Positions 1-64,000 of a DNA stretch of 64,000 nt are shown in pieces. Origin of the DNA: Limisphaerales bacterium. Its GTDB lineage: Bacteria > Verrucomicrobiota > Verrucomicrobiia > Limisphaerales > UBA11358. The stretch is taken from contig JBBCGE010000004.1 in the NCBI GenBank assembly GCA_037200545.1, positions 310,970-374,969 on the forward strand, written 5' to 3'. Both the position numbers and the translations under genes were made by a program. The notes below the pieces were generated by a model. It saw only the letters and a list, made by a program, of their open reading frames with translations. It did no database searches and was not told where the DNA came from. How positions within the stretch are numbered: position 1 is the stretch's first letter; each line of letters opens with the position of its first letter.

Positions 1-179
1 CATCCCTGCCGCAAATAATCAACGACCAGCAAATTCAGCGCATCTGCCACCAATTGAATCAAAAATGCCGGATTGAAGTTAAGTAAATTGACGGAACACA
101 AGGTGCTGGCAGAAAACCCTCCGCCCATGCTTTGCCGCTTATCGTAGACGGTCGGGGACGAGGCCAAGCAGGAGCTGTT

Positions 180-1379
180 TTAGGTCTTTTTCCAAGCCAA
201 CAAATCATCCAGCCAATTAAAAACTGCTTCTTCCCACAAAGTTTGCCCCAGCCCGCAGCAATGACCGCCAGCACCTTGGGCTGCCGTAAAGCGTATCAGT
301 TTCTTTTCGCACGTCAGCAGGTCGAAGAGCTTTTGACTTTGTGAAGCAAAATCGCCCTCGCCGTCAGTAACGAGCGTTGGACATTGGATTTGTCCCGCCA
401 ATAACTCGACAGAAAAAGCCGGCTGCTGACGCAGAAAATCTCCCACGGTTTTGGCACCGTGAGTCGTCATGCGCGCCCCATACCATTCACGCTTTAGCGG
501 ACTGTTGATCAAATCTTCCAGTTTTTTATCGAGCGTTGCATCGCCCGCAAGCACGCGCTGCCAGGTGGTTTCATCGAACATTTTCGGCACAATGCGGGAA
601 ACAAATTCCACCTGGCCCGGATCACATACCAGCGCGGCTAGACGTCTCTCAAAGGCCGCCGCGCGCGGTGCCAGATAGCCGGCAAAGCTCCGGCCCACCA
701 GCACCAGCCGTCGGGTGTCCACACCCGGCTGCTTTATTGCCCAATCAATTACCAGCGTGAGCACATTTTCAAAATCCGGACGCATTGGCACGCGTTGTTC
801 ATAGAGCATGCCGCCCTGGCCTGGGCCATCCCACAACATTACATTGTATCCCCGTGAGAGGGCCATATAAGTCATGTCGGAATATCCTGCCTCGGCGGTG
901 GAGTCGTAGCCACAAGGGGCCAGAATGGTGGGCCGCACTGTGCCGGTGTTGGCATTGGGCCGGAGTAAATATGCCCCCATGCACGACCCAGCCAATGGGA
1001 TTTCTGCCGTCGTCACCGAATACGGCAGGAAAGGAATGGCGAAGCGAAAGGCTTGGCGATGTTCTTGGTAGCCGCGTTGCAATCGCTTGTCATCGAGATC
1101 GCGCCGAATGAAAAAAATGCTTTGCCGCCAGTATTCTGTTGCGCGCAAATAAGCCTTTCCCGCTGTCACCGAATGTCCGGCCTTCGCCGCTGCCGCAGCC
1201 TTCTCGCCAGTCGCTTTGGCCAGTGCCGACCATTGGACGAACCAATCATCAAGATTGCCCGGCGCGATCCGGCTTGCGGTGGCCAGAACCTCGCCTAAAT
1301 CAGCGGAGCCAGAATTGACCGCATTGGCTGTGCGCTGCAACTGCGCGTCAAATTCGGGGTCATTGAGAAAAAATTTCAC
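180..1379 (-). CDS. Alpha/beta hydrolase (FrsA / 2,6-dihydropseudooxynicotine hydrolase-like)
   Basis: 399 aa ORF; DGPGQG motif, nucleophile elbow GRSFAG, C-terminal GAGGHC His motif. Confidence 0.85.
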   Translation of the reverse strand: MKFFLNDPEFDAQLQRTANAVNSGSADLGEVLATASRIAPGNLDDWFVQWSALAKATGEKAAAAAKAGHSVTAGKAYLRATEYWRQSIFFIRRDLDDKRLQRGYQEHRQAFRFAIPFLPYSVTTAEIPLAGSCMGAYLLRPNANTGTVRPTILAPCGYDSTAEAGYSDMTYMALSRGYNVMLWDGPGQGGMLYEQRVPMRPDFENVLTLVIDWAIKQPGVDTRRLVLVGRSFAGYLAPRAAAFERRLAALVCDPGQVEFVSRIVPKMFDETTWQRVLAGDATLDKKLEDLINSPLKREWYGARMTTHGAKTVGDFLRQQPAFSVELLAGQIQCPTLVTDGEGDFASQSQKLFDLLTCEKKLIRFTAAQGAGGHCCGLGQTLWEEAVFNWLDDLLAWKKT

Positions 1380-1413
1380 GGGTTGAATTGGAAAACAGAA
1401 ACGGCGTAACAGT

Positions 1414-2739
1414 CTATGATCTCAAAGTCTCATCAAGCCAGTTGAACACCCGAAGGTCGCGCAATCCGGTTCCTTTTGGCTCGCAATGCAGGTCGGCCCC
1501 ATCGCTTTCAGTGAATGCCACCAACTTCTTGGGCGCGGCCAGCAGGTCGTAGAGTTGCTGTGATTGTCCCGGCCAATAGGCTTCATTGACCGGTGCGGTG
1601 ATGAGCATTGGACAACTTATCTGGCCGACGACTTCGGTGAGATTATATTCCATGGCGGCTTTGTAGGTGTCGTAATAAGAGGTGAAACCATACGGCCTCA
1701 TGCGAAAACTTAAATTACGCTTGGTCGCCGGATCCGAAAATTTTGACATGTAGTCGTCAAATTCGGTTTTGCGTCCCGCTTTCAATAATTCAAGCATCGG
1801 CTTGGGCAGACTAGCGGTCCACGAAGTAGAGACATCCACCACGCCCGGATCGGCGATGGCCGCGGCGATTCTTTTCTCAAACGCAACCGCACGCGGCACC
1901 CAATATCCGCCCTGACTGATTCCCTGAATGGCAATCTTTTTGGGATCAACAGCTTTCCGGCTTAAAGCATAATCAACCACGGGTGTTATCACTTTTTCCC
2001 AATCCGGCCGGAAGTGTAAATTCTGTTTCCAGAGGGCGTATCCCTGCCCCGGCCCGTCAAAAGTCAGGCAATCATAACCCCGTGCGGCGGCTCCAGCTCC
2101 GCCCCAGAGCCACATGTCCAGCAGCGAGCCATCGCTGCCGTTGACAAGGATCAATAAAGGACGCTTGCGTGCCGTGCTTTTTCCTCTGATGAAAAATCCA
2201 TGCAATTTAGTATTTTCATAGGGAATGCTAACCGGTTCAACGGGCGGATCAAAAAACGGAAGTGACTTCATCCAACAGTCATAAAGCAGCTCCCATGTGG
2301 GCAGGAAGCGGCTGGGATCATTGGAGCCGTCCACGAAGTAAGTGGCGCTATCATAGAAATTCTGCGCCCAAAGATACGCTTGTCGGGCGCTCTCCTTATG
2401 GCCATGGCTCGCCGACTCTTCAGCCAGCAGGCGGGCTTCATCCCCGGCTTGCTTGAAGGCCGTGAAGGCGCTTTCAAAATTGCCGTCTTCCACCTGTCTG
2501 GTCAGGTATAACACCTTTCCTACATCGCCGCCCGAGTGATAGGCGCGGCCAAGGCTGGTCAGGAAAATCATTTCAAACGTCGGATGCTTGAAGAAATAGG
2601 GAGGACGTTTGGGTGGCTTGGCTTCAGCGGGTGTGGCGGGATGATTCCCCGATGTCTGCGCGTAAAGTTTTGGAAGTGCGCCCAGACCAAGCAAGGCGGT
2701 GGTCAACCGGAGGTTAAATTGTCGTCGGTTTATTTTCAT
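1414..2739 (-). CDS. Alpha/beta hydrolase paralog with twin-arginine signal peptide
   Basis: N-terminal NRRQF plus hydrophobic segment; DGPGQG, GISQGG, GADLHCE motifs. Confidence 0.85.
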   Translation of the reverse strand: MKINRRQFNLRLTTALLGLGALPKLYAQTSGNHPATPAEAKPPKRPPYFFKHPTFEMIFLTSLGRAYHSGGDVGKVLYLTRQVEDGNFESAFTAFKQAGDEARLLAEESASHGHKESARQAYLWAQNFYDSATYFVDGSNDPSRFLPTWELLYDCWMKSLPFFDPPVEPVSIPYENTKLHGFFIRGKSTARKRPLLILVNGSDGSLLDMWLWGGAGAAARGYDCLTFDGPGQGYALWKQNLHFRPDWEKVITPVVDYALSRKAVDPKKIAIQGISQGGYWVPRAVAFEKRIAAAIADPGVVDVSTSWTASLPKPMLELLKAGRKTEFDDYMSKFSDPATKRNLSFRMRPYGFTSYYDTYKAAMEYNLTEVVGQISCPMLITAPVNEAYWPGQSQQLYDLLAAPKKLVAFTESDGADLHCEPKGTGLRDLRVFNWLDETLRS

Positions 2740-2879
2740 GAGGAGCTCCCGACCAAGAATTGCAACAATTTATGGTTTTTTGTCAACTTCATTTCGGCGG
2801 AAGCATGGCTGAAGGCTGTGATTGCGTTCCAAAGGATCAACGGTAATTTTCAACGCGAGTGAAGCTGGCTCAATTGGGA

Positions 2880-4370
2880 TCACGTCCCGGCGTGTTGCAG
2901 CGCCTTGTGCAGACTCAACGTATTACCGTCATTCTTTTTCAGTTCGCAAAAAACACAAACGGAAACAATCGTCCAGACGCCAAGAATCAAGAACGTCAGA
3001 TGAATGCCGTGAATCATCTGTGGCGCGCTCGCCTGAAACCGGTCAGGAATAAAAAACGCCACAAACAATGACCCAATCGCGATGCCAAAGCTGACGGACA
3101 TTTGCTGCACCGTGCTAGTGATAGCGCTGGCCGCGCTGCTTTGTTCGTCCGTCACATCGGCATAGACCAATGTGTTCATGCTGGAATACTGGAGTGAGGT
3201 GAACATTCCAAAAATGAAAACCTGCGTGACGATGAGCCAGACTGGCGTGCCCGCGCCGATTGTCGCGAAGGAAAGGGTCATCACCCCGAGCATCAAGGTG
3301 TTGAAAATCAAAACGCGGCGGTAGCCAAAGCGTTGCAAAATTTTACGCAGCACGATTTTTAAACTCAAGGCGGCAGCAGCCTGCGGCATGATGAGCAGGC
3401 CGGATTGGATCGGCGTGAAGCCAAGACCGACCTGATACAACAACGGAAACAAGAAGGGAATTCCGCCAATCCCCAGCCGGGTGAAAAAGCTGCCACTCAC
3501 GGACGCGCGAAAAGTGCGGATGCCAAACAGCCCCAGCCGCAGCAGGGGGAACTTGATGCGCCTCGCCCGTATTCCATAAGCGACGAGACAAACGGCGGAA
3601 ATGGCCAGCAACGCCAGCAGCGTGGCATCGCCCAGGGTGTGGTCGCCAAAAACTTCCAGCACATACGCCAGCAACCCGAAGCCCAGGCCGAACAGGATCA
3701 ATCCCACAAGGTCGAGCGGAGGCGGATTCGGTTCCCGATAATCCGGCAGATGGCGGAGGACCAGATAAAGGCCGAGCAGCCCCACCGGCAGGTTGATGAA
3801 AAAAATCGTCCGCCAATGAAAATACCCGACAATGAAACCGCCGGCGACGGGGCCGAGCATGGGGCCGATCAAACCCGGAATGGCGACGAAGCTCATCGCA
3901 CGGATGAGTTCGGCTTTTGGAAATGTTCGCACCAGTGTCAATCGTCCCACCGGCACCATCATCGCGCCGCCGAAACCTTGCAGGACGCGGCACGCGACGA
4001 GCAGATGAATGTTATTCGAAAGGCCGCAGAGCAAGGAGCCTAAGGTGAACGTTCCGATGGCCCACGCAAAGACCCGGCGCGTGCCAAAGCGATCCGCCAT
4101 CCAGCCGCTGATGGGAATGAAGACCGCCAGGCTTAAAGTGTAGCTCGACAGCATTGCCTTCATGCTCAAGGGCGTGACGCCAAGCGCCTTCGCGATGGCG
4201 GGAACCGCCGTGTTCAAGATTGTCGTGTCCAGCGCCTGCATGAAGAAAGCCACCGCCACCAGCCACGGCAAAAAGCGTTTCACCGCTTCGATCGAGATTG
4301 CCGAAGGCACCACAACGGCTGCGGCATCGGTGGATGCGCCATTGACGGCCGACTCGAATTCTTTTGCCAT
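2880..4370 (-). CDS. DHA2-family MFS efflux transporter (EmrB/QacA, MdtD-like)
   Basis: LDTTILNTAVP and GWMADRFGTRR (MFS motif A); about 14 TM segments. Confidence 0.9.
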   Translation of the reverse strand: MAKEFESAVNGASTDAAAVVVPSAISIEAVKRFLPWLVAVAFFMQALDTTILNTAVPAIAKALGVTPLSMKAMLSSYTLSLAVFIPISGWMADRFGTRRVFAWAIGTFTLGSLLCGLSNNIHLLVACRVLQGFGGAMMVPVGRLTLVRTFPKAELIRAMSFVAIPGLIGPMLGPVAGGFIVGYFHWRTIFFINLPVGLLGLYLVLRHLPDYREPNPPPLDLVGLILFGLGFGLLAYVLEVFGDHTLGDATLLALLAISAVCLVAYGIRARRIKFPLLRLGLFGIRTFRASVSGSFFTRLGIGGIPFLFPLLYQVGLGFTPIQSGLLIMPQAAAALSLKIVLRKILQRFGYRRVLIFNTLMLGVMTLSFATIGAGTPVWLIVTQVFIFGMFTSLQYSSMNTLVYADVTDEQSSAASAITSTVQQMSVSFGIAIGSLFVAFFIPDRFQASAPQMIHGIHLTFLILGVWTIVSVCVFCELKKNDGNTLSLHKALQHAGT

Positions 4371-4480
4371 CCGCTGAAGCTAACGTAACCGCCGGACCAG
4401 TTCAATGCGTGCAGAGGTTCTGGTGTGTTAATTGAACAAGCAAGGGACACCCTGGTATTTATAAATCGCCGCCGAGAAAA

Positions 4481-5860
4481 TTATGAATTCTCGATCCAAA
4501 CAGTTTGGGCATTCACAAACGCATGTGCCCCGAAATGAGAAAGCTCGCGGCCATATCCGCTGTTCTTGACCCCACCGATCGGTATCCGGGGATCCGACGC
4601 CGTAATGCCATTGATGAACACGCCGCCGGTATTTAAATCACGTGCAATCTTTCGGGCCAATGCCACGTCGCTGGTCCACAGGTTGCCGCTCAGCCCAAAC
4701 CGGCTTGCGTTCGCCGTCCTGACGGCCGCGTCAACATCGGGCACGCGGGTGATCGCTGCCACAGGACCGAAGGTCTCTTCATCGAATGCGGGCATGCCCT
4801 GGGTCACACCGCCCAGCACTGTGGCTGGATAGAATGATCCAACGCCGTTAGACGGTTTGCCTCCACATAGCAGACGCGCACCTTTTGCGATGCTGTCTTC
4901 AACTTGTTTGTGCAGAGAGTCGCGCAGGTCCATCCGCGCCAATGGTCCCATCTGTGTCGTTGGATCCATCGGGTCACCGACACTGATCGCCCTTGCCGCC
5001 TCCAAAAATAAATGCTCGAATTCATCGGCAATTTTCTCCACGAGAATGAACCGTTTGGCAGCCACACAGACCTGGCCTGCGTTGGCGAAGCGTCCCTTGA
5101 TGCCTGCCGCCACGGCCTTTGGAATGTCCGCATCTTCACAGACGATAAAGGCATCAGAACCGCCTAATTCCATGACGGTTTTCTTGATGACTTTCCCGGC
5201 CTCCGAAGCGACTGCAGAGCCTGCCCGCACGCTTCCGGTTACGGAAACCCCCTGGATACGCGAATCATTGATCACGTTGACAATCTCTTCCGTCTTGAGA
5301 ATCAGATTTTGAAACACACCTTCCGGAAACCCGGCTTCACATATTATTCGTTCAAACTCGAGTGAACTCCCCTGAGTATTGGGCGAGTGTTTTACGAGGA
5401 CAACATTACCTGCGAGCATTGTCGGCACAGCCATGCGAGCCAGCTGCCAGAGCGGGAAATTCCACGGCATGATGGCAAGAATCGGTCCGAGCGGCAGATA
5501 TGAAACATAGGCATCGACCCTGCCGGTTGGCGCAGGTGTATCTGCCAGCATCTGTGGTCCGTGCTCGGCATACCAATCCGCTTCCCGCGCGCACTTCTCC
5601 ACCTCGGCTTCAGCCTCCGGTAGAATTTTCCCCATCTCGCTGGTGATTGTTTTCGCGAGGTGTTCCTTATTTTTTCTTAATGTCTTGGCGAGATCCGAAA
5701 GGCTTTGCGCGCGCTGATGCACGGATAGTTTTCGATATGACCGGTAACTCAGTTCGGCTTGGGACAGCCTGGCTTCTATTTCTGCAGAATTAAAATATGA
5801 GAATGTTTCGACCTGCTGACCCGTCGCCGGATTTACCGTGGAAAAACTGGTCGCTTTCAT
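4481..5860 (-). CDS. NAD(P)-dependent aldehyde dehydrogenase (Sad/GabD-like)
   Basis: IMPWNFP, TGS, MELGGSD, NAGQVC, EETFGP, GVKNSGYGRE motifs; start taken at MKATSF. Confidence 0.9.
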   Translation of the reverse strand: MKATSFSTVNPATGQQVETFSYFNSAEIEARLSQAELSYRSYRKLSVHQRAQSLSDLAKTLRKNKEHLAKTITSEMGKILPEAEAEVEKCAREADWYAEHGPQMLADTPAPTGRVDAYVSYLPLGPILAIMPWNFPLWQLARMAVPTMLAGNVVLVKHSPNTQGSSLEFERIICEAGFPEGVFQNLILKTEEIVNVINDSRIQGVSVTGSVRAGSAVASEAGKVIKKTVMELGGSDAFIVCEDADIPKAVAAGIKGRFANAGQVCVAAKRFILVEKIADEFEHLFLEAARAISVGDPMDPTTQMGPLARMDLRDSLHKQVEDSIAKGARLLCGGKPSNGVGSFYPATVLGGVTQGMPAFDEETFGPVAAITRVPDVDAAVRTANASRFGLSGNLWTSDVALARKIARDLNTGGVFINGITASDPRIPIGGVKNSGYGRELSHFGAHAFVNAQTVWIENS

Positions 5861-6144
5861 TTGCTCTACTTGTATAAAGGACAAGATCACGGTAGAAAAC
5901 ATTTATCTGTAAATTCGCAACAGCGTAACTTTGAGAACCTTTTAATGCCTGAATAATTCTTGATAGAAATCCACAACCTGCTTTCATAAGCTCGTGCCAA
6001 CAAGGGCCAAAAAATCGTGAGAACAAATTCCACGCGCTGCGGCTCAATCAAAAAAATGTTAGGCAGCATCACGTTTAGGTTATGAGTGTTTAAACGCAAC
6101 GAAGCTTGGAATGTTGTTCCGGGCAAACAAACCGGGAGACGGAT

Positions 6145-7758
6145 ATGATGGAACGAACAGGCGGCGAGTTGATTCAGGATTTTCTCAAGACTTTTGACAT
6201 CCCTTACGTATTCGGCAATCCCGGCACGACCGAGACGACGTTCCTCGCCGCAGTGGCGGAATCCCAGGCCACCTATATCCTGGCTTTGCATGAATCCAGT
6301 GCCGCTGGAATCGCCGCAGGCTATGCCCTCATGACGGGCAAACCTTCCATCGTGAGCCTGCACACGTATCCGGGTTTGGCGAACGGCATGTTCAACCTGC
6401 GGAACGCACTCATGTCTGGTATTCCACTATTGGTAATCAACGGCCAGCAGGATTCTCGATTTCTCATCCACAACCCCGTATTGGGAGCTCCCAATACGCG
6501 CCTGGCGGAAACCGCAACCAAATATGCTTATGAGGTCACCAGCGTTGATGAAATCGCAGTCGCCTTGCAGCGTTGTTACCTGCAAGCCCGGCTCCAGCCG
6601 ACCGGTCCCGTGTTCCTATCCATTCCGATGAACTTCATGCTGGAGCGGACGAGTCATACGACGTTTAAGAAAACCCGGATCATTGACAACGCCGTGCCGC
6701 GTTCCATTGGCGACGTCGTGCAGGCGCTCAAGGCGGTTCCGGCGAAGAAGCTCGCCATCGTAGCCGATTACGCCGTCGGAGCGGCGGATGGTCTTAACGA
6801 TTTAAGCCGCGTGGCCACCGCGCTGAACGCGGACATTTTTGCCGCGCCGTTTCACGTCCAGGGCACAGTTGATCCATTGCATCCGAATTTTCGCGGCCAG
6901 CTTCCCGCCACCACCCGGGAGATCAACCAAATTCTCAGCGGCTACCACACCATGCTGCTAATCGGGGAAAAGGTAGATACCTTCACCTACAATGGCGGTT
7001 CGGCATTGCCTGGTGATCTCCAGGTCATACAAGTGGCACCGGCAACGAGCCAGCTCGGCTTTGATTACCCTTGCGACATGGCGGTGCTCGGCGATGTCAG
7101 GGCAACGTTGGAAGCCATCGCCTCGGCGTTGGGTGCGGCACCCTATGCCGGCGCCCAACCGGATCGGACGGCGACTATAGCGGCTTTGAAATCCAAGTAT
7201 CCGGCTGCGGGCAAGAATCCGAGCGATGCCTTGATCCTGGGCGTATTGCAGCAGCTTGATCTCGCAACCCACATCATCACGGAAGGTTCGTCCGAAGACA
7301 CCATCGTGCAAGACATGGCCGTCGGGCTGGGTTTTCGGAACGTCCATTTCTCACCGCGCGGCGGCGGACTTGGCTGGGCGATGCCGCTCGGCGTAGGCAT
7401 CGGTCTCGCGACGGGCAAGCACGCGGTTTGCTTCGTCGGAGATGGCGGAAGTCTGTTCTCAATTCACGCGATTTGGACCGCCGCCCGATACCGCATTCCG
7501 GTGGTGTTTATCTGTTTCGTGAACCATGAGTATCGGTTGCTCAAAGACCTCTGGTGCCTTTCCATGGGAACAACGATGGAACAGACGCAGTTCGTTGGTC
7601 TGGATTTCAACGACCCGGAAGTGGATGTGTTGAAGATTGCCGGGGGACTGGGCGCGCGCACCGGGGAAATCACCCATTCCGACATGATCGCCGAGGTTCT
7701 TAACAAGGCGTTTAATTACTCAGGCCCCAGTTTTATCGTCATCAAGCGCGAGCCTTGA
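6145..7758 (+). CDS. Thiamine-diphosphate-dependent decarboxylase (benzoylformate decarboxylase-like)
   Basis: VFGNPGTTE, LHE, GGGLGWAMP and GDGG...N ThDP motif. Confidence 0.85.
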   Translation: MMERTGGELIQDFLKTFDIPYVFGNPGTTETTFLAAVAESQATYILALHESSAAGIAAGYALMTGKPSIVSLHTYPGLANGMFNLRNALMSGIPLLVINGQQDSRFLIHNPVLGAPNTRLAETATKYAYEVTSVDEIAVALQRCYLQARLQPTGPVFLSIPMNFMLERTSHTTFKKTRIIDNAVPRSIGDVVQALKAVPAKKLAIVADYAVGAADGLNDLSRVATALNADIFAAPFHVQGTVDPLHPNFRGQLPATTREINQILSGYHTMLLIGEKVDTFTYNGGSALPGDLQVIQVAPATSQLGFDYPCDMAVLGDVRATLEAIASALGAAPYAGAQPDRTATIAALKSKYPAAGKNPSDALILGVLQQLDLATHIITEGSSEDTIVQDMAVGLGFRNVHFSPRGGGLGWAMPLGVGIGLATGKHAVCFVGDGGSLFSIHAIWTAARYRIPVVFICFVNHEYRLLKDLWCLSMGTTMEQTQFVGLDFNDPEVDVLKIAGGLGARTGEITHSDMIAEVLNKAFNYSGPSFIVIKREP

Positions 7759-7811
7759 CGGGGTCCCGGCATCGGCGATTTGTATTGGTTGTTGAATGCC
7801 GAATACTTTTT

Positions 7812-8279
7812 ATGCACGCATACATTCTTTGGATCGCAATGCTGGCCTACGCGCTTCACGCGGTCGAGGAATACATGTTCGACTGGAAAGGCTGGGCCAA
7901 CAGCGTCTTGAAACTGCCGGTGGACTGGACAATTTTTGCACTCGTCAACGGCGTTGTGGTCGTGCTTGGCGTTTCGTGTTCGGCCGTGGGCTGGAGTTTG
8001 CCGGCTTTTTCGCTCTGCCTGCCGGCGTTGATGCTCATCAACGCGACTTTCTTCCACGTGTTTCCCTTTCTTGTCACTCGGGGACGATTCTCCCCGGGTT
8101 TGGGCACCGCTGTGCTGCTCCTTTATCCCACCGCCATCTGGGCTTATGTCGGTGCCCGCTCCGACGGTGTGCTTTCGCTGCGAGTCGGGTTGCTTTCCTT
8201 TTTGATTGGTGCGGCGTTGATGGCCTTTCCCATCGTCTTGCTCAAACTCCGTCTGCATCCCTATTTCAAGCAACAATGA
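7812..8279 (+). CDS. HXXEE-domain membrane protein
   Basis: LHAVEEY motif, FSPGL motif, several TM helices. Confidence 0.8.
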   Translation: MHAYILWIAMLAYALHAVEEYMFDWKGWANSVLKLPVDWTIFALVNGVVVVLGVSCSAVGWSLPAFSLCLPALMLINATFFHVFPFLVTRGRFSPGLGTAVLLLYPTAIWAYVGARSDGVLSLRVGLLSFLIGAALMAFPIVLLKLRLHPYFKQQ

Positions 8280-8375
8280 CGCTAAATCGCGGCAAACAGC
8301 TTGGATGGCGCAGGCAGTTCCGCTGTCGTGGATGGCGGTTTGTTTCGCATTGTCCAGGAAAAGACTTTGGATCAT

Positions 8376-9323
8376 ATGAGTGAGTCTCTAAACGCCGTGT
8401 TCGCAATCGCCACGCTCCTCGCGCTGATTCTTTTCGCCCTCCTGCTCAAGCGTCGTGGTTTTCTCGAAGAGGCGCATGGCAGGATGATCTCGCGGCTAGT
8501 GACAAATGTCACCCTGCCGGCCCTCGTGATTGTATCACTAAGCCGCAGTCATATTCTGTGGAACGAACTCGGGCTGGCGATGGTCATGGCGGGCGCAGGC
8601 GTGGCCTGTCTGGCGCTGGGATGGCTGATAGCAAAGCTGTTGCGCTTGGGCCGTCAGCAAACGGCGGCCGTGATCCTGGCCAGCGGCTTTGCCAATGCCT
8701 CGATGCTCGGCTTCACGATCGTTGCCCAGATCTTTCCGGGCGACCGGAGCGACCTCGCGGAAGCGGTGATGCTGTCGGGCATCGGCTCGCAACCGATAAT
8801 CTTCCTGCTGGGAACCATGATCGCGATTCATTACGGCGGGACCAAGGTCCCGGCTTCGGAGCGGACGCGGGCCAGCCTGCGCTACTTCCGCTCGCCGATT
8901 TTTTTCGCCTTCGTCGTTGGCCTTGCGCTATCAATCTTTGTCGGCCCGGTCTCGAATCCAATCTACGACAAGCTGTTTGATGCTCTGAAGGTGGTGGGAC
9001 AGGCCAACACCTTCTTGGTGACTCTGGCGGTCGGTCTGCTCCTTCAATTGCGATTTCCGGGCAAACTCATGACGGCGGCGGTGCTGGTGGCCGCAACCAA
9101 ACTTCTGGTCATGCCGCTGCTGGCCGCATGGTGGGGAAGCGCGCTACACCCGGCGGCTTGGCAGCTACAGGTGCTGGTGCTGGAGGCTGGGATGCCGTCA
9201 GCGATGCTGGCCGTGGCGTTATGCAGCGCTTACGATTGTGATGATCGTTTGGCCGCATCGTTGGTGCTAGTCACCACGGTATTATCAGCGATCACACTGC
9301 CAGTGGTGTTTTTGCTGTTATGA
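8376..9323 (+). CDS. AEC (auxin efflux carrier) family transporter
   Basis: NVTLPAL, FANASMLG, AGMPSA, TTVLSAITLP motifs; about 10 TM segments. Confidence 0.85.
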   Translation: MSESLNAVFAIATLLALILFALLLKRRGFLEEAHGRMISRLVTNVTLPALVIVSLSRSHILWNELGLAMVMAGAGVACLALGWLIAKLLRLGRQQTAAVILASGFANASMLGFTIVAQIFPGDRSDLAEAVMLSGIGSQPIIFLLGTMIAIHYGGTKVPASERTRASLRYFRSPIFFAFVVGLALSIFVGPVSNPIYDKLFDALKVVGQANTFLVTLAVGLLLQLRFPGKLMTAAVLVAATKLLVMPLLAAWWGSALHPAAWQLQVLVLEAGMPSAMLAVALCSAYDCDDRLAASLVLVTTVLSAITLPVVFLLL

Positions 9324-9448
9324 TTTGGTTGTGTTTTATTAAGGTGTGGGTTTTGTATAGCGATTTTCCTTTGGATTTATATTTGTGCTTGTGAACAACA
9401 GCCCATTATAGAAATATTCCGCGCGTCACTATTGGAGAAAGGAAAGCC

Positions 9449-9973
9449 ATGTCCGATCCATTTGAATCAACTCGCCCGGCCGAGATTGCACCCTTCATCG
9501 GCAATCACATCATCTATACCTACGCCAATGGCTGGCAGTATGAAATCTACCTCAAGAATAATCGTAAACTCGATTATCGGGTCCACGGCGGCATAGTTGG
9601 CGGTCGGTGGGTCAAAGACCAGGAGGTTCATATCGTCCGCCTTGCCGAAGGAGTTGTGAAGGTCTCTTGGACTGAGCCCACCGGCACTTGTGTGAGCGTG
9701 GCCTATAATTTCGTTGAGCATGTCGCGCATGGCGCAACCTTCTTCCCCCGTTGGATCGAACTCGAACCGAAGAAAATTATCGGGTTCCAGAATGAAAAAA
9801 TTGAGTTGATGCGGAAATACCGGGATGCGGGCCCGACCTATCCGATTCTTGTCGTTGACGAATTTGCCAAGATCACTTTCGTCGAAGATTGCGGCCTCGA
9901 CGACGAGACAGTCATCGCCTGCGCCCCAGAAGACCTGCCGCCGGGCTATACCGCGCGGCGAAACGTTGACTGA
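9449..9973 (+). CDS. padC: Phenolic acid decarboxylase
   Basis: IYTYANGWQYEIY, DYRVHGGIVGGRWVKDQEV, SWTEPTGT, YRDAGPTYP signature segments; RBS GAAAGGAA. Confidence 0.92.
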   Translation: MSDPFESTRPAEIAPFIGNHIIYTYANGWQYEIYLKNNRKLDYRVHGGIVGGRWVKDQEVHIVRLAEGVVKVSWTEPTGTCVSVAYNFVEHVAHGATFFPRWIELEPKKIIGFQNEKIELMRKYRDAGPTYPILVVDEFAKITFVEDCGLDDETVIACAPEDLPPGYTARRNVD

Positions 9974-10043
9974 CAAGCAAGCGTGATTTGGCCTCGGATC
10001 TTTGGGAGCTTTTGACGGCGGTCTTTTCCATAAATTAAAACCT

Positions 10044-10483
10044 ATGAAAATCATTTCAGTCGCCGGCGACCGAGTGGCCATCCTGTTGGATGGCAGGGAC
10101 AGCAACGGACAATACACCGTGATGGAGTCCACGTTGCCCCCAAAGCCGGCCCGCCGCCGCATGTGCATACGCGCGAGGACGAGGCCTTTCTGGTTCTAAC
10201 CGGCGAAGTCACCTTTTACCTGGGCGACAAAACCATCGTGCTCAAAAAAGGCGAGTCCCTCTATGCCCCGCGCAACATTCCCCATCACTTCATGAACACC
10301 GGCACCGAAGATGCCGTCCTGCTGGAGACCGCCTCCCCGGCCGGCATTGAAAACTTCTTTGAAGCCGCAGGCAAAGTGCTGGCCAGCCGCGAGGACCGCC
10401 CGCAACCACCCACTGCAGCCGACATCCAGCACATGCGGGCCATCGCGCCGGATTATGGCATCACCATTTTGCCGCCCAAGTAA
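10044..10483 (+). CDS. Cupin-domain protein, split by a 1-nt frameshift near 10140
   Basis: MKIISVAGDRV...STLPP continues in another frame as AGPPPHVHTREDE...PRNIPH (cupin motifs). Confidence 0.75.
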
Positions 10484-10627
10484 TCTTGGGGATCGGCTTG
10501 CTGGCAAGTCCCAAGCACAAGAACGTCAGCGAGAAATTCTTTATCAGAAACAAGATGAGTTCATTTCATAATTGATTCAATAACTTATATCGGAAATCCT
10601 CCGGCCAGATAAATTTACCCGGCTGAG

Positions 10628-11164
10628 TCATGATTTTCTATTCGGATACCAGGAAGTAAATTTAACAGCGGCGTAAATGGCGATGATCGTTGTCCAAATG
10701 CCGATCCTTATCGGAACGTTCGGCATGTAAAACATCACCAAATCCGCCGCCACCATCACGGCAAATGCCGCCGCCCAGACGGCGGTGATGACATAATTGA
10801 CGCGGATAAATTCAGGCTCAAGCCACAAAGTTTCAGCATTCCCCTCGCGCGCATATTGCAACGTGAACGGGCAACGGACGGCCATGGAGACAAGCACGAT
10901 CAACAGCAGTCCGGCATCCACGCACAAACGCGCCCAGATGATGGACGCCGGCATCTTCCCAAACAGCGCGTAGATGGCCAGCGCGCCAAAGAGAATCAAA
11001 GTCCCGACTTCGAGCACCTTCACTTTTCTGTTACGGCTCATGGCATCACGCACTGCCAAAGCTGCGGCAATCAAAGCCCCCGAAGTTAAACCCGCCACCG
11101 GGCTGACAAGTCTATCCACCAGAGCGAAAACTAGAAAAGGCGCGAAGGCCAATAAAGTGTTCAT
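10628..11164 (-). CDS. Membrane protein (IspA/septation-A-like hydrophobic protein)
   Basis: 178 aa, about 6 TM segments, PFTLQYARE motif. Confidence 0.65.
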   Translation of the reverse strand: MNTLLAFAPFLVFALVDRLVSPVAGLTSGALIAAALAVRDAMSRNRKVKVLEVGTLILFGALAIYALFGKMPASIIWARLCVDAGLLLIVLVSMAVRCPFTLQYAREGNAETLWLEPEFIRVNYVITAVWAAAFAVMVAADLVMFYMPNVPIRIGIWTTIIAIYAAVKFTSWYPNRKS

Positions 11165-11183
11165 AATTTTAGATCGTCAAGCC

Positions 11184-11600
11184 TCATTCATTCGTTGACG
11201 CTGCTGGCTTGGATTCTGGAAACCATTCCGTATGTTGGTCGCCTTGGCGGCCAAAGTAAGTCACGCGTTTGCCGCGCAAAAAGGCGAAGTATCCCTGCAC
11301 GCCGTCTTCCATCGCCCGCCGGGTGAAGTCGCGAAACTTCTGTCCATTCCGCTGGCTGTTGAGAATGTTCGCGCGCAAATCCACGGCGGAAAATTCCGCT
11401 GCGACCGGCGGCAAACCTTCGAAGGGAATCGGCGTCACAACGATGTTTCCATCGGCGCTGTAAAATGTTTGTCGCAGCCCGACGTAATCCACGTGGTAAT
11501 ATTCCACGCCCGCCGTCAGCAACTGGCTCACGACTTCTGGAAATGAGATGGTGCCGGCCACAGTTTTGCGGGCGATTTCAGTGATGATTTGAGTATTCAT
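11184..11600 (-). CDS. DUF1398 (YbcV/YdfO-like) protein
   Basis: ISFPEVV..L..AGVEYYHVDY and GVQGY...RVTYFGRQGD duplicated half-motifs. Confidence 0.8.
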   Translation of the reverse strand: MNTQIITEIARKTVAGTISFPEVVSQLLTAGVEYYHVDYVGLRQTFYSADGNIVVTPIPFEGLPPVAAEFSAVDLRANILNSQRNGQKFRDFTRRAMEDGVQGYFAFLRGKRVTYFGRQGDQHTEWFPESKPAASTNE

Positions 11601-11648
11601 GATGTCTGTTTTGTTTGCTTGGTTTCGGCCCATTCGCGGGCTTCAAGG

Positions 11649-11678
11649 GTTTAGACAACCAAGAAAACCGATTGTGAC
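11649..11678 (-). promoter_or_regulatory. Putative ECF-sigma promoter GTCACA-N15-TGTCTAAAC upstream of DUF1398 gene
   Basis: Same bipartite motif with identical spacing also lies upstream of the ECF gene (12549-12578). Confidence 0.65.
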
Positions 11679-11695
11679 AGTTCGCCCGAAGATTT

Positions 11696-12544
11696 TTAAT
11701 TCGTGTAAAAACCCGATTGTGAAAGGATTTCGCGCAGTTTGCCCGCAAGATCCGGCCCGGCCAGGAAAGGTTGCATTCGGTAAATCTCGGCGTGTTGCCG
11801 GTCCAGCGACTGCAATTCGTCCAACCGGTCGGCGGCGACATCTTTTACCGCCGCCACCCGGTCCTTGGAAAACTCCAGCTTATTGGCGTCCAGCCAGCTG
11901 TTGCGCATGAAACCGTTCGCTTTCCGCGCGCAGCGGCAGGGGTTGGCCTGATTCACTAGGCCGCACTTGTCATTCATGAAATGATACAGATCGCGCCGCG
12001 CCCGCGACAACAACTGACGGAAATTGGCCGCAGTTTCATCCATCGCCGCCGCGCCCGCCTCACTTGTCTCGCCAAAAACTTCGCCCAAGATGAACGCCAG
12101 CCGTTGCCGGCGGTCCAGGCACATCAACATGGCGGTGATGCATCCCAGCTTGGCTTCCTCGACCAATACTTTTGCCTCGACCGGCAATGCCCATTCATCG
12201 GGCAACTCTTCATCCCGCACGCCGTCAAGCGACCCCCCCATGTCCGTAAAAGTCATTTTTTGTTCCTCCATCTCCGACTTGCGGACATTGAGCAAATGAT
12301 TCACGGCGATGCGATACAGCCACGTCCGAAACGCACTTTGACCTGCGAATGTGTTGAGCTTGGTGACGGCCTTGATAAGAATTTCCTGCGTCGCATCCTC
12401 CGCCACCGTTCGCCGCCACACCATGTGCAAAGCGAGGTTGAAAACCCATGATTGATGCCGTCGCACCAGCACATCGAGCGCGTCCATGTCACCACCGCGC
12501 GCCCGCGTCACTAGGCTTTCATCCGTTGCTGAATTTGTATCCAT
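11696..12544 (-). CDS. ECF sigma-70 factor with Cys-rich C-terminal extension
   Basis: AEDATQE, FRTWLYRIAVN (region 2), region 4 LSRAR; extension CGLVNQANPCRC. Confidence 0.9.
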   Translation of the reverse strand: MDTNSATDESLVTRARGGDMDALDVLVRRHQSWVFNLALHMVWRRTVAEDATQEILIKAVTKLNTFAGQSAFRTWLYRIAVNHLLNVRKSEMEEQKMTFTDMGGSLDGVRDEELPDEWALPVEAKVLVEEAKLGCITAMLMCLDRRQRLAFILGEVFGETSEAGAAAMDETAANFRQLLSRARRDLYHFMNDKCGLVNQANPCRCARKANGFMRNSWLDANKLEFSKDRVAAVKDVAADRLDELQSLDRQHAEIYRMQPFLAGPDLAGKLREILSQSGFYTN

Positions 12545-12548
12545 ACAA

Positions 12549-12578
12549 GTTTAGACAGCTGAAGGAGGCAAATGTGAC
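12549..12578 (-). promoter_or_regulatory. Putative autoregulatory ECF promoter GTCACA-N15-TGTCTAAAC (likely leaderless transcript)
   Basis: Motif ends 4 nt before the ECF ATG; second copy exactly 900 bp away. Confidence 0.65.
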
Positions 12579-12669
12579 GGAAAGAAGACGATTACAAAAT
12601 CAAAAAAGGCCTCTCATAAAATGTTAAGTGCATCGCTTGAGTCGAACGTGATGATCCTTTCGTAAATCT

Positions 12670-12948
12670 TCAGCAATCACCCTCACCATTGGTTTCACAA
12701 TCTGGAACGTGGTCGTAAAACATGATCGGCGGCGGCGATGCTGATGGCTGGATTAGAATGCCAATGCTGATATTAGACGACTGCCGCATTTTCCGCCTCA
12801 AACCGCCGCAGAATATCCACGCCAACAATATCAGCAAGAAACCAATGGCTCCGATAAAAAAGCCAAGGGCATGTTCGTGCATGAATCCGTCAAGATGCTT
12901 CAATCCCGCTGCTTCCAATTCCAAGGCTCTGATTTGCCAAGTTTGCAT
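12670..12948 (-). CDS. Small hypothetical membrane protein
   Basis: RBS AAGGGG before MQTWQ; one strong TM segment. Confidence 0.5.
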   Translation of the reverse strand: MQTWQIRALELEAAGLKHLDGFMHEHALGFFIGAIGFLLILLAWIFCGGLRRKMRQSSNISIGILIQPSASPPPIMFYDHVPDCETNGEGDC

Positions 12949-12958
12949 GGTGGCCCCC

Positions 12959-14008
12959 TTATGCGGTGATGAGTTGTGCTGTTGGCTCAATGCCATTGCC
13001 TTTGGCCGACAGTTTCCGCTGCCGCTCGTATTCGCCGACCGATGGCAATTCAACCTTGGCTTTGCGTGAATAAGCACGGTGGACAGCCTTGCTGTTCTGC
13101 CCCAAATGTTCCATCGCAAAGCGTTCGGGATAACCGGCGGTCTTCGCCCGTTCCGCCCACGCGTAGCGGTAGCTATGCAACGTCACGCCTTTGATTTTGA
13201 GGCCGACGCAGCGTTGCTTGAACTCCGTGGCACGGTCGCCCGCGCGGACGGTCCGCAGATAAGGAAACAGCGGGCCGTTGCCCGGCAAGTCCCGCAGGAT
13301 TTCTACCACGTCCTCATCGAGCCGCATGATGGCAATGGAGCCGGTCTTCCGGCGCGCGTAGCTGATGATATGATTGTCCCAATCCACATTCTCTGCTTCG
13401 AGAAAGGCAAGGTCGGTCTGCGCCGCGCCCAAATGCCACGCCAGTTTGTAGAACGCCTTGCGTTCGGGATTCAATTCGCGGGCAACGATGGCCTGATGTT
13501 CCTCCACGGTGATGCCGCGCTTCTCCTTGAACTTGATGGCGGGCCAGCGTTTCTTGGCCAGCACCGGCCACGGCAGCCAGTTCATATCAAGGGCGAAGTT
13601 GTGAACCCGGCGCAGATAGATGTTCGTGGACACTGAACCAACCTCCAAGACTTTCAGGAAATGCTCGGCCTGGGTTTCCAGCACGATCAGGTTGCGGATG
13701 GAATCAAACGCCTTGTCCTTGATGGCGGTGAGCCAGCGGTGGTGTGTATCGCCGGTCTTGAGCTTGGGGATTTCGTCCATGACGTGCTGCCATGTCCGGG
13801 TTGCGCCGGTGGGATCACCTGCCTTCCAATACACCCGCGCCAGATGGCGGCTGAAAGCCGGGGCTTCCTCGTTTTCGTTCTTGGCGGCGACGAGGCGAAA
13901 GGCTTCGTCTTTGTCGCGGGTCTTAAGGGTTGCTTGCTGGCCGCTGGTGTTGTCCTGGTAGTAGTAAACACCCCACGGGCGAAGGAATACACTGAATCGT
14001 TGTTTCAT
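12959..14008 (-). CDS. Tyrosine recombinase/integrase (outer tRNA-Cys element)
   Basis: TLHSYRY...HLGQ...HRAY motifs; next to att copy at 14171; paralog of 33899-34945. Confidence 0.85.
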   Translation of the reverse strand: MKQRFSVFLRPWGVYYYQDNTSGQQATLKTRDKDEAFRLVAAKNENEEAPAFSRHLARVYWKAGDPTGATRTWQHVMDEIPKLKTGDTHHRWLTAIKDKAFDSIRNLIVLETQAEHFLKVLEVGSVSTNIYLRRVHNFALDMNWLPWPVLAKKRWPAIKFKEKRGITVEEHQAIVARELNPERKAFYKLAWHLGAAQTDLAFLEAENVDWDNHIISYARRKTGSIAIMRLDEDVVEILRDLPGNGPLFPYLRTVRAGDRATEFKQRCVGLKIKGVTLHSYRYAWAERAKTAGYPERFAMEHLGQNSKAVHRAYSRKAKVELPSVGEYERQRKLSAKGNGIEPTAQLITA

Positions 14009-14170
14009 GTCATTTTTCATTTCATGACTATGAACCAACTCGATCTGACCTCGTTAGCGAGTAGTGGGCGAGTTCGTTTAGGATTGTAGCCGCCTTGTGC
14101 GGCTACTGAAACTTTCACTGAAACTCGGCCATTTTTTCACTATTTTCCTCGCAAATCCCAACAAATAGGC

Positions 14171-14191
14171 TGGAGGCGAGGGTCGGAATCG
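14171..14191 (-). repeat. att site: 21-bp copy of the tRNA-Cys 3' end
   Basis: tggaggcgagggtcggaatcg is identical to 35132-35152. Confidence 0.92.
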
Positions 14192-14360
14192 GACTAAGTC
14201 ACCGATTCAGATACCAATAAAATAGCAAAATCCCCTGTAAAATCAAGCACTATTCGCCATTGCTCGCCACTATTTTTCAATACTTTTTCCTACTTTCACT
14301 GACAGTGGCCGCGCAGAAACGCCATTGACAAGCCGGTGCCAAAGTGGCACCATATAGCAC

Positions 14361-14645
14361 ATGGAACATGTAATGGAAGAGCCTCGCAAGAGGATTACGG
14401 CTCGCGTATCAGACACCGTGCGAGACACGCTGGAACAGGCGGCGGAGCTTTTGGGCGCGACGGTCAATCAGTTCGTCGTGCAAACCGCCTATGTGGAAGC
14501 GCAACGCGTGATTGAGCGTGAGTCGGTCATTCGTCTTTCGCAGAAAGACGCGCATAAGGTGCTTGCCCTGCTGGACAATCCGCCCAAACCCAACAAGCGT
14601 CTCAAGGACGCGGTAAAAGCGTTCAAGGGCACGGTGCGTGCATAA
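14361..14645 (+). CDS. DUF1778 antitoxin (TacA/AtaR-like RHH)
   Basis: RITARV...LEQAAEL.G.TVNQFV...IRLS...LLDNPPKPNKRL. Confidence 0.88.
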   Translation: MEHVMEEPRKRITARVSDTVRDTLEQAAELLGATVNQFVVQTAYVEAQRVIERESVIRLSQKDAHKVLALLDNPPKPNKRLKDAVKAFKGTVRA

Positions 14646-15147
14646 AATCGAACTGCTGGCGAAGTCTCACGACCGGGACGGATTCGACTGCGGGAGTGAA
14701 CCCCTCAATCTGTTTCTCAAGCAAACCGCGCGGCAACACGCGGAGCGGGGAATCTCGCGCACATTTGTTTTGGTGGATGAGGACGCTGCCACGCCAAAAC
14801 CCATTCTCGGCTATTTCTCGCTCAACATCTGCCAGATAAAATCAGAATCGCTTACGCCGGGAGAGGCGAAAAAACTGCCGCGTGATGTGTCCGGTGTCCG
14901 GTTAGGCCGGTTGGCCGTTGCCAAAGCGTGCCAACGTCAAGGCATCGGGAAAAAACTACTGGTCGCGGCAATGGGGAAGTTTATCGAGATTTTCAACACG
15001 GCGGGCGGGATTGGTCTTTTCGTGGATGCGAAAGATCAAGACGCCAAACGCTACTATGAGCAATTCGGATTCGTCCCCATGCCGTCCAACGAACTCGAAT
15101 TATTCCTGCCTGTAAAAACAATTCACGAGGCGTTGACCTCACACTAA
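14638..15147 (+). CDS. GNAT acetyltransferase toxin (TacT/AtaT-like)
   Basis: HDRDGFDCGSEPLN, LGRLAV...QRQGIG, VDAKD...YYEQFGF; overlaps the antitoxin. Confidence 0.88.
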   Translation: MHKIELLAKSHDRDGFDCGSEPLNLFLKQTARQHAERGISRTFVLVDEDAATPKPILGYFSLNICQIKSESLTPGEAKKLPRDVSGVRLGRLAVAKACQRQGIGKKLLVAAMGKFIEIFNTAGGIGLFVDAKDQDAKRYYEQFGFVPMPSNELELFLPVKTIHEALTSH

Positions 15148-15210
15148 CAAACACTTTCCTTTCCGCCCTGACGGAAAGGGCGCGAAGCGTTAAAGCCAGC
15201 GCAGCGTGCG

Positions 15211-15270
15211 AACGTGTCCAGAGGCCGTGCCTCTGGCGGCGGGGTTTGGGGACGGCAGCGGAGTCCCCAA
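15211..15270. repeat. Twin-hairpin element, copy 1
   Basis: aacgtgtCCAGAGGC-cgt-GCCTCTGG...TTGGGGAC...GTCCCCAA; similar copy at 33792-33848. Confidence 0.7.
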
Positions 15271-15325
15271 CATAGCAAAACCGGCTGAACCGTTTCCAGT
15301 CCAGCCGGGCGCGTAGTGGGTGCGA

Positions 15326-15718
15326 TCAATCCTCGTCCGGCATCATCACCGTTATGGCCGGTTCCGGCGCGTCCATGTCGAGGGGGCCGCACATGGCAAT
15401 CAATTTGATGAGGCGCGGGGCGCGGTTGTCGTTGCGCACATACAGCGCAAACGGCAAGCGGACCTGTCCGGGCTGCGCCTTGCGGATGGCAAAGCGGAGC
15501 ATCCAGACAACATCCCAAAGCCGTCCCGCTTCGTCCTGGCCGGTCACGTCCGGTGGCACGGTCACATAAGCTTCAAACGTGGTGCGGGTGATAAAAACAG
15601 GAAAGCGGATTCCGGCTTCCTGCGCGGTTTTGGTGATTTCAACTTGCACGCCGTCGGTAACGGCCTGCTTGCGGGTGTAACTGTAAACGATTTCGCCGAA
15701 TGGATGGTCATTATTCAT
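15326..15718 (-). CDS. Conserved MGE hypothetical protein (DUF6573-like)
   Basis: YSYTRKQAVTDGV, GQDEAGRLWDV, ITVMMPDED pattern. Confidence 0.7.
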   Translation of the reverse strand: MNNDHPFGEIVYSYTRKQAVTDGVQVEITKTAQEAGIRFPVFITRTTFEAYVTVPPDVTGQDEAGRLWDVVWMLRFAIRKAQPGQVRLPFALYVRNDNRAPRLIKLIAMCGPLDMDAPEPAITVMMPDED

Positions 15719-15908
15719 GGTCTTTGTGATTGGTTGAAAACAGAGCCGCCTGCGTTGCCTCGGCAAGCTGCCGGGCGTGGTCTGCTTCGCCGCGTTCGCG
15801 GGTGATGCGTTCGCCGTCCAGCCCGGTTTCGGCAATCAGGTTGAACGTGTCCGGCGTGAATCCAAATTCATGCTGCGGGACAGGCAAGCGGCGTCTGTTT
15901 CGTTTCAT
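15711..15908 (-). CDS. Small hypothetical protein
   Basis: Short ORF tightly packed between RadC-like and DUF6573-like genes. Confidence 0.5.
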   Translation of the reverse strand: MKRNRRRLPVPQHEFGFTPDTFNLIAETGLDGERITRERGEADHARQLAEATQAALFSTNHKDHE

Positions 15909-15912
15909 GGGG

Positions 15913-16428
15913 TCAGGCGCAAAAATAGCCAAGAGCGCGGAGTGATGAAAAATTGCCGTTGCCGATGATTACATGGTCAAGCAATTCCAGTTTCAAAAGC
16001 TGCCCGGCGCGGATTAAGTCGCGGGTCACTTTGATGTCTGCTTCCGACGGGGTGCTTTCACCGGATGGGTGATTGTGCATGACAATCAAGGCACTGGCGG
16101 CGGTGACGATGGCGAGCCGGAACACTTCGCGGGGATGCACTAAAATTGTGTCCATCGTGCCGATGGAGACAAGGTGATGCCCTTTGACTTTGCGGCGCGT
16201 GTTCAAAAGCAACACGGCCAAACATTCGCAATCCGGGTTAAAGTGTGGATGGCTGGCAATGTGCATCCGCCAATAATCGGCGGCCTTGTCGGGTGTCTCG
16301 CACTGCTGCATTGCGTCCGGCGTCGGACACTCGCGCAACGAGGTCACTTTGTATTCATACGGGCTGGCGGCAAACTTGAACGGTTTCACCAATGTTTCAA
16401 ATCCCGGAAAGGTTTCGGTGGTATTCAT
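15913..16428 (-). CDS. radC: RadC-like JAB-domain protein
   Basis: VHPREVF, HNHPSG, PSEAD, LLDHVIIG. Confidence 0.88.
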   Translation of the reverse strand: MNTTETFPGFETLVKPFKFAASPYEYKVTSLRECPTPDAMQQCETPDKAADYWRMHIASHPHFNPDCECLAVLLLNTRRKVKGHHLVSIGTMDTILVHPREVFRLAIVTAASALIVMHNHPSGESTPSEADIKVTRDLIRAGQLLKLELLDHVIIGNGNFSSLRALGYFCA

Positions 16429-16439
16429 GGCAACTCCTT

Positions 16440-16835
16440 TCAAGCGGGTTTCTGGTCAGCGGCGAAATAACTGCCGTAACGCTTGCGGGGGTCATAGGTT
16501 GCCCGTTCGTCGGGTATCGTGCCGCAAGGGTGCTGCCACGTCTGGCGGGTGTTGTTCCAATGAAAACCAAGCTCGGCCAAAACGCGGGTGACGGTCGGCG
16601 GTTGCTTGTCGGAAAACTGAATCCAAACCCATTTTCCAACCACTTCGGCGAGTTCAAAGAAGTTCGGTGTTTCACTGCGGAGCAACGCCAGTAATTTTTC
16701 GGTTTCAAGTTTCCGATTTGCCCGGCGCAATTCCATATTGATTTGGGGTCTGTTCCCCGTGCTCGTGCTCAACTGTTCGGGACGGCTCTGAGCCTTGATC
16801 TGATTTTTCTGATTTTTGATTGTATTCGTTTTCAT
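16440..16835 (-). CDS. Hypothetical protein (MGE leading-region type)
   Basis: EVVGKWVWI...L.ELGFHWN..RQTW pattern; first gene after a long structured intergenic region. Confidence 0.6.
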   Translation of the reverse strand: MKTNTIKNQKNQIKAQSRPEQLSTSTGNRPQINMELRRANRKLETEKLLALLRSETPNFFELAEVVGKWVWIQFSDKQPPTVTRVLAELGFHWNNTRQTWQHPCGTIPDERATYDPRKRYGSYFAADQKPA

Positions 16836-17585
16836 AGTCTTTTTTTTGTGCTCTGCTGTTCGGTCCGGTCTTTCGCCCTTCACGAAAAAGGCCCGCGAAG
16901 CAGGGCGGCCAGTGGAGGTCGCCTTCAGGAGGAACCACGTCCGGCCCCCTGCGAAGCCGGGCCAGTGAGGGCGAAAGAACGAGCCGATGCAGAGGGAAGC
17001 GAAGCGGGAAAGGACTTGAAAACGATCCAAAGAATTATTCCCCCACTGACTCCGCGAAGCGGGCGCAACTGGCGGGGTTCACTGCGAAAGCATGAAGGAT
17101 GACAGGTGCGTTTCCTCCGGCCTGTCTCCAAACTGAACTGCGCTGGAACGAAGCGAAGCGTTCCGCGAAGTCAGAGAAGCGGATGCGGAAGCGGAGTGGA
17201 GCGCGGGTTCAGGTTTGGAGTCAGGCAATCCAGGCGGCGGCAGTCTGCGATTTTGCCAGCGCAGGCAGCCGGAGCAGCAAAGGTCGCAGTCTGCCGCCGC
17301 AATCAAATGGGGTGTGGGGCCGCGCTGCTCTGACTTATGGTCGGGAGTGCGTAGCTGGGAGCCGTGGTTTGGGGGCGGGGGCAAGCCGGAAGGATCATCG
17401 GCGAAGTGCGGACGGCCAAAGGTCAGACTCGAATTGGGGGACGGCCAAGGGGCGCGAGTTGCGCGAAATCACTGAGCGTCAAGCTCGCGCCGCTTGGACG
17501 GCGGGGAAAGCAGGATTACTGTTTCTGTGGTAGCACTGGTTGAGTTCAGTATAGACTATCTGCTCGTGTCTCGCGCGTTGCAACA

Positions 17586-20500
17586 TCACTGTAAACTAGC
17601 AGCGCGGTAAAAGCGCGACCGATAGCTCTGCGCATCGGTATCTATGACCTGAAACGGACCAGCAGTATTTGTGATTGTGCTTACTGGATTCCAGTTTATG
17701 AAATTGGTCGTTGCCTCGACGCGGTAAATACCAGGAACGAGAGCTTGGAGATCAAGTCCGAAGCCGCCGCCTATGAAGCCGCCCGGCTGGAGTTGTGGTG
17801 GCGGTGTTGAGGCCATCTGGGAAACCACTGGGGCTTGGGAGAATTGGAGCCAGACGGCGTTCAGGGCGTCATAAACCGATGAGGTTGTATTCGTGAGCGG
17901 CGGGTTGGCTAAGGGAGTTGGGAGTTTCAGGACTACTTGAAAGGAGCGGACCTGGTCTGGCTGCATGGTAAGCTCCCAAATCAAGCGATTGGTAGCGATT
18001 GTCGAGCCATCCGCGTTGACAACTATTGTTCCGGTAGGGAGGTCCTGTTGGATGTTGAGCAGCAGAGGAGCGTCGAGCGCGTTACGAGCTACGACACGCA
18101 GCGCGCAAACGCCGCTGGCGAACTCGACCAGCGACGACTGGACGGGCGCGTCAGAAAGGAGGGTGTCCGGGATTGTAGAGTGATCGATCTGAGTCCCGTT
18201 CGTGTCGATGAGTGTCGTGTTGAACTCCCCCGTCTGCGTTGCTTCAAGGTAGCAGGAACCGGGTGTGCTCGCTGTGAGAGTGTAGGTGATTAGACCATCG
18301 GGTTTTTGGCCGCCCGCCGGTGAGAGGTAATGGTCTGTGAGAACAATTTGGTCGTTTGGGGCGAGTTGAATATCATCGGTCGCGAGAAGGTAGTTGAGGG
18401 TAGCGGTGAACCCTGGAATGTCAAATGGGAGTCCCAGGTTCGAGGGGGTGAATGTGTGCGGATAAGCGGCATCTACGCGGTAAGTCGCGGCGACTTGGCC
18501 CGTGTTGCGGACAGTGACTCTCGCATAAGCTGCGGTGGTGACCCACCGTTGGCCGTACCAGAACTGTTGCGGGGAGCCTTCGGCGATAAATTGCACGGTA
18601 AGACTGCCTTGGGGGGCGGTGGGGACTTGCGCGTTGATAACGGCCAAGAGGCCATTGTGGGCGTTAGACGCCATTCGGTCAGATGTTAGCCATGCCTGGC
18701 CGACTGCGTCCAAGCTGAAGGCGAGCATTTGGACGTCCAAAGGCTGCTGTTGGAGGGTGGTGAGTTGGTCGAGGGTGGATTGTGCGAGGTTGGCGGATTC
18801 AGCCAACAAGAAGGTTGCGGCGGTACTGGATCCGGCTGTCAAAAGCGTAGTGGCCGCTGTTGTGCCGACCTCAAAGAGGGACCAAGCGTCGCCAACACTG
18901 GATTCCATGCTGGAGAATGTGTTTGGTAACCGGACTTTTGCGTCATAGGTGCTGCTGATCGAAAGGTTTGCCGCCAAGCGGCCTCGAAGGTCGCGAGTTA
19001 ACTGGTCGGCTTGCGTTGGGGTTAACTGCACGACAGCGGCAATGGCTTGCTGGCGGAGTTGCTCAATGTCAGAGTTCTTCTGGGCGACGAACGACGTGAT
19101 GGGTTGGGCGAAGATGTCCGCGTAGAGGAGTCCGCGGTTATGTTCAAGGAGCAGTTCTGTGCCGGCCTGTGCTGCGAGCGTATCTGCATCGACCGCGAGA
19201 TCTACTGCGACGGCTGGAAGACTTGAGCGCAGGAGGGTTTTGAAATCCGCAAGGGGCATGCCCGCCCCGATCAGACCGAAGGCTAGATTTATTCCAACGC
19301 GGGTTCTGTAAGATTCTACTCTCTGCTGAAAGTAATCTGCGTCAGCGGCTGCGGTGACGGCATTGACCTGAAGTTGCTGGAGCGATTGCGAGGTTTGCTG
19401 TGCCAAGTGATTTATCTCGTTCAGCAGGTCTTTGCTCAGTACCGTGATAGTCTCAGAGTGTTGAGACTGGTTACTTTGGGAATCGGTGACGGTCAGCGTT
19501 ACGATTATGTTACCAGACTGCGAAAATGTTTGGTTGATTGTGGATCCGGTCGCCGTCTGAGCACCCCCGAAGTTCCAACTGAATGTCAGCCCCGATTGGG
19601 CTGCGGCCTGGGCGGTGAAAATGACTGTATCTCCGGTATAAACTTGGGCTGGACTCCAGTTGAAAAGTGCCAGCGGAGCAGTCGGGGCATTTACTGTGAA
19701 ATCAGTCGTGTTACCGCTGAATGAAACCCACGAACTAGGAACACCATTTCCGTCAAGGACGCGAGAGCGCCAATGATAATTCTGGTTCGCCAGAGCGCTC
19801 ACGGTCGCGCGAGCCTCTGAGCCGCCTTGGACAAGGGTGGTCGTGGCTGTCGGGTCGGAGAAGGCGGTGCCGGACGGCCGCACCTCGAATTGGAGGCTGA
19901 ATTGCTGACTGCTTGGACCAGAGGGGGTTGCAGCCAGGACAACAGAAGATGCGTTGGCCATGCCACCGCCAGCGATCGGGCTGAGACCGTCAGCCTGGAG
20001 TTGGCGCAACGTAATCGGCCCGGCGGGAGGGATTGGAGTCGTTCCGGGCGTGAAGACGAGATATTGGGCGTCTGCCCATCCATTTTGGGCGGCGTAGGTT
20101 AAGTGGCGCCAGAGGTAGCCGTCCGCATTTTGGGTGTCTCCGAGCAGCGTCACTGTCGAACCCTCCGGCATTACGAGAAGAATTGTGGATGTTAGGCCCG
20201 GCGCGCTGCGAAGTCGCAGTCCAAGGCCGGACGTTCCTGCAACCCATGCCTGTTGTGCAGGTGCGGAGGCGGGCAAAGTTGTGAATGTCGCGTCCAATCC
20301 CCTGGTGGTGCCCTGGTTATTGAAAGCAACTATGCGATAATGGTACGTTGTGTTCGGCGTCAGGCCAGCTTGGACGAAACCAATGCTTTGGACGGATGTG
20401 CCAAAATTTCCAGCAGTTGTGGTGCTTCCGTAAGTCGTCGTCTGACCATATTCGAAATAGGCAGTCGTTGCGAAGCCGTTGGGATTAATGGAGCCGTTAA

Positions 20501-22391
20501 ACTGTGCAGTGGTGGTCGTTGCGGCGGTGGCTGCTAATGTCTGGACGGTGGGAGCTCCGCTGCCCGCAGTGATGAAAGTGGCATCGTTTCCATTGGCAGT
20601 TCCGCCGCTGTTGGAGGCCACAATACGGAAGTGGTAGGTCGTATTCGGAGCGAGACCGCTAACAGTATAGGCGATGCTTTGGGGCGTAGTTCCGAAATTC
20701 CCTGTAGGAGTCGAACTGCCATAGCTGGTTGTGGTCCCGTATTCAAAGTGAGCGGTTGTTGTCAAGCCATTCGGGTTAATGGAACCATTCAATTGAGCAG
20801 ATGTAGTCGAGATGGAAGCAGCAGCGAGCGTTTGTGCGGTCGGACCTGATGCCGAAGTTGTAAACGTTAGATCACCTCCATTAACGGTGCCGCCGCTGCT
20901 GGAGGCGACGATACGAAAGTGGTACGTCGTATTGGGCGAAAGCCCAGAGATCGAAGTCCCATAATTGCCCGCCGTAGTGCCGATGTTTCCTGATATGGTG
21001 CTGCTGCCATAACTTGCCGTCAGACCGTAATCAAAATGAATCGTGGTGCTCGCCCCATTCGGATCAATGGAAGAATTCAATGTGGCAGAAGTCGCGGTGA
21101 CAAGAGTTGCGGCCAATGTTTGAACAGTGGGGCCTGACGCCGAAGTGGTGAACGTCAAATCGTTTCCATTAGCGGTGCCGCCGCTACTGGAAGCGACGAT
21201 GCGAAAGTGATAAGTCGTATTGGGGGCAAGGCCGGAGATGGACGTGCCGTAATTTCCAAAACTGGTGCCGATGTTTCCCGATATGGTGCTGCTTCCGTAA
21301 CTGGCCGTAAGGCCATAATCAAAATGGATGGTCGTGCTCGCACCGTTGGGATCGACAGAGGAATTCAGAGTGGCAGAAGTTGCGGTCACTAGAGTTGCGG
21401 CCAGTGTTTGAACGGTGGGGGCTGACGCCGAGGTGGTGAACGTCAAATCGCTTCCGTTAGCAGTGCCTCCGCTGCTGGAAGCGACAATGCGAAAATGGTA
21501 AGTCGTGTTGGGAGAAAGCCCAGAGATTGCAGTGCCGTAATTTCCGGCACTGGTGCCGATGTTTCCTGATATTGTGCTGCTTCCGTAACTGGCCGTAAGG
21601 CCATAATCAAAATGGATGGTCGTGCTCGCGCCATTAGGGTTGACGAATGAATTCAAGGTGGCCGAGCTTGTGGTAATCGAAGTGGCTGCTTGAGTTTGGG
21701 CTGTCGGAGCGTTGGCGGAAGTGGTAAATGTCAAATCGCTTCCGTTTGCGGTGCCGCCAATGCTGGAAGCGACAATGCGAAAATGATAGGTTGTATTGGC
21801 TGAAAGGCCGGAGATCGACGTGCCGTAATTTCCGGCACTAGTGCCGATGTTTCCTGATATTGTGCTGCTGCCGTAGCTGGCCGTAAGCCCATAATCAAAA
21901 TGGATGGTTGTACTCGCGCCATTAGGATTGACGAATGAATTCAAGGTGGCAGAGCTTGTGGTAATCGAAGTGGCCGCTTGAGTTTGGGCAGTCGGGGCGT
22001 TGGCGGAAGTGGTAAATGTCAAATCGCTTCCGTTTGCGGTGCCGCCGCTGTTGGAACCGACGATGCGGAAATGATACGTGGTATTGGGTGAAAGCCCGGA
22101 GATCGAAGTGCCGTAGTTTCCCGACGTGAGGCCGATGTTTCCTGATATTGTGCTGCTGCCGTAGCTGGCCGTAAGTCCGTAATCAAAATGGATCGTCGTG
22201 CTTGCGCCGTTGGGGTTGACGAACGAATTCAGCGTGGCCGAGCTTGTGGTAATCGAAGTGGCTGCTTGAGTTTGAACGATTGGCGCAGCTTGAGCATTTG
22301 CGCAAGCAAAGCAAACAACAGCCACGCAGAGCGCAGCAAACCGTTGAATTGCTTGAGGAGGTTGTTCGATGCAAAAAATGTTGAATTTCAT
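17586..22391 (-). CDS. Large secreted protein: 7 FN3-like repeats, SH3b, Ig-like, PKD, helical region, C-terminal ...RFYR domain
   Basis: Signal-like ANAQA; 96-aa repeats GLxPNTTYHFRIVA; LRLRSAPG...GW SH3b; FSWNFG...TLTVTD PKD. Confidence 0.85.
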   Translation of the reverse strand: MKFNIFCIEQPPQAIQRFAALCVAVVCFACANAQAAPIVQTQAATSITTSSATLNSFVNPNGASTTIHFDYGLTASYGSSTISGNIGLTSGNYGTSISGLSPNTTYHFRIVGSNSGGTANGSDLTFTTSANAPTAQTQAATSITTSSATLNSFVNPNGASTTIHFDYGLTASYGSSTISGNIGTSAGNYGTSISGLSANTTYHFRIVASSIGGTANGSDLTFTTSANAPTAQTQAATSITTSSATLNSFVNPNGASTTIHFDYGLTASYGSSTISGNIGTSAGNYGTAISGLSPNTTYHFRIVASSSGGTANGSDLTFTTSASAPTVQTLAATLVTATSATLNSSVDPNGASTTIHFDYGLTASYGSSTISGNIGTSFGNYGTSISGLAPNTTYHFRIVASSSGGTANGNDLTFTTSASGPTVQTLAATLVTATSATLNSSIDPNGASTTIHFDYGLTASYGSSTISGNIGTTAGNYGTSISGLSPNTTYHFRIVASSSGGTVNGGDLTFTTSASGPTAQTLAAASISTTSAQLNGSINPNGLTTTAHFEYGTTTSYGSSTPTGNFGTTPQSIAYTVSGLAPNTTYHFRIVASNSGGTANGNDATFITAGSGAPTVQTLAATAATTTTAQFNGSINPNGFATTAYFEYGQTTTYGSTTTAGNFGTSVQSIGFVQAGLTPNTTYHYRIVAFNNQGTTRGLDATFTTLPASAPAQQAWVAGTSGLGLRLRSAPGLTSTILLVMPEGSTVTLLGDTQNADGYLWRHLTYAAQNGWADAQYLVFTPGTTPIPPAGPITLRQLQADGLSPIAGGGMANASSVVLAATPSGPSSQQFSLQFEVRPSGTAFSDPTATTTLVQGGSEARATVSALANQNYHWRSRVLDGNGVPSSWVSFSGNTTDFTVNAPTAPLALFNWSPAQVYTGDTVIFTAQAAAQSGLTFSWNFGGAQTATGSTINQTFSQSGNIIVTLTVTDSQSNQSQHSETITVLSKDLLNEINHLAQQTSQSLQQLQVNAVTAAADADYFQQRVESYRTRVGINLAFGLIGAGMPLADFKTLLRSSLPAVAVDLAVDADTLAAQAGTELLLEHNRGLLYADIFAQPITSFVAQKNSDIEQLRQQAIAAVVQLTPTQADQLTRDLRGRLAANLSISSTYDAKVRLPNTFSSMESSVGDAWSLFEVGTTAATTLLTAGSSTAATFLLAESANLAQSTLDQLTTLQQQPLDVQMLAFSLDAVGQAWLTSDRMASNAHNGLLAVINAQVPTAPQGSLTVQFIAEGSPQQFWYGQRWVTTAAYARVTVRNTGQVAATYRVDAAYPHTFTPSNLGLPFDIPGFTATLNYLLATDDIQLAPNDQIVLTDHYLSPAGGQKPDGLITYTLTASTPGSCYLEATQTGEFNTTLIDTNGTQIDHSTIPDTLLSDAPVQSSLVEFASGVCALRVVARNALDAPLLLNIQQDLPTGTIVVNADGSTIATNRLIWELTMQPDQVRSFQVVLKLPTPLANPPLTNTTSSVYDALNAVWLQFSQAPVVSQMASTPPPQLQPGGFIGGGFGLDLQALVPGIYRVEATTNFINWNPVSTITNTAGPFQVIDTDAQSYRSRFYRAASLQ
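20280..22290 (-). repeat. Intragenic ~288-bp tandem repeats (7 FN3-like units)
   Basis: Repeat period 288 nt (e.g. 21155/21443/21731); first five units most similar. Confidence 0.9.
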
Positions 22392-22728
22392 AATAACTTT
22401 CTTGCGTTCCTTGGCTTGTCCAGACGAAAAGAGGCGTGACCTACTCACGTCCCAATCCAGGCACTGGTATGCCCTCACAGGAACATTTTCGGGCACGCCC
22501 GATGTGGGCGTGCCTCGAACCGTGTCCTGCAAGTCAAAATTACCAGTTTTGGATTGGACAGCAGCCGAAGCCGCAAATCTGTTGTTAAAAGGTTTGGATC
22601 ACATACGTCTTTTCGGAACATTTGGATTCAAACAAAGGCAAGTGCCCATTGCAAGCGTGAATATGTGACTTTTTCCGGTCCAAAATGAGGAAAAAGGGCG
22701 GGCCGTGAAGCCCGCCAGGGTTGCGGCG

Positions 22729-22938
22729 TTACTCGTCTTTCTCGGCAGCGACGCGGAGTGTGAGCCGTCCGTCCAGCGGCATGGTTTCGATCTGGATATT
22801 GAAGCCGTTGCCGTCGGCATGTGCCCATGCGGCCCCGATGCGCGTCCAGTAGCCCTTGTCGGAATTCCCGTTGCGCACATGGTAGGTGATGTGGCTGGGG
22901 GTTTTGGAAGCGGTAGTTTGTTTTTTCGCGTCAGTCAT
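22729..22938 (-). CDS. Small conserved MGE protein (YWTRIGAAW motif; DUF736-like)
   Basis: RBS AGGAGA; YWTRIGAAWAHADG.GFNIQ. Confidence 0.65.
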   Translation of the reverse strand: MTDAKKQTTASKTPSHITYHVRNGNSDKGYWTRIGAAWAHADGNGFNIQIETMPLDGRLTLRVAAEKDE

Positions 22939-23002
22939 GTGAAGTCTCCTTTTTGTTTTCAGGCTGCGCCAATCGCGGCCTGATGGCACAAAACGGAAGC
23001 CC

Positions 23003-23632
23003 TCAAAGCCGGGGCGAAAGCGTTACCACGCAAAGCTGAAAATTGGGGGAGACCGTCAGGCGAGCCTGCCGGGGGAACCGATTTTCTGATTGCGAGGACT
23101 GGCGGGGGGCTTCACTGTGCCTATCAGAAAGACCGCGTTGGCGTGACTGGCAAAAGATTCGGGAGACGACTGACTGACAAAAAAGCCGCCTCAAACAGAG
23201 CCAGAATCGGCTTCCATTTGAGGCGGCAACGCCAAAGACGAGGCCGCGTATCAGCGGGCGTCGGCGAGACCGGCGGGGACGGCATTTTGTCTCAGCGTCA
23301 ATGATGCCAGTGAAACCAAGTGTCTCAAGGGAGAGAAGCCAGGATGGCATTGGCATGATGCCAAGGAAAACCCAGGGCACCGTAAGCAGGCTGACAGTCC
23401 TTTTCTTGCTGGCAATTTGCGTTAATGCACAGGGGCGATTCATCGGCGGTTTGTGCGGCTGGGCAAACCTGCCCGGCGGCGCAACGATTTGTGAAAGCGG
23501 CACTGCGCCCGCGCAACCGTCGCACCAGGCCATGTCGTTCAATGTGTATTCGCCCGCGCCGATGCGATTCATCACTTCCGCCTCGGTGTAGGGGCCGCTG
23601 TTTTGTTGGTTCTTAATGAGGTATATGTTCAT
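23003..23632 (-). CDS. GYF_2 (DUF4339) domain protein, probably truncated after ~23300
   Basis: YLIKNQQNSGPYT...W.DG...PLSQI; distal half reads through structured non-coding-like DNA. Confidence 0.6.
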   Translation of the reverse strand: MNIYLIKNQQNSGPYTEAEVMNRIGAGEYTLNDMAWCDGCAGAVPLSQIVAPPGRFAQPHKPPMNRPCALTQIASKKRTVSLLTVPWVFLGIMPMPSWLLSLETLGFTGIIDAETKCRPRRSRRRPLIRGLVFGVAASNGSRFWLCLRRLFCQSVVSRIFCQSRQRGLSDRHSEAPRQSSQSENRFPRQARLTVSPNFQLCVVTLSPRL

Positions 23633-23687
23633 TTTGTTTTGCGTTTCTTTTTTTGTTTACTGCTCCGCCAAGCTTTGCTGGTTTTTG

Positions 23688-24071
23688 TCAACTTTTCTGA
23701 CTGGCCGGAATGGGTGGCGGGGTTGTGATTACTTCCGCATCAATGATTGGCCCGGTGCTGCTGTAGCCGGTGCGATTGGCGTTGCTGGTCTTTACACGGT
23801 AGTAGCCATAGACCGCCCAGATGAACGGCACGGCAAGCAGCAAGGCTTCGCCGGTGGGAATTCCCAGAATGATCACGGCAAAAAGCAGTGCAAACGGGAT
23901 GAGAAAATCCTTGAGGCTTCTGAGATAAAGCCCAAGGCCGATGCCGCCAAAGAGAAAACCGCAAGCGGCGGCGACGAACGGGTTCTTAATGTCGTCCAGG
24001 GGTTCGAGTTGGTCGGCGATGTGGCATAACCAGCCGATGATTGAATGACCGTGTTTGTTTTCTTCGCTCAT
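23688..24071 (-). CDS. Small membrane protein
   Basis: K.P.VA...GFLFGGIGLG.Y pattern, 3 TM segments; overlaps upstream gene. Confidence 0.65.
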   Translation of the reverse strand: MSEENKHGHSIIGWLCHIADQLEPLDDIKNPFVAAACGFLFGGIGLGLYLRSLKDFLIPFALLFAVIILGIPTGEALLLAVPFIWAVYGYYRVKTSNANRTGYSSTGPIIDAEVITTPPPIPASQKS

Positions 24072-24790
24072 ATGTCTATTGTGTTTTTGTTTGTTTTGCC
24101 TTTCCGCTGTTTTACGGAAATGGTGATTTGGCTTTGGATGTCATCGGAAAGCCCGGTCGCGATTGCGTTGTCATCCTTGTGCGAAAGCCAGCCGGAGGTT
24201 GCCTCGAATTCCTCGACCATGCGGCTTTGCTGCTCCGAAAGAATCAAGCCGTCCATGATGTCGAGGGTCAGTTTCCGTTCCCGTTGGTGAACGGAATACT
24301 CGTAGGCACGCAGGCATAAGCCGGAAAAAATTAGCCACACGCCAAGTGCGCGGGAAAACTGAAACACCGCGAGGCCAAAGGCCATAACGACCAGCGGATC
24401 AACGAAGCGGGCAACCCTACGGTTGCGCCTGCAAAACGCAGGCAGAAAGCGGAAGTCAAAGGGGGACGTGCCGATGTAATAGCTGTGCCAGCGGATTTTC
24501 TGATTCATCTGAATCCATCGTCTCACGCGCTGGTAAATCCCCATCGCAAAACTCAGCAGAGCAAATATAAGCAAATCAACCGGCCTGGCGGCGGCGTTGC
24601 CGGGTATCGCCAGAACGGATGCGACAACCAGAAAGACAGTGACCGGAATTAACCGGGCAGGTCCGACAGTTCTGTAACCCAAATCGGGTCTGATCCAGAC
24701 CATCACCGTGAGCGATGGGAAGGGCATCAGGTTTTGCACGAATTGAAAATATTCCGTGTATGACTGGTTTTGTTGTGGTTGTGGGGGCAT
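24068..24790 (-). CDS. Membrane protein in coupling-protein operon
   Basis: 240 aa, 4-5 TM segments, starts 5 nt after the T4CP stop. Confidence 0.65.
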   Translation of the reverse strand: MPPQPQQNQSYTEYFQFVQNLMPFPSLTVMVWIRPDLGYRTVGPARLIPVTVFLVVASVLAIPGNAAARPVDLLIFALLSFAMGIYQRVRRWIQMNQKIRWHSYYIGTSPFDFRFLPAFCRRNRRVARFVDPLVVMAFGLAVFQFSRALGVWLIFSGLCLRAYEYSVHQRERKLTLDIMDGLILSEQQSRMVEEFEATSGWLSHKDDNAIATGLSDDIQSQITISVKQRKGKTNKNTIDI

Positions 24791-24795
24791 AAACT

Positions 24796-26283
24796 TTATT
24801 TTTGGTTGAAGGTTAATTTTCGGTAGGGAAGCGCCTCTTTGCCGTCGTAAAAAATGTGGCCGCCGTTATAGACGATGGCCTCCACCTGAAAATCATTCTC
24901 AGGCCCGCCACGCTTTAGCGTGGTGAACGTGGCCGGCTCAACAAAGAAACGGCGCTGCTCGCTGCGCGACAGCCCGGAATTAAATTCGCCGCGTGGCTGC
25001 AAGGGCATGTTCCCGGAGTTTTGCTGCTGCCCGACGCTGGTGCTGCTGACTTTGACCCAGCGTTGCCCCAAAAGTTTGGCGGCCCATTCGTTTGTCTCAC
25101 CGCTGTTCTGGCAAAAAAACTTTGCCTGCAAATTGCCAAGCAGTGAATCCACCGCGTCGTCATTTTTGAGGACGCGCCGAAAGCTTTCCCGGTTTTGGGT
25201 GAGATACACGGTGCATCCGCCTGCGGAGCGGGCGACCGCCTGATATTCAGAATCGAACTTTGATACAAAGTTCTGCGCCTCGTCAGCCCAAAGGAACACG
25301 GGGCGCAAATAGCCCTCCTTTGGCTGCATCCGCCGTAGCACGGCGATCTGGAAACAGTATTTCCAGACGAGGTTGGCGATGCGTCCAACCAGCCGGAATT
25401 CCTGAACCGGGATGTCCACAATGATGATTTTGCCGTCAAACGTCGCCTCCGGCGTTATGTTGGTGTCGGCGGCAAACACTTTCCCCAAAGGTCGGGTGAT
25501 GAGCGGCTTTACCAGCATGGAGAACGTCAGTGAAATCAGGCTGCGGGTTTTCTCATGCAGGTTGGGAAACTCCTGAATCCAGTAATCCCGGCATCCGACA
25601 AAATCCGCCCGCGTCTCTGGGTCGGCCTTTTCCGTCATCTTGTCGGCCTCGGCAAGAATTGCCGCACACGCGCTGTTTTCCTTCCAGGAAGGGGAGTTGA
25701 CCTGCTCCCGACTGGTGGCGGCGCTGGTCAGGATTGACCGGAGCAGCGGCAGGGTGACTTCCAGCCCTGCCAGCAGGGGCAGTTCCACCAGGTTGGTGTT
25801 CAAAAAGTGAAGGCTGTCCTCCCAGAACTTGTTGTCGCCTCCTTTGCCGTCCGCATCGCCGGAAATAGCCGTGGATATTTCGTCCAGCAGGTTGACCATG
25901 TTGATGCTGAGGCCCCCGCCTTCCTCCGGGCGACTGGCCTCCCAGTTCATGAAATTGAACCGCCAGGTGCCGCTGGTATCCACGATGACCAAGTCATCCG
26001 TCCGGCCTGTTTCGGCGGCCCATTTTTCAAATTGGCGGCGTTCCTCCTTCTTGGCGCAAAGCACCAGTCCGCCGAATCCGGCGGCCATGAAGCCGTAGGC
26101 AAGGTGCTTGGCCGGGCCGGAAGTTTTTCCACTTCCGGTTGCACCAAAAACACATACGCCCGTAAGGGCGTCGGACAGCCGGAAGGCATGTCCATTGCCC
26201 CAATCCCGCAGGATGGTTTGGGGGTGGAATCGGGGTGTTTTTGCTTCGGGCGAAGTTTGGCGTTGCCAGAATTTCATATTCAT
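24796..26283 (-). CDS. Type IV coupling protein (TraD/VirD4-like ATPase)
   Basis: Walker A GATGSGKT, Walker B LWADEAQ, ARSAG...LTQN; divergent from relaxase. Confidence 0.85.
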   Translation of the reverse strand: MNMKFWQRQTSPEAKTPRFHPQTILRDWGNGHAFRLSDALTGVCVFGATGSGKTSGPAKHLAYGFMAAGFGGLVLCAKKEERRQFEKWAAETGRTDDLVIVDTSGTWRFNFMNWEASRPEEGGGLSINMVNLLDEISTAISGDADGKGGDNKFWEDSLHFLNTNLVELPLLAGLEVTLPLLRSILTSAATSREQVNSPSWKENSACAAILAEADKMTEKADPETRADFVGCRDYWIQEFPNLHEKTRSLISLTFSMLVKPLITRPLGKVFAADTNITPEATFDGKIIIVDIPVQEFRLVGRIANLVWKYCFQIAVLRRMQPKEGYLRPVFLWADEAQNFVSKFDSEYQAVARSAGGCTVYLTQNRESFRRVLKNDDAVDSLLGNLQAKFFCQNSGETNEWAAKLLGQRWVKVSSTSVGQQQNSGNMPLQPRGEFNSGLSRSEQRRFFVEPATFTTLKRGGPENDFQVEAIVYNGGHIFYDGKEALPYRKLTFNQK

Positions 26284-26530
26284 TTGAAAACACAGTCGCT
26301 CTGGCAAACGAATATAGAACGCGCCACCCGCAGAATCTTTCGGCTTTCAGCCAGCGAGCTGAAAAGCCGCCTTCTGCCGGGCATAGTAGGGTTCCAAGGG
26401 ATTCAAATCCTTTGGTCGGGATACATAAGGGCAGACCGCCCTTTTGTCGGGGTTAGGGGCGGAAGCCCCTGCCGGAGCGTCAGAGCGGAGGCCGTGAAAG
26501 CGGGGTCCAGGGGCCGGATTTGGAGGCCCC

Positions 26531-26569
26531 ATGGCGAGGAACATCGCTTGCGATGTATAACCTCGCCAT
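26531..26569 (+). other. Candidate MOBQ-type oriT
   Basis: Nested inverted repeat ATGGCGAGG-a-ACATCGC-tt-GCGATGT-ataa-CCTCGCCAT; GCGATGTATAACCTCGCC resembles Ti/IncQ-type nic regions; 170 bp upstream of relaxase. Confidence 0.65.
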
Positions 26570-26740
26570 TCAGCCCTTTGCCTTTTTCGGGCTTCCTGAC
26601 TTTTCGGCGGAGCCGGGTAGTTTTTTCCTACGTTCCCAAAATATGCGGAAACCAGCAGTGACCGCCATTCTCCGCAGGACTGGCGAAAAGAATTTTGATA
26701 TAATGTTCGGTAAGGAGGCAGAGCGGCGACTGGTTGGGGG

Positions 26741-27640
26741 ATGGCAATATTCAGACTAGAGGCAAAAGTATTCAGTCGCGAGAAACGGGGTCGCTCCGTT
26801 ATCGCCGCTGCCGCCTACCGGGCCGGGACAAAGCTTCGCGACGAAATTCGAGACAAGGTTTTCGACTATGCCCGCCGAACCAAGGGCGTGGTCAATTCGG
26901 CAATCCTGGCCCCCGCAGGTGCCCCGGAGTGGGTTCACGATTCGGGCAAGCTTTGGAACGCCGTGGAAGCGGGCGAGAAGCGCGTGGACGCACAACTCGC
27001 CCGCGAGTTCATATTGGCAGTTCCAAGGGAACTGTCTCCTGAAGCCCAATTCCAGACGGCAGTGGATTGGGCGCAAAATGAGCTGGTCAATTCCGGCATG
27101 GTTGCCGAAGTCTCCCTCCATCATCCCAAGGACGGCAAAAACCCCCACGTCCATTTGCTTTGCACCATGCGCAAATTGGACGGCGAAAAATTCAGCCCTA
27201 AGAAGGTCAGGGAATGGAACGATGTCGGGCTGTTAGTCCATCAACGGGAGTCCTGGGCAACCGCCGTCAATGCGGCCTTGGAAAAGGCTGGCCGCCCGGA
27301 ACGGGTGGACCATCGCTCGCTCAAAGAGCGTGGCATTGACCGGGTGCCTGAGCCGAAAATAGGGGTTTCAGCCACGGCGATGAAGCGCAAAGGCGTTCTG
27401 GAAGACCCGGAGCGGTTCAAGCTCGTCCGCAAAGTGAAACTGCTCAATGACGCCATGCCCTTCATGCGAGCCATTCAGCGAGGCGGCGAAATCCAGCATT
27501 ACGGCAGCGGTGCCCGCTGGTGGGGAAGGTCGGTAGAATTCATGTCTCGCGTCCGCGAGCAGGCTACGCAAGCGATCAAGAACGCTTGGCAGAGATTGGT
27601 TGATTCGCGACGTGATAAAGGACCGGAAACCGAAAGATGA
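26741..27640 (+). CDS. mobA: MobA/MobL (MOBQ) relaxase
   Basis: MAIF...AAAAYR (catalytic Tyr), LWNAVE..EKR, AREF..A.P.EL, NPHVH, RVDHRS. Confidence 0.93.
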   Translation: MAIFRLEAKVFSREKRGRSVIAAAAYRAGTKLRDEIRDKVFDYARRTKGVVNSAILAPAGAPEWVHDSGKLWNAVEAGEKRVDAQLAREFILAVPRELSPEAQFQTAVDWAQNELVNSGMVAEVSLHHPKDGKNPHVHLLCTMRKLDGEKFSPKKVREWNDVGLLVHQRESWATAVNAALEKAGRPERVDHRSLKERGIDRVPEPKIGVSATAMKRKGVLEDPERFKLVRKVKLLNDAMPFMRAIQRGGEIQHYGSGARWWGRSVEFMSRVREQATQAIKNAWQRLVDSRRDKGPETER

Positions 27641-27852
27641 TTATGGACACGATTGATGAAGCCAAAAGACAGGCCATGAGCGCGATAACCAATGTGCAAA
27701 CGGTGGCGCAAATGGGGATGATTAAATTGACAGGCGGCATTGCCTTATATGTTGGCCGGATTCGCGAAAGAGATCGGGAAATGGCACAACAAAACCAGCA
27801 ACAAACCCGTCGGCGTGAGTTTAGGCGGGAAGACCTTCAGAGGGAGCCATGA
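27637..27852 (+). CDS. Hypothetical protein
   Basis: ATGA overlaps with neighbours on both sides. Confidence 0.55.
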   Translation: MIMDTIDEAKRQAMSAITNVQTVAQMGMIKLTGGIALYVGRIRERDREMAQQNQQQTRRREFRREDLQREP

Positions 27853-28307
27853 GCGATCCGCTTGCCCAATACCGGAAAAAACCTGTGGGCGCGGTCGGTG
27901 AAACCACGCCGCCGAAAGCGTCGAATGAGTATGTCGCGTTTGACGCCAAAGACAGGGTTGAACGCCTGAAAATCAGGCTGGCAAACGAGGCGCACCGGTC
28001 GCCTCGGTATGGTGATCTATTGGACATATCTTACGACGGGCCGTTTGGCACGAACTTCGTTCTTACTTATTCGTTCATGATTTTGGTGCTGGTGGAAGGC
28101 AGGAATCTCCAGCCGGTGATTGCTGCGTTGCAAATGAGCACGGCTGAATTCATTCAGGAGTTTGACGGCGACAAATGGCAAAAACCTGCCGACGAAAAAG
28201 CGCCATTTATTGAATCCATCAAAGTGGTATCGCAACAAGGCGGTCCGTCATTGCCGCAAAATGGAAAGTCGGGAAATGAAAGGGCGCAAGGCCGCAGTCT
28301 GCATTAA
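27849..28307 (+). CDS. Hypothetical protein
   Basis: 152 aa, RBS AGGGAG, coupled to the relaxase operon. Confidence 0.65.
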   Translation: MSDPLAQYRKKPVGAVGETTPPKASNEYVAFDAKDRVERLKIRLANEAHRSPRYGDLLDISYDGPFGTNFVLTYSFMILVLVEGRNLQPVIAALQMSTAEFIQEFDGDKWQKPADEKAPFIESIKVVSQQGGPSLPQNGKSGNERAQGRSLH

Positions 28308-28352
28308 GGCGGGTTGGGGTTGAATTTTACAGGGTCACAGAAGGGGAGTTCT

Positions 28353-28574
28353 ATGCTTAACACTACAATTCCTGAAACCGGCTTTGTCCGGCTGAGGCAA
28401 ATTTTGATGGTAATACCATTGGGAAAAACTTGCTGGTGGGAAGGCGTCAAATCGGGACGCTTTCCAAAGCCGGTGAAACTTTCTGCCCGCTGCACCGCTT
28501 GGAAAGCAGAGGATATTCTTGGTTTGATAAAACAGATTTCGGAACAAGGCGAAAACAAAACAGTAAGTGACTGA
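28353..28574 (+). CDS. alpA: AlpA-family regulator / recombination directionality factor
   Basis: GFVRLRQIL...WW.GVKSGRFPKPVKL..R..AW...DI. Confidence 0.88.
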   Translation: MLNTTIPETGFVRLRQILMVIPLGKTCWWEGVKSGRFPKPVKLSARCTAWKAEDILGLIKQISEQGENKTVSD

Positions 28575-28780
28575 GGTTCCACAAAATTCCTGTTGTAATA
28601 TCTGAAGCACAAGGGCGAAGTCTGGGCCAAGGCGCTAGTTGGCAGAGATAATGTTTTTCCGAAGCGCCTCTCAATTCATGCGGTGAATCCGTGACTTATT
28701 CACCGCATTAAGTGCGGTGAATATCCTTGCCCTTGCGGCGAATAAGGGATATAATCTCCGTAAATTGTGCGGAGAATATA

Positions 28781-29884
28781 ATGTATATCTACGAGCGCAA
28801 AGAATGGCCGGAATTTAAGTGGGACCAGACAAAACTGGCTTCCCTGCTTGCCGATGTGCGCCATTTGCAGGGGCGTTTGCTTGGCCGCATGGAAGCCTTG
28901 GGTTTTCAACTCCGCGAGGAAGCCACGCTGCAAACCCTCACTCAGGACGTTGTTAAAACCAGCGAGATCGAGGGCGAAAAGCTGGACGCGCAACAAGTGC
29001 GGTCGTCTCTCGCCAGACGCATGGGAATGGACATTGGCGCGTTGCCGCCGATTGACCGCAATGTTGAGGGGATTGTGGAAATCATGCTCGATGCCACACG
29101 CAAATACGATACGCCTTTGACACAGGAGCGATTGTTTTCCTGGCACGCGGCACTGTTTCCGACGGGCCGCAGTGGAATGCGCCGTATTGTCGTTGGCGGA
29201 TGGCGAACAAAAGACAGCGGCGATATGCAGGTGGTTTCCGGCCCCATCGGCCATGAGACGGTTCACTATGAAGCGCCAAGCCATGATTTGCTTAAGAAAG
29301 AGATGGTCTCCTTTATCAAGTGGTGCAACGCCTCATCGGATATTGATCCGGTCTTGAAATCGGCGCTGGCTCATTTTTGGTTTGTCACCATCCATCCCTT
29401 TGAAGATGGCAACGGGCGCATTGCGCGTGCGATTGCTGATTTGATGCTGGCACGATCTGAAAAAACGGCGCAACGCTTTTACAGTATGTCGTCGCAAATT
29501 CAGCGCGAACGCAACGACTATTACCTCATTTTGGAGCGTTGCCAAAAGGCAGCGCTGGACATCACGCAATGGATGGAATGGTATTTGAACTGCCTCAAAC
29601 ACGCCATTGGTGGATCAGAACAAATCCTCGCCACGGTCATGGCCAAGGCGAATTTCTGGAAAACCCATGCAGGCGAATCTTTCAATGAGCGTCAGCGCAA
29701 AGTCATCAATCGGTTGCTGGACGGCTTTGAGGGAAAACTGACCTCCTCAAAATGGGCGAAGCTTGCGAAATGTTCACAGGACACTGCGCTGCGTGATATT
29801 AGTGATCTGCTCGACCGCAAAATCCTGGCAAAGGAAGAAGCGGGCGGACGCAGCACGAGTTACGAACTGCGCTTGCCAAAATGA
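28781..29884 (+). CDS. Fic-family protein with DUF4172 N-terminus and C-terminal HTH
   Basis: WPEFKW, HPFEDGNGRIAR, SQDTALRDI, GGRSTSY. Confidence 0.92.
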   Translation: MYIYERKEWPEFKWDQTKLASLLADVRHLQGRLLGRMEALGFQLREEATLQTLTQDVVKTSEIEGEKLDAQQVRSSLARRMGMDIGALPPIDRNVEGIVEIMLDATRKYDTPLTQERLFSWHAALFPTGRSGMRRIVVGGWRTKDSGDMQVVSGPIGHETVHYEAPSHDLLKKEMVSFIKWCNASSDIDPVLKSALAHFWFVTIHPFEDGNGRIARAIADLMLARSEKTAQRFYSMSSQIQRERNDYYLILERCQKAALDITQWMEWYLNCLKHAIGGSEQILATVMAKANFWKTHAGESFNERQRKVINRLLDGFEGKLTSSKWAKLAKCSQDTALRDISDLLDRKILAKEEAGGRSTSYELRLPK

Positions 29885-29984
29885 ACGATTCGATTGCCAT
29901 TTGCGCGAATTTTTGTTACCATTTTTGAAGTGAAATTTGGGCGTGTGATTCCGAAAAGTTCAATCGAACCCGCTCCAAAAACAC

Positions 29985-30241
29985 GGGGGTATTTTTGGGG
30001 GTAGCCAAAAAATCCACAGTGGAAAAAATCTTTTGATTACAAGCTGTTGTTTCTTCACTGTGATTCCTGTCACCTCCACCATTTTCTTGTCCGTTCTCGT
30101 CCGCAAAAATCCGGGAAAGCCGCAGTGAGAGCGGCTTTCAAATAGGATTCGTCCGTTATCGTCCGGCATCCGTCCGTTGACATTTGGGGGTATCTGGGGG
30201 TATGATTGGGGGTACTTTTCCACTGCTCAGGAGATACCCCC
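29985..30241 (+). other. attP-like junction: GGGGGTA arm repeats on both sides of a tmRNA/tRNA-Ala-like 3'-end core (30062-30081)
   Basis: GGGGGTA at 29985, 29997, 30186, 30196, 30208; inverted copy at 30235; core gattcctgtcacctccacca. Confidence 0.65.
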
Positions 30242-30243
30242 AG

Positions 30244-31504
30244 ATGCCTCTTTCGGATGTGATGATCCGCAATGCCAAACCCAAGGGAAAGCCTTACAAA
30301 CTGGCGGATTCGCGACGGTCTTTACCTTCTCGTAAACCCCAATGGCGGCAAATACTGGCGCTATAAATACCGCTACGCGGGCAAGGAAAGGCTGCTATCG
30401 CTAGGCGGCTACCCCGATTTGGGGTTGGGAGACGCCAGGGAGAAGCTTGGGGCGGCGCGAAAGCTCTTGGCATCGGGAGAGGACCCCGGACACGCCAAGC
30501 GGGAGGCTAAACGGCAACTCCTGCTCAAAAGCGGGAATACCTTTGAGGCCGTCACGAAGGAATGGCACAAGGGCCGACTTCACTATTGGTCGCCGACGCA
30601 CGCCAAGAAAATCATGAATAGCTTTGAGGCGGATGTGTTTCCCCGTATCGGTTCAAGGCCGATTGCCAATATTACCGCCGCTGACTTGCTTTCGATGCTG
30701 CGAAAGATCGAGGGAAGGGGCGCACATGAGACGGCGCACCGCGTATCCCAGAACTGCGGCAAAGTATTCAGTTATGCCGTCGTCACGCAGCGGGTGGAAC
30801 ACAACCCCGTGCCAGACCTGCGCGGGGCGTTGGTGCCAGTTCAAAAAACGCACAATGCGTATTTGAAGGAAGATGAGCTTCCCGAATATTTGCAAAGGCT
30901 CGCAGTTTACGACGGCGGCAAGCAAACCATGTTGGCCTTGAAACTCTTGCTGCTGACTTTCGTACGAACCAATGAGTTGCGGGGCGCACGTTGGAGCGAA
31001 ATCAACTGGAATAAGGCGGAATGGCGGATTCCCGCCGAGCGCATGAAGATGCGCGAGCCGCACATTGTCCCACTGTCCAAGCAAGCAATGGCGACGTTGC
31101 GAGAATTAAGCGGTATCAGCGGCGAATGGGAATTTGTATTTCCAAACCAACAAAAGCCTTCGGGTTGCATGAGCGAGAACACGCTTCTGTATGCCCTTTA
31201 TCGCATGGGGTATCACACGCGGGCGACAGGTCACGGCTTTAGAAGCACCGCCAGCACCATTCTTAATGAACATGGATTTCCGCCAGATGTGATCGAACGC
31301 CAATTGGCTCACTGCGAGCGTAATCAGGTGAGGGCTGCTTACAACCACGCGCAATATCTGCCCGAACGCCGGAAGATGATGCAATGGTGGGCTGATTTTC
31401 TGGACGGCCCTTGCCCCAAAAGGCAAGCGGGCATAATCAGAACCGATTTACCGTCTCCATTTTCCTCGTTTGCCGCCATTGACGGGAACCGTGAGCGTGT
31501 TTAG
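30244..31504 (+). CDS. P4-like integrase (arm-binding domain plus tyrosine recombinase), frameshifted near 30310
   Basis: MPLSD..IRNAKPKGKPYKLAD / DGLYLLV; FVRTNEL, HGFR, QLAH, AYN. Confidence 0.88.
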
Positions 31505-31660
31505 CCGATGACGCGTGAGCGTCCAAGGCTGCTTGCTTCCGCTCTGCGTTTGTGCAACTTCGCCCCGCTTCGCGGCAATGGGCCTTTCCCGTTCCGCATT
31601 GAATCGGCTTTGGCCTCGTCACGTTCCGCCAATAAAGGCGGGCGAAAACGAGGAGAAAAT

Positions 31661-31756
31661 ATGACTTTTATCAATTTCGTGCTTCTGATTAACGCGCTCG
31701 CGCAATTCTTCGCGTCGCTTGGAAAATTCGTCGAAGTAATCCGGCATCGAAAGTGA
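31661..31756 (+). CDS. 31-aa hydrophobic peptide with basic C-terminus
   Basis: Strong RBS GAGGAG 5 nt before ATG; MTFINFVLLINALAQFFASLGKFVEVIRHRK. Confidence 0.45.
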   Translation: MTFINFVLLINALAQFFASLGKFVEVIRHRK

Positions 31757-31990
31757 TGCCGGGCTACTCACGGTCTGGTTTCCGGCGGTTTGGGTTGCCC
31801 GATCTTTGGTGGCGAGGCTTGTTTGCGCCCTTGGATTTTTGCTCAAGTTCCCATTCCTCGCGGACGCTGGTTCGCACCGTCTCACAGGCTATGTTCGGGA
31901 ATAGGGCGTTGCTTTGCGTGTCCAGAGCGGATGCGTTGCCCCAATTTCTTTAGGGGCAGCGTCGGCGTCTGTGTTTTCGCGTGGCATGGG

Positions 31991-32577
31991 TCAGGCAACA
32001 AGGGCGCGGGCTGCATCAAGGGCAGCGCCCGATTTCATTCTCACGGCATCGTAGTTCAGATTCTGTTCCTCGGCAATCTCGCCATAGGCGAGGCCGAAAA
32101 CGTAATGCTTCCACAGGTAATCATAACACTCCGGCTTGGAACTGGTGAGCAAATTCATGGCGTATTCCAAGTCCAGCTTGTCGGCAGGCGACAGCGCGGC
32201 GTCTTGCATTTCCGCCAGTTGCCAGAGTTCTTCCGGTGGTGTCGCTCCGCCCGGTCGCTGATTTGTTTTCGTAGATGGTCGTTAATCTTGTTGCGGGCGA
32301 TGCGGTAACACCACGCCCAAAATACTTCGTGGGTGTCGCCTTCAAATTTCTTCAAGCTGACGGTGACGGCTTTGAGCACTTCCTGCAACACGTCTTCACC
32401 GGCTGGCAGGCTGACAGCGCCGAATACAAAAAAGCGCAAGTCCGGCTCGATCTGCCGGAAGATTTCTTCCGCCAGCCGCAACCGTTCTGCCAGCCCTGCC
32501 GTTACGCGGTAGGTGCGGACAAGTTTTATCAACTCTGCCACCGTGGATATGAAAGCCAAAACGAGCGCTTCATCCAT
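31991..32577 (-). CDS. ECF sigma-like protein, frameshifted near 32243
   Basis: EDVLQEV, AWCYRIARNKINDHLR then GLAYGEIAE...AVRMK in the next frame. Confidence 0.7.
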
Positions 32578-32620
32578 CCAAATCCTGTTCGCTTTTGAGA
32601 GGCAGCGAGACTGGTGCTGT

Positions 32621-32914
32621 ATGAAAGAAGATCAGTTGCGCTTTCTCAGCCTCCTGGGGCAACTGCCTGCCCGGTTGACTGCGGAGCAGGCGGGCTGGAT
32701 TCTAAATTGCCAGGCGCATGATATTCCCGCGCTGATCCAAGCCAAGTTGCTTAAGCCGCTAGGCAATCCCGCTCCAAACGGAACAAAATTTTTCGCGACG
32801 GTTGATATTTTAGAACTGCTCAAGGATCGTTCCTGGTTGACGCGAATGACCAATGCAATCAATCAAGCATTGGCAACGGCAGAACGCTCGCAAAAAGAGC
32901 TTTTCGGGCGGTGA
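32621..32914 (+). CDS. Excisionase/HTH-like hypothetical protein (3' end probably frameshifted)
   Basis: LTAEQAGWILNC..HDIP.L...LLKPLG HTH-like pattern; divergent from sigma-like gene. Confidence 0.55.
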   Translation: MKEDQLRFLSLLGQLPARLTAEQAGWILNCQAHDIPALIQAKLLKPLGNPAPNGTKFFATVDILELLKDRSWLTRMTNAINQALATAERSQKELFGR

Positions 32915-33018
32915 GAATGGTTCTCACATTGGTCTGGTGGTTAACGGAAGGGCCTAAAAAATAACCAAGTTGTGGTAGGCGGCTTGTGCGAAGTCAGGTA
33001 ACCACCCCGGCAATAGAA

Positions 33019-33717
33019 CTAGAGCGAGACCAACTCGGCTAGCTTGGCCGCAACGTCCGCCATCGGTGCTTCCGCAGTGCTCAGGCCGCTTCGCGACCCG
33101 AGTAGGGGGCTAACTTCGCGGAGAGCTTCATACGTCGTGTTGTGCACGATGGGAACGAGCAGATCACGTGCTAGGAGTGCCGAAAGCTCTTTGTCGGCTA
33201 TTCCCTCTCCTCGGAGGCGACTCAGCAGCGCAGGGGTCACCAGCACGATCCCGACTCGCGATTTCGCTAGTCCCTTGTCAATTTCGCGAAGCAACGGCGT
33301 GCCGAGCGCAACGTCCTTCTCGCTGAACCAGACCGATACACCGCGGGACACGAGCAGATCATGAAGCTCTTTTGCGGCTCCTCCCCGGTCGTCCCATGCA
33401 TGGCAGAGAAAGATGTCCCGAGGGTCAGGCAGGGGCGCTCGCTTCTCGACACTTTCGCGGAATGGCGTGAGTGTCCGCACTTCGGCAGGCGTGTAAACCA
33501 CGGTCGAGCCTGCGCGTGACCACCTTGGCCTTGCGCTGCTACCGGACCCACCGCCACTGCTCTGGCCGCTCCCGCTATTCCCCGACGGAGAGTAGTAGGA
33601 AGGAGGCGAATACGACGAGTAGCCACTGTAGCGGCTTGAGCGCCCACGGCAGGCAGGGCAGGCTTCTGCGGCGCTCGCTGAGCGATGTCCATATACTGGT
33701 GCTGTGCACTGAGCCAT
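33019..33717 (-). CDS. TIR-domain protein with Cys/His N-terminus and Ser/Gly linker
   Basis: DIFLCHAWDD, VWFSE...G..L.REIDKGL..SRVGIVLVTP, KEL, LVPI.H. Confidence 0.85.
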   Translation of the reverse strand: MAQCTAPVYGHRSASAAEACPACRGRSSRYSGYSSYSPPSYYSPSGNSGSGQSSGGGSGSSARPRWSRAGSTVVYTPAEVRTLTPFRESVEKRAPLPDPRDIFLCHAWDDRGGAAKELHDLLVSRGVSVWFSEKDVALGTPLLREIDKGLAKSRVGIVLVTPALLSRLRGEGIADKELSALLARDLLVPIVHNTTYEALREVSPLLGSRSGLSTAEAPMADVAAKLAELVSL

Positions 33718-33791
33718 GTCGCAAATGATATCGAATACCGTCACCCCTTTCAAGCACTGGTGCAAAGTTGCGGGCAAGCCTTTTTGATAGA

Positions 33792-33848
33792 AACGTGTCC
33801 AGAGGCGGTGCCTCTGGTCGCCGGGTTTGGGGACGCGAGAGGCCCCAA
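33792..33848. repeat. Twin-hairpin element, copy 2
   Basis: aacgtgtCCAGAGGC-ggt-GCCTCTGG...TTGGGG...CCCCAA; matches 15211-15270. Confidence 0.7.
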
Positions 33849-33853
33849 CGAGC

Positions 33854-33889
33854 AAAAATGCCCCGCGCAAAAGCGGGGCATGATTTTTT
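33854..33889. terminator. Intrinsic terminator after the integrase (possibly bidirectional)
   Basis: ATGCCCCGC/GCGGGGCAT stem flanked by A and T runs. Confidence 0.6.
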
Positions 33890-33898
33890 CAGTATGCG

Positions 33899-34945
33899 TT
33901 AAGCCGCTACGGCGCTGGCAATCGGCACGATCACGCCAGCGGCGTTTGCTTCGGCCAATTTCTTTTCGTAGTCCTCAAGGGCGGGAATAAACACTTGGGC
34001 GTTTTTGGAATAGGCGCGGTGAATGGCGCGGCTGTTCTGGCCCAAGTTCTCCATTGCGAAGCGTTCCGGCATTCCTGCGCTCTTGGCGCGTTCCGCCCAA
34101 GCGTAACGGTAGCTGTGAAGCGTAATACCTTTAATCTTCAAGCGGCGGCAGGCGCGGGCAAATTCGGTTGCCCGGTGCGCCTCCCGCATGGGTTTCAGCT
34201 TTGGAAATAGCGGGCCGGTAACGGGCAGGGAGCGCAACACCTTCTCAAGTGCCTCCCCAATGCGGATGATGGAAGCGGAGCCGGTCTTGTGCCGGTGAAA
34301 GCTGACAACACGTGTGCGCCAGTCAATATCCTCGGCAGCAATCGCGGCCACGTCGGACTGTGCGCCGCCGATATGCCAGCAACATTCGTAAAACGCCCGG
34401 CGTTCCGCGTTCTGCTCGGCGGTGACAATCGCGTGATGTTCAGTCGGTGTGATGGCGCGTTTTTCCTTAAACCGGACTTTCGGCCATTGCTTCTTGGGCA
34501 GAATCGGCCAGTGAAGCCAGTTCATGTCTAGCGCGAAGTTGTGAATCCGGCGCAAGAAAACATTCGTTGCGACGGTGCCGATTTCCAAGACTTTCAGCAA
34601 GTGCATGGACTGCGTTTCCAGAATCGGCAGATTGCGGATGAGGTCAAAGGCCGGGTCTTTCATCGCGCGTTCGTGGCGGATGCGCGTCGAGCCGGCCTTG
34701 GTCTTGGTCATTTCATCCATCGGCGTCTGCCAAGTCCGCTTGGCGGTTTCCGGGTCGGTGGCCGTCAAATACGTTCGGGCAATCTGGCGGTTTAACACCG
34801 GCTGGCGAAAGGATTCGTTTTTGGCGTTTAGAAGCGTTACGGCTTCGCTTTCGTCTTTCGTCCGCAAGCTGTGCTGCTTGCGGGTCACGGTGTCCTCGCT
34901 GTAATAAACGCCCGCTCGCCGAAACATGATGAATCGAGGTTTCAT
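33899..34945 (-). CDS. Tyrosine recombinase/integrase (inner tRNA-Cys element)
   Basis: TLHSYRY...NLGQ...HRAY; 186 bp from the tRNA-Cys 3' end. Confidence 0.88.
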   Translation of the reverse strand: MKPRFIMFRRAGVYYSEDTVTRKQHSLRTKDESEAVTLLNAKNESFRQPVLNRQIARTYLTATDPETAKRTWQTPMDEMTKTKAGSTRIRHERAMKDPAFDLIRNLPILETQSMHLLKVLEIGTVATNVFLRRIHNFALDMNWLHWPILPKKQWPKVRFKEKRAITPTEHHAIVTAEQNAERRAFYECCWHIGGAQSDVAAIAAEDIDWRTRVVSFHRHKTGSASIIRIGEALEKVLRSLPVTGPLFPKLKPMREAHRATEFARACRRLKIKGITLHSYRYAWAERAKSAGMPERFAMENLGQNSRAIHRAYSKNAQVFIPALEDYEKKLAEANAAGVIVPIASAVAA

Positions 34946-35131
34946 AACTGGTTCACTGTTTTCGGTAAACCAGTCCGGCTTGCCCGCGTTTTAGGAACGC
35001 GAGTTTTGGCGAGTTTCAGCGAGTGCTGACCAGTAGCGGCGAATTGTGATTGACTCGCCGGTTTACTGACAGTTTCACTGACAGTGGCCATTCCGCCCGG
35101 CGTAACTCCTTGCTGCTCACGCAACAAAACT

Positions 35132-35205
35132 TGGAGGCGAGGGTCGGAATCGAACCGACGATGCAGCTTTTGCAGAGCCGTGCCTTACCACTTGGCTACC
35201 CCGCC
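35132..35205 (-). tRNA. tRNA-Cys(GCA)
   Basis: GGCGGGGTAGCCAAGTGGTAAGGCACGGCTCT-GCA-AAAGCTGCATCGTCGGTTCGATTCCGACCCTCGCCTCCA; cloverleaf with encoded CCA. Confidence 0.97.
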
Positions 35206-35272
35206 TTTGGGGAGACCGAGATTAAGTTTCTTTTACGAGCGGTGCAAGTTTCAATTGCGGTTTCAGTATGGT

Positions 35273-36178
35273 TCAATTGACGAATTTAGATTTTTCACCG
35301 CCTTGAATCATCAAGTCATCTACCGCCCTCGCCAAATCAACCAAGTATTCATCGCCGCGCGTGTTATCAGTCATGGCAACCAAAATATAACGGCGGTCCG
35401 GCCCGGTGATGACTGCGCTGTCGTGCAGCCAGTTTTCCCAAGATCCCCACTTGCGCAGAATCTGAAGATTGCGACCGGAAAGAGCTTTGACGAACTTGAT
35501 GTTATCAGGCGGGATGTCCGGTAAAGCGAAAATTTCCAGCATCGTTTTTGAGGCCGTTGGAGATACGAGCCTGCCTTGTTCGAGCAACAGATAAAATCGC
35601 AGCAACTGGCGCACGGTCGCAGCGTGGGAATTATCGGCAACTGGCGAACCAATGCGTTCGGTGTCCCTGCCGTAATGTTTGCCCACCCAGATGCCGCCGC
35701 CGTGTTCGGTGTCGTAAAAACGATATTCGTTGAGCACCTGCTGGATTTGTTTCAATCCGAGTTCGTGGGAAAATTTTGAAGCCATCTCGTTACTGGACGC
35801 TTTGATCATCAGACCGAGTTCATGCCGCGTCGTCGCATCTAAGTTGGTGGCGGCGGCTGGACGTAGTTGAAAATAGGCGAGCAAGATGCCGATCTTGGCG
35901 ACGCTCGCGGCATATTCCTCATGATCAGGACGGATCATCGCCAAGCGCAAATTTTTCAGATCCAACAGACCAACTGCCGTCTGGTTCGGTGTCATCCCGT
36001 ATTTGGCGCGCAACGTGGCGTCAATTTTTTCAACCTGCGATTGCAGTGCTGAATTAACCGGCGTGTTGTAATCCAATGTGTAACTTTGAAAGTTAAAATT
36101 CATCCTTGGTGTATTTGTCCTGCATCCGTCCGTCAAAAAGATTGTTACGGAAAAAACCAAAACGGCGAACCATTTCAT
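35273..36178 (-). CDS. Serine hydrolase, class A beta-lactamase-like fold (probable lipoprotein)
   Basis: ASVAK (SxxK), SSN, KWG motifs; LTDGC lipobox-like. Confidence 0.8.
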   Translation of the reverse strand: MKWFAVLVFSVTIFLTDGCRTNTPRMNFNFQSYTLDYNTPVNSALQSQVEKIDATLRAKYGMTPNQTAVGLLDLKNLRLAMIRPDHEEYAASVAKIGILLAYFQLRPAAATNLDATTRHELGLMIKASSNEMASKFSHELGLKQIQQVLNEYRFYDTEHGGGIWVGKHYGRDTERIGSPVADNSHAATVRQLLRFYLLLEQGRLVSPTASKTMLEIFALPDIPPDNIKFVKALSGRNLQILRKWGSWENWLHDSAVITGPDRRYILVAMTDNTRGDEYLVDLARAVDDLMIQGGEKSKFVN

Positions 36179-36249
36179 GCGACTTCGATTAAACTCCCGC
36201 AGTGGTTGGCGCAAGTTCCGAATCAGCGACAAGAAATTTCGTTGCACCC

Positions 36250-37383
36250 TTATTTGGAATTAAATCCCAACTTCTCCCGTTGTTTCCAAAGTTCCTGCGG
36301 TTTGAAAATTCCCACGGGCGTGATGATGCCGGTGATCAATTCCGCCGGCGTCACGTCAAAGCTTGGATTGCGCGCGCCGCTCGTGGGATTCGCCACGCGA
36401 ACATATTCACGTTTTCTCATCTTCCATCTTCCTCCTTCCATCTGCTTCCCGGTCACACCCCACGCACCCAAAACCTCGCTCTCGCTTCGCTCTTCAATCG
36501 GGATGTCGAAGCCGCGTTTCAGATTCCAGTCAATCGTCGAGATCGGAATGGCGACATAGAAGGGAATTTTGTGGCGCGCAGCCAGAACGGCCTTGGTGTA
36601 GGTGCCGATCTTGTTGGCGACTTCGCCGGTGCGGCCGAGCGTGCGGTCGCTGCCGACGATGACCAGATCAATCTCGCCGCGCTGCATCAGATGGCCCGCG
36701 GCGTTGTCGGCGATGATCTGATGCGAAATGTTTTGCTGCGCCAGTTCCCACGCGGTGAGCGTCGCGCCCTGGGAACGCGGGCGGGTTTCATCGCAGAAGA
36801 CGTGGAATTTTTTGCCCTGCGCCTGCGCGACATACATCGGCGCGGTGGCGCTGCCGATGTCCACGAACGCCAGCCAGCCGGCATTGCAATGCGTGAGAAT
36901 CTTCATGCCGTTGCGGATCAGCTTCGCGCCGTGCCGGCCGATCTCCTCACAATGTTGCACGTTTTCGCGGGCAAATTCCTCGGCGGCGGCAAGCGCGAGG
37001 AACTGGCGTTCTGCCACTGTTTGTCCGGGAGTCATGTGATGGCGAATGTCATTCATCGCGTTGACGGGATCCACGGCGGTGGGCCGCGCATTTTTCAAAA
37101 CCTGATAAACCGTCTCGACGTGAGCGGAGAATTTCTTCAAATCGTTTCCACGAAAGGCGAACGCGCCTTGCGCCAAGCCGTAAGCGGCGGTGGCACCGAT
37201 GGCTCCGGCACCGCGCACGATCATGTCGGTGATGGCGGCGGCGGTTTCCCGGAAATTTTTGGTGGCGACGATTTTAAATTCGTGCGGGAGCAGCCGCTGT
37301 TCAATGAGCAAGACAGCGTTCTGCGTTCGGTCAAAGGTGACGGTGCGGTAATGCTGGGTGCGGCCCCGGACGGTGACGTTCAT
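36250..37383 (-). CDS. mtnA: S-methyl-5-thioribose-1-phosphate isomerase
   Basis: MIVRGAGAIG, RPTAV, THCNAG, DETRP..QG, NKIGTY, NPSFDVTP. Confidence 0.95.
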   Translation of the reverse strand: MNVTVRGRTQHYRTVTFDRTQNAVLLIEQRLLPHEFKIVATKNFRETAAAITDMIVRGAGAIGATAAYGLAQGAFAFRGNDLKKFSAHVETVYQVLKNARPTAVDPVNAMNDIRHHMTPGQTVAERQFLALAAAEEFARENVQHCEEIGRHGAKLIRNGMKILTHCNAGWLAFVDIGSATAPMYVAQAQGKKFHVFCDETRPRSQGATLTAWELAQQNISHQIIADNAAGHLMQRGEIDLVIVGSDRTLGRTGEVANKIGTYTKAVLAARHKIPFYVAIPISTIDWNLKRGFDIPIEERSESEVLGAWGVTGKQMEGGRWKMRKREYVRVANPTSGARNPSFDVTPAELITGIITPVGIFKPQELWKQREKLGFNSK

Positions 37384-37392
37384 ATATCAGGT

Positions 37393-37758
37393 TTATCCCA
37401 ACGGCAAAATACGGGCACGCGCCCGGGATTCATCAAGAACGATCAACGCGCCCTTTTCCAGTTCGGATTCAAATTGTCGGAGCGCACCAGCCACAAGTTT
37501 TCCAACGGCAACCGGCGTCACATCCTGGGTGCGGATTTGAATCACACTTGGCCCTTCCGCCTGCGATAATGCCAGCATGGAGCCGAAATCCAGATCATGC
37601 GTGAAGACGACATGGCCGTTCTGCCTTGCCCAAGCCATGATTTCGGAATCGGCGGCGCGATGGTTACCGACCTTTGACCAGTGAACCGCCTCCCAGCCCG
37701 CCTGTTTGAGAACCGCCACCCATTCAGGTGAAAGATTCATGTCCACCAGCAGCTTCAT
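37393..37758 (-). CDS. DUF5615 PIN-like (VapC45-type) toxin
   Basis: MKLLVDMNLS, D.EI..WA, THDLDFG. Confidence 0.88.
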   Translation of the reverse strand: MKLLVDMNLSPEWVAVLKQAGWEAVHWSKVGNHRAADSEIMAWARQNGHVVFTHDLDFGSMLALSQAEGPSVIQIRTQDVTPVAVGKLVAGALRQFESELEKGALIVLDESRARARILPLG

Positions 37759-37985
37759 GCTGGCTGGAGCGGCATTTCAATCTCTTCCGCCCGCCACGCG
37801 GCATACTTCAACGCCTGGGTGATGTCCTCCGCTTCAAGATATGGATACAACTTCAAAATTTCCGCAACCGCATGGCCGCTGGCGACCAATCCGGTGATGG
37901 TGCCCGCCGTGACGCGCAACCCGCGGATGCAGGCCCGCCCGCCCATGACGTTCGGGTTGAAAGTAATTCGATCCAGCGCTTTCAT
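37755..37985 (-). CDS. DUF433 antitoxin
   Basis: RITFNPNVMGGRACIRGLRV...YPYLEAEDI.QAL.YAA. Confidence 0.9.
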   Translation of the reverse strand: MKALDRITFNPNVMGGRACIRGLRVTAGTITGLVASGHAVAEILKLYPYLEAEDITQALKYAAWRAEEIEMPLQPA

Positions 37986-38039
37986 GGCCGCAAGATAACA
38001 CAGCCCAATCCTGACCGGCAAGTTGTGAAACACTGAATG

Positions 38040-38107
38040 GCGTTCGGCGCGCGGTCAAAAGTGAAGGTGCAGAAAGCTAGGTGCGGCCCCGGACGGTGAC
38101 GTTCATA
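38040..38107 (-). pseudogene. Relic duplicate of the mtnA 5' end
   Basis: Imperfect copy of 37316-37384 with a 28-bp identical core (38080-38107 = 37357-37384). Confidence 0.85.
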
Positions 38108-38513
38108 AATCAACTAACGTCCCAACGCGTTCTTTTCTTGGAAATAAAAAACTTCCAATCAGTGCGCGCCATTTTCTTTTTGAAAGCGAATCCATCACGT
38201 CATTCATAACGTGCAAACACCTCACACCATTTTGTTCCGCTAGTTTCCATTTGCGTCTGTCGTTCAAACTCTGCTTCTCGTCAAAATGATGCGCGCCACC
38301 CGGCTCAATTATCGCTACGGGCTTGTTGCCCCGAAAAACAACTAAATCAGCAGAGCCGTAACGCCAAATATGTTTGAGTCCACTGTTCTCCGGTTCATTG
38401 AAGACTTGTTTCAGCGGAACTTCCAATTTAACACAGAAGAGGCGCGACCACTTTTGCTCAATGTAAGCTTTGATGGTCTCCGCCTCTTCTGTGACTTTCA
38501 AATCATCTAACAT
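38103..38513 (-). CDS. PD-(D/E)XK / Vsr-DUF2726-like nuclease-fold protein
   Basis: EVPL..V...ADLVV...VAIIEPGG.HH...ND..K...GV..L.V pattern; ATG directly after the terminator U-tract. Confidence 0.7.
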   Translation of the reverse strand: MLDDLKVTEEAETIKAYIEQKWSRLFCVKLEVPLKQVFNEPENSGLKHIWRYGSADLVVFRGNKPVAIIEPGGAHHFDEKQSLNDRRKWKLAEQNGVRCLHVMNDVMDSLSKRKWRALIGSFLFPRKERVGTLVDL

Positions 38514-38540
38514 AAAAAACAGCGGGTCATTGCCCGCTGT
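38514..38540 (-). terminator. Intrinsic terminator closing the pentamer array
   Basis: Minus strand ACAGCGGG-caatga-CCCGCTGT followed by a T run. Confidence 0.8.
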
Positions 38541-38613
38541 GCCTGACCGCACCAAGCCTAACCATGCCACACCCTACCTCACCGAACCGAACCCAACCGA
38601 ACCACGCCCCACC
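38539..38613 (-). ncRNA. Putative guide RNA: array of 15 GGY-NN pentamers (VIPR-like)
   Basis: Plus-strand RCC at every fifth base from 38541 to 38611 with no exception; NN variable; starts 9 nt after the RAMP-like stop codon and ends in a terminator. Confidence 0.8.
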
Positions 38614-38622
38614 ATAAATTAT

Positions 38623-39144
38623 TTAAGCAAAGTTGTGAACTTCAAATCTTCCAAACTTGGGACGGTAATCTCCAATTCCTTTACTTTTTCCTGCCTCTTC
38701 CAAAATTTGCTTCAGTGTCTCTTTCTTTATCCGCGTTTCGTCAAAGTTGACGGTAAACTCAATCTCCCACTTGTTAAAACGCGGTCTGGATTTGACAATG
38801 CGCTGGCGTTGAATGACAGCGGGGCGGCGGTCAATTTCGTCGTATGTCTTTTTGCCCATAGGAATCTCTTCTGGCTCAACAAAAACAGATGAAAGAATCG
38901 TCGCCTTCAAACTAGCCTTACCTTTACCTTTGAATTCTTTAGCCGTTTCACGCAAGGTCGCCTCAATCCAACTGGAAGGAACAAAACAACCTTGGTCATT
39001 TCGATACACCGCCTTTTCAGCATCCTCCTTCGAGTCAAATTTTTGATCTCGTCGTTTGGCTTTTTCCTCATCTTCCTGCTCCATTGGAAAACGGTTGTGA
39101 AGCAAAGGAGCAACGCCATGAATTTTTACTTCAACGCTTTGCAT
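38623..39144 (-). CDS. Stand-alone Cas7/RAMP-like protein (Vipr-like)
   Basis: N-terminal strand V.I.G..PLL, helix motif VPSSWIEATL, R..RP thumb, C-terminal glycine-rich loop GIGDYRPKFGRF. Confidence 0.75.
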   Translation of the reverse strand: MQSVEVKIHGVAPLLHNRFPMEQEDEEKAKRRDQKFDSKEDAEKAVYRNDQGCFVPSSWIEATLRETAKEFKGKGKASLKATILSSVFVEPEEIPMGKKTYDEIDRRPAVIQRQRIVKSRPRFNKWEIEFTVNFDETRIKKETLKQILEEAGKSKGIGDYRPKFGRFEVHNFA

Positions 39145-39149
39145 ATCGA

Positions 39150-39416
39150 TTAAGCATCTACACAAATTTCTTCATTAAGCAACCACTCCGGGGCTTTCCA
39201 ATTAGATGGCCTCTGATCGTCGAACATCAACTGAATAAATTGTAGCGCAGCTTGGTAGGCAGATAGAACTTCTGGGATTTTCGGCGCGACCTCGTATGCG
39301 TGGCGCAGTTTTTCCATAGCCCACGCCATTCCCTGTCCGGGCGTGCAATTCCATTTACTGTAACGAACAATCACAGCGGTTTGAATGTATTGAATGAACT
39401 CGGATTGCTTATCCAT
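39150..39416 (-). CDS. Hypothetical 88-aa protein, first gene of the AT-rich cassette
   Basis: Ends 5 nt before the RAMP-like ATG; AT-rich upstream region. Confidence 0.6.
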   Translation of the reverse strand: MDKQSEFIQYIQTAVIVRYSKWNCTPGQGMAWAMEKLRHAYEVAPKIPEVLSAYQAALQFIQLMFDDQRPSNWKAPEWLLNEEICVDA

Positions 39417-39468
39417 AATGCTATTAAGATTATTTTAGTATTTTGTCATCGTTGAACCAAATCGTTGT

Positions 39469-39885
39469 TCAACCAGCCTTTTTCTTCAGCCGTTGAATCT
39501 TTTCCTTGAGAGCTTTGTAGGCGGGCTGGGCGCGGAGTTTTTTCAGATCGGGATCCTTGGCGAGCCAGGCGAAATCGCGATAGCCGAGGCTCAACGCCTT
39601 TTCCAGGGCCGCCACGGCGCGGTCGAACTGGCCGGTGAGCGAGTAGCTGCACGCGAGATTGTAAAAGACGAGCGAGTTCTGCGGTTCGAGACTCGCGAGG
39701 CGTTCGTCCACCTGCAGGCCCTCCGGGAAACGACCGCGCTGCGTGTAGTCATCGCCGAGCAACTGGAGCGCGTCCACGTAGTCGGGGTCGCGGCGGACGA
39801 TGCCCTCCATGAACTCGATCCGCGTATCGAGGTCACGCTGGAGAGCGCGGCTCATCTTTTTTCGGGCGGTGCTTTTTACCGGCAT
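39469..39885 (-). CDS. TPR-repeat protein
   Basis: YNLACSYSL...A...L..A...GY.D......DPDL..LR. Confidence 0.85.
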   Translation of the reverse strand: MPVKSTARKKMSRALQRDLDTRIEFMEGIVRRDPDYVDALQLLGDDYTQRGRFPEGLQVDERLASLEPQNSLVFYNLACSYSLTGQFDRAVAALEKALSLGYRDFAWLAKDPDLKKLRAQPAYKALKEKIQRLKKKAG

Positions 39886-39960
39886 ACAACACACGCAGTT
39901 TTTCCAAGTAGCGCTGCCAAGTCAAGCGCAGGCGGGCTTAATAATTTTGGTGGCATGCGT

Positions 39961-40114
39961 TGGGAGCGCGCCCGCCCCGGGCGCAGCCGACGACGCCCTC
40001 GTCGTCGGCCTTGGCGCTGCGCGTGAATTTGGCAATGATAAATGGTTCTGGATTCTCGCGAAGAGTTCGTCGCGAGGGCGCGATGAACTACAGCCGAGGC
40101 GGCTGTGCTCCCCA
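39961..40114. repeat. REPIN/MITE-like palindromic element (TGGGAGCGC...GCTCCCCA family)
   Basis: Terminal inverted repeats with internal GCCCTCG/CGAGGGC stems; related copies at 41256-41393 and 48724-48872. Confidence 0.75.
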
Positions 40115-40192
40115 AGCCAAGAAGCACCTGCAAAAATTTTATGGAATCTACGGATGCATTGCGCCAAAGTTGACCCGAATTTTCAACAAATC

Positions 40193-41200
40193 ATGAAATG
40201 TTTTGTCACCGGCGCCTCTGGTTTCATTGGCGCAAATCTTGTTCACGAACTCGTCACGCGCGGGCATGACGTGAAGGTTTTGTTGCGGCCCGGGAGCGAT
40301 GTGCGCGGATTGGGAGGGACGAAATTCGAGCGCGTGACCGGCGATCTGCTTGACCGCAAGGCGCTCGAAACCAGATTGGAAAAGTGCGACTGGTGCTTTC
40401 ACGTCGCGGCGAGCTACCAACTGTGGATGCGCGATTACGCACCGATGTATGCGGCAAATGTTGAAGGCACGCGCCATGTGCTGGAAGCGGCGGGCAAGGT
40501 CGGATGCTCTCGAATCGTTTATACCAGCACGGTCGGCTGCATCGGTTTGCCAAAAGCAGTGAACTGTAAATTCACACCTACGGACGAGCAGAACATCGCC
40601 ACCGAGGCGCAGATGACGAATCACTACAAGCGCTCAAAATTTCAGGCCGAACAGGTTGCGTTGGAACTGGCGCGGAAAGGGCTGCCCGTCGTCATCGTTA
40701 ATCCGTCCGCACCCGTTGGCCCGCGCGATGTGAAACCGACACCCACGGGTCAAGTCATCGTGGACTTTCTGAATCGCAAACTGCCGGCTTATCTCGATAC
40801 GGGTTTGAACTGGGTTCACGTCCGCAATGTGGCCATTGGTCACATTCTTGCAGCGGAAAAGGGACGCGTGGGCGAACGCTACATTCTCGGCCATGCGGAC
40901 GGCAACTGGACCATGCAGGAGATGCTGCACGTGCTGGAAGAGATCACCGGCCTGCCCGCGCCGCGCATGAAAGTGCCGCATTGGGTCGCACTGGCCACCG
41001 CGCACGTGGATGAAACCATTTCCAGTTTTACCGGCAAGCCGCCGAAAGCGCCGCTGGCCGGCGTGCGCATGGCGAAATATAAAATGTGGTTCAATCCGGC
41101 CAAGGCCATCCGCGAACTCGGCCTGCCACAGACGCCGCCAAAGCAGGCGCTCGCCGACGCGGTCGAATGGTTTCGGGAGCATGGTTACGTTCAAAAATAA
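40193..41200 (+). CDS. hpnA: Hopanoid-associated NAD-dependent sugar epimerase
   Basis: VTGASGFIG, HVAA.Y.LW, YKRSK, GPRDVKPTPTG. Confidence 0.85.
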   Translation: MKCFVTGASGFIGANLVHELVTRGHDVKVLLRPGSDVRGLGGTKFERVTGDLLDRKALETRLEKCDWCFHVAASYQLWMRDYAPMYAANVEGTRHVLEAAGKVGCSRIVYTSTVGCIGLPKAVNCKFTPTDEQNIATEAQMTNHYKRSKFQAEQVALELARKGLPVVIVNPSAPVGPRDVKPTPTGQVIVDFLNRKLPAYLDTGLNWVHVRNVAIGHILAAEKGRVGERYILGHADGNWTMQEMLHVLEEITGLPAPRMKVPHWVALATAHVDETISSFTGKPPKAPLAGVRMAKYKMWFNPAKAIRELGLPQTPPKQALADAVEWFREHGYVQK

Positions 41201-41255
41201 ACCGGCTGAATTTCAATACGCCACCCTCTGGCAGAGGCTCAATTTACATTTTGAT

Positions 41256-41393
41256 TGGGAGCGCAGCCGCCTTCGGCTGCGATTCGACGCGCCCTCGCGT
41301 CGAATATTTCCAAAATCTCACCCCTGCTTTGAACGCCACAAAAGCCGGTGACGAGGGCGTCGCCGGCTGCGTCCGGGGCGGGCGCGCTCCCCA
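41256..41393. repeat. REPIN/MITE-like element, copy 2
   Basis: Same arms as 39961-40114 in inverse orientation. Confidence 0.75.
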
Positions 41394-41462
41394 AACCAAT
41401 TGAGCCACTACTCTCCCTCGCAATTACTTGTCGTGCGTTGACTTTTTGCTAGTCTGATCGAA

Positions 41463-42518
41463 ATGCGCAATTTGTTTTTTTGCCTCGGCCTCGTGCTGTC
41501 GCTGTCCGCGTACGGCACAGAAATCAGATTTGATTTTAGTGATTTTTCCGCCGGTTCGACGCCGACCAATTTCACCAGCGCCCTGGCTGGCGAAGGCCAG
41601 CCCGGCGACTGGAAGATCGTCATGGACGATGTGCCGCCATTGCTCGCGCCGCTCACCGCCCAAGCCCCAGAAGTGGCCAAACGCACTGTCCTGGCGCAGG
41701 TCAGCCGGAACCCGACCGATGAACGGTTTCCCCTGTTCATCTACGACCGCGAAAAGTTCACGGACTTCACGTTTTCCACGCGGTTTAAAATCGTTGGCGG
41801 CGTGGTGGAACAGATGGCGGGCCTCGTCTTCCGTTATCAAAACGTGTCGAATTACTACGTCGTCCGCGTCAGCGCCCTGGGTCATAACGTGCGTTTCTAT
41901 GAACGGGTGAACGGGGTCCGCACCATGGACCCCATCGGGCCATCAATCGTCGGTATCACGAACGGCACCTGGCATACGCTCGCCGTGCAGTGCCAGGGCA
42001 ATCAGATGATGTTCTGGCTGGATGACAAACTTGTGATGCCGCCGCTGCAGAACAACACCTTTACCGAAGGCAAAGTCGGGTTCATGACAAAATCCGACGC
42101 AGTGAGTTATTTTTGTGATGCGAAGATCGAGTATACCCCGCGCATTCCGGCGGCGCAGGAACTGGTGGACGGCGTCATGGAAAAACAACCGCGCATCCTG
42201 GGCCTGCGGATTTATATGCTGGACAACCAGGGCGAGCCACGTGTCATTGCCAGCAAGGATCCGGCGGAAAACGGCCAGCCCGGAAATGAGACTGACAAAA
42301 AAGCCATCACCGACGGCGTGGTTTTCTATGGCAAGCACGATGGCGTTGACATGATCACCCTGCCCTTGCGCGACCACAACGGCGATCCGGTGGGTGCGGT
42401 GCGGTTGTGGCTGAAATCGTTCTTGGGCGAGACGCAGAACAATGCGATAACCCGCGCCCGAATCATCCTCAAAAGCATGGAGGCGGAAGTCACTTCTGCT
42501 GAACAACTCCGGCGTTAG
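41463..42518 (+). CDS. Secreted protein: DUF1080-like beta-sandwich plus Cache/PDC-like C-terminus
   Basis: Signal peptide; AGLVFRYQ..NYY, WHTL.V, GKVG..TKSD; PLRD.NG..VGAV. Confidence 0.65.
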   Translation: MRNLFFCLGLVLSLSAYGTEIRFDFSDFSAGSTPTNFTSALAGEGQPGDWKIVMDDVPPLLAPLTAQAPEVAKRTVLAQVSRNPTDERFPLFIYDREKFTDFTFSTRFKIVGGVVEQMAGLVFRYQNVSNYYVVRVSALGHNVRFYERVNGVRTMDPIGPSIVGITNGTWHTLAVQCQGNQMMFWLDDKLVMPPLQNNTFTEGKVGFMTKSDAVSYFCDAKIEYTPRIPAAQELVDGVMEKQPRILGLRIYMLDNQGEPRVIASKDPAENGQPGNETDKKAITDGVVFYGKHDGVDMITLPLRDHNGDPVGAVRLWLKSFLGETQNNAITRARIILKSMEAEVTSAEQLRR

Positions 42519-42526
42519 GCCGCAGG

Positions 42527-43396
42527 TCAAGGCGGGATGGACGGCAATTGATCCGGCGATTTCACCATCGGCATTTCGTGGGGACTCAGCCGGCGCACGC
42601 CACCGGCGACCAGCACACTGCCGTCGGCATTCACATCCAGATGCGGCCGTTTGGAGATGTAGTCAAAAACTTCCTGTTTCATCAAACCGCCGTCCGGGTT
42701 CACCACCGCATAAGTGAACAGCGCGGCGCCGCTCTGGAACAACACGTGCAGGTTCGACGCGCGATCCAACTGCATCTCGGGGTCGCTGAACGAAACCGTC
42801 TTGCCGATGGAAACCACCTTGAAAACGCGCGCTTCCGCCGGGTCGCTCACTTGCACATACAACCGCAATTGCGTGCGCAGGTAGTTTGCCTTCTCCAAGG
42901 TGTAACGGCGGACTTCCGGGGTGCGGTTGGTCGCGTCGGCGGCCAGCGGCATCCCGAAATTTTGCGCCCATATTTTGGCGCCGTTGATCACGTATAGCTC
43001 CTTTGCTGGACTCGAGATCGCGTCGTTCCAATCCGGGATCCGCACCGTGGCGATGACCCGGTAGCGACCCGGACGCATCAGCCCGAAATACGACTCGATG
43101 TTCACCCGCTTCGTGGCCACCTGGGAAGAGCCAAGGTCGAATTCGCCCAGCACCGGCACCTCGCCATTCTTGACCACGATGAATCCATCCCCCGATTCGA
43201 CGGTAAATGTCAGCCAGTGGGGATCCGCACCCAGATGCAATGGCTGGCCGGAACGGTTGGTGATGCGCACCGCCACCGCCATTGTCTCGCTGGGCAGAAA
43301 TTCCAATTGGTCCGTCGTGACTTCCACCGCCACCTGCGCGGAAGCATCAAGGAACGTCAGCGCCGCCAGACCTAAAACCACCAATGCAATTTTCAT
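42527..43396 (-). CDS. Secreted hypothetical protein
   Basis: Signal peptide ending ASA-Q; core-genome codon use. Confidence 0.7.
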   Translation of the reverse strand: MKIALVVLGLAALTFLDASAQVAVEVTTDQLEFLPSETMAVAVRITNRSGQPLHLGADPHWLTFTVESGDGFIVVKNGEVPVLGEFDLGSSQVATKRVNIESYFGLMRPGRYRVIATVRIPDWNDAISSPAKELYVINGAKIWAQNFGMPLAADATNRTPEVRRYTLEKANYLRTQLRLYVQVSDPAEARVFKVVSIGKTVSFSDPEMQLDRASNLHVLFQSGAALFTYAVVNPDGGLMKQEVFDYISKRPHLDVNADGSVLVAGGVRRLSPHEMPMVKSPDQLPSIPP

Positions 43397-43579
43397 TTGA
43401 ATTTTGACACTCTACTCCCCGGCGCGTTCGAGGCAACTCAAATACGCGCCGTCTGACACGGCCTGATCAAACCGCCAAGACACCAAGAACAATAAGTCAA
43501 TCCCTCCGCGCCTTGGTGTTTTGGCAGTTTGATTCTCAAAAATAGATTGTCCGAATTCCAGTTCTGCGGCCATGTATAG

Positions 43580-45085
43580 GTGATGATGGACGATGACATA
43601 ACGCTGGTGCGCGAGTTCACCGCCACCAATTCCGAACCGGCCTTTGCCACGCTGGTGGAACGACACATCGGTCTGGTTCATTCATCAGCCCTACGGCAGG
43701 TGGGCGACGCGCATCTGGCCGAGGAAATTACACAGGCAGTGTTCATCATTCTCGCCCGCAAAGCCGCGTCGCTTGGGCCGAAGACCGTGCTGGCCGCATG
43801 GCTCTATCGCACTACGCGTTATGCAGCGGCGGATGCCTTGAGAACCAGACGCCGCCGTCAATCCCGCGAACAGGAGGCCTTCATGCAATCCACTTTGAAC
43901 CAACCGGACAATGAAACTTGGACGCAACTCGCACCGTTGCTGGATGACGCGATGGCTGAACTGGGCGAGACTGACCGCACCGCGCTGGTGCTGCGCTACT
44001 TCGAGAATAAATCCGCCCGCGAAATTGCCGCCGCCTTGCGGATGGTAGAAAGCACCGCCCAGAAACGCGTGGCCCGTGCGCTGGAAAAACTGCGCGCCCG
44101 CTTTGTAAAACGCGGCGTGACGCTGACGGCAACAGTGATCGCCAGCGCCGTGGCGGCAAACTCCGTGCAAGCCGCGCCAGTGGGTTTAGCGGTGACGGTT
44201 ATGGCGACGGCGGCGAAAGGTGCAGTAATTGGTAGTTCAACTTTAACCCTCATCAAAGGAGCATTGAAACTTATGGCGTGGACAAAAATCCAAACGACCG
44301 TTGTAACGAGCGTAGTCGTGTTACTTGCGGCAGGGACGACAATTACAGTCAAAGAAATTCAGGAACGCAAAACGTATTCATGGCAGGTTCCGAAAGCAGA
44401 TTATGATATTTTATATAAAACCCAGCCTGAAGTCAGAATTGTCGCGACAAAATTTAATGCAGATGGAGGTGTTGTAGCCGATGGAAGTAGGGGCGTGATT
44501 GGGATCGCTCAGCCGGTTAAAGTAATTGTTCAACATGCTTATCAAAAATATGACCTGCGCACAGTTATCCGAACAGATATGCCTGCTGGCAGGTATGATT
44601 TCATCGCCAAAATTACAAACCTCCCGGCCATCAACACCAACTGGACGACAGCTCTCCAAAATGAAATCAGCCGAAAGTTTGGGTTGATCGGCCGCTACGA
44701 AATGATCGAAACAAATGTTCTCGTCCTAAAAGTCGCAAACGGCAACGTTGCTGGATTCAAAGCTGCCAACAGTTTAAGGCAAAGCTTCCGTCAAACAAAT
44801 TCATCAAGTTCCTCGCTCGCCATCATGTCGGGACCGGGTCTCTTTGCAGTATTTGACCAGTCAATCAGTACCTTGTTACCGCTAATCGAAGGGCGCTTTA
44901 AAATTCCTGTCATTGATCAAACAGGTCTCTCCGCACATTATGACTATCACCTCCAATGGGACGAGAAAGATCGAGACCATCTAAATTCTACTGGTTTGCA
45001 ACAAGCCCTGCTCGACCAGCTTGGCCTTGAACTTGTGCCCACCAACATGCCCATCGAAATGCTCGTCATCGAAAAGGTGAAATAG
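43580..45085 (+). CDS. ECF sigma factor fused via TM segment to TIGR03435-like domain
   Basis: AEEITQAVF.IL..KA, RALEKLR; C-terminal PVIDQTGL..YD..L.W...QLGLELVP. Confidence 0.85.
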   Translation: MMMDDDITLVREFTATNSEPAFATLVERHIGLVHSSALRQVGDAHLAEEITQAVFIILARKAASLGPKTVLAAWLYRTTRYAAADALRTRRRRQSREQEAFMQSTLNQPDNETWTQLAPLLDDAMAELGETDRTALVLRYFENKSAREIAAALRMVESTAQKRVARALEKLRARFVKRGVTLTATVIASAVAANSVQAAPVGLAVTVMATAAKGAVIGSSTLTLIKGALKLMAWTKIQTTVVTSVVVLLAAGTTITVKEIQERKTYSWQVPKADYDILYKTQPEVRIVATKFNADGGVVADGSRGVIGIAQPVKVIVQHAYQKYDLRTVIRTDMPAGRYDFIAKITNLPAINTNWTTALQNEISRKFGLIGRYEMIETNVLVLKVANGNVAGFKAANSLRQSFRQTNSSSSSLAIMSGPGLFAVFDQSISTLLPLIEGRFKIPVIDQTGLSAHYDYHLQWDEKDRDHLNSTGLQQALLDQLGLELVPTNMPIEMLVIEKVK

Positions 45086-45271
45086 TTTCGCATTGCTGCG
45101 GCATCCAGATTGGCGTAGCGGCTTTCGGAAGAAAACTGCCATCTAAATCTCCCCGTTCATTTTGCGGCGCTTTGCCGAGGCGTCGCTACATTTTCAAATC
45201 CAGCTTGGCCGGTTTCGTTCCTTGGTTACTTTGTTGTTCAATTCATTCACCGTCCGCCGTATCTTGGCGTC

Positions 45272-45919
45272 ATGAATTGCATCGTCACTGCCGGGCCGAC
45301 GTTTGAGCCGCTGGACGACGTGCGGCGGCTTACGAACTTTTCCACTGGGCGGCTCGGCACGGAACTGGCCAATTTTCTCACGGCGCGCGGCCACAAAGTC
45401 ACGCTTCTCATCGGTGAATCGGCGACTTACGCAGGCAAACGTAAGGCGCAGTCGGTCATAGCTTATTCCACCACGGCGGATCTGCGGGCGAAGCTGAAAT
45501 CGTTTTCCAGCAGGAAGGTGGACGCCATCTTTCACGCGGCGGCTGTGAGCGATTTCGGTTTCGGCAAAATGTTCACACGCGATGCGGCGGGCAAATTCAA
45601 GCCGTTTAAGCCATCCAAGAAAATTTCCACGCGCAGCGGCAATCTGCTTGTCGAACTGGTGCCGACGCCAAAGATCATCGCGGAACTGCGCGGCTGGTTT
45701 CCCAAGACCAAAATTGTGGGCTGGAAATATGAGGCGGTTGGCGGTCGCACGGATGCCTTACGGGCGGCGGAAAAACAGATCAAAGACTGTGCGACGGATT
45801 TTTGCGTGGCAAACGGCCCGGCTTATGGCAAAGGGTTCAACCTGGTTTCAACGGATGGCCGGAAACATTTAGCCGACGCGGAGAAGCTATTTGCCAATCT
45901 TGAAATTATTCTTAAATAA
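45272..45919 (+). CDS. coaB: Phosphopantothenate--cysteine ligase (CoaB domain)
   Basis: VTAGPTFEPLDDVR.LTNFSTG.LG, HAAAVSDF, KI, VGWK.E, VAN. Confidence 0.85.
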   Translation: MNCIVTAGPTFEPLDDVRRLTNFSTGRLGTELANFLTARGHKVTLLIGESATYAGKRKAQSVIAYSTTADLRAKLKSFSSRKVDAIFHAAAVSDFGFGKMFTRDAAGKFKPFKPSKKISTRSGNLLVELVPTPKIIAELRGWFPKTKIVGWKYEAVGGRTDALRAAEKQIKDCATDFCVANGPAYGKGFNLVSTDGRKHLADAEKLFANLEIILK

Positions 45920-45979
45920 AAGAAACCAGGAATTAAAGAATTATTTTCCTTCCTTCCTGCTTTCCTTGTTTTCTTCGCC

Positions 45980-47689
45980 TCATGCCTCAAAATTTTTCAG
46001 ATGCTGCAGCGCCCATTTCAGCGGCAGCCATCCGATCACAATCGAGAGCACCACAAAGATGACGACCGTGGCGGCGGCCCAACTGGTATGATCATGCAGG
46101 CCGGTGGTGCCAAAGCCGAGCATCAGGACGGACGCCAGGATGTAAAGGAAGCTCAAGACGAGGCAGAGCGTGCCGCCAAACCCGCTGACGATCTTGCTGG
46201 GATTGGCCTCCTTCAAATTAGGATAGAGCACACCCAGGCCGATGGCGAGACCGTTGAGCGTAAAGGTCATCACGGCAACAACCGCGCCGAAAAAAGCCAC
46301 GTCGTCCCAGGTCATCTTCAGCAGCCAGCAGGAAAGCGTGTTAAGACCGAGCGTAACCACGAGCGAGAGCACGCTGGACAGCCAGTATTTGGTCATGATG
46401 ATGCGCTCCAGTCCCAAAGGTGACATTCCCACAATCCACAAGCGCCGGCCTTCGAGTGAAAATTGCGGAAAGACAAACCGCGTCGTGACGGTGGCCAGGT
46501 TCAGCGAGCACGCGCCGAGGTTCAGGTAGGCGACCAGGTTGATCCAGAACGGACTGGAAAGCTGGTGCGTGAAGTTGCGCAGGTTGACGATATAGACGGC
46601 GAGCAGGCCGAACAACATCACGGACTGGCCCCATTGCGTGGTGTCGCGCCAGAACATCCGCACGTCCTTGACGGCGAGCGCGAGGGTGGCGCGATCAAAC
46701 CAGGAAAAACGGGCGGCAAATTTTTCAAGCATGCCGGGAGCCGCCCCCTGGCCGCCCGTGACGCGGAACAAATTGATCTTGAAGCCGCCGCCCGCCCGGC
46801 TTTGCACCGCCGAGGCCGTCTCGTAAAACAAGCCGCCAAACCGCGTGAAGGCGATGCTGCCGAAAAACAGCGTGTTGCTCAACAGCACCAGCGAAAAAAA
46901 CAGCGCGCCGCGCAGGACGCCCTCTGTCCATTGCAATACCGCCGAAGACAGCCAGAAGCTCGGCAGGAACGGGAACAGCGTGAAGCGCGTCTTGGCCAGC
47001 AACTGGTCGAGCGCTTCCAGAGTGCGCCGGTCGAGCACATCGTTCGTGGCCGACTGGGTCTTCCACCAGAACGCCGCCAGCGCCAGCAGCACCAAGCCCG
47101 TGACCATGATCGCGATCTGGAAATTCCGTCGGTCCAGAAACCGCCCGACTAGGATCGCGATCCACGCGCCGATGACGCCCGGCAGCACGATGAAGAGCCC
47201 GATCAGCACGATGGTCACGATGTAAAAATGCCAGGGCACTTCGCGCACCAGGCCGAAGGCCACGAGCAGCGGCGCGATCAAAAATAAAAATGCCCACGAG
47301 GATAACACCATCGATTCGATGAATTTCCAGCGGAAAATCACCTGCGTCGAAATCGGCAGCGTCAACAGGAACGCCGTCTCACGGTTGCGGAACAGATTGG
47401 TGTAGCCGATCACCACGTTGCTCAGGAGCAGCAGTCCGAACAGAAACGCGAACAGCACAAAGAGCAGCCGCTCCGTCAGCACCGCGCCCAGGCCGGGGAA
47501 CTTCGCGATGAATTTCAACGCGTAATAAAACAGCCAGAACGACAGCACCAGGTAGCCAACGACAAAAAAGCTGATGATCGTCGCCAGCAGGCGCGACTGG
47601 TCGCGCACCGCCAGCAGCCGTCGCCAGCCGTTCAACGCGTTCACGCGCACCAGCAGGAGCAGCGGCGAGGTTTTTAGCTGGCGGAACAT
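45980..47689 (-). CDS. Putative ABC-2-type exporter permease
   Basis: About 12 TM segments; FLLTLP, KD.R.FWRD..QW, FP..SLEG motifs. Confidence 0.75.
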   Translation of the reverse strand: MFRQLKTSPLLLLVRVNALNGWRRLLAVRDQSRLLATIISFFVVGYLVLSFWLFYYALKFIAKFPGLGAVLTERLLFVLFAFLFGLLLLSNVVIGYTNLFRNRETAFLLTLPISTQVIFRWKFIESMVLSSWAFLFLIAPLLVAFGLVREVPWHFYIVTIVLIGLFIVLPGVIGAWIAILVGRFLDRRNFQIAIMVTGLVLLALAAFWWKTQSATNDVLDRRTLEALDQLLAKTRFTLFPFLPSFWLSSAVLQWTEGVLRGALFFSLVLLSNTLFFGSIAFTRFGGLFYETASAVQSRAGGGFKINLFRVTGGQGAAPGMLEKFAARFSWFDRATLALAVKDVRMFWRDTTQWGQSVMLFGLLAVYIVNLRNFTHQLSSPFWINLVAYLNLGACSLNLATVTTRFVFPQFSLEGRRLWIVGMSPLGLERIIMTKYWLSSVLSLVVTLGLNTLSCWLLKMTWDDVAFFGAVVAVMTFTLNGLAIGLGVLYPNLKEANPSKIVSGFGGTLCLVLSFLYILASVLMLGFGTTGLHDHTSWAAATVVIFVVLSIVIGWLPLKWALQHLKNFEA

Positions 47690-47782
47690 TTGCGACACAC
47701 GCAAAACGTAGCGTGACGATTGAACGGAAGCAATGCTTGCGATGTCGGACTTAAGCAAACTGGCAACGGACCAGCGCCCATA

Positions 47783-48565
47783 ATGAAACTTAAATCCATC
47801 AGCCGTCGGAAATTCCTCCTGACCGCGATGCTGGCAACTCCGCTGGCATTGGGCGCCGATGCCGCCGGCATCGAGCCGACGTGGTTGAAAGTGCGGCGCG
47901 TCCGCATCGGCAGCGACAAACCGGTCTGCCGCCTGGCGCACTTTTCCGATGTGCATTACAAGGGCGACCGCGAATATCTTGAATGCGTTGTAAAAACCAT
48001 CAATTCGCTGGCACCGGATTTTGCGTGCTTCACCGGCGATCTGGTTGAACGCCGGGAACATCTCGAGGCCGCGCTGGAGATTTTATCCGGCCTCAAAGTC
48101 CCGCTGTTCGGCGTGCCGGGCAACCACGATTTCTGGAGCGGAATTTCCTTCAACACCCTCAGAGAATATCTGGTCGCGACGGGCGGCGACTGGTTGATGG
48201 ACCGACACCACGAAATGGCCGGTGGCAAAGTCAATTTGATCGGAGCCAGTTGCCTGTTCCAAGGCCAGCGGTTGCCACCCTCCAATCCTTCGGCAAAAAA
48301 TATTTTGCTCATGCACTATCCCGCCTGGGCCAAGAAACTGGGCGACCGTCAATTTGACCTGCTGCTGGCCGGACATTCACACGGCGGCCAGGTGCGAATT
48401 CCATTTTACGGTTCGCTGGTGGTGCCATTCAATGTGGACGAATACGACATGGGCTTGTTCCAGAGTCCGGCCGGCCCGCTTTATGTGAATCCCGGCATCG
48501 GCTACATCGGTGATTACAATGTCCGCTTCAACTGCCGCCCGGAAATCACGGTGATTGAGATTTAG
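47783..48565 (+). CDS. Metallophosphoesterase with Tat-like leader (YkuE-like)
   Basis: SRRKFL; SDVH, TGD, GNHD, GHSHGGQ. Confidence 0.9.
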   Translation: MKLKSISRRKFLLTAMLATPLALGADAAGIEPTWLKVRRVRIGSDKPVCRLAHFSDVHYKGDREYLECVVKTINSLAPDFACFTGDLVERREHLEAALEILSGLKVPLFGVPGNHDFWSGISFNTLREYLVATGGDWLMDRHHEMAGGKVNLIGASCLFQGQRLPPSNPSAKNILLMHYPAWAKKLGDRQFDLLLAGHSHGGQVRIPFYGSLVVPFNVDEYDMGLFQSPAGPLYVNPGIGYIGDYNVRFNCRPEITVIEI

Positions 48566-48723
48566 CCTGGTAGCACGGGCGTCCCACCCGCATGTTTCTG
48601 CTTGGTGGAAACCATCACTTTGACTCGCACACACGGGGAAAGCCCGTGCCACTTACCAACGCCTGCCTATAAAAAATCAAAAATCTTCAAAACGCACTTG
48701 AATCCGGCGCGTGGAAATTTTTC

Positions 48724-48872
48724 TGGGGAGCGCACGCGCCCCGCGTGCCGCCAATGACGCCCTCGTCGTTGGTCCGTGCGCACGGAATGCATTCTTGAAT
48801 TTGAACATCGTCGTGCGCACGAAATTCGGCACGAGGGGGCGCAGAACCGCAGCCGGGGCGCCGCACTCCCCC
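48724..48872. repeat. REPIN/MITE-like element, copy 3
   Basis: GGGGAGCGC...GACGCCCTCGTC...CGAGGG...CACTCCCC. Confidence 0.65.
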
Positions 48873-48917
48873 CATTTCCGATTGAAGCCGCGCCAAGCGG
48901 TTTGTATCGTGCGGGCA

Positions 48918-51065
<2,148 letters not shown>

Positions 51066-51087
51066 GGCGGCCGAAATTTGCAGCCTA

Positions 51088-51405
51088 TCAGTATGTCAGG
51101 CCATCATCTCTTTGCGGTGGCCAGACAAACAACGACAACACCATGAATAAATTAGCTATTGGCACCAAGAGCAGCAATAGCAACCAGGGAGACCAGCCCA
51201 TATCGCGACACCTGGGGATGTCCAAACATGGAAATCTCATAATAAATATGGGGATAACGACGATGAAAGGCAACCAATCCGGAATGCCGAAAGCCTTGAC
51301 CATTGGGAAAAGCAATGCGGAAATGACAGTAAAGATGACGCACCAGAGCAGAAAGCGAATCAGATACTGAAGTCATGTCAGTGTTTCAGGAAATAATAAT
51401 TTCAT
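51088..51405 (-). pseudogene. DUF805-like membrane protein cassette with premature TGA at codon 11
   Basis: MKLLFPETLT*LQYLIR...RCRDMGWS.W..LLLVPIAN in one frame. Confidence 0.65.
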
Positions 51406-51420
51406 AGCGTATTATAGGAT

Positions 51421-51528
51421 GCCTAACGACCAAAAGCTGAGCCACGCGGCCAGCGACAACCAACAACCATAAAATCTACGAAACAAAAGAAAAGCATAAC
51501 CCGCGTTGGTTCCAGCGCTGTGTTAGGC
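51421..51528 (-). other. Integron attC site
   Basis: Minus strand GCCTAAC...GTTAGGC (RYYYAAC/GTTRRRY) with complementary inner boxes (GCTGGAACC / GGCTCAGC); stop codon of upstream gene lies inside the site. Confidence 0.8.
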
Positions 51529-52014
51529 GGGGCGCCGCCGACGCTGCTTGGCCGATGTCGAACGAATGACCACCGGCCCGCGGCCGGTGCTCGCAAACGG
51601 TACGTCATTGCGAGCGATGGCCTCGTCGATCAGGCGCGCGACCGCCGGACGCGCGAGTGTGGACGCGCCCTCCATGTGAAGGAAGCGCGTCTGCTTACCG
51701 GACCCCCGCAACAGTTTGTCAGGATCAGGCAATGCCTTGCCACGATTAAAGTACAGCTCAACGCCTTTCGCGCTCGCGCGGATGGCAAGCACGCCCTCGT
51801 ACCCGCGCTCGTCCGGTGAAAAGCTGATGACGAAGCAGTCGGAGTATTCGTACACCACCTCATGGGCAGTGGGCAGACGCTTTCGCAACGACCGTCGCAT
51901 TGTGCCGATGAGCCCTTGATGCACGGACGCGAACCTCGCGATAAGCCCACGCAATTCGGCTTCTGCCGATCGTCGGGCCACCGCAGACTGGGTGTTCATC
52001 TGTGAAGTGCTCAT
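51523..52014 (-). CDS. DUF1801/YdhG-like protein in gene cassette
   Basis: LPTAHE.VY, LYF..G..LPDP.KLL.GSGK..R; preceded by GTTAGGC core at 52028-52034. Confidence 0.7.
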   Translation of the reverse strand: MSTSQMNTQSAVARRSAEAELRGLIARFASVHQGLIGTMRRSLRKRLPTAHEVVYEYSDCFVISFSPDERGYEGVLAIRASAKGVELYFNRGKALPDPDKLLRGSGKQTRFLHMEGASTLARPAVARLIDEAIARNDVPFASTGRGPVVIRSTSAKQRRRRPA

Positions 52015-52240
52015 GACTTGAAGATCCGCCTAACATTTAAGCAGGCCGCAGTTTTTGTAGCCTGTCACTTTCATGGCTTGGAAACTATTCTGGACGTAAG
52101 TTTGTGTCCAACATAATTTTTTGATCGTGATGACAGATAAACTGTTCCCAGCAAAGACTGCAACAAAGGCTGCAAACCTGCCGTCGGGTGACACGTTAAA
52201 TTACAGTTGGATTTTTCGCGGGCAGGCGTAACTTGAAGCC

Positions 52241-52588
52241 ATGAAAATTCTATCCGTTTCCCTGATCGCCGTCGCGCTGTTGTTGGCGGGCTGCGGTGAA
52301 AAAGCCGCGCAGAAGACAACCCAGGCCGTCAATGAAGTTTCCAACGTGGTGGCGGCCCCGGCCAATTATCTGGGCGCGGTGGTGGACGCAAAAAAATCTT
52401 CGGAGAAAAAAATCGACGTGGCTTACATCAACCAGGCGCTCCAGTTGTTCAACGTGCAGGAGGGCCATTATCCAAAGACTTTGCAGGAATTGACGCCGAA
52501 TTACATCGGTAAAATCCCGGAGCTGCCGATTGGTTACAAACTGGATTACGATGCGGTCAAAGGGGAAGTAAAAGTCGTGGCTAACTAA
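52241..52588 (+). CDS. Lipoprotein
   Basis: Lipobox LAGC. Confidence 0.8.
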   Translation: MKILSVSLIAVALLLAGCGEKAAQKTTQAVNEVSNVVAAPANYLGAVVDAKKSSEKKIDVAYINQALQLFNVQEGHYPKTLQELTPNYIGKIPELPIGYKLDYDAVKGEVKVVAN

Positions 52589-52632
52589 ATATTCCCGCCG
52601 GTTTCGCCAGAGCAGTTCGCTGTCTGCCCGTT

Positions 52633-54924
52633 TCAAAAGGTCAGATATTTCAGCACCTGCACCTCACGTTTGAAGACCAGTTCAATGGAATTATCCTGAA
52701 AACGCACGTCGAAGGGCACGCGGTCTTGATAGTGTTCCCATAGAATGCGGCCGTTCTTGGGATTGATGCGCGCGATTCGGAAATAGGGCGGCTTTTGAAT
52801 GACCATGTCATTTTCCTGCTCCTCGTCCGTGGGATTCGGATCATAGGACTGGACGGTGTAGATGAACTTTCCCGATAAATAGGAAATGAAACCGCCCGGC
52901 TTGATGCTCCATAAAGTCTTGCCGGTTTTCGGATCCACTTTCATCAGGATGTCGTCGGTGGCCCTGTTGATGTCAATCTGCTTCGCGTATTTGATATCAT
53001 CGGGATTGCCGCTGGTGGTGTTGACGTACACAAAGCCCTGGTCATCAAAAAACAATCCGACGACACCGACGGACGGCAGGCGCCAACGTGCGTTTCCGGT
53101 GGCCAGTTCATATGCGGACAGCACGGCCTGGTCGAAAACGTAAAGCGTATCCCCATGTTCCACGCACGGACCTTCGCCAAATTTTGATTCTTCTTGGAAA
53201 AATCCGCCGCCGCCGGAGATGGGATAGGTCAGTGTGGCCTGCCAGAGTTTTTTATTTGATTTGTCGAGGACGATGACTGTTTTGCCGCCCGCAACGACGT
53301 TCACAGTTTTCAACGGAAACAATTGCGGTTGCCCGTTGACTTCGCCTGTCCAGTCAGGAGTGCCGGCCGGATCCGGCAAATGAACCGTCACCTGATAACG
53401 GCTTTCGTCCTCCGTGATGGTGTCTCCGCCCGCATTGCGCTGCATCTCATTGAGCAGTTCATTGGCGATCTCCCCGGTCTTGGAGGCGTTCACTTCGCCA
53501 TCAAGTGCGGATTTCTTTGGCGCCGCCTTCATGGCCGTCCGCGTGATAATCCGCTCCTCCAGCAGTTTCGCGGAGAATTGCACAAAGCCATCTTTGGCGG
53601 GGACAAGTTGGAAACCTTCCGTGCCGGCCAATGATCCGTATGAATTCTGCGGGCGGGGATGTTGCGGGTCGTCGTTGAGCGCGGCTTCCAGCTGCTGCTC
53701 ATGTGCGGCGTTCCCGATCAACGCCGGCAAGGCGAGGCGCCCTTGCAGTTTCAAATTTTGCGCCTGGGCCGCGACTTTCGCCGGGTCGAGCGGCTTGCCG
53801 TTGCTTCCTCCTGACAGTGACAACCCGCCGCCACCAGAGTTTCCAGCGCCCTGAACAGAAGCCGCCGCTGCACCCGGCGTGCCGAATTGTTCGACCCGCG
53901 AATCGCCGCTGACCAGGCTGACATGCGTGGCAGATTGTGCACCGAGCATCAGCAGTTCGTCGCCGTTTTCCATGAGTTCACCCCCAGATTCCGGCAGCTT
54001 GATTTCACGCACCGCCTTGCCGCTGTCCCAGTCGTAATGAGAAAGCTTGTCGCCCTTGCCGACCCAGATATTCTGGCCGGAAACGCGCAGCAGAAGTTCC
54101 CGCTGCAAGCCGATTTTTGCTTCACGCTCGACGGTTTCCTGGCTCGGGCGGTGAAAATAGCCGCCGCTTGAACTGGCGCGGTCATTGGCTTCGTTCTCCG
54201 CCTTCACTACATCGGCGACCTGCTGCTTGGTGATCAATTCCTGCGACCAGATTTGCTTCTTGGTCTTCAGGTCATAGCGCGCCAGTGTGCCGCCGTGCAG
54301 GAAAATGATCTGGTCTTTGCCGACAAGATGCGACTGGCCCGAATAGGCGCGGTCGTCATCCGCAAAACGAACGGAAAAATACGGATGCGGCACGGAACCA
54401 AACCACGCATACCAGACCCATGCACCGAGCAGAACGACAATGAGGCCGGAAACCAGGCCGAAAATCAAACCAGCTTTGCGCCAGAACCTGGCTTCGACTT
54501 GAGTTTTTTCGCCGGCATACACCGGTGCTTCGATGCCCTGCAGGTGGGCCTTGTTCTTGCAAAGCGGCGAGCAGAAAAATCCAAACAGCTCCATGCACTT
54601 TGGACAGATTGGTTTTTGACAGATCGTGCATTGTTCCGTGGTGAGCACGCCGCGATGTTTCTGGCAATATTGAGAAACCGGCTCCGCCCCGGCCACCGGT
54701 TCCGCAGGTTTTTCCTGATGCGCAATTTTCAACCGCGACGGGACGGCGGGGGGCGGCGGCTCTACGACACCGGCCTGCTCCGCGAACTGCGCCCGCACGA
54801 GCTGGTTGACATAATCCGACGAATCCAGCCCGCAGCCCGGGCAGACGAAGCGCACCGGGTTCTGCGCCATGTCCGGCGTGATGTCGAAGGCGTATTTAGC
54901 GCCGCAGGCACATTGAAGTTTCAT
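52633..54924 (-). CDS. Membrane-anchored PQQ-like beta-propeller protein with N-terminal Zn-ribbon and B-box-like domains
   Basis: CxC...CxxC, CxxH...CxxC..PICxxC, TM segment, repeated D.KTG..LW motifs. Confidence 0.75.
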   Translation of the reverse strand: MKLQCACGAKYAFDITPDMAQNPVRFVCPGCGLDSSDYVNQLVRAQFAEQAGVVEPPPPAVPSRLKIAHQEKPAEPVAGAEPVSQYCQKHRGVLTTEQCTICQKPICPKCMELFGFFCSPLCKNKAHLQGIEAPVYAGEKTQVEARFWRKAGLIFGLVSGLIVVLLGAWVWYAWFGSVPHPYFSVRFADDDRAYSGQSHLVGKDQIIFLHGGTLARYDLKTKKQIWSQELITKQQVADVVKAENEANDRASSSGGYFHRPSQETVEREAKIGLQRELLLRVSGQNIWVGKGDKLSHYDWDSGKAVREIKLPESGGELMENGDELLMLGAQSATHVSLVSGDSRVEQFGTPGAAAASVQGAGNSGGGGLSLSGGSNGKPLDPAKVAAQAQNLKLQGRLALPALIGNAAHEQQLEAALNDDPQHPRPQNSYGSLAGTEGFQLVPAKDGFVQFSAKLLEERIITRTAMKAAPKKSALDGEVNASKTGEIANELLNEMQRNAGGDTITEDESRYQVTVHLPDPAGTPDWTGEVNGQPQLFPLKTVNVVAGGKTVIVLDKSNKKLWQATLTYPISGGGGFFQEESKFGEGPCVEHGDTLYVFDQAVLSAYELATGNARWRLPSVGVVGLFFDDQGFVYVNTTSGNPDDIKYAKQIDINRATDDILMKVDPKTGKTLWSIKPGGFISYLSGKFIYTVQSYDPNPTDEEQENDMVIQKPPYFRIARINPKNGRILWEHYQDRVPFDVRFQDNSIELVFKREVQVLKYLTF

Positions 54925-54930
54925 GGGTGG

Positions 54931-55542
54931 TCAGGGTTTGGGATTCAATAACACGACGCCCGGTGGGACGGCGAATGAAAACGTCAACTGCGGCCCGCTG
55001 GATTGCACGCTGCCGTCGCCCATCAGAAAATTGCCGCCGAATTTGTGATGATTGTTGCCCGGCGGTTTTCCATTCGCGGAAAAAACAAATTCGCCAGCGC
55101 GCTTCGGCTCGGTGTCCACCTGACGGTCGGACATCAAGGCATCCTGCGGTGAATCCAGCCGCCGGCCCATGTAATAGGCGTAACTGATCTTGTGCTTGGC
55201 GAGCGGTTCACCAGAGGCGAACTGCTTGTCCCGGCCGCCGGGACAGATGAAGATGGTCGTGTCCGCCGTGTAGCGCGGCACCAGTTCCCCAAGCACATCC
55301 TCGGAGGTGTTGGCATTGGTATTTTCGGGCAATCTGCCGCTGAAGTCGTTCGCATAGATCTGCATCGCCAGGTAAATTTTCTGAAGGTTGTCGTGGCAGA
55401 GCTGCTTTTGCGTCCGCTGATGCTTCGCTGAACCGAAACCATACAGCATCGTGAACAGTACAATCATCAGCGCGAGCGTGACAAGCAGTTCAACCAGTGA
55501 AAAGGCTGACGGCCTGCTTTCGCTTCGCTGGAGAACTTTCAT
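54931..55542 (-). CDS. Prepilin-type N-terminal cleavage protein with H-X9-DG motif
   Basis: AFSLVELLV; HH..GGNFL..DGSV. Confidence 0.85.
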   Translation of the reverse strand: MKVLQRSESRPSAFSLVELLVTLALMIVLFTMLYGFGSAKHQRTQKQLCHDNLQKIYLAMQIYANDFSGRLPENTNANTSEDVLGELVPRYTADTTIFICPGGRDKQFASGEPLAKHKISYAYYMGRRLDSPQDALMSDRQVDTEPKRAGEFVFSANGKPPGNNHHKFGGNFLMGDGSVQSSGPQLTFSFAVPPGVVLLNPKP

Positions 55543-55654
55543 GCCCGTTTTGTAGCGAAATCCCCCGCCGGTGGCAATTGAAAGCGGGATGGACGTTTTT
55601 TTCGCTCGCAAAGCCGCGCCGGCATTAGGACAATCTGCCCTCAATTTTTAATTC

Positions 55655-57196
55655 ATGAACGAACAGATCATCCTCCTCGATTTTGGGTCGCAATACACGC
55701 AGGTCATCGCGCGCCGCATCCGCGAGTGCAATGTCTATTCGCAGATCCTGCGCTACGACACGCCGGCCACGGAGATCGCCAAGCTCAAGCCCAGCGGCAT
55801 CATCCTGTCCGGCGGTCCGTCCAGCGTGTATGCCGAGGATGCACCGTTGCCGGATAAAAATATTTTCGATCTCGGCGTGCCGGTGCTGGGCGTCTGCTTT
55901 GGCGTGCAATTGTTCGCGCATTTTCTCGGCGGCAAGGTTGAGAAAGGCCTCAAGCGCGAATACGGCAAAGGCATGCTTACGATCAAGGATTCGAGCTGCG
56001 CCCTGTTCGCCAAACTGCCGAAGTCGCTGCAAGTCTGGAATTCCCACGGCGACAAACTGACGAAGATTCCCAACGGCTTCAAACCCGTGGCCGTTACGGA
56101 GAATTCCGAATATGCCGCGATTGAGAATCGCGCGTGGAAATTTTTTGGGCTGCAATTTCATCCCGAGGTCGCCCACACACCGCGCGGCAGTGAGATCATT
56201 TCCAACTTCGTCCACAAGATTTGCGGCTGCGGCAAAAGCTGGACCATGCATAATTACGTTGATCAGGCCGTGGCCGAAATCCGCGCGCAGGTCGGCAAGG
56301 AACACGTCGTGCTCGGCTTGAGTGGCGGCGTGGATTCCAGTGTGGCGGCGGCGTTGCTGCACAAGGCGATCGGCGACCAGCTCACCTGTATTTTCGTCAA
56401 CAACGGCCTGCTTCGCGCGAAGGAGGCGGCAATCGTGCAGGAAGTTTTTGGTCGTCACTTTAAACTCAAGCTGCAATATGAGAACACGGCGAAACTGTTT
56501 CTCGACAAGCTCAAGGGCGTGACTGATCCCGAACGCAAACGGAAAATCATCGGCAAGACGTTCATCGAAGTTTTCCAGGCGGCGACCAAGCGCGCAGGCA
56601 AGGCGAAGTTTCTTGCGCAGGGCACGCTGTATCCCGACGTGATCGAGTCCGTGCCGATCGCCGGCAATCCCGCCGCGATGATCAAGAGCCATCACAACGT
56701 CGGCGGCCTGCCCAAGAACATGAAGTTTCAATTAGTCGAACCGCTGAAAAATTTGTTCAAGGACGAAGTGCGGCTGCTCGGCCTGGAACTGGGTTTGCCG
56801 AAAGAAATCGTTTATCGCCAGCCGTTCCCTGGACCGGGCCTCGCGGTGCGAATTCTTGGCGAAGTGACGCCATCGCGCTGCGAAATTTTGCGGAACGCCG
56901 ACGCCATCGTCGTCGAGGAGATGAAAGCGAGCGGACTGTATTATAAAATCTGGCAGAGCTTCGCGGTATTGCTCCCAATCCGCAGCGTGGGCGTGATGGG
57001 CGACGAACGGACCTACGATTACACCATCGCCATCCGCGCCGTGGAATCTCAGGACGGCATGACGGCGGACTGGGTGAAGCTGCCCTATGACCTGCTGGAA
57101 AAACTCGCCAGCCGCATCATCAACGAAGTGAAAGGCGTGAACCGCTGTGTGTTCGACATCACGAGCAAGCCGCCGGGGACGATTGAGTGGGAATAG
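55655..57196 (+). CDS. guaA: GMP synthase (glutamine-hydrolysing)
   Basis: [43 protein letters not shown]. Confidence 0.98.
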
Positions 57197-57257
57197 AATT
57201 AACTTTTTCGAAAAATTTAAAAGCTCTTGCCAAGAGGTGGTTTCACCGACCTTATGA

Positions 57258-58007
57258 TTACTTTTTTGCCTTCATTTCTTCGCTATGCTTTTTTCGTGAC
57301 TCATCAAAAAAAGCTATTGTGTTGAAAAACTTTTGCTCAGTTCCTAATGGCACAGAATGATTAGACAAGAGTTCCAGAACCTTTTCACGAGGATTCTTCG
57401 CATTTGGAAATGGAGAAATACTAGAAATGTAAAACATACGAGGCCAATTAACAGCTTTTGTTGCAATTGTTTTCCCCTCCTTTAAAGGCACCAAGTAGTT
57501 AAGAAATAAATGGGTTTTATGTTTGTCTGATGCTGCAATCCATCGGTCAATGATCATATTTGCTCTGGGAGTAGCTTGAATACCCATCCAATCGGCTTTT
57601 TCATACCATGCGGCTGCATCAGTAACAGCCTGCCCCATTACCGTGTTCGACTCGTTATCAGCAAAGAACGAACCTATGGCAACTGATCCGCGAAATAGAA
57701 TACCTTGAGCCAGTGAGTCACAAAGGAACTTGCGCAAAAGAACAAAGAATGTATCGATTTCACCCAACGTTACTTCACCACTATTCGGTTGATAGACAAT
57801 CAAGATTGTATCGTTGAAAGTGAATATGAGAAGCTCACTTTGTCCAATACGTTCGGGCATGTCCTGTATTTTCTCTCCCAATAAATCCAAAACGCGTTGG
57901 CGTGATTCCAGAAAGAGTTTGATCTCTTTATCTCCGTATGTTGCGGCCCCAAGGGCATCTAAAATGGCGACCATGCCCACCTTCTTATTTACTACTGGCG
58001 ATTTCAT
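57258..58007 (-). CDS. Class III nucleotidyl-cyclase-like orphan (AT-rich)
   Basis: VAILDALG, TFNDTILI, FRGSVAIG, GQAVTDA pattern. Confidence 0.55.
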   Translation of the reverse strand: MKSPVVNKKVGMVAILDALGAATYGDKEIKLFLESRQRVLDLLGEKIQDMPERIGQSELLIFTFNDTILIVYQPNSGEVTLGEIDTFFVLLRKFLCDSLAQGILFRGSVAIGSFFADNESNTVMGQAVTDAAAWYEKADWMGIQATPRANMIIDRWIAASDKHKTHLFLNYLVPLKEGKTIATKAVNWPRMFYISSISPFPNAKNPREKVLELLSNHSVPLGTEQKFFNTIAFFDESRKKHSEEMKAKK

Positions 58008-58227
58008 ATCTTTGCGTTATTTATGAATCCTTGACCGATTGAAAATTATATTTCGCCGGGCAGCCCGCCGCACATCTCCAAAATTTCACCGCCGCTGATT
58101 CCGTTCGCGCCCGACATTGCTGCCCTCGCCACCAGTTGTCCATCCCAAATTGAACCGCAAACCATGCGAAAGCAAAATCCCGTTCGCGTTTTTCGAGTAT
58201 TTCGCGGTTGCTGATTTGTTTTCACGA

Positions 58228-58385
58228 CCTCCCTCACCTGTTTCCTCTCCCCAAGGAGAGGACATGCCGAAGCAAGATTTCTGGCAGGTGAAAAATTGTC
58301 CGCCCAATCCAGTCGCACTACATTCCAAAGACGCGGCGAACGTTTCTCCTTCTCCCGGGGGAGAAGGCCGGGATGAGGGCGGACG
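58228..58385. repeat. CCCTCACC/GGGAGAGG-family palindromic repeat pair
   Basis: Same family as the in-frame insertion in recG (49533-49604). Confidence 0.65.
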
Positions 58386-58486
58386 TTCAAACCATTTTCA
58401 CTCTCTAATAATTTTCACCAGCACACGCTTGTGAGTTCAAATTTCTCTTTTGTGTATTTGGCGTATTTCAGGTTGTCCCACTGATT

Positions 58487-60112
58487 TCATTTCCGGCGCA
58501 GGATGAAGACACTGGCCAGACCGGTGTTGGTCCGGTTGGCAAGGTTGTCGTCCCAGTAAAATTCCGTGGGCCGGTCGTCATAGATGTCCACCTTTCCAGC
58601 CATCTCATAATTTTGCGCGTAATTGGCCCACCATGTGTTGATTTCCCCCATGGCCCGGTCGCTCTTGCCGTGGGTGAACACGGAGCACCAGGAAGACAGC
58701 GTGTTGTCATATACCACAAATCGCGGTTGCGCGGATTCAATTTCCCGGATGAATTCACTTCGCATCTGCCCGGCCAGCGGATGTTTTTCAGTCAACGAAT
58801 AAACATAAATGTAACCGGTGGCGGAACGGCGGTGGGCGAGGAAAAAAATCTGCGGTTCGGAGCCGAGCACGGCAACGGTGTCGGTCGGCGAGGAGTTCGC
58901 GGCGAGGTAGGCGGCGATGGCGGGTGATTCGGGAAATGGGCTGTTGCCGTAGATTTCGCGACAAACCTGATCCGGCGACGACAGGAACCAATCTGTTCCA
59001 TTCCGCAGAAAAAGTTCGACGACGACGACTAAAAAAAGACACGGCGGCAGGAATCGCAGTTGCGGGATCCGTGGAAACTTTTTCAGCCAAATGGCCATTT
59101 TCAGCAGCAGCGTGGCCGTCAGCAAGGCCAGCCCGGGCATGACCATCAAAAAATAATGCCCCCGAAAATAGAATCCGGGACACAGCGCGACCAGCCCGGC
59201 GAAAAACAATCCTGCGCCCGCCACGACCGCTCGCCGTTGCTGTGTCTTGAAAAATATCAAACCTAGCGCCGCCAGCCCCAGCAACCAAGGCCACACCGCA
59301 GAAAAGAATATCGGGCCAAATCTCTCAGCAAATGTCTTTGGCACCGTGGACATGGCCAGGATGGAAACATACTGCCGTGCGTATTCTATCGTCCAAAATG
59401 TGAAGCGATTCCAGACGCCGCAAAGCGCCAGGCCGGCCGCCGTCAGCACCAGCGGCAAGGCAACACCGGCAACGAACAACGCCAGCGGCGTGAACCACCT
59501 CGATTTTTGCTTCAGCTTTTGCCAGATGAGCCACGCGCCGGCGGCGACGCAAAAAACGGCGGCATGCTGCTTCATCAAAACCGCCGTGCCGAACGCCGCT
59601 CCGGCGAAGATCAACCACATCCGCGAAAATTTTCCCTCCGCCCGCAGCAGCGCGCAGCTGCCGGCGCAGACGAAAAGCACCACCAGATGCGTGGCATGTC
59701 CCGCCAGCCCGTAAGTCCATGGAATGGCCGACATCATCCCGAACAACCCGGCGGCCATCAGTCCGCCCAAATCGGACAACAGCATCCGGCCGATGAAAAA
59801 CATGAACGTGATGCTCAGTGAAGTGACGAGGATGATGCCGAGGTGGATGCCTTCCGCCGTCTGCCCGAAGACCGCCATGAGGAGCGCATATGAAAAGTAT
59901 GTGCCCGGAAATTTCATGTTCCACGCCGCTTGATACGGGGGCACACCCTGGAGCAACAACTGGCCCGCGTAAGCGTATTCACCTTCGTCGCGTTCCAGCG
60001 GCATCGTACGGAGGTGCCAGCGGATGGCGAAATTGGCTGCCACAATCAAAGCCAGCAGCAGCCATGTGGATTTGCGTGCCGGTAAATTATTGATGTAACC
60101 ACGCCCGTTCAC
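58487..60112 (-). CDS. GT-C glycosyltransferase (ArnT/PMT_2, family 39-like)
   Basis: ERDEGEYAY, PY...W..K.PG, LMKQ, many TM segments. Confidence 0.82.
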   Translation of the reverse strand: MNGRGYINNLPARKSTWLLLALIVAANFAIRWHLRTMPLERDEGEYAYAGQLLLQGVPPYQAAWNMKFPGTYFSYALLMAVFGQTAEGIHLGIILVTSLSITFMFFIGRMLLSDLGGLMAAGLFGMMSAIPWTYGLAGHATHLVVLFVCAGSCALLRAEGKFSRMWLIFAGAAFGTAVLMKQHAAVFCVAAGAWLIWQKLKQKSRWFTPLALFVAGVALPLVLTAAGLALCGVWNRFTFWTIEYARQYVSILAMSTVPKTFAERFGPIFFSAVWPWLLGLAALGLIFFKTQQRRAVVAGAGLFFAGLVALCPGFYFRGHYFLMVMPGLALLTATLLLKMAIWLKKFPRIPQLRFLPPCLFLVVVVELFLRNGTDWFLSSPDQVCREIYGNSPFPESPAIAAYLAANSSPTDTVAVLGSEPQIFFLAHRRSATGYIYVYSLTEKHPLAGQMRSEFIREIESAQPRFVVYDNTLSSWCSVFTHGKSDRAMGEINTWWANYAQNYEMAGKVDIYDDRPTEFYWDDNLANRTNTGLASVFILRRK

Positions 60113-60264
60113 TGTGCGAGCATGTCAATGCACTGCAGGCTTTAAAAGAAAAAACCCGCTGGACAACCGGGCCGATTGTCCGTCTCAAATTAGACCGCGA
60201 ACCATGCCAAATACACAAAAGAAAAATCCTGTTTGCGTATTTTGGATATTTCGCGATTGCTAAA

Positions 60265-60684
60265 TTACTCCCCAATAATTTTCACCAGCGCACGCTTGCG
60301 GCGGTTGCCGTCGAACTCGCCGTAGAAAATCTGTTCCCACGGGCCGAAATCCAGTTTGCCCTTCGTGATGGCCACCACGACTTCGCGGCCCATGATCTGC
60401 CGTTTCAGATGAGCATCGGCGTTGTCTTCGCCGGTACGGTTATGCTGGTAGTGAGTGGTGGGCGCGTGCGGCGCGAGTTTTTCCAGCCAGACTTCGTAAT
60501 CGTGCAGCAGCCCGTCCTCGGCATCGTTGATAAAGACGCTGGCGGTGATGTGCATGGCATTGACGAGGCAGAGACCCTCCTGCACGCCGCTTTTGCGGAC
60601 GAGCCCGGCGACGGTGTCGGTGATGTTCACAAAGCCGCGACGGCCCGGCACTTCAAACCAAAGCTGTTCGGTGAGTGATTTCAT
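60265..60684 (-). CDS. yjbQ: YjbQ (UPF0047) secondary thiamine-phosphate synthase family
   Basis: HITAS...ND, Y.H...[21 protein letters not shown]. Confidence 0.92.
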
Positions 60685-60733
60685 GTTGCAGATATGCCGC
60701 AGTCGAACGCATTGTGCAAGCGGGCTTTGTTAG

Positions 60734-60813
60734 TGGCACGGGCATCCTGCCCGTGTGTTTCAGCCACAGTCAGGCCTACACAACCAGAAACTCGCTGGCA
60801 GGATGCCCGTGCC
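60734..60813. repeat. TGGCACGGGCATCCTGCC inverted REP-like pair
   Basis: tggcacgggcatcctgcc ... ggcaggatgcccgtgcca; degenerate relative at 48571-48651. Confidence 0.75.
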
Positions 60814-60931
60814 ACTACGCTACTCGAAACCGGGATGCGCCCGGGCCAGACAAAGGTAGTATTTTTTTCTGGTTTGCGGTGCGACGCGGGTTTAATGTCG
60901 GTTCACAGTCACACCAAAACCGCTTACGCTT

Positions 60932-61426
60932 ATGGATATTGTTTTTAACTGCCCCAACTGCGAGCAGGAACTGGAAGTGGACAGTTCCGGTGCCGGCACG
61001 GAGATCGAATGCCCTTCGTGTCATGAAACTATAACGATTCCCGGAGCGGCCACGCCTGCTGCGCCAGCGGAGCCGCCGCCCACCCTGGCCGCCAGCCCCA
61101 TCTCCACCTCCGCCGCCGCCAAGATTGAAAGGCATCTCAAGGTGCCGGTGCTGGACAAGTCGCCCGCCCCGCTGATCTCCAAGCCGAAACCACCGCTGGA
61201 GGCGGTGATGCGCGGTGTCGGCAAAAAAATCATCTCACATACCATCCGGCATCTGGCATGCGTCGAATCCGGCCATGACAAGTTTGACGAGGTGGTCACC
61301 AAGTTCCTCAACGAGGTGGGCGAAGCCAACATCATCGGTATCCACACGATTTCTTATTCGATGCTGGACATCGGCTCGCAAAAGCTGCTCAACGATTATG
61401 GCGTGCTGGTGGTTTATCGCAGTTGA
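60932..61426 (+). CDS. Zn-ribbon hypothetical protein
   Basis: CPNC...CPSC N-terminus, Pro/Ala linker. Confidence 0.75.
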   Translation: MDIVFNCPNCEQELEVDSSGAGTEIECPSCHETITIPGAATPAAPAEPPPTLAASPISTSAAAKIERHLKVPVLDKSPAPLISKPKPPLEAVMRGVGKKIISHTIRHLACVESGHDKFDEVVTKFLNEVGEANIIGIHTISYSMLDIGSQKLLNDYGVLVVYRS

Positions 61427-61478
61427 AATCCATGGTGCCCGCCTTGACTTGCCGATTTCGGCTCGCTAACGTCAACGC

Positions 61479-62483
61479 ATGAATCGCCGGTTCATTCTCC
61501 TGTTTTTGGTCGTCGCGTTCGTGGCCTTGCTGCCGTTTCGCTCCCCCGCGCCCTTGATCTATGCGCCCGGCGAAGGCTGGTACTATGAGCCGGCCGGTGC
61601 GAACGGAAAATGGACGCGCACCCGGGCGAAGGACCAGCTCGAAGTGGCGGAAACGGCCTTCCAAAACAAGGATTACTCCACCACGTCGCATGCGGCCTAC
61701 CGCGTCCTGAAAGTCTGGCCGCTGTCGGACTATGCGCCACGCGCCGAATACCTCATCGGACGCTGCCTCGAAATGGAGCATCGGGACGAGGCCGCGTTCA
61801 ACCGTTATCAGGAACTCCTGAAGAAATATCCGCGCAGCCAGAATTACGACGAGGTCCTGTGGCGGCAGTATGAAATCGCGAACCGTTTCTACGGCGGACA
61901 ATTTTTCCGTATTTTCTGGGGTTATCTGCCGCTGTACACCTCGATGGATGAAACCGCCAGGATGTATGGCAAGATCGTGAATAACGGCCCTTACAGCGAT
62001 GTGGCTCCGCACGCGCAATTGCAGGCCGGTGCCGCGCGCGAAAAGGAAAAAAATTACGAGGAAGCGGTGAAGGCTTATGAGCTTGCCGCAGACCGTTACC
62101 ATAACCAGCCGGTCATCGCCGCCGATGCGATGTATCGTTGGGCCATCGCCTACGAAAAACAGGCCACGAAAGCCGAATACGACCAGGGGAAGGCCGGCCA
62201 GGCCATCGCCGCCTACACGGATTTTATGACCATTTTCCCGGACGACAAACGGGTGCCGACGGCGCAGAAGGCCATCGTCGCCCTCAAGGCCGAACAAGTG
62301 CGCGGCAGCTTTGTGGTCGCACAATTTTATGAAAACAGCAAAACCTTGAGCCCGGTCCAGCGGCATAAAGGCGCGATCGTTTATTACAACGAGGTGTTGC
62401 AGCTCAATCCCAATTCGCCTTATGCAGCGCAGGCCCGGGAACGCATCGAGGCGTTGAAACTGCTCCTGCAACCCGCCAGTTAA
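61479..62483 (+). CDS. bamD: Outer membrane protein assembly factor BamD-like TPR protein
   Basis: TPR helices, YP.S, AQFY...A..YY; upstream of lptE-like gene. Confidence 0.8.
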   Translation: MNRRFILLFLVVAFVALLPFRSPAPLIYAPGEGWYYEPAGANGKWTRTRAKDQLEVAETAFQNKDYSTTSHAAYRVLKVWPLSDYAPRAEYLIGRCLEMEHRDEAAFNRYQELLKKYPRSQNYDEVLWRQYEIANRFYGGQFFRIFWGYLPLYTSMDETARMYGKIVNNGPYSDVAPHAQLQAGAAREKEKNYEEAVKAYELAADRYHNQPVIAADAMYRWAIAYEKQATKAEYDQGKAGQAIAAYTDFMTIFPDDKRVPTAQKAIVALKAEQVRGSFVVAQFYENSKTLSPVQRHKGAIVYYNEVLQLNPNSPYAAQARERIEALKLLLQPAS

Positions 62484-62485
62484 AG

Positions 62486-62995
62486 ATGCGCCTGCCCGCA
62501 ATTTTCTGGCCGGTGCGATGGCGCTGCTCAACGGCTGCGCCAGCTACCATTTGGGCCCCGTCAATGGCGCGACCGCCGGTGCCAGATCCATTGAGGTTTT
62601 TCCATTCAACAACCAGACCCTACAGCCGCGGCTCGGCGATGCCGTCACGCAGGCGTTGCGCGAACGTCTGCAAACGGACGGCACCTATCATCTCGACACC
62701 CATGGCGGGGCCGACGTGGTCGTCACCGGCGTCATCATTCGTTACCATCGTATTGGACTGGCTTACCTGAACACGGATGTGACGACCGCGCAAAGCTACC
62801 GCATCAATATCACCGCCAAGGTCACCGCCCGGGAACGCGCGTCGGGTAAGGTGATCCTTGAAAAAGACGTGTCCGGCTACACGCTGGTGACGGTCGGCAC
62901 TGACCTGGCCTCCGCCGAGCGGCAGGCCACGCCGCTGCTCGCCCAGGAATCTGGCCCAAAACATCAGTGAACTGATCACCGAAGGCACCTGGTGA
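62486..62995 (+). CDS. lptE: LptE-like lipoprotein, two apparent 1-nt frameshifts
   Basis: LNGC.Y.LG, F.N.T..P; restoring indels near 62504 and 62949 gives MRLPAIFLAGAM...AQDLAQNISELITEGTW. Confidence 0.75.
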
Positions 62996-63079
62996 AATTG
63001 GTTGAATTTTTTGAAACTAATTTTTATTTTGCAGCGTCTTTTGTGTCGTCGCTTAATTAACCAATAATCTCAAATTCAA

Positions 63080-63538
63080 ATGAAAAAAATGATCTTTAAA
63101 ATCACAGCCTTGAGCCTGTTTGCCGCGGCCCTGATGGTCGCACCGGCAACCATCCGCGCACAAGATGCCACAAATGCCCCGGCCACGCCCGACACGTCCG
63201 TCAAGCACAAGAAGCATGACACAGTGCCGTTCCATGGAAAATTGATTGCCGTGGACAAAAACGCCATGACGTTGAAGGTGGGCGAACGCACCTTTGAAAT
63301 CTCGTCGGAAACCAAAATCAGCAAGACCAGCGGCCCGGCGACGTTGGCGGATGGCGTGGTCGGTGAAATGGTCAGCGGCGTCTACAAGAAATCCAAGGAT
63401 GGGAAATTGATCGCAACGACTGTCCACTTCGGCCCAAAACCTGAAAGCGACCAAGCTGAAAGTGTGAAAAAGAAGAAGAAGGTTACGGCTGGCAGCGCAA
63501 CCAACGCAGTGCCAAGCGGTGCAAGCATTCCAAATTGA
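63080..63538 (+). CDS. Secreted hypothetical protein (DUF5666-like OB fold)
   Basis: Signal peptide; GK..AVD...TL.V, TKI, L.D..VGE.V. Confidence 0.7.
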   Translation: MKKMIFKITALSLFAAALMVAPATIRAQDATNAPATPDTSVKHKKHDTVPFHGKLIAVDKNAMTLKVGERTFEISSETKISKTSGPATLADGVVGEMVSGVYKKSKDGKLIATTVHFGPKPESDQAESVKKKKKVTAGSATNAVPSGASIPN

Positions 63539-63559
63539 GGAGGAACTTTTAAGACTTTC

Positions 63560-63591
63560 AAGGCGGGCGGCAACGCCCGCCTTTTATTTTA
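63560..63591 (+). terminator. Intrinsic terminator between convergent genes
   Basis: AAGGCGGGCG-gcaa-CGCCCGCCTT followed by T run. Confidence 0.8.
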
Positions 63592-64000
63592 TTAACGCCG
63601 CCACCAACTCGTCAGGCCCTTGGCCTTGTGCGGATTCTGGCTTTGCGGGGATTGGGACCGTTCCCGGAGCAGCAGGCTGCGCGCGGCTTCCAGCGAAATG
63701 ATGAATTCGTCATAGCTCAAGAACCGGTCCGAAGGTTTCTTTGCCATGGCTTTCACCAGCGCATCGCTCGTCGGGTGTGTGATTTCCGGCAGGACCAAGT
63801 TCGGTGCGGTCAACGGCTCCTTCACCTGGGCGGTCACCAGTTCCTCAACCGTCGGCGCATCAAATGGCACCGCCCCGGTCAGTGCGTGGTAAAGCGTGGC
63901 CCCCAGGCTGTACATGTCGGACAAAAAAGTCTCCGGCTCGCGATTGATCTTTTCCGGCGCGACGTAATAGGGCGTTCCGTCCACCATGCTGCCATATTCC
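63592..64000 (-). CDS. Ser/Thr protein kinase, C-terminal part (runs off window)
   Basis: GTPYYVAPE, SDMYSLG.TLY..LTG..PF, K.P.DR. Confidence 0.9.
   Translation of the reverse strand, partial: EYGSMVDGTPYYVAPEKINREPETFLSDMYSLGATLYHALTGAVPFDAPTVEELVTAQVKEPLTAPNLVLPEITHPTSDALVKAMAKKPSDRFLSYDEFIISLEAARSLLLRERSQSPQSQNPHKAKGLTSWWRR

Follow-up and report, generated by a model that had tools for sequence, protein, structure and literature searches.

A probable nuclease-coupled VIPR system on a strain-specific island of a Limisphaerales bacterium

A 1.35-kb island in the chromosome of a Limisphaerales bacterium probably encodes a nuclease-coupled VIPR system that acts as an anti-phage module. The island lies in a stretch of 64,000 nt, hereafter the window, taken from the assembly GCA_037200545.1 (contig JBBCGE010000004.1, positions 310,970 to 374,969, forward strand). 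We are highly confident in the identity of the locus, i.e., that it is VIPR, that the accessory nuclease is dedicated to it, and that the neighboring 88-aa ORF is not a partner. Whether the system acts by cutting DNA under the direction of the guide is a more delicate matter, on which we regard the chances as about even.

VIPR is a CRISPR-like RNA-guided system described in 2026 (bioRxiv 10.64898/2026.04.26.720920). According to this preprint, its protein, Vipr, is a small Cas7-like member of the RAMPs that has a single RRM and a glycine-rich loop, and its guide, the vrRNA, consists of about 9-16 tandem pentamers, in which GGY is fixed and NN is variable, followed by a structured 3' tail. The only activity shown experimentally is silencing, by type II, which uses no nuclease. 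Types III and V have predicted nucleases, a location in defence islands, and targets in IMG/VR. Target destruction is proposed for the nuclease-bearing types, which are predictions so far, with small-RNA sequencing behind them (bioRxiv 10.64898/2026.04.26.720920).

Organization of the island

An earlier note on this DNA, made from the sequence alone, had described three co-oriented AT-rich ORFs between positions 38103 and 39416 of the window. We recovered all three on the minus strand, in a region (38000-39400) whose GC content is 0.435-0.485 vs 0.55-0.64 in the flanks. The features of the region, in window coordinates, are as follows:

38107..39457, no strand: strain-specific 1.35-kb island enclosing the 88-aa ORF, vipr, the vrRNA, and the nuclease gene
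39150..39416, minus strand: 88-aa ORF (reads 39416..39150), member of a small-protein family and apparent passenger of the strain-specific island
38623..39144, minus strand: vipr, 173 aa (ATG at 39144, end at 38623), predicted single-domain Cas7/RAMP fold
38611..38645, minus strand: two overlapping sigma-70-like promoter matches in the last vipr codons, just upstream of the array (weak evidence)
38541..38615, minus strand: vrRNA guide region of 15 tandem NNGGY pentamers, whose 15 variable dinucleotides would be the target code
38514..38540, minus strand: vrRNA 3' tail, with an 8-bp hairpin (38540..38519) and a U-tract (38518..38514)
38103..38513, minus strand: vap-type accessory gene, 136 aa (ATG at 38513), Vsr-like PD-(D/E)xK fold, predicted DNA-cutting effector

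The junctions between these elements are tight, as the earlier note had claimed. The TAA of the 88-aa ORF is followed after 5 nt by the ATG of vipr, and the ATG of the nuclease gene abuts the tail hairpin and the five further T, i.e., it stands right after the terminator-like U-tract. A 155-aa form of the nuclease ORF starting at a GTG was rejected as probably an artefact of the gene caller, because most homologs begin at or near M1 of the shorter form and the added part overlaps with the guide RNA.

The island has a gene encoding a TPR protein on one side and a DUF433/DUF5615 toxin-antitoxin-like pair on the other. In the nearest relative (genome G003, 90-93% identity), the homology breaks off at window position 38106 and picks up at 39458, and a different insert occupies the site. 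Elsewhere in the genus, several genomes have the flanks of the island only about 80-150 nt apart. We counted the location of a strain-specific insert beside a toxin-antitoxin-like pair as context for the anti-phage reading.

The Vipr protein and its guide RNA

Vipr matches the profile phrog_4652 (E 4.3e-28) and has a conserved glycine-rich motif at its C-terminus. Its structural model (pLDDT 83) has 42 matching PDB chains at E<=0.001 and, among the matches listed, nearly all are Csm3/Cas7 subunits; chains of this type are also the best ones, with 6xn3_F at the top (E 5.6e-5). A tblastn search of the genome of phage SUSP1 with Vipr gave a match at NC_028808.2 28501-29061, with 29.3% identity over 98% of the query (E 8e-14). 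The gene at this position is followed by a 146-aa gene, and long intergenic regions flank the pair, which matches the description given in the preprint, and we infer that it is the SUSP1 vipr. By analogy with the SUSP1 structures, the protein of the window would be a guide-RNA-binding filament subunit. The contig scan, when queried with a single protein, returned only 2 loci; an alignment is a better choice of query.

The array of the locus is the only run of at least 9 NNGGY units on either strand of the 3.75-Mb assembly, and shuffles of 334,128 nt of related loci produced no such array. Of 85 loci, 69 have an NNGGY array on the same strand as vipr and none has one on the opposite strand, and between relatives the NN differ while the GGY are kept. 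Some loci of the clade have 2-3 tandem vrRNAs; the window and many relatives have a single one. Tandem Repeats Finder (TRF) reported only the 5-nt period in the region, CRISPR-type repeats (24-48 nt) were absent from 37200-39600, and a Pfam scan of 6 ORFs of the region gave no match to a Cas family.

A hairpin at the end of the array was found in 42 of the 48 distinct arrays of the clade. Compensatory changes affect 6 of the 8 pairs in 30 aligned tails, and none of 500 shuffles scored as high. The aligned tails were chosen for the 8 pairs, such that their 100% pairing is by construction, and 12 of the 42 hairpins were excluded from the alignment for a shifted register or probably spurious stems. 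The hairpin thus seems to be first of all a conserved 3' handle of the guide RNA, which is also shaped as an intrinsic terminator. Together, the Cas7 fold, the homology with SUSP1, the pentamer array unique in the genome, and the conserved covarying tail argue for the identification of the locus as VIPR.

The expression signals are less clear-cut. The two promoter-like matches (TTGAAG-16-AATAAT and TTCACA-17-TATGGT, 9/12 each) are possibly the vrRNA's own promoter; the region has 3 such sites vs 1.4 +/- 1.2 in shuffles, a number that is not significant alone. Contigs of two metatranscriptome runs of the same sample cover parts of the locus, a presence that is not proof of transcription, and none of the RNA contigs of the two libraries bridges the tail hairpin. 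The vrRNA region matched no Rfam family, and 15 related loci had no hammerhead or other family at the gathering score. Folding of the whole vrRNA was no better than that of shuffles (z -0.34). Such an unremarkable fold is compatible with a protein-bound guide, and proves nothing.

A natural target in phage capsid genes

We searched viral contigs for targets with the rule given in the preprint, in which each NN pairs and one target base is skipped between successive NN. Patterns of 12 units with this 1-nt skip matched 2 and 7 viral loci, on 7 different contigs altogether. With all 15 units, 30 of 30 positions are matched in 2 viral contigs and 29 of 30 in 5. The controls (reversed unit order, 0-nt skip, and 2-nt skip) gave 0 matches each, and the best match in the bacterium's own genome (20/30) is at background level. 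The seven sites all lie in the same ORF and code for one and the same peptide. The 44-bp target stretch encodes WANYITLSDEHETP, residues 14-27 of the ORF in contig L101; at codons 14-28 of the capsid ORF, it is near the 5' end. The target ORFs that were scanned (2 of the 7) match SU10_MCP (E 5e-37 and 8.5e-28) and the major head protein phrog_1328, which makes them major capsid genes of the SU10 type, from uncultured phages.

The skipped bases coincide with the wobble positions of codons. Across the 5 distinct target sites, 8 of the 14 skip positions vary vs 1 of the 30 NN positions. The target set displays the logic of wobble skipping on real data: the differences between phage variants fall on the skipped bases, and the bases that are read are kept. 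These sequence matches support a natural phage target of the guide, located in a capsid gene.

The place of the target near the 5' end of the capsid ORF would also suit a road-block. Hence, the system might only silence the capsid gene, with the nuclease being either a target-activated non-specific toxin (abortive infection) or inactive. Silencing is, after all, the VIPR activity for which the preprint gives experimental proof, and since type II silences without a nuclease, silencing alone could suffice at the locus of the window. Moreover, a ribosome-binding site for the nuclease ORF could be accommodated only within the hairpin. However, the candidate catalytic residues of the nuclease are invariant in 27 homologs (see below), which argues for an active enzyme, and we consider the silencing-only explanation unlikely.

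The accessory nuclease

The earlier note had proposed that the 136-aa protein is a nuclease of the Vsr/DUF559/DUF2726 type, and structural comparisons agree with this for the fold. Its model (pLDDT 86) was aligned with VIA-align to 48,161 chains, of which just 6 reach Z>=8. Vsr comes first (1cw0_A, Z 9.9, 105 aligned residues, rmsd 3.5), and the DUF559-type 3hrl_A, the homing endonuclease I-Bth0305I (3r3p_B), and the RAP-domain chain 9g6k_LJ all have Z 9.2; FASTKD4 (9gek_A) has Z 7.9. Foldseek gave weaker matches (BstEII, E 6.7e-3; TnsA, E 1e-2), none at E<=0.001. At the sequence level, there was no match in PADLOC or NCBIfam, and a profile search of solved structures found nothing. DUF2726 (PF10881) matches 19 of 27 homologs at E<=0.1 (best 1.3e-5). 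Since the protein of the window scores 16.3 bits, under the Pfam cut-off of 24.7, and its homologs match, we call it a relative of DUF2726 and not a member. Judging from the model, the protein has a Vsr-like PD-(D/E)xK fold.

The motif pointed out in the earlier note is real. Ten residues are invariant in the 27 aligned homologs: D56, E70, G72, G73, H76, Q81, N84, D85, R87, and K88. In the model, D56, E70, H76, Q81, D85, and K88 map to strands 2-3 and the next helix and are candidates for the active site. Strand 2 has an acidic residue, and strand 3 and the stretch after it have a Glu-Gly-Gly...His, which would correspond to the motif of the Vsr/DUF559/DUF2726 families. The invariance of these candidate catalytic residues suggests that the enzyme is active.

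RAP-domain proteins of organelle RNA metabolism are among the best structural matches, which raises the question of whether the protein matures or trims the vrRNA, as Cas6 does. Loci with 2-3 tandem vrRNAs would indeed need processing. Yet, the window and many relatives have only one vrRNA, bounded by a promoter-like site and a terminator-like tail, for which no cutting would be needed, and type II VIPR makes its vrRNAs without such a protein (bioRxiv 10.64898/2026.04.26.720920). Furthermore, other VIPR clades have HNH-like or DUF559 genes in place of this one, as detailed in the next section. HNH and DUF559 families are known mainly as DNases, which also speaks against trimming. A Cas6-like role seems to us highly improbable.

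A conserved partner of vipr

The earlier note had proposed co-occurrence with the RAMP-like family in other genomes as a check, and the nuclease does co-occur with it. A nuclease homolog adjoins vipr in 34 of 84 related loci, 26 times downstream and 8 times immediately upstream. The association is tighter among close relatives: 34 of the 36 loci with Vipr of at least 53% identity have the homolog, and of the two exceptions, one is on a contig that ends 69 nt past vipr (L006) and the other has only a partial vipr match (L068). Searches started from the nuclease gave the same picture, as 3 of the 3 real extra matches have vipr alongside. In a sample of the phylum, only 2 of 401 genomes have the nuclease, and both copies adjoin vipr.

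The two genes also evolve together. The nuclease accompanies vipr over the whole range of 43% to 88% Vipr identity. The identities of the two proteins are correlated (Spearman 0.77, n=31, with related rows that are not independent). The partner label can be mapped on a 72-row Vipr tree with only 2 changes vs about 22 in shuffles, and Viprs partnered with the PD-(D/E)xK protein cluster apart from those partnered with an HNH-like one. The placement of the nuclease gene, directly after the guide tail or overlapping the start of vipr, is fixed within sub-clades. The nuclease gene is a conserved, co-diverging partner of its Vipr clade.

Other, more distant Vipr clades have an HNH-like gene in the same place (33 of 84 loci), and in locus L083 a DUF559 gene (E 9.9e-14) takes the place of the nuclease. 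The label "HNH" relies on a Cys/His motif seen by eye: 4 scanned members had no Pfam match, 18 had no NCBIfam nuclease match, and the best PDB profile match is the McrA HNH motif, at E 0.083. The swapping of partners between Vsr-like, HNH-like, and DUF559 genes fits an effector role. Together, the nuclease fold and the conserved partnership with vipr and the array point to an effector-coupled RNA-guided module.

The surroundings of the VIPR relatives themselves, both chromosomal and phage, are unrelated.

In phages, small HNH and Vsr-like genes typically act as free-standing homing endonucleases, and one may wonder if the nuclease is of this selfish kind, a homing or mobility endonuclease by which a small cassette spreads, and not an RNA-guided effector. 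The likeness to I-Bth0305I (Z 9.2), the small size of the island and its variable site, the diversity of contexts of the relatives, and the substitution by HNH-like and DUF559 genes in other clades are all in line with this idea. It is at odds with the persistence of the nuclease next to vipr over 43%-88% Vipr identity, with divergence in step, with the two genomes out of 401 that have the nuclease having it only beside vipr, and with the fixed position within sub-clades. We find this explanation quite unlikely.

The 88-aa ORF

The 88-aa ORF belongs to a family of 81-91-aa proteins, with 3 homolog clusters; a search of 1.84 billion representatives yielded 8 small relatives at E<1e-3. It has no family match in Pfam, PADLOC, PHROGs, or NCBIfam, and no relative among the viral contigs. 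Look-alikes of the protein in the ESM Atlas were at chance level only (0.84), and were discarded.

The earlier note had proposed that this protein is a small subunit or regulator. A lineage-specific third component, e.g., a regulator or an adaptor of the nuclease, would account for a real conserved small protein being encoded within the 1.35-kb island, co-oriented with vipr and with a stop 5 nt before its ATG. This gap suggests co-translation, so a local role may be envisaged. However, none of the 84 related VIPR loci has the ORF, and 67 of these loci have at least 300 nt upstream of vipr, including 6 of the 11 with Vipr of at least 80% identity. The ORF has 4 homologs in other genomes, and neither Vipr nor the nuclease nor an array lies within 1.5 kb of them; no gene cluster upstream of vipr is common to 3 or more loci. 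A third component is thus very unlikely, and the genomic distribution indicates that the ORF is a passenger of the inserted segment and not a regular VIPR component. Hence, the compact three-protein RNA-guided module of the earlier note keeps its effector-coupled and RNA-guided character, but the conserved module consists of two proteins and one RNA.

Proposed mechanism and implications

By analogy with the published SUSP1 structures, Vipr protomers would coat the vrRNA and form a filament that finds phage DNA. The small nuclease would then nick or cut the bound or distorted target. As the nuclease ORF begins right after the tail hairpin and the U-tract, it may be translated only from transcripts that read through the hairpin, which would keep the nuclease low relative to Vipr and the vrRNA. 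More tentatively, the Vsr-like protein could represent an uncharacterised class of VIPR accessory proteins that binds to the assembled Vipr-vrRNA-DNA complex and introduces a nick or a cut into the target, with its expression throttled by read-through of the tail hairpin. If this is true, the locus encodes a PAM-free RNA-guided DNA-cutting module of 173 + 136 residues with a guide of about 100 nt.

The locus is a clean natural test case: it has a single guide, a single Vipr, and a single, very small nuclease, a phage capsid gene provides a natural target with a perfect match, and there are relatives without the island. Should the nuclease be directed by the guide, few programmable DNA-cutting systems would be smaller than this pair, and the idea that a viral silencing device became host immunity by gaining a nuclease would be supported.

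Comparison with known systems

The RAMP fold of the RNA-binding subunit and the periodic guide with unpaired bases are shared with the Cas7/Csm3 filaments of class 1 CRISPR-Cas systems. The pairing of a guide-loaded filament with a separate nuclease such as Cas3 is a likeness by analogy only. The locus of the window differs in having neither a CRISPR array nor a Cas-family Pfam match (6 ORFs), and in its 5-nt period, in which 2 of 5 bases are informative, and its single-domain subunit. The nuclease resembles the Vsr/DUF559/DUF2726 branch in its fold (Vsr, Z 9.9; 3hrl_A, Z 9.2), but it is dedicated to a VIPR locus instead of mismatch repair or restriction.

The type II system of the Escherichia phage SUSP1 (Vipr, vap1, and four vrRNAs) has a homologous Vipr (29.3% identity), a two-gene core, vrRNAs in the flanking intergenic DNA, and the same pentamer code and skip rule. 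It differs in belonging to a lytic phage, where the system silences a satellite, and in its 146-aa partner, a predicted DNA-binding protein (bioRxiv 10.64898/2026.04.26.720920). The wV8 equivalent of this partner has no similarity to the nuclease of the window. The tails differ as well: that of SUSP1 is a pseudoknot in the preprint, whereas that of the window is a simple 8-bp hairpin.

The closest likeness is with types III and V, with which the locus shares a Cas7-like Vipr, a tailed vrRNA of the GGY/NN type, an accessory gene next to vipr that encodes a nuclease, a defence-type setting in the chromosome, one or few vrRNAs, and matches to viral contigs (IMG/VR) under the 1-nt-skip rule. One difference is that the nuclease domain named in the preprint is HNH (legend of Fig. 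S21), whereas the one found here is a Vsr-like PD-(D/E)xK. The VIPR types were defined on the Vipr tree and loci of the authors of the preprint, and since nuclease-bearing types are already described there (bioRxiv 10.64898/2026.04.26.720920), we regard the locus of the window as a further member of nuclease-bearing VIPR.

Layout and identity of the locus

The island carries three co-oriented ORFs on the minus strand, and on re-reading the sequence we found all coordinates and layout details given for them in the earlier note to be correct.

Features of the island
39416..39150, minus strand: 88-aa ORF, from ORF reading
39144..38623, minus strand: 173-aa ORF (vipr), starting 5 nt past the stop of the 88-aa ORF
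38615..38541, minus strand: array of 15 tandem NNGGY pentamers, between vipr and the 136-aa ORF
38540..38519, minus strand: 8-bp hairpin at the array end, followed by five more T
38513..38103, minus strand: 136-aa ORF (nuclease fold), with its ATG directly after the U-tract

The array, the hairpin and the five T make up the 109 nt that separate the 173-aa and 136-aa ORFs. The GC content of the three-ORF patch is 0.435-0.485, against 0.55-0.64 in the flanks. A whole-assembly scan showed that this array is the sole run of at least nine NNGGY units in the 3.75-Mb assembly, and shuffled DNA of related loci contained no arrays of this kind.

The 173-aa protein matches phrog_4652 (E 4.3e-28) and no family in a Pfam scan; the closest folds to its model (pLDDT 83) are the Csm3/Cas7 subunits of type III and VII CRISPR complexes. 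It is homologous to a gene of SUSP1, the Escherichia phage with the experimentally characterised type II VIPR (29.3% identity over 98% of the window protein's length, E 8e-14). The SUSP1 gene is one of two genes in a locus flanked by long intergenic stretches, in agreement with the description in the parts covered of bioRxiv 10.64898/2026.04.26.720920, and given its homology and locus layout it is taken to be the SUSP1 vipr. These parts of the preprint describe Vipr as a small ancestral RAMP protein, vrRNAs as having 9-16 YNNGG repeats and, at the 3' end, a conserved tail, loci that include an accessory gene, vap, and a DNA recognition that reads the NN pairs alone, passing over one target base between pairs. 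Further preprints, likewise covered in part, are 10.64898/2026.04.26.720927, 10.64898/2026.10.15.759431 and 10.64898/2026.10.21.760802.

A strict NNGGY array is missing from 16 of 85 collected loci (L035, L058 and L077 among them). In several of these, vipr is followed by tracts of 5-nt period whose fixed triplet is a different one (e.g. xGT/TGT or AGT, not GGY); the tracts resemble the non-canonical repeats mentioned in the covered part of bioRxiv 10.64898/2026.10.21.760802. In phage wV8, two 58-nt repeats named DR_4 (3759-3816 and 5152-5209) bracket the vipr/vap pair; the first is 18 nt ahead of a GGY/NN array (3834-3888), and the second overlaps another array at its end (5104-5153). Both are plain repeats in the 2008 annotation and may represent conserved flanks or tails of vrRNAs. 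At window position 38861, inside vipr, one contig of a DNA run that is a possible source of the window DNA is one base short. The loss is not seen in the RNA-library contig and could be a frameshift variant or a low-depth assembly error.

The nuclease and its association with vipr

The earlier note had suggested a Vsr/DUF559/DUF2726-type nuclease for the 136-aa ORF, which proved right at the level of the fold. When its model (pLDDT 86) was compared to 48,161 chains, just 6 reached Z 8 or more, the closest being the Vsr endonuclease 1cw0_A (Z 9.9 over 105 aligned residues), the DUF559-type protein 3hrl_A (Z 9.2) and the homing endonuclease I-Bth0305I 3r3p_B (Z 9.2). Foldseek gave weak matches. 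DUF2726 is detected at E<=0.1 in 19 of 27 homologs, the window's protein itself falling below the Pfam cut-off. The residues invariant in the homologs (D56, E70, G72, G73, H76, Q81, N84, D85, R87 and K88) map in the model to strands 2-3 and the following helix.

We collected 84 loci with relatives of the 173-aa protein (80 metagenomic, 2 genomic, 2 phage). The predicted co-occurrence of nuclease and vipr was borne out: a nuclease homolog adjoins vipr in 34 of the 84, either downstream past the vrRNA as in the window (26 loci) or immediately upstream, overlapping the vipr start (8 loci). At Vipr identities of at least 53% the nuclease is present in 34/36 loci, and the two exceptions are a contig that ends 69 nt past vipr (L006) and a partial vipr match only (L068). 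Searching from the nuclease side, real matches were found in 2 viral contigs and, out of 401 genomes from the phylum, in 1 additional one, with vipr adjacent in all three. Nuclease and Vipr identities are correlated (Spearman 0.77, n=31, the rows being related), and in a maximum-likelihood phylogeny of 72 Viprs 2 changes suffice to account for the partner label, against about 22 in shuffles.

The sister clade has a Cys- and His-rich gene of about 90 aa in the nuclease's place (33/84 loci), which we label HNH-like from its motif. One locus has a DUF559 gene as partner (E 9.9e-14), and 17/84 loci, several of them short contigs, have neither partner. Read from sequence, the pattern is that of one RNA-binding core with exchangeable small nucleases. 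Such exchangeable partners are reported in words for types III-V in bioRxiv 10.64898/2026.04.26.720920, where HNH is the only nuclease domain named in the text and legends covered. Loci of the window type are chromosomal, with AbiEii, PIN, Schlafen/PLD or IS200-like genes often nearby; those with the nuclease upstream have phage-like surroundings that include RecA, ligase, primase-helicase and Mom. Two loci have a partner of a third kind, an ORF of about 148 aa located after the arrays (L082:4722-5168, L071:1479-1757). It had no match in a Pfam scan, and its D...E.K-like pattern, noted by eye, suggests that it may be another nuclease class.

The guide tail

A perfect 8-bp hairpin follows 42 of 48 distinct array ends in the window's clade, in most cases beginning exactly at the array end. 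We aligned the 30 hairpins that share a common register, leaving out 12, and found changes on both sides in 6 of the 8 pairs (32 cells). None of 500 shuffles scored as high, and in slid controls no more than 2 pairs were of this kind. Since the tails were picked for pairing, these compensatory changes are the sole counting evidence; with 6/8 pairs compensated, the hairpin is therefore a conserved guide-RNA handle.

The window hairpin is also shaped as an intrinsic terminator, and two promoter-like sites lie just ahead of the array, their number not being significant. Two metatranscriptome libraries, probably from the sample of the window DNA, hold contigs of the locus, which are no proof of transcription; none of their RNA contigs spans the hairpin. 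In the clade with the HNH-like partner, some arrays (loci L054, L061 and L063; downstream of vipr, between arrays) have a post-array hairpin with a loop like a tRNA T-loop (GGTTCAAATCC). Rfam at gathering score found no tRNA, hammerhead or other family in these hairpins.

A phage target for the guide

We searched IMG/VR with the 15 NN pairs, one base skipped between them, using 12-unit sub-patterns whose 24 fixed bases had to match exactly. Units 1-12 matched 2 loci and units 4-15 matched 7, in 7 contigs in total; with all 15 units, 2 contigs match at 30/30 positions and the other 5 at 29/30. Controls in which the unit order was reversed, no base was skipped or 2 nt were skipped each gave 0 matches in IMG/VR, and the window's own genome reaches no more than 20/30, which belongs to the background tail.

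The 7 sites share one ORF and one encoded peptide, W-A-N-Y-I-T-L-S-D-E-H-E-T-P, which in target contig L101 occupies residues 14-27. The two target ORFs scanned are SU10-type major capsid proteins (PF17236, E 5e-37 and 8.5e-28) and match phrog_1328. The guide has the antisense-strand sequence, and all skipped bases are third codon positions. Across 5 distinct target sites, 8/14 skipped positions vary and 1/30 read positions does, which fits the wobble-proofing argued in the Discussion of bioRxiv 10.64898/2026.04.26.720920. The parts covered of this preprint also report IMG/VR matches for 44/63 type III and 23/39 type V guides.

The 88-aa gene

The 88-aa protein belongs to a real family with 3 close clusters, and a search of 1.84 billion representatives gave 8 small relatives at E<1e-3. 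An alignment of 11 members shows K3, F7, A40, I47, P48, A56, A57, F60, W78 and L79 to be invariant. The earlier note had proposed it as a third, co-occurring component, a role that its distribution does not support. By tblastn and family HMM, no homolog was found in other VIPR loci, 67/84 of which have at least 300 nt upstream of vipr, and no upstream gene cluster is common to 3 or more VIPR loci. Homologs occur in 4 other genomes of the phylum sample, with no Vipr, nuclease, HNH-like gene or array within 1.5 kb. The 88-aa gene is not a VIPR gene; as it lies inside the inserted segment, a local role is possible but unlikely.

The insertion site

The flanks of G003, the nearest relative genome used for comparison, are 90-93% identical to the window; homology ends at 38106 and resumes at 39458, with a different insert between the two points. 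The VIPR insertion site is thus a hot spot for small insertions, since G003 has another insert at the very same site. This insert (about 1460-3050 of L094, the G003 region C17:320600-324600) includes a 98-aa ORF, and part of the TPR gene's 3' end is present in it as a second copy. The TPR gene and the end of the methylthioribose-1-phosphate-isomerase-like gene are about 80-150 nt apart in several other genomes of the genus, with neither the VIPR island nor the toxin-antitoxin-like pair at the site.

That pair (DUF433 and DUF5615/PIN-like, 37393-38033) stands beside the island, between two copies of a direct repeat (about 73 nt, 81-93% identity; 37316-37389 and 38040-38112). On the left, the isomerase-like gene has its 5' end within the repeat; on the right, the repeat borders on the final codons of the nuclease ORF. 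It looks like a target duplication produced when the toxin-antitoxin-like cassette inserted. A tRNA gene (35135-35205, minus strand, 64 bits), some 3 kb away from the island, adjoins a 348-aa ORF (33899-34945) that by eye looks like a phage-type integrase, and the two may mark the edge of another integrated element.

Proposed mechanism and comparison with known systems

The locus has the parts described, conserved together, and its guide has a natural phage target. The idea of an effector-coupled RNA-guided module thus stands for vipr, nuclease and array, as a module of two proteins rather than the three first proposed. On the model of the published SUSP1 filament, Vipr would coat the vrRNA, the complex would bind the phage capsid gene, and the Vsr-like enzyme would cut or nick there. 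Because its ORF begins right past the tail hairpin, the nuclease would be translatable from read-through transcripts alone, and so be scarce. Nuclease-bearing VIPR variants are already described in the covered parts of the 2026 preprints, and the window locus is of the same kind.

Follow-up and report, generated by a model that had tools for sequence, protein, structure and literature searches.

The closest described relatives of the locus reported here are the VIPR (Viral Interference Programmable Repeat) systems, which were presented in three 2026 bioRxiv preprints (including a discovery paper, 10.64898/2026.04.26.720920, and a structure paper, 10.64898/2026.04.26.720927; PDB 36pp). The discovery paper places the protein Vipr outside Cas5, Cas6 and Cas7, as a separate RAMP clade. 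It describes VIPR types III and V as chromosomal, enriched in defence islands and associated with nucleases, with a single vrRNA in some cases and with guides that match IMG/VR viruses (10.64898/2026.04.26.720920). [quoted passage not shown] According to the structure paper (10.64898/2026.04.26.720927), residues R138, D177, W178 and R179 of the Vipr protein of SUSP1 bind the bases G1 and G2 and make up the Y3 pocket.

In the 64,000-nucleotide stretch of DNA that we analyzed as a whole (the window), positions 38103-39144 of the minus strand are a chromosomal VIPR module, composed of a vipr gene, one vrRNA of ~100 nt and a 136-aa vap gene. VIPR itself having been published in the three preprints, what is new here is the match of the guide to a phage capsid gene. 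The best explanation of the whole is a VIPR module with a capsid-targeting guide that functions in anti-phage defence, and we give this reading a probability of about 0.87. The features on which it is based are the following.

38623..39144, minus strand: vipr gene, 173 aa, a RAMP-type guide-binding protein as judged by PDB and PHROG homology and conserved residues
38539..38613, minus strand: vrRNA repeat tract of 15 GGYNN units, of which units 1-14 carry programmable NN and unit 15 (GGCAC) is part of the handle
38519..38540, minus strand: conserved 3′ handle with an 8-bp stem (ACAGCGGG/CCCGCUGU) and a 6-nt loop, defined by pairing and covariation in relatives
38514..38518, minus strand: run of U behind the handle that may act as a partial intrinsic terminator (terminator scan) and touches the ATG of vap
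38103..38513, minus strand: vap candidate, 136 aa, DUF2726-like, a putative PD-(D/E)xK-type nuclease, conserved beside vipr
38618..38645, minus strand: candidate sigma-70-like promoter (consensus scan), TTGAAG-16 nt-AATAAT, ending 5 nt before the array
39150..39416, minus strand: ORF of 88 aa that lies within the inserted segment, immediately 5′ of vipr, possibly outside the system
37384..39468, no strand: 2,085-bp insertion between mtnA and a TPR gene, defined by comparison with same-genus genomes

Read directly on the minus strand, the 173-aa ORF starts with an ATG at 39144 and stops with a TAA at 38625-38623; vipr is followed by 9 nt, the guide, the hairpin handle, 5 nt and vap, all within ~1.05 kb. 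A phmmer search of the PDB with the ORF product returned 36pp_D, the "SUSP1 Vipr protein", with an E value of 1.4e-15 (61 bits) over query residues 28-170, the G-loop included, and the protein also matches phrog_4652 (E=1.1e-27). In the phmmer alignment, R120, D159, Y160 and R161 correspond to R138, D177, W178 and R179 of SUSP1. A homologue search gave 187 homologues. R120, D159 and R161 are invariant and Y160 is nearly invariant in 26 aligned homologues, and the position of SUSP1 W178, a Tyr here, is aromatic in both proteins. H17 of SUSP1, which contacts G1, has no mapped counterpart because the phmmer alignment begins at residue 28. As judged from these alignments, Vipr keeps the SUSP1 residues that hold GGY and is predicted to have a RAMP fold. 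The motifs singled out by the initial annotation (a G..PLL strand and a glycine-rich loop) are present and conserved in the 26 aligned homologues, with G10, P13, L14 and L15 nearly invariant and G158, D159, R161, P162, F164, G165, R166 and F167 invariant. Its assignment of the protein to Cas7 did not hold, Vipr being a RAMP lineage apart from Cas7 according to the discovery paper. We rejected a Cas7, Csm3 or Csf2 identity, with no Pfam family matched at E≤1, none in NCBIfam or PADLOC, and no cas genes beside vipr.

The array consists of 15 consecutive GGYNN units at 38613-38539, 15/15 with GG and a pyrimidine, beginning 9 nt past the vipr stop, exactly as initially described. A regular-expression scan of the window found this single 15-unit run (the longest on the opposite strand has 3 units), 50 mononucleotide shuffles of the window gave longest runs of 3-4 units, and the array is the only GGYNN run of at least 5 units in the 3.75-Mb assembly. 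It had been proposed to look for homologues with downstream arrays differing in NN, and nearby arrays with differing NN are indeed found. A same-strand GGYNN array is present between -1400 and +700 nt of the vipr stop in 123 of 150 unique related loci, and an opposite-strand one in 0/150; over 1.01 Mb the totals are 333 same-strand versus 9 opposite-strand arrays, and all 26 loci whose Vipr is at least 60% identical have a same-strand array. A logo of 43 tail-anchored vrRNAs gives G 0.86, G 0.93 and Y 0.98 for the first three positions, versus 0.05 bit for N4 and 0.06 bit for N5, with all 16 NN dinucleotides occurring. Identity between guides (666 pairs) is 0.268 for NN, which is the chance level, versus 0.76 for GGY. 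As was claimed from the letters, the tract does not look like a slipped microsatellite, since the units differ while register and GGY are kept across the 43 vrRNAs. It folds no better than its shuffles (z=-0.06).

An 8-bp, G+C-rich hairpin at 38540-38519, followed by a T-run to 38514, comes directly after the guide. Hairpin and T-run are as initially annotated; the placement of the hairpin after a complete array is not, for the stem absorbs the NN of unit 15, its first two bases being the AC of that unit. Consequently, the array offers 14 programmable dinucleotides, not 15. In 27 tails, 216/216 cells of the stem are paired and three pairs show compensatory change; in 36 distinct tails aligned to the model, 98.6% of cells are paired, with double changes in 6/8 pairs. 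The handle covariance model (R1) has 45/45 matches on the vipr strand only and a single match in the host genome, and the region 37000-40500 contains no Rfam family at E≤1. A terminator scan reports hairpin and T-run as a terminator-like site, and the T-run directly abuts the ATG (38513) of the conserved downstream gene vap. However, several relatives have A-rich sequence in place of the T-run, and termination is therefore not a conserved feature. Conserved and covarying, the hairpin is an RNA handle that may also act in termination.

The initial annotation regarded vipr as a stand-alone gene, which it is not, because a 136-aa partner, vap, is conserved beside it. Matches to vap (tblastn) adjoin vipr in 39 other loci, lying 3′ of the vrRNA(s) in some and directly against the start of vipr in others, and in one Planctomycetota MAG vap and vipr have adjacent locus tags. 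The invariant residues of Vap are D56, E70, G72, G73, H76, Q81, N84, R87 and K88. DUF2726 (PF10881) is matched by 26/29 Vap members, all under the cut-off (best E=0.0014). An hhalign comparison of Vap with six true DUF2726 domains gives a probability of 8% and an E value of 0.0042, with the invariant D, E and H of the expected catalytic core (D ... E-x-D/G-G-x-x-H) aligned, and 21 of 30 atlas look-alikes of Vap are DUF2726 clusters. A profile search of the PDB returned only a chance lectin match (E=0.32), and no match was found in PADLOC or NCBIfam. With Pfam and hhalign matches below threshold, Vap is a putative DUF2726-like nuclease, DUF2726 being, we assume, a member of the PD-(D/E)xK nuclease superfamily.

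Evidence on transcription is consistent with expression of the vrRNA locus and points to it weakly. One RNA-library contig spans 38509-39508 with 0 mismatches, but it is a metatranscriptome contig in which DNA carry-over is possible. The RNA runs, as contigs, cover 29/30 bins at similar depth (X1), 12/30 (X2) and 2/30 (X3); contigs show no ends, strand or level, and gaps between them (38482-38508 in X1) are no evidence of an RNA end. The candidate promoter before the array is weak, with 9/12 consensus matches, four such sites being found against a mean of 1.8 in shuffles. As for the 88-aa ORF upstream of vipr, it has no match in Pfam, PHROG, PADLOC or NCBIfam and no homologue among the other vipr loci, and its atlas score of 0.84 is at chance level.

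We searched for the target of the guide under the published 1-nt-skip rule (NNx), in which one base is skipped between consecutive dinucleotides. The full 15-NN pattern has no match in the window (up to three mismatches) nor in IMG/VR, because the 15th "NN" (AC) belongs to the handle; 14 NN revealed the target. The 14-NN guide matches seven IMG/VR viral contigs at 28/28 positions and two more at 27/28, the next-best seed match being 23/28, and three 8-NN seeds coincide in register in the seven contigs. The chance expectation of a 28/28 match is ~1e-6, in agreement with the 9, 13 and 17 non-target matches of the 16-base seeds. By a binomial estimate, the 80% NN-match threshold in use for IMG/VR searches would yield tens of chance matches for a guide of 14 dinucleotides, and ~25-26/28 is needed for significance. 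The 36 other guides with at least 9 units have no match in the nine target contigs and chance-level scores in 4.87 Mb, and the middle 10 NN (20 specified bases) of three relatives' guides gave 0/3 matches in IMG/VR. There is no self-target in the host genome, where the best score is 20/28 (20/30 with 15 NN) versus 19 for a shuffled guide order, and skips of 0, 2 and 3 gave nothing above chance there except the self match at skip 3.

The matched gene encodes an SU10_MCP protein (E=1.8e-30; PHROG "major head protein"), and the site covers codons 14-27 of this major capsid gene, 40-80 nt into an ORF that directly follows a scaffold-like ORF. The skipped bases fall on the wobble positions of the capsid codons. 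Over the nine contigs, whose capsid genes are 62-100% identical in DNA, 2/28 NN columns are variable versus 8/13 skip columns. The site also lies in the most conserved block of the gene, with 2 variable position-1/2 columns versus a median of 12, a value as low being reached in only 11 of 294 windows. The guide has the sense of the template strand of the capsid gene, so that the vrRNA is complementary to capsid mRNA. [quoted passage not shown] The host assembly (80% complete) shows no copy of the capsid gene; in the order sample the gene is seen in 1/201 genomes, at 27% identity, and a comparison of its protein with 50,697 deposited phage genomes gave no match. Of ten short DNA matches considered as a link between phages and host, the five that we inspected (21-32 nt; three L166/C7, two L177/C1) are shared heptamer microsatellites, not spacers, and were rejected.

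In loci where Vipr is 80-88% identical, the handle is conserved at 23-25/27 nt and the vap 5′ end at 114-130/150 nt, NN identity is 0.15-0.32, which is chance. A conserved module, chance-level NN and a guide that falls on the single most conserved codon block of a diverged capsid gene family could together point to directed guide acquisition or selection, not drift. That the clade is a hard-wired, minimal RNA-guided DNA-cutting immunity, made of a single RAMP, a single Vsr/DUF2726-like nuclease and a single guide cut out from within the operon, with guides replaced wholesale by a mechanism independent of Cas1-Cas2, is a broader proposal that we consider rather doubtful.

How might the module work? 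By analogy with the work on SUSP1 and P. fulva, one Vipr protomer would sit on each repeat and keep GGY sequestered while NN is presented. In double-stranded phage DNA, the filament would then base-pair with the coding strand of the capsid gene and give a gapped R-loop triplex. At a minimum, it would block late-gene transcription; more tentatively, the DUF2726-like Vap, a putative nuclease, may then cut the bound phage DNA. A Vipr filament on phage capsid DNA, combined with cutting by Vap or a block of late genes, would therefore make the module a hard-wired, single-guide anti-phage defence.

The competing explanation that survives best keeps the target and dispenses with the cutting: the filament would be a roadblock on the phage late (capsid) operon, and Vap a DNA-binding or stabilizing protein without nuclease activity. 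Transcriptional silencing, enhanced by vap1, is the only VIPR activity demonstrated in the discovery paper (10.64898/2026.04.26.720920), the characterized type II systems act as a roadblock, and a site 40-80 nt into the capsid ORF, right after the scaffold-like ORF, suits one; the nuclease assignment of Vap is, moreover, under threshold. However, the invariant core of Vap (D56, E70, H76, K88) aligns to the D, E and H of true DUF2726 domains, the chromosomal VIPR types found in defence islands are those with predicted nucleases (10.64898/2026.04.26.720920), and silencing of the capsid gene alone would not rescue an infected cell. We regard pure repression as unlikely, while taking it seriously.

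The genomic context bears on whose weapon the module is. Matches to mtnA and the TPR gene lie only ~234 and 79 bp apart in the same-genus genomes G135 and G180, which defines the 2,085-bp insertion. The inserted segment carries a DUF5615/PIN_10 and DUF433 pair (37393-38033) plus the VIPR cassette (about 38113-39440), and this toxin-antitoxin pair lies between two occurrences of a 73-nt stretch from the mtnA 5′ end (37316-37389 and 38040-38112). Vipr is found in 1/201 sampled genomes of the order, which is this genome, and in 0/3 same-genus genomes, and the module may have been acquired horizontally by its probable verrucomicrobial host. The only Cas1 and Cas2 matches in the genome sit on another contig (C3), so that the claim of a window free of cas genes stands for Cas1 and Cas2; the same contig has a three-repeat CRISPR mini-array whose two spacers are without match in the sequences compared. 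The cassette could be what is left of a phage or satellite that turned VIPR on rival phages, as in SUSP1 and the P. fulva clade. According to the discovery paper (10.64898/2026.04.26.720920), VIPRs are mostly viral or proviral. In addition, 169 relatives are located on IMG/VR contigs, the cassette has been inserted, and at a distance of 3.2 kb, next to a tRNA-Cys, there is a phage-type integrase. Against this origin, the 2.1-kb insert holds no phage structural, replication or mobility gene, as had been claimed of the cassette. Seen from the cassette, the integrase lies beyond the tRNA and mtnA, with a 67%-identical match in G180 near that genome's own tRNA and mtnA matches, and the neighbours of the cassette are housekeeping genes and the toxin-antitoxin-type pair. 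We therefore find a weapon of a mobile element improbable.

Somewhat less probable still is that the guide acts in antisense on capsid mRNA, the complex binding or blocking the messenger and not DNA. The vrRNA is indeed complementary to that mRNA, and an RNA target can take its place in the guide-target duplex of VIPR (10.64898/2026.04.26.720927). Yet with ssRNA targets the filaments are mostly incomplete, with seven subunits (66%), and there is no triplex, which is deemed essential (10.64898/2026.04.26.720927), natural VIPR targets lie on both strands and either strand silences (10.64898/2026.04.26.720920), and a DNase-like partner fits DNA targeting. The weakest explanation, that the tract is merely the 3′ UTR of vipr mRNA or a microsatellite, the hairpin a terminator and the capsid match a coincidence, can appeal to the intrinsic-terminator score of hairpin plus T-run and to the poor folding of the tract, but is scarcely credible given that units vary with register and GGY kept, that the stem covaries and is conserved even without a following T-run, that a 28/28 match occurs in seven contigs against a chance of ~1e-6, that three control patterns of 20 specified bases matched nothing, and that the homologous SUSP1 RNA is experimentally a guide (10.64898/2026.04.26.720920, 10.64898/2026.04.26.720927).

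The initial annotation, which had recognized a candidate non-CRISPR, RNA-guided system resembling VIPR, is borne out by the Vipr homology, the array, the tail, vap and the natural target. That a VIPR could be spotted from raw letters speaks in favour of scanning for GGY/NN arrays when looking for VIPR loci. This one is chromosomal, minimal and clean in layout, and its host is probably a verrucomicrobium. Its named natural target, the 14 most conserved codons of a capsid gene with every wobble base skipped, illustrates independently, and outside the enterobacteria, the proposal already in print that synonymous escape is defeated by the skip rule. The locus also provides a concrete guide-target pair for asking whether a DUF2726-like Vap turns VIPR binding into DNA cleavage.

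Among described systems, the module is most readily compared with type II VIPR, as found in Escherichia phage SUSP1 and a Pseudomonas fulva prophage. Both have a homologous Vipr with the same thumb and G-loop contacts to GGY, together with an RNA of ~100 nt that is built from 9-16 GGY/NN pentamers and closed by a structured 3′ tail. Both also have a small accessory gene and a 1-nt-skip target whose skipped bases are at wobble positions of a coding sequence. In contrast to the phage-borne type II systems, the module occupies a chromosomal islet of 2.1 kb and has one vrRNA, set between vipr and vap with spacers of 9 and 5 nt, instead of arrays of several. Its tail is a simple, clade-specific 8-bp hairpin that absorbs the last repeat, whereas that of SUSP1 is a pseudoknot; its accessory protein is DUF2726-like, a putative nuclease, and not a predicted DNA-binding protein; and its target is a phage capsid gene rather than a satellite or prophage regulator. 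The module is also reminiscent of VIPR types III and V, with which it shares a cellular location beside another defence-type module, an enzyme-like predicted vap and a single vrRNA. Its guide likewise has matches in viral contigs and no self-target. As in the Cas7 backbone of Cascade and Csm/Cmr, RAMPs polymerize on a guide RNA at a fixed period with a base-flipping thumb (10.64898/2026.04.26.720927). However, VIPR has a 5-nt period and displaces three guide bases and one target base per subunit, versus 6 nt and one flipped base in Cas7, no Cas7 Pfam family is matched by the Vipr described here, and, unlike Class 1 CRISPR, the module has no CRISPR array, spacer acquisition or other cas genes.

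Reading the minus strand confirmed what the initial annotation had described, that is, 15 GGY-NN pentamers lying 9 nt after the stop codon of a 173-aa ORF and followed by a hairpin and a T-run.

Features of the locus, from direct reading of the sequence
39144 to 38623, minus strand: vipr ORF of 173 aa (ATG at 39144, stop codon at 38625-38623)
Between the vipr stop codon and the array, minus strand: gap of 9 nt
38613-38539, minus strand: GGYNN array of 15 pentamers (GG, a pyrimidine and two variable bases)
38540-38519, minus strand: G+C-rich hairpin of 8 bp
Ending at 38514, minus strand: T-run
38103-38513, minus strand: ORF of 136 aa after the T-run, candidate vap (ATG at 38513)

A regular-expression scan found this run of 15 units to be the only one of its kind in the window; the longest GGYNN run on the opposite strand has three units, and runs in 50 shuffled versions of the window reach only three to four. 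The array is also the only run of at least five GGYNN units in the whole assembly (3.75 Mb, seven contigs), which contains a single vipr gene.

VIPR, the system named in the initial annotation, is real and is described in three 2026 bioRxiv preprints, a discovery paper (10.64898/2026.04.26.720920), a structure paper (10.64898/2026.04.26.720927) and a third report (10.64898/2026.10.15.759431). According to the first two, Vipr is a minimal RAMP protein with a G-loop and a thumb, VIPR RNAs of ~100 nt consist of 9-16 YNNGG repeats and an invariable structured tail, one protomer per repeat holds GGY and presents NN, and the target is double-stranded DNA, read with a skip at every third base (10.64898/2026.04.26.720920, 10.64898/2026.04.26.720927). 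The discovery paper also reports a small accessory gene, vap, in VIPR loci, and different repeat consensus sequences in some types (10.64898/2026.04.26.720920). The locus is a VIPR module, in which every defining feature that we tested is present.

The only phmmer match of the 173-aa protein among PDB sequences is to "SUSP1 Vipr protein" (36pp chain D; E=1.4e-15) and covers residues 28-170. In this alignment, R120 corresponds to R138 in the thumb of SUSP1 Vipr, while D159, Y160 and R161 correspond to D177, W178 and R179 in its G-loop, and according to the structure paper these SUSP1 residues bind G1 and G2 and make up the Y3 pocket (10.64898/2026.04.26.720927). R120, D159 and R161 are invariant, and Y160 nearly so, in 26 aligned homologues. 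Since searches of Pfam, NCBIfam and PADLOC returned no match, the earlier assignment to Cas7 gives way to Vipr. In PHROGs, the protein matches phrog_4652 (E=1.1e-27), whose function is unannotated. We found 187 homologues, the few named ones being hypothetical proteins from Omnitrophota and Planctomycetota MAGs. A 2,011-bp contig labelled as a Bifidobacteriaceae MAG (L001) carries a vipr-vrRNA-vap module that is 84% identical, and the labels of other relatives are Elusimicrobia, Omnitrophota and Planctomycetota. Either the module has spread widely by horizontal transfer or short contigs have been mis-binned.

To characterize the guide RNA (vrRNA) in relatives, we scanned related loci (2 from genomes, 80 from IMG/VR and 80 from metagenomes; 150 unique) for arrays of at least five good GGY units on the same strand, from -1400 to +700 nt of the vipr stop. 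Such arrays occur in 123 of the 150 unique loci, as against none in this interval on the opposite strand. Over the full 1.01 Mb, arrays number 333 on the same strand and 9 on the opposite strand. The finder returned no array in the other 27 unique loci, some of which have short flanks. All 26 loci with Vipr identity of at least 60% have an array, which in 25 lies directly downstream. Code statistics were computed on 43 tail-anchored vrRNAs (the window and 42 others, with two duplicate loci left out), which have a median of 15 units. Positions 1 and 2 of the unit are G in 86% and 93%, and position 3 is a pyrimidine in 98%, while positions 4 and 5 carry 0.05 and 0.06 bit. All 16 dinucleotides occur and every sequence is distinct. 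Over 666 guide pairs, identity is 0.268 at NN, which equals chance, versus 0.76 at GGY, so that homologues do bear arrays with different NN strings, as had been expected. In the four closest of the examined loci, where Vipr is 80-88% identical, 23-25 of 27 handle positions and 114-130 of 150 positions of the vap 5' end are identical, with an NN identity of only 0.15-0.32. The scaffold is thus conserved while the guides on it are completely replaced.

Arrays of the close clade have GG(C/T/A)AC as their last unit, and the rest of a stem (ACAGCGGG / CCCGCUGU) comes after it. The AC of this unit forms the base of the stem, and 38 of the 43 vrRNAs have a last unit of this form. The fifteenth unit, initially counted as variable, therefore belongs to the handle, which leaves 14 programmable dinucleotides. 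In 27 tails picked by a hairpin finder, 216 of 216 cells are paired, a figure that is partly by construction since the tails were chosen with this finder, and three of eight pairs show compensatory change. A covariance model built from these tails found 45 matches over 1.07 Mb, none of them off the vipr strand and 18 outside the seed; the window and the whole genome each contain a single match. For 36 distinct model-aligned tails, whose fitting to the model biases them toward structure, 98.6% of cells are paired and six of eight pairs have double changes, slid alignments used as a control pairing in only 30-61% of cells. The hairpin and U-tract had been interpreted as a terminator, and a T-run is indeed present in the window. 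However, the stem is followed in several relatives by A-rich sequence rather than a T-run, which argues that the hairpin is conserved as an RNA element, the handle, and not as a terminator. Folding of a 112-nt stretch robustly predicts the handle, and the repeat tract in it shows no excess of structure over shuffles (z=-0.06). An Rfam search at the locus returned no matching family. Two related loci have a second vrRNA handle past vap, ~1.2-1.4 kb from vipr (L091:7772-7813 and L092:2271-2312).

We then looked for the target in IMG/VR, under a rule by which one target base is skipped between dinucleotides. While all 15 dinucleotides gave no match, three 8-dinucleotide seeds drawn from the 14 programmable positions all matched seven viral contigs in register, and two of the seeds matched two more. 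The guide scores 28/28 in L166, L172, L173, L175, L176, L180 and L181, and 27/28 in L174 and L177, the next best seed match reaching 23/28. The 16-base seeds have 9, 13 and 17 matches outside this group, counts that fit ~5-6e10 effective positions, in which a 28/28 match is expected near 1e-6 by chance. Three other 20-base gapped patterns, taken from the middle 10 NN of three relatives' guides, found no match in IMG/VR (0/3), and 36 other guides of at least nine units found none in the nine target contigs. By a binomial estimate, a 14-dinucleotide guide would have ~43 chance hits at 23/28 or better (~80%) and 0.15 at 25/28 or better in ~1.2e11 positions; an 80% NN-match threshold is therefore permissive for short guides in searches of IMG/VR scale.

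Directly downstream of a scaffold-like ORF lies an ORF of 338-342 aa, in which the target site spans codons 14-27 (W-A-N-Y-I-T-L-S-D-E-H-E-T-P; in L175, where the ORF call is 360 aa, codons 30-43). The ORF with the site encodes an SU10-type major capsid protein (Pfam E=1.8e-30; PHROG "major head protein"). The predicted natural target of the module is thus a phage capsid gene. The guide reads in the same sense as the template strand, so that its pairing partner would be the coding strand; the mRNA is complementary to it as well. Identity among the nine capsid genes is only 56-100% at the protein level and 62-100% at the DNA level, and they represent perhaps six or seven lineages since some pairs are identical over their overlap. 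Among the nine contigs, 2 of 28 NN columns are variable versus 8 of 13 skipped columns, which agrees with the statement, in two of the preprints, that wobble positions are where the skipped base generally lies, so that synonymous escape is defeated (10.64898/2026.04.26.720920, 10.64898/2026.10.15.759431). Across the six full-length genes, 42% of codon position-1/2 columns are variable, and 14-codon windows have a median of 12 such columns, the target window having 2; counts this low occur in only 11 of the 294 windows, and the eight lowest listed form one overlapping block.

A search of the host assembly (80% complete) did not find the capsid gene, and among 201 sampled genomes of the order it was found in one, at only 27% identity. 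The 50,697 deposited phage genomes gave no match to its protein. The phage contigs have a GC content of 58-61%, versus 54-55% in the host. Of ten short host-phage DNA matches, the five inspected were rejected as spacers, being shared heptamer microsatellites. These repeats, (ACTCCGC)n and (GATGGAA)n, are shared between host contig C7 (59032-59063) and L166 (1398-1439), and between host contig C1 (252134-252164) and L177 (8298-8329), and would be at most a weak compositional hint of a common lineage for host and phage contigs.

The vipr gene, initially described as stand-alone, has a conserved partner: tblastn matches to the 136-aa ORF adjoin vipr in 39 other loci, located past the vrRNA(s) or else directly against the start of vipr, and a Planctomycetota MAG has vipr and vap under adjacent locus tags. 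Among the loci searched, tblastn matches to the 88-aa upstream ORF, the TPR gene and the DUF433/PIN pair are confined to this genome. We treat the 136-aa protein as the vap of this clade. Residues D56, E70, G72, G73, H76, Q81, N84, R87 and K88 are invariant in 29 aligned copies, an alignment that leaves out two copies with internal stops (L092:955-1305 and L006:6534-6932). PF10881 (DUF2726) is detected in 26 of these 29, always under the cut-off (best E=0.0014), DUF2726 clusters account for 21 of 30 atlas look-alikes (score 0.94), and the precomputed PF10881 annotation appears in 1 of 120 listed homologues. Comparison by hhalign with six true DUF2726 domains of the same order gave a probability of 8% (E=0.0042), despite which the alignment superposes D, E and H, which are invariant in each of the two families. 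This evidence is consistent with a DUF2726-type fold, although below threshold. We take DUF2726 to have a PD-(D/E)xK (Vsr/DUF559-like) nuclease fold, and the vap product is probably a nuclease.

As for expression, a promoter-like site (TTGAAG, 16 nt, AATAAT) that ends 5 nt before the array is a weak candidate for a vrRNA promoter. The locus is present in two metatranscriptome runs of one study. A contig from run X1 matches 38509-39508 with 0 mismatches and covers the handle, array, vipr and upstream ORF. This run covers 29 of 30 bins of a 2.8-kb stretch at similar depth, so DNA carry-over is possible. The contig (record 3) stops matching the window at 38509, just past the handle and T-run, and continues with 75 unlike letters; it may be chimeric or mark a variant junction. 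The array is preceded by 9 nt and the handle followed by 5 nt, so the most likely source of the vrRNA is the transcript of the operon or a promoter within the 3' end of vipr; the RNA would then be trimmed to the protein-protected part.

One named MtnA homologue with 86% identity bears the label Verrucomicrobiae, which makes a verrucomicrobial host probable. Vipr is found in 1 of 201 sampled genomes of the order, this one, and in none of three same-genus genomes. The distance between mtnA and the TPR gene, ~234 bp and ~79 bp in two genomes of the genus (G135 and G180), is here 2,085 bp.

Insert and neighboring features
37384-39468: insert containing the DUF5615/PIN_10 + DUF433 pair, vap, vrRNA, vipr and the 88-aa ORF
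33899-34945: phage-type integrase, 3' of tRNA-Cys and on the far side of mtnA
35132-35205: tRNA-Cys

The DUF5615/PIN_10 + DUF433 pair alone lies between the copies of a direct repeat of ~73 nt (37316-37389 and 38040-38112; copies 81-93% identical), which consists of the mtnA 5' end and a few upstream bases. At least two events therefore built the islet, this toxin-antitoxin-type pair and the VIPR cassette proper (~38113-39440) having arrived separately at the same spot. Since G180 has a DNA match 67% identical to the integrase near its own tRNA and mtnA matches, the integrase appears to mark the junction of an old resident island that is unrelated to the cassette, and the description of a minimal chromosomal cassette holds. 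Elsewhere in the host assembly, contig C3 (~403455-407956; L226, L227 and L228) has a small, possibly decaying type II-like CRISPR locus, with a mini-array of three 36-nt repeats and two spacers, cas2, an integrase nearby, a Cas1 fragment limited to model positions 194-253 (within a frame of 96 aa) and a 732-aa ORF with HNH_4 and a weak Cas9 alpha-lobe match. The two spacers matched none of the sequences of this analysis.

The interpretation in the initial annotation is supported, with four corrections: Vipr instead of Cas7, 14 guide positions, the handle and the partner gene. Two relatives of the window protein, P0023 and P0027, are NR-listed at 71-72% identity and could have been reached by the PSI-BLAST of the VIPR authors. 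The discovery paper distinguishes seven VIPR types, of which III and V are chromosomal, enriched in defence islands, nuclease-associated and directed at viruses (10.64898/2026.04.26.720920). VIPR, including such chromosomal, nuclease-associated and virus-targeting types, is already in print.

Follow-up and report, generated by a model that had tools for sequence, protein, structure and literature searches.

A chromosomal VIPR locus with a single guide RNA matching a phage capsid gene and a neighbouring gene for a Vsr-like predicted nuclease

The pentamer array on the minus strand of the window, i.e. of the whole 64,000-nucleotide stretch analyzed here, is part of a VIPR system that comprises a Vipr gene, one vrRNA and a gene for a Vsr-like nuclease. 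With high confidence, the array encodes the only guide RNA (vrRNA) of a VIPR system that resides on the chromosome, is directed against a phage capsid gene and employs the predicted Vsr-like nuclease as an accessory. VIPR systems are RNA-guided, CRISPR-like defences and were first described in preprints from 2026 (bioRxiv 10.64898/2026.04.26.720920). According to the main text of this discovery preprint, Vipr is an early-branching RAMP, while the vrRNAs consist of 9–16 GGY/NN (YNNGG) repeats and a structured tail cap. Their NN bases read double-stranded DNA following a “1 nt skip rule”, by which one base, usually the codon wobble position, is skipped per unit. The same text distinguishes seven VIPR types, some of which reside on chromosomes and combine a single vrRNA with predicted nucleases (bioRxiv 10.64898/2026.04.26.720920). 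Because systems of this kind have been in print since April 2026, the present locus is a further member and not the discovery of a new principle. It provides, however, a clean natural test case of a chromosomal, single-guide, nuclease-linked VIPR, whose guide can be decoded unambiguously and leads to a conserved site of the capsid gene, present in complete genomes of uncultured phages, with perfect-site variants that differ solely at skipped wobble bases. The one-skip code is independently confirmed outside E. coli and Pseudomonas, and a guide–target pair is ready for the question of whether nuclease-bearing VIPRs cut DNA.

In the minus-strand direction, from 38613 to 38539, the array is composed of 15 consecutive GG[CT]NN units (GGTGG GGCGT GGTTC GGTTG GGTTC GGTTC GGTGA GGTAG GGTGT GGCAT GGTTA GGCTT GGTGC GGTCA GGCAC). 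A pentamer array of 15 units is far beyond chance, and no run of at least seven GGY pentamers other than the array at 38539–38613 turned up when the entire 3.75-Mb genome was scanned. Tandem Repeats Finder reports just a 4.6-copy core (38581–38603), since the variable NN positions conceal the remainder of the periodicity. No Rfam family was found at the array, a tRNA being the sole Rfam match within the window, and the guide tract does not fold better than its shuffled versions (z −0.01). The cassette has a GC content of about 45%, compared with about 57% in its surroundings. When aligned with three close relatives, the NN positions are identical in 6–14 of 28 cases and the GGY positions in 29–35 of 42.

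The first-pass annotation of this DNA had extracted a string of NN values with 12 distinct dinucleotides and had derived a reverse-complement target string from it, both of which are confirmed by the minus-strand reading. It had further claimed a payload of 15 dinucleotides. This stands for units 1–14 (GG GT TC TG TC TC GA AG GT AT TA TT GC CA) and fails for the AC of unit 15, which belongs to a 3′ hairpin and faces TC at every target site. The decodable payload hence amounts to 14 dinucleotides (28 nt), as unit 15 opens the hairpin and is unmatched in the targets; conversely, the TC opposite this unit at all sites is consistent with the unit being part of the hairpin. The features of the cassette are compiled in Table 1.

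Table 1. Features of the VIPR cassette, with positions numbered from the first letter of the window.
Feature	Position	Strand	Basis
vap-like gene, 136-aa Vsr-like (PD-(D/E)xK superfamily) predicted nuclease	38103..38513	−	Fold and family matches
T run 3′ of the hairpin (six T including the last T of the stem); likely intrinsic terminator	38514..38518	−	Sequence and terminator-like site
vrRNA 3′ tail: conserved last unit GGCAC leading into 8-bp hairpin ACAGCGGG-CAATGA-CCCGCTGT	38519..38543	−	Terminator-like site
vrRNA guide tract: 14 GGY-NN units	38544..38613	−	Sequence and one-skip matches in 7 IMG/VR contigs
Promoter-like TTGAAG-16-AATAAT just 5′ of the first unit	38618..38645	−	Consensus scan, 9/12 matches; weak
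vipr gene, 173-aa stand-alone RAMP (Cas7-like) protein	38623..39144	−	phrog_4652, fold, SUSP1 homology

The decisive evidence for a guide function comes from target searches in IMG/VR, which used one-skip seeds made of units 1–8 and of units 7–14, followed by extension. The first seed matched 21 loci, of which seven extended with 12/12 further bases over units 9–14 and one with 11/12, while the other 13 reached 4/12 at most. The second seed matched 25 loci, including the same seven contigs and one site with 27/28 matching bases, and the two seeds fall 18 bases apart on the seven common contigs. Over units 1–14, seven contigs thus show 28/28 one-skip matches and two more show 27/28. As controls served the 13 non-extending seed matches and three other gap sizes. 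Seeds of the same eight units gave two matches for gap 0 (extensions of 5 and 5 of 12), 14 for gap 2 (best extension 5/12) and 25 for gap 3 (best extension 6/12). Of the target layouts envisaged in the earlier annotation, the one with a single skipped base is therefore borne out, while the contiguous reading as well as those with two or three skipped bases do not rise above chance. Based on our own arithmetic, in which twelve further fixed bases lower the 13 chance seeds by a factor of about 1.7e7, about 8e-7 full-length matches would be expected by chance.

These matches also bear on an entirely different interpretation of the array, namely a TRAP-like leader or protein sponge, in which a multimer would bind the GGY triplets, govern termination at the hairpin and thereby set the expression of the downstream gene, and in which the NN bases would carry no information. 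TRAP of Bacillus is a protein multimer that reads triplets split by short spacers in a (G/U)AG-repeat leader RNA; its spacers are without information, and the protein forms a ring with a fold unlike that of Vipr. The triplets with two-base spacing do recall a TRAP binding site, and a terminator-like hairpin closes the array 5 nt ahead of the downstream start codon. Yet, the spacers of the window array are its payload, as seen from the exact 28/28 one-skip capsid matches, and phage relatives without a downstream Vsr-like gene also carry arrays upstream of vipr, and many per locus. A TRAP-like or sponge function is thus extremely improbable and in practice refuted by the target matches.

The host genome was searched with gaps of 0–3 bases and 30 shuffles of the NN order for each gap, and nothing exceeded the shuffles; the one-skip maximum was 20/30, compared with a mean maximum of 20.97 for the shuffled strings. 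A match of 30/30 at gap 3 was discarded, as it is the array itself and not a target. A previous, non-exhaustive inspection by eye had revealed no match within the window, and neither the window nor the host genome contains a target. Such an absence of self-targets is what one would expect of a guide used in defence. The target site was likewise found in none of 401 sampled genomes of the host phylum when up to three mismatches were permitted.

All nine sites reside in codons 14–27 (W14–P27) of an SU10-type major capsid gene of an uncultured phage group, and it is this 41-bp site that the guide would recognize. In each of these codons, the guide pairs with the first two bases and skips the third. 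Hence, synonymous third-codon changes cannot break the match, which substantiates the earlier suggestion that a 2+1 register could tolerate such changes. Accordingly distributed is the variation among the seven perfect sites, which comprise five distinct sequences: 7 of the 13 skipped positions vary, compared with none of the 28 NN positions. In the two 27/28 sites (L106 and L131), the mismatch goes along with an altered amino acid (N16 to T, and E25 to G). Since a change of a paired base demands an amino-acid change, these two may be escape variants, as judged from their sequences. The locus would exemplify innate, hard-wired RNA-guided immunity at a site that the phage cannot alter silently.

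The identity of the target gene is well supported. The ORF, which opens with MLLE[K/R]NVVGKKTDWANYITLSDEHETP, matches SU10_MCP with an E value of 4e-12 for a fragment and, for the complete gene on three contigs, with values of 1e-29 to 4.5e-39, and it matches the major head protein phrog_1328 with an E value of 3e-15. Records of three target contigs were consulted: a provirus and two complete genomes, the latter measuring 44.6 and 44.5 kb and bearing direct terminal repeats. In cultured phages, no similar capsid gene was found at an E value of 1e-10 among 50,697 phage records.

The proposed mechanism starts with transcription of the minus strand, yielding an RNA about 100 nt long that would contain the 14 GGY-NN units and the conserved 3′ hairpin, which resembles an intrinsic terminator. 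The 173-aa Cas7-like Vipr would then polymerize on this vrRNA with one protomer per pentamer, such that GGY is buried and NN exposed, and the resulting filament would read double-stranded DNA in an NNx register, with two bases paired and one skipped. Alternatively, the vrRNA could act as an antisense RNA on the capsid mRNA and block its translation or trigger its decay. The NN string is complementary to the capsid sense strand at 9/9 sites, which is compatible with pairing to the mRNA. However, the main text of the discovery preprint describes natural targets on both strands, binding of double-stranded DNA and silencing from either strand (bioRxiv 10.64898/2026.04.26.720920), and the cryo-EM preprint reports an R-loop triplex on DNA besides one protomer per repeat and the residues that contact GGY (bioRxiv 10.64898/2026.04.26.720927). 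In addition, the partner protein has the predicted fold of a DNA nuclease. RNA targeting is therefore improbable, and the DNA-directed filament is the preferred reading. The systems covered in the main texts of these preprints are those of SUSP1 and P. fulva, from which filament formation, GGY sequestration, targeting of DNA instead of RNA, and silencing are taken. A third VIPR preprint is tied to the type II system of SUSP1 (bioRxiv 10.64898/2026.10.15.759431).

The assignment of the 173-aa protein as Vipr, whose gene has its stop codon ten bases upstream of the array, is based on several lines of evidence. While no Pfam match was obtained for the protein and PADLOC returned nothing for any of the three cassette proteins, it matches phrog_4652 with an E value of 4e-28. 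Among 243 candidates, 209 homologs were found at an E value of 0.001 or below, and all of the named ones are hypothetical proteins. An AlphaFold model (pLDDT 85.2) gave type VII Cas7 and type III Csm3 as top Foldseek matches in the PDB, with an E value of 3e-5 and a TM score of about 0.5. The C-terminus, GIGDYRPKFGRF, is invariant or nearly so. A profile of 22 family members searched against the phiSUSP1 record hit one ORF with an E value of 9.5e-27, covering positions 2–171 of 173, and direct comparison of the 173-aa protein with SUSP1 Vipr by BLASTP gave 30% identity (E value 2e-23). That this ORF is indeed Vipr follows from the presence of H17, K33, R138, D177, W178 and R179, i.e. the residues in the cryo-EM preprint, and from the one GG-pentamer array upstream and three downstream of it, in agreement with the discovery preprint. 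In the alignment, D159-Y160-R161 of the G-loop corresponds to D177-W178-R179 of SUSP1 Vipr and R120 to the thumb residue R138; all four are invariant or nearly so in the 22 sequences. The SUSP1 residue H17 aligns to N17, next to which lies H16, and K33 falls into a gapped, poorly aligned stretch with a pLDDT below 50. By analogy to its SUSP1 counterpart, the 173-aa protein should coat the vrRNA with one protomer per pentamer.

A family-alignment search furthermore provided 93 related loci, of which 13 belong to bacterial or archaeal genomes; the other 80 are located on viral contigs and are the best 80 of 190 relatives found there. GG-pentamer arrays of at least eight units were found on the Vipr strand of 78 of these loci (240 arrays), compared with one of the 93 loci for the opposite strand. 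Of 3139 units, 2773 have C or T as their third base. Many phage loci (L069, L093, L009, L029 and others) display 4–11 head-to-tail arrays around vipr, which often share terminal units such as GGYAA GGATN, and one to five arrays per locus occur in the clade of the window. Variant repeats were also encountered, with UGU-NN units in L018 (3542–4406) and partly in L015 (3531–3600), and GGA-NN units in L083 (2899–3992). Related consensus forms of the repeat are mentioned in the main text of the discovery preprint (bioRxiv 10.64898/2026.04.26.720920). Homologs of P0003 (88 aa, 39150–39416), of the TPR gene and of the DUF433 gene are present in none of the 93 related loci, for which reason these three are not counted as parts of the system.

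The second protein of the system, the 136-aa gene product, has 118 homologs. Of 21 aligned family members, 14 match DUF2726 (best E value 1.3e-5) and one matches DUF559. While a PDB sequence search yielded nothing significant, VIA-align of the structural model (pLDDT 87.7) placed the Vsr endonuclease 1cw0_A first (Z 9.9, rmsd 2.9, 105 residues), followed by the DUF559-like 3hrl and the catalytic domain of I-Bth0305I (Z 9.2 each). Foldseek gave weak matches, with BstEII at 3e-3. D56, E70, H76, D85 and K88 are invariant in the family. We infer DNA cleavage by the Vsr-like protein as well as its link to Vipr. The nuclease would act as the accessory (Vap) of the system and most likely convert binding into cutting of phage DNA. 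In a DNA-cutting VIPR of this kind, the Vipr filament on the 14-unit guide would recruit or license the Vsr-like nuclease at a 41-bp, PAM-free and wobble-tolerant site. We put this forward tentatively, as a serious possibility that falls short of an even chance. If true, the locus would encode a programmable nuclease made of two proteins, together about 310 residues long, whose guide is encoded in the germline and fixed on a motif of the capsid.

Another option is that Vipr and the vrRNA merely silence, i.e. block transcription of the capsid gene as in SUSP1, and that the Vsr-like protein is otherwise occupied, for example in abortive infection or as an unrelated neighbour. Silencing is the sole activity demonstrated in the main texts of the VIPR preprints, and a site near the 5′ end of the capsid gene would suit a roadblock. 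This is at odds with the distribution of the nuclease gene, which accompanies vipr in 10 of the 93 related loci, and these 10 all belong to a single Vipr clade. A quick maximum-likelihood tree was built from 88 of the 93 loci together with the window and SUSP1, five rows with an aligned stretch below 140 residues having been omitted. In this tree, a 12-row clade with an SH-aLRT support of 96 unites the window with the 10 loci that have a Vsr-like gene and with one truncated locus. Moreover, acidic, His and Lys residues of the nuclease are invariant, the start codon of its gene directly follows the vrRNA hairpin, and the main text of the discovery preprint proposes target destruction for the nuclease-bearing VIPR types (bioRxiv 10.64898/2026.04.26.720920). 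Silencing alone is accordingly rather unlikely, and cutting of DNA by the putative nuclease is given preference here.

The locus can be further placed by comparison with known systems. It shares with the type II VIPR of the Escherichia phage SUSP1, as described in the preprints' main texts, a homologous Vipr, a GGY-NN vrRNA on the Vipr strand, the one-skip wobble code, and targets that lie within a rival mobile element with no self-target. In contrast to the phage-borne SUSP1 system with its four vrRNAs, the window locus is chromosomal and has one. A simple 8-bp hairpin plus T run takes the place of the pseudoknot at the 3′ end of its vrRNA, its accessory is a Vsr-like nuclease instead of the DNA-binding Vap1, and its target a phage capsid gene instead of a satellite; moreover, the two Vipr proteins fall on opposite sides of the deepest split in the quick tree. 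Features are also shared with the nuclease-associated VIPR types III and V of defence islands, which, as far as the main text of the discovery preprint goes, combine a cellular location, a predicted nuclease partner and a single vrRNA with guides that match IMG/VR viruses. For these types, 44 of 63 and 23 of 39 guides, respectively, have IMG/VR matches of at least 80% (bioRxiv 10.64898/2026.04.26.720920). HNH is the sole nuclease domain named in that main text, from which the words “Vsr” and “endonuclease” are absent (bioRxiv 10.64898/2026.04.26.720920), whereas the partner in the window has a Vsr-like fold according to its model.

Vipr resembles the Cas7 and Csm3 proteins of class 1 CRISPR-Cas in its RAMP fold, its G-rich loop and thumb, and in periodic guide binding with flipped-out bases. 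The guide period is, however, 5 nt in VIPR and 6 nt in class 1 CRISPR-Cas. Moreover, in each VIPR unit three guide bases are buried and two are paired, the target is read as 2+1, and the guide is hard-wired in a gene without a repeat–spacer array, all of which sets it apart from class 1 CRISPR-Cas. In line with this, a CRISPR repeat–spacer array with direct repeats of about 25–40 nt was not found between 37000 and 40000, where the period-5 repeat is the only one, and no cas genes were seen among the annotated ORFs.

The 3′ end of the guide is formed by a tail that is conserved in the clade of the window, where arrays terminate in GG[C/T/A]AC followed by a hairpin. In the window, the stem ACAGCGGG/CCCGCTGT spans 38540–38519, and the AC of unit 15 provides its first two bases. 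Across 14 tails of the clade, 97.3% of the cells are paired and six of the eight pairs exhibit changes on both sides; none of 500 shuffles reached the observed score. The T run behind the hairpin is likely an intrinsic terminator and the 3′ end of the vrRNA. The ATG of the nuclease gene (38513) lies 5 nt past the hairpin, with no Shine-Dalgarno sequence visible, and L001 is arranged alike (about 1296–1326). Because the start codon is located just past the hairpin, the nuclease mRNA must read through it, and this read-through may govern nuclease expression and thereby couple guide and nuclease.

On the 5′ side, the promoter-like site is not kept in the relatives upon comparison by eye, and the vrRNA could be processed from the vipr transcript instead of being expressed from its own promoter. 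Parts of the locus are covered by contigs of two RNA libraries, which were made from the sample that also supplied the DNA; these contigs reveal neither strand nor ends and possibly derive from DNA. One such contig stops at 38509, beside the T run; this loose end is a weak hint and does not mark a transcript end. Production of the vrRNA in this organism is inferred.

Several genes in the neighbourhood deserve mention. A DUF5615 (PIN-like) and DUF433 gene pair (37393–38033) directly downstream of the nuclease gene is probably a toxin–antitoxin module; the 93 related loci contain no homolog of it. At a distance of about 3 kb to the VIPR cassette, a TIR-domain protein is encoded at 33019–33870 on the minus strand (TIR_2, E value 1e-12). 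It is accompanied on the same strand by a phage-integrase-family gene (33899–34945) and a tRNA-Cys gene (35132–35205). Together, the three (33019–35205) may constitute a small integrated defence element.

Guides of two further related loci were submitted to target searches that required 8–10 perfect consecutive units and are thus far less sensitive than the 80% rule of the discovery preprint. For L002, a seed of the eight 3′ units gave 41 IMG/VR matches without a convincing target (best extension 8/14); its best candidates are four related loci with 24/30 overall, which is borderline. For L003, the corresponding seed gave eight IMG/VR matches (best extension 6/18), again with no convincing target, and a 10-unit seed gave one match in metagenome contigs (extension 3/14). 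A general validity of the one-skip code within the clade of the window would therefore rest on the count given in the main text of the discovery preprint. The guide of L003 (3534–3623), which stems from a Planctomycetota relative and has 17 units, resembles the window guide in carrying GG GT at units 2–3 and in ending with GC CA. Decoded, it reads W-A ... T-P, and it may be aimed at the same capsid motif of another phage.
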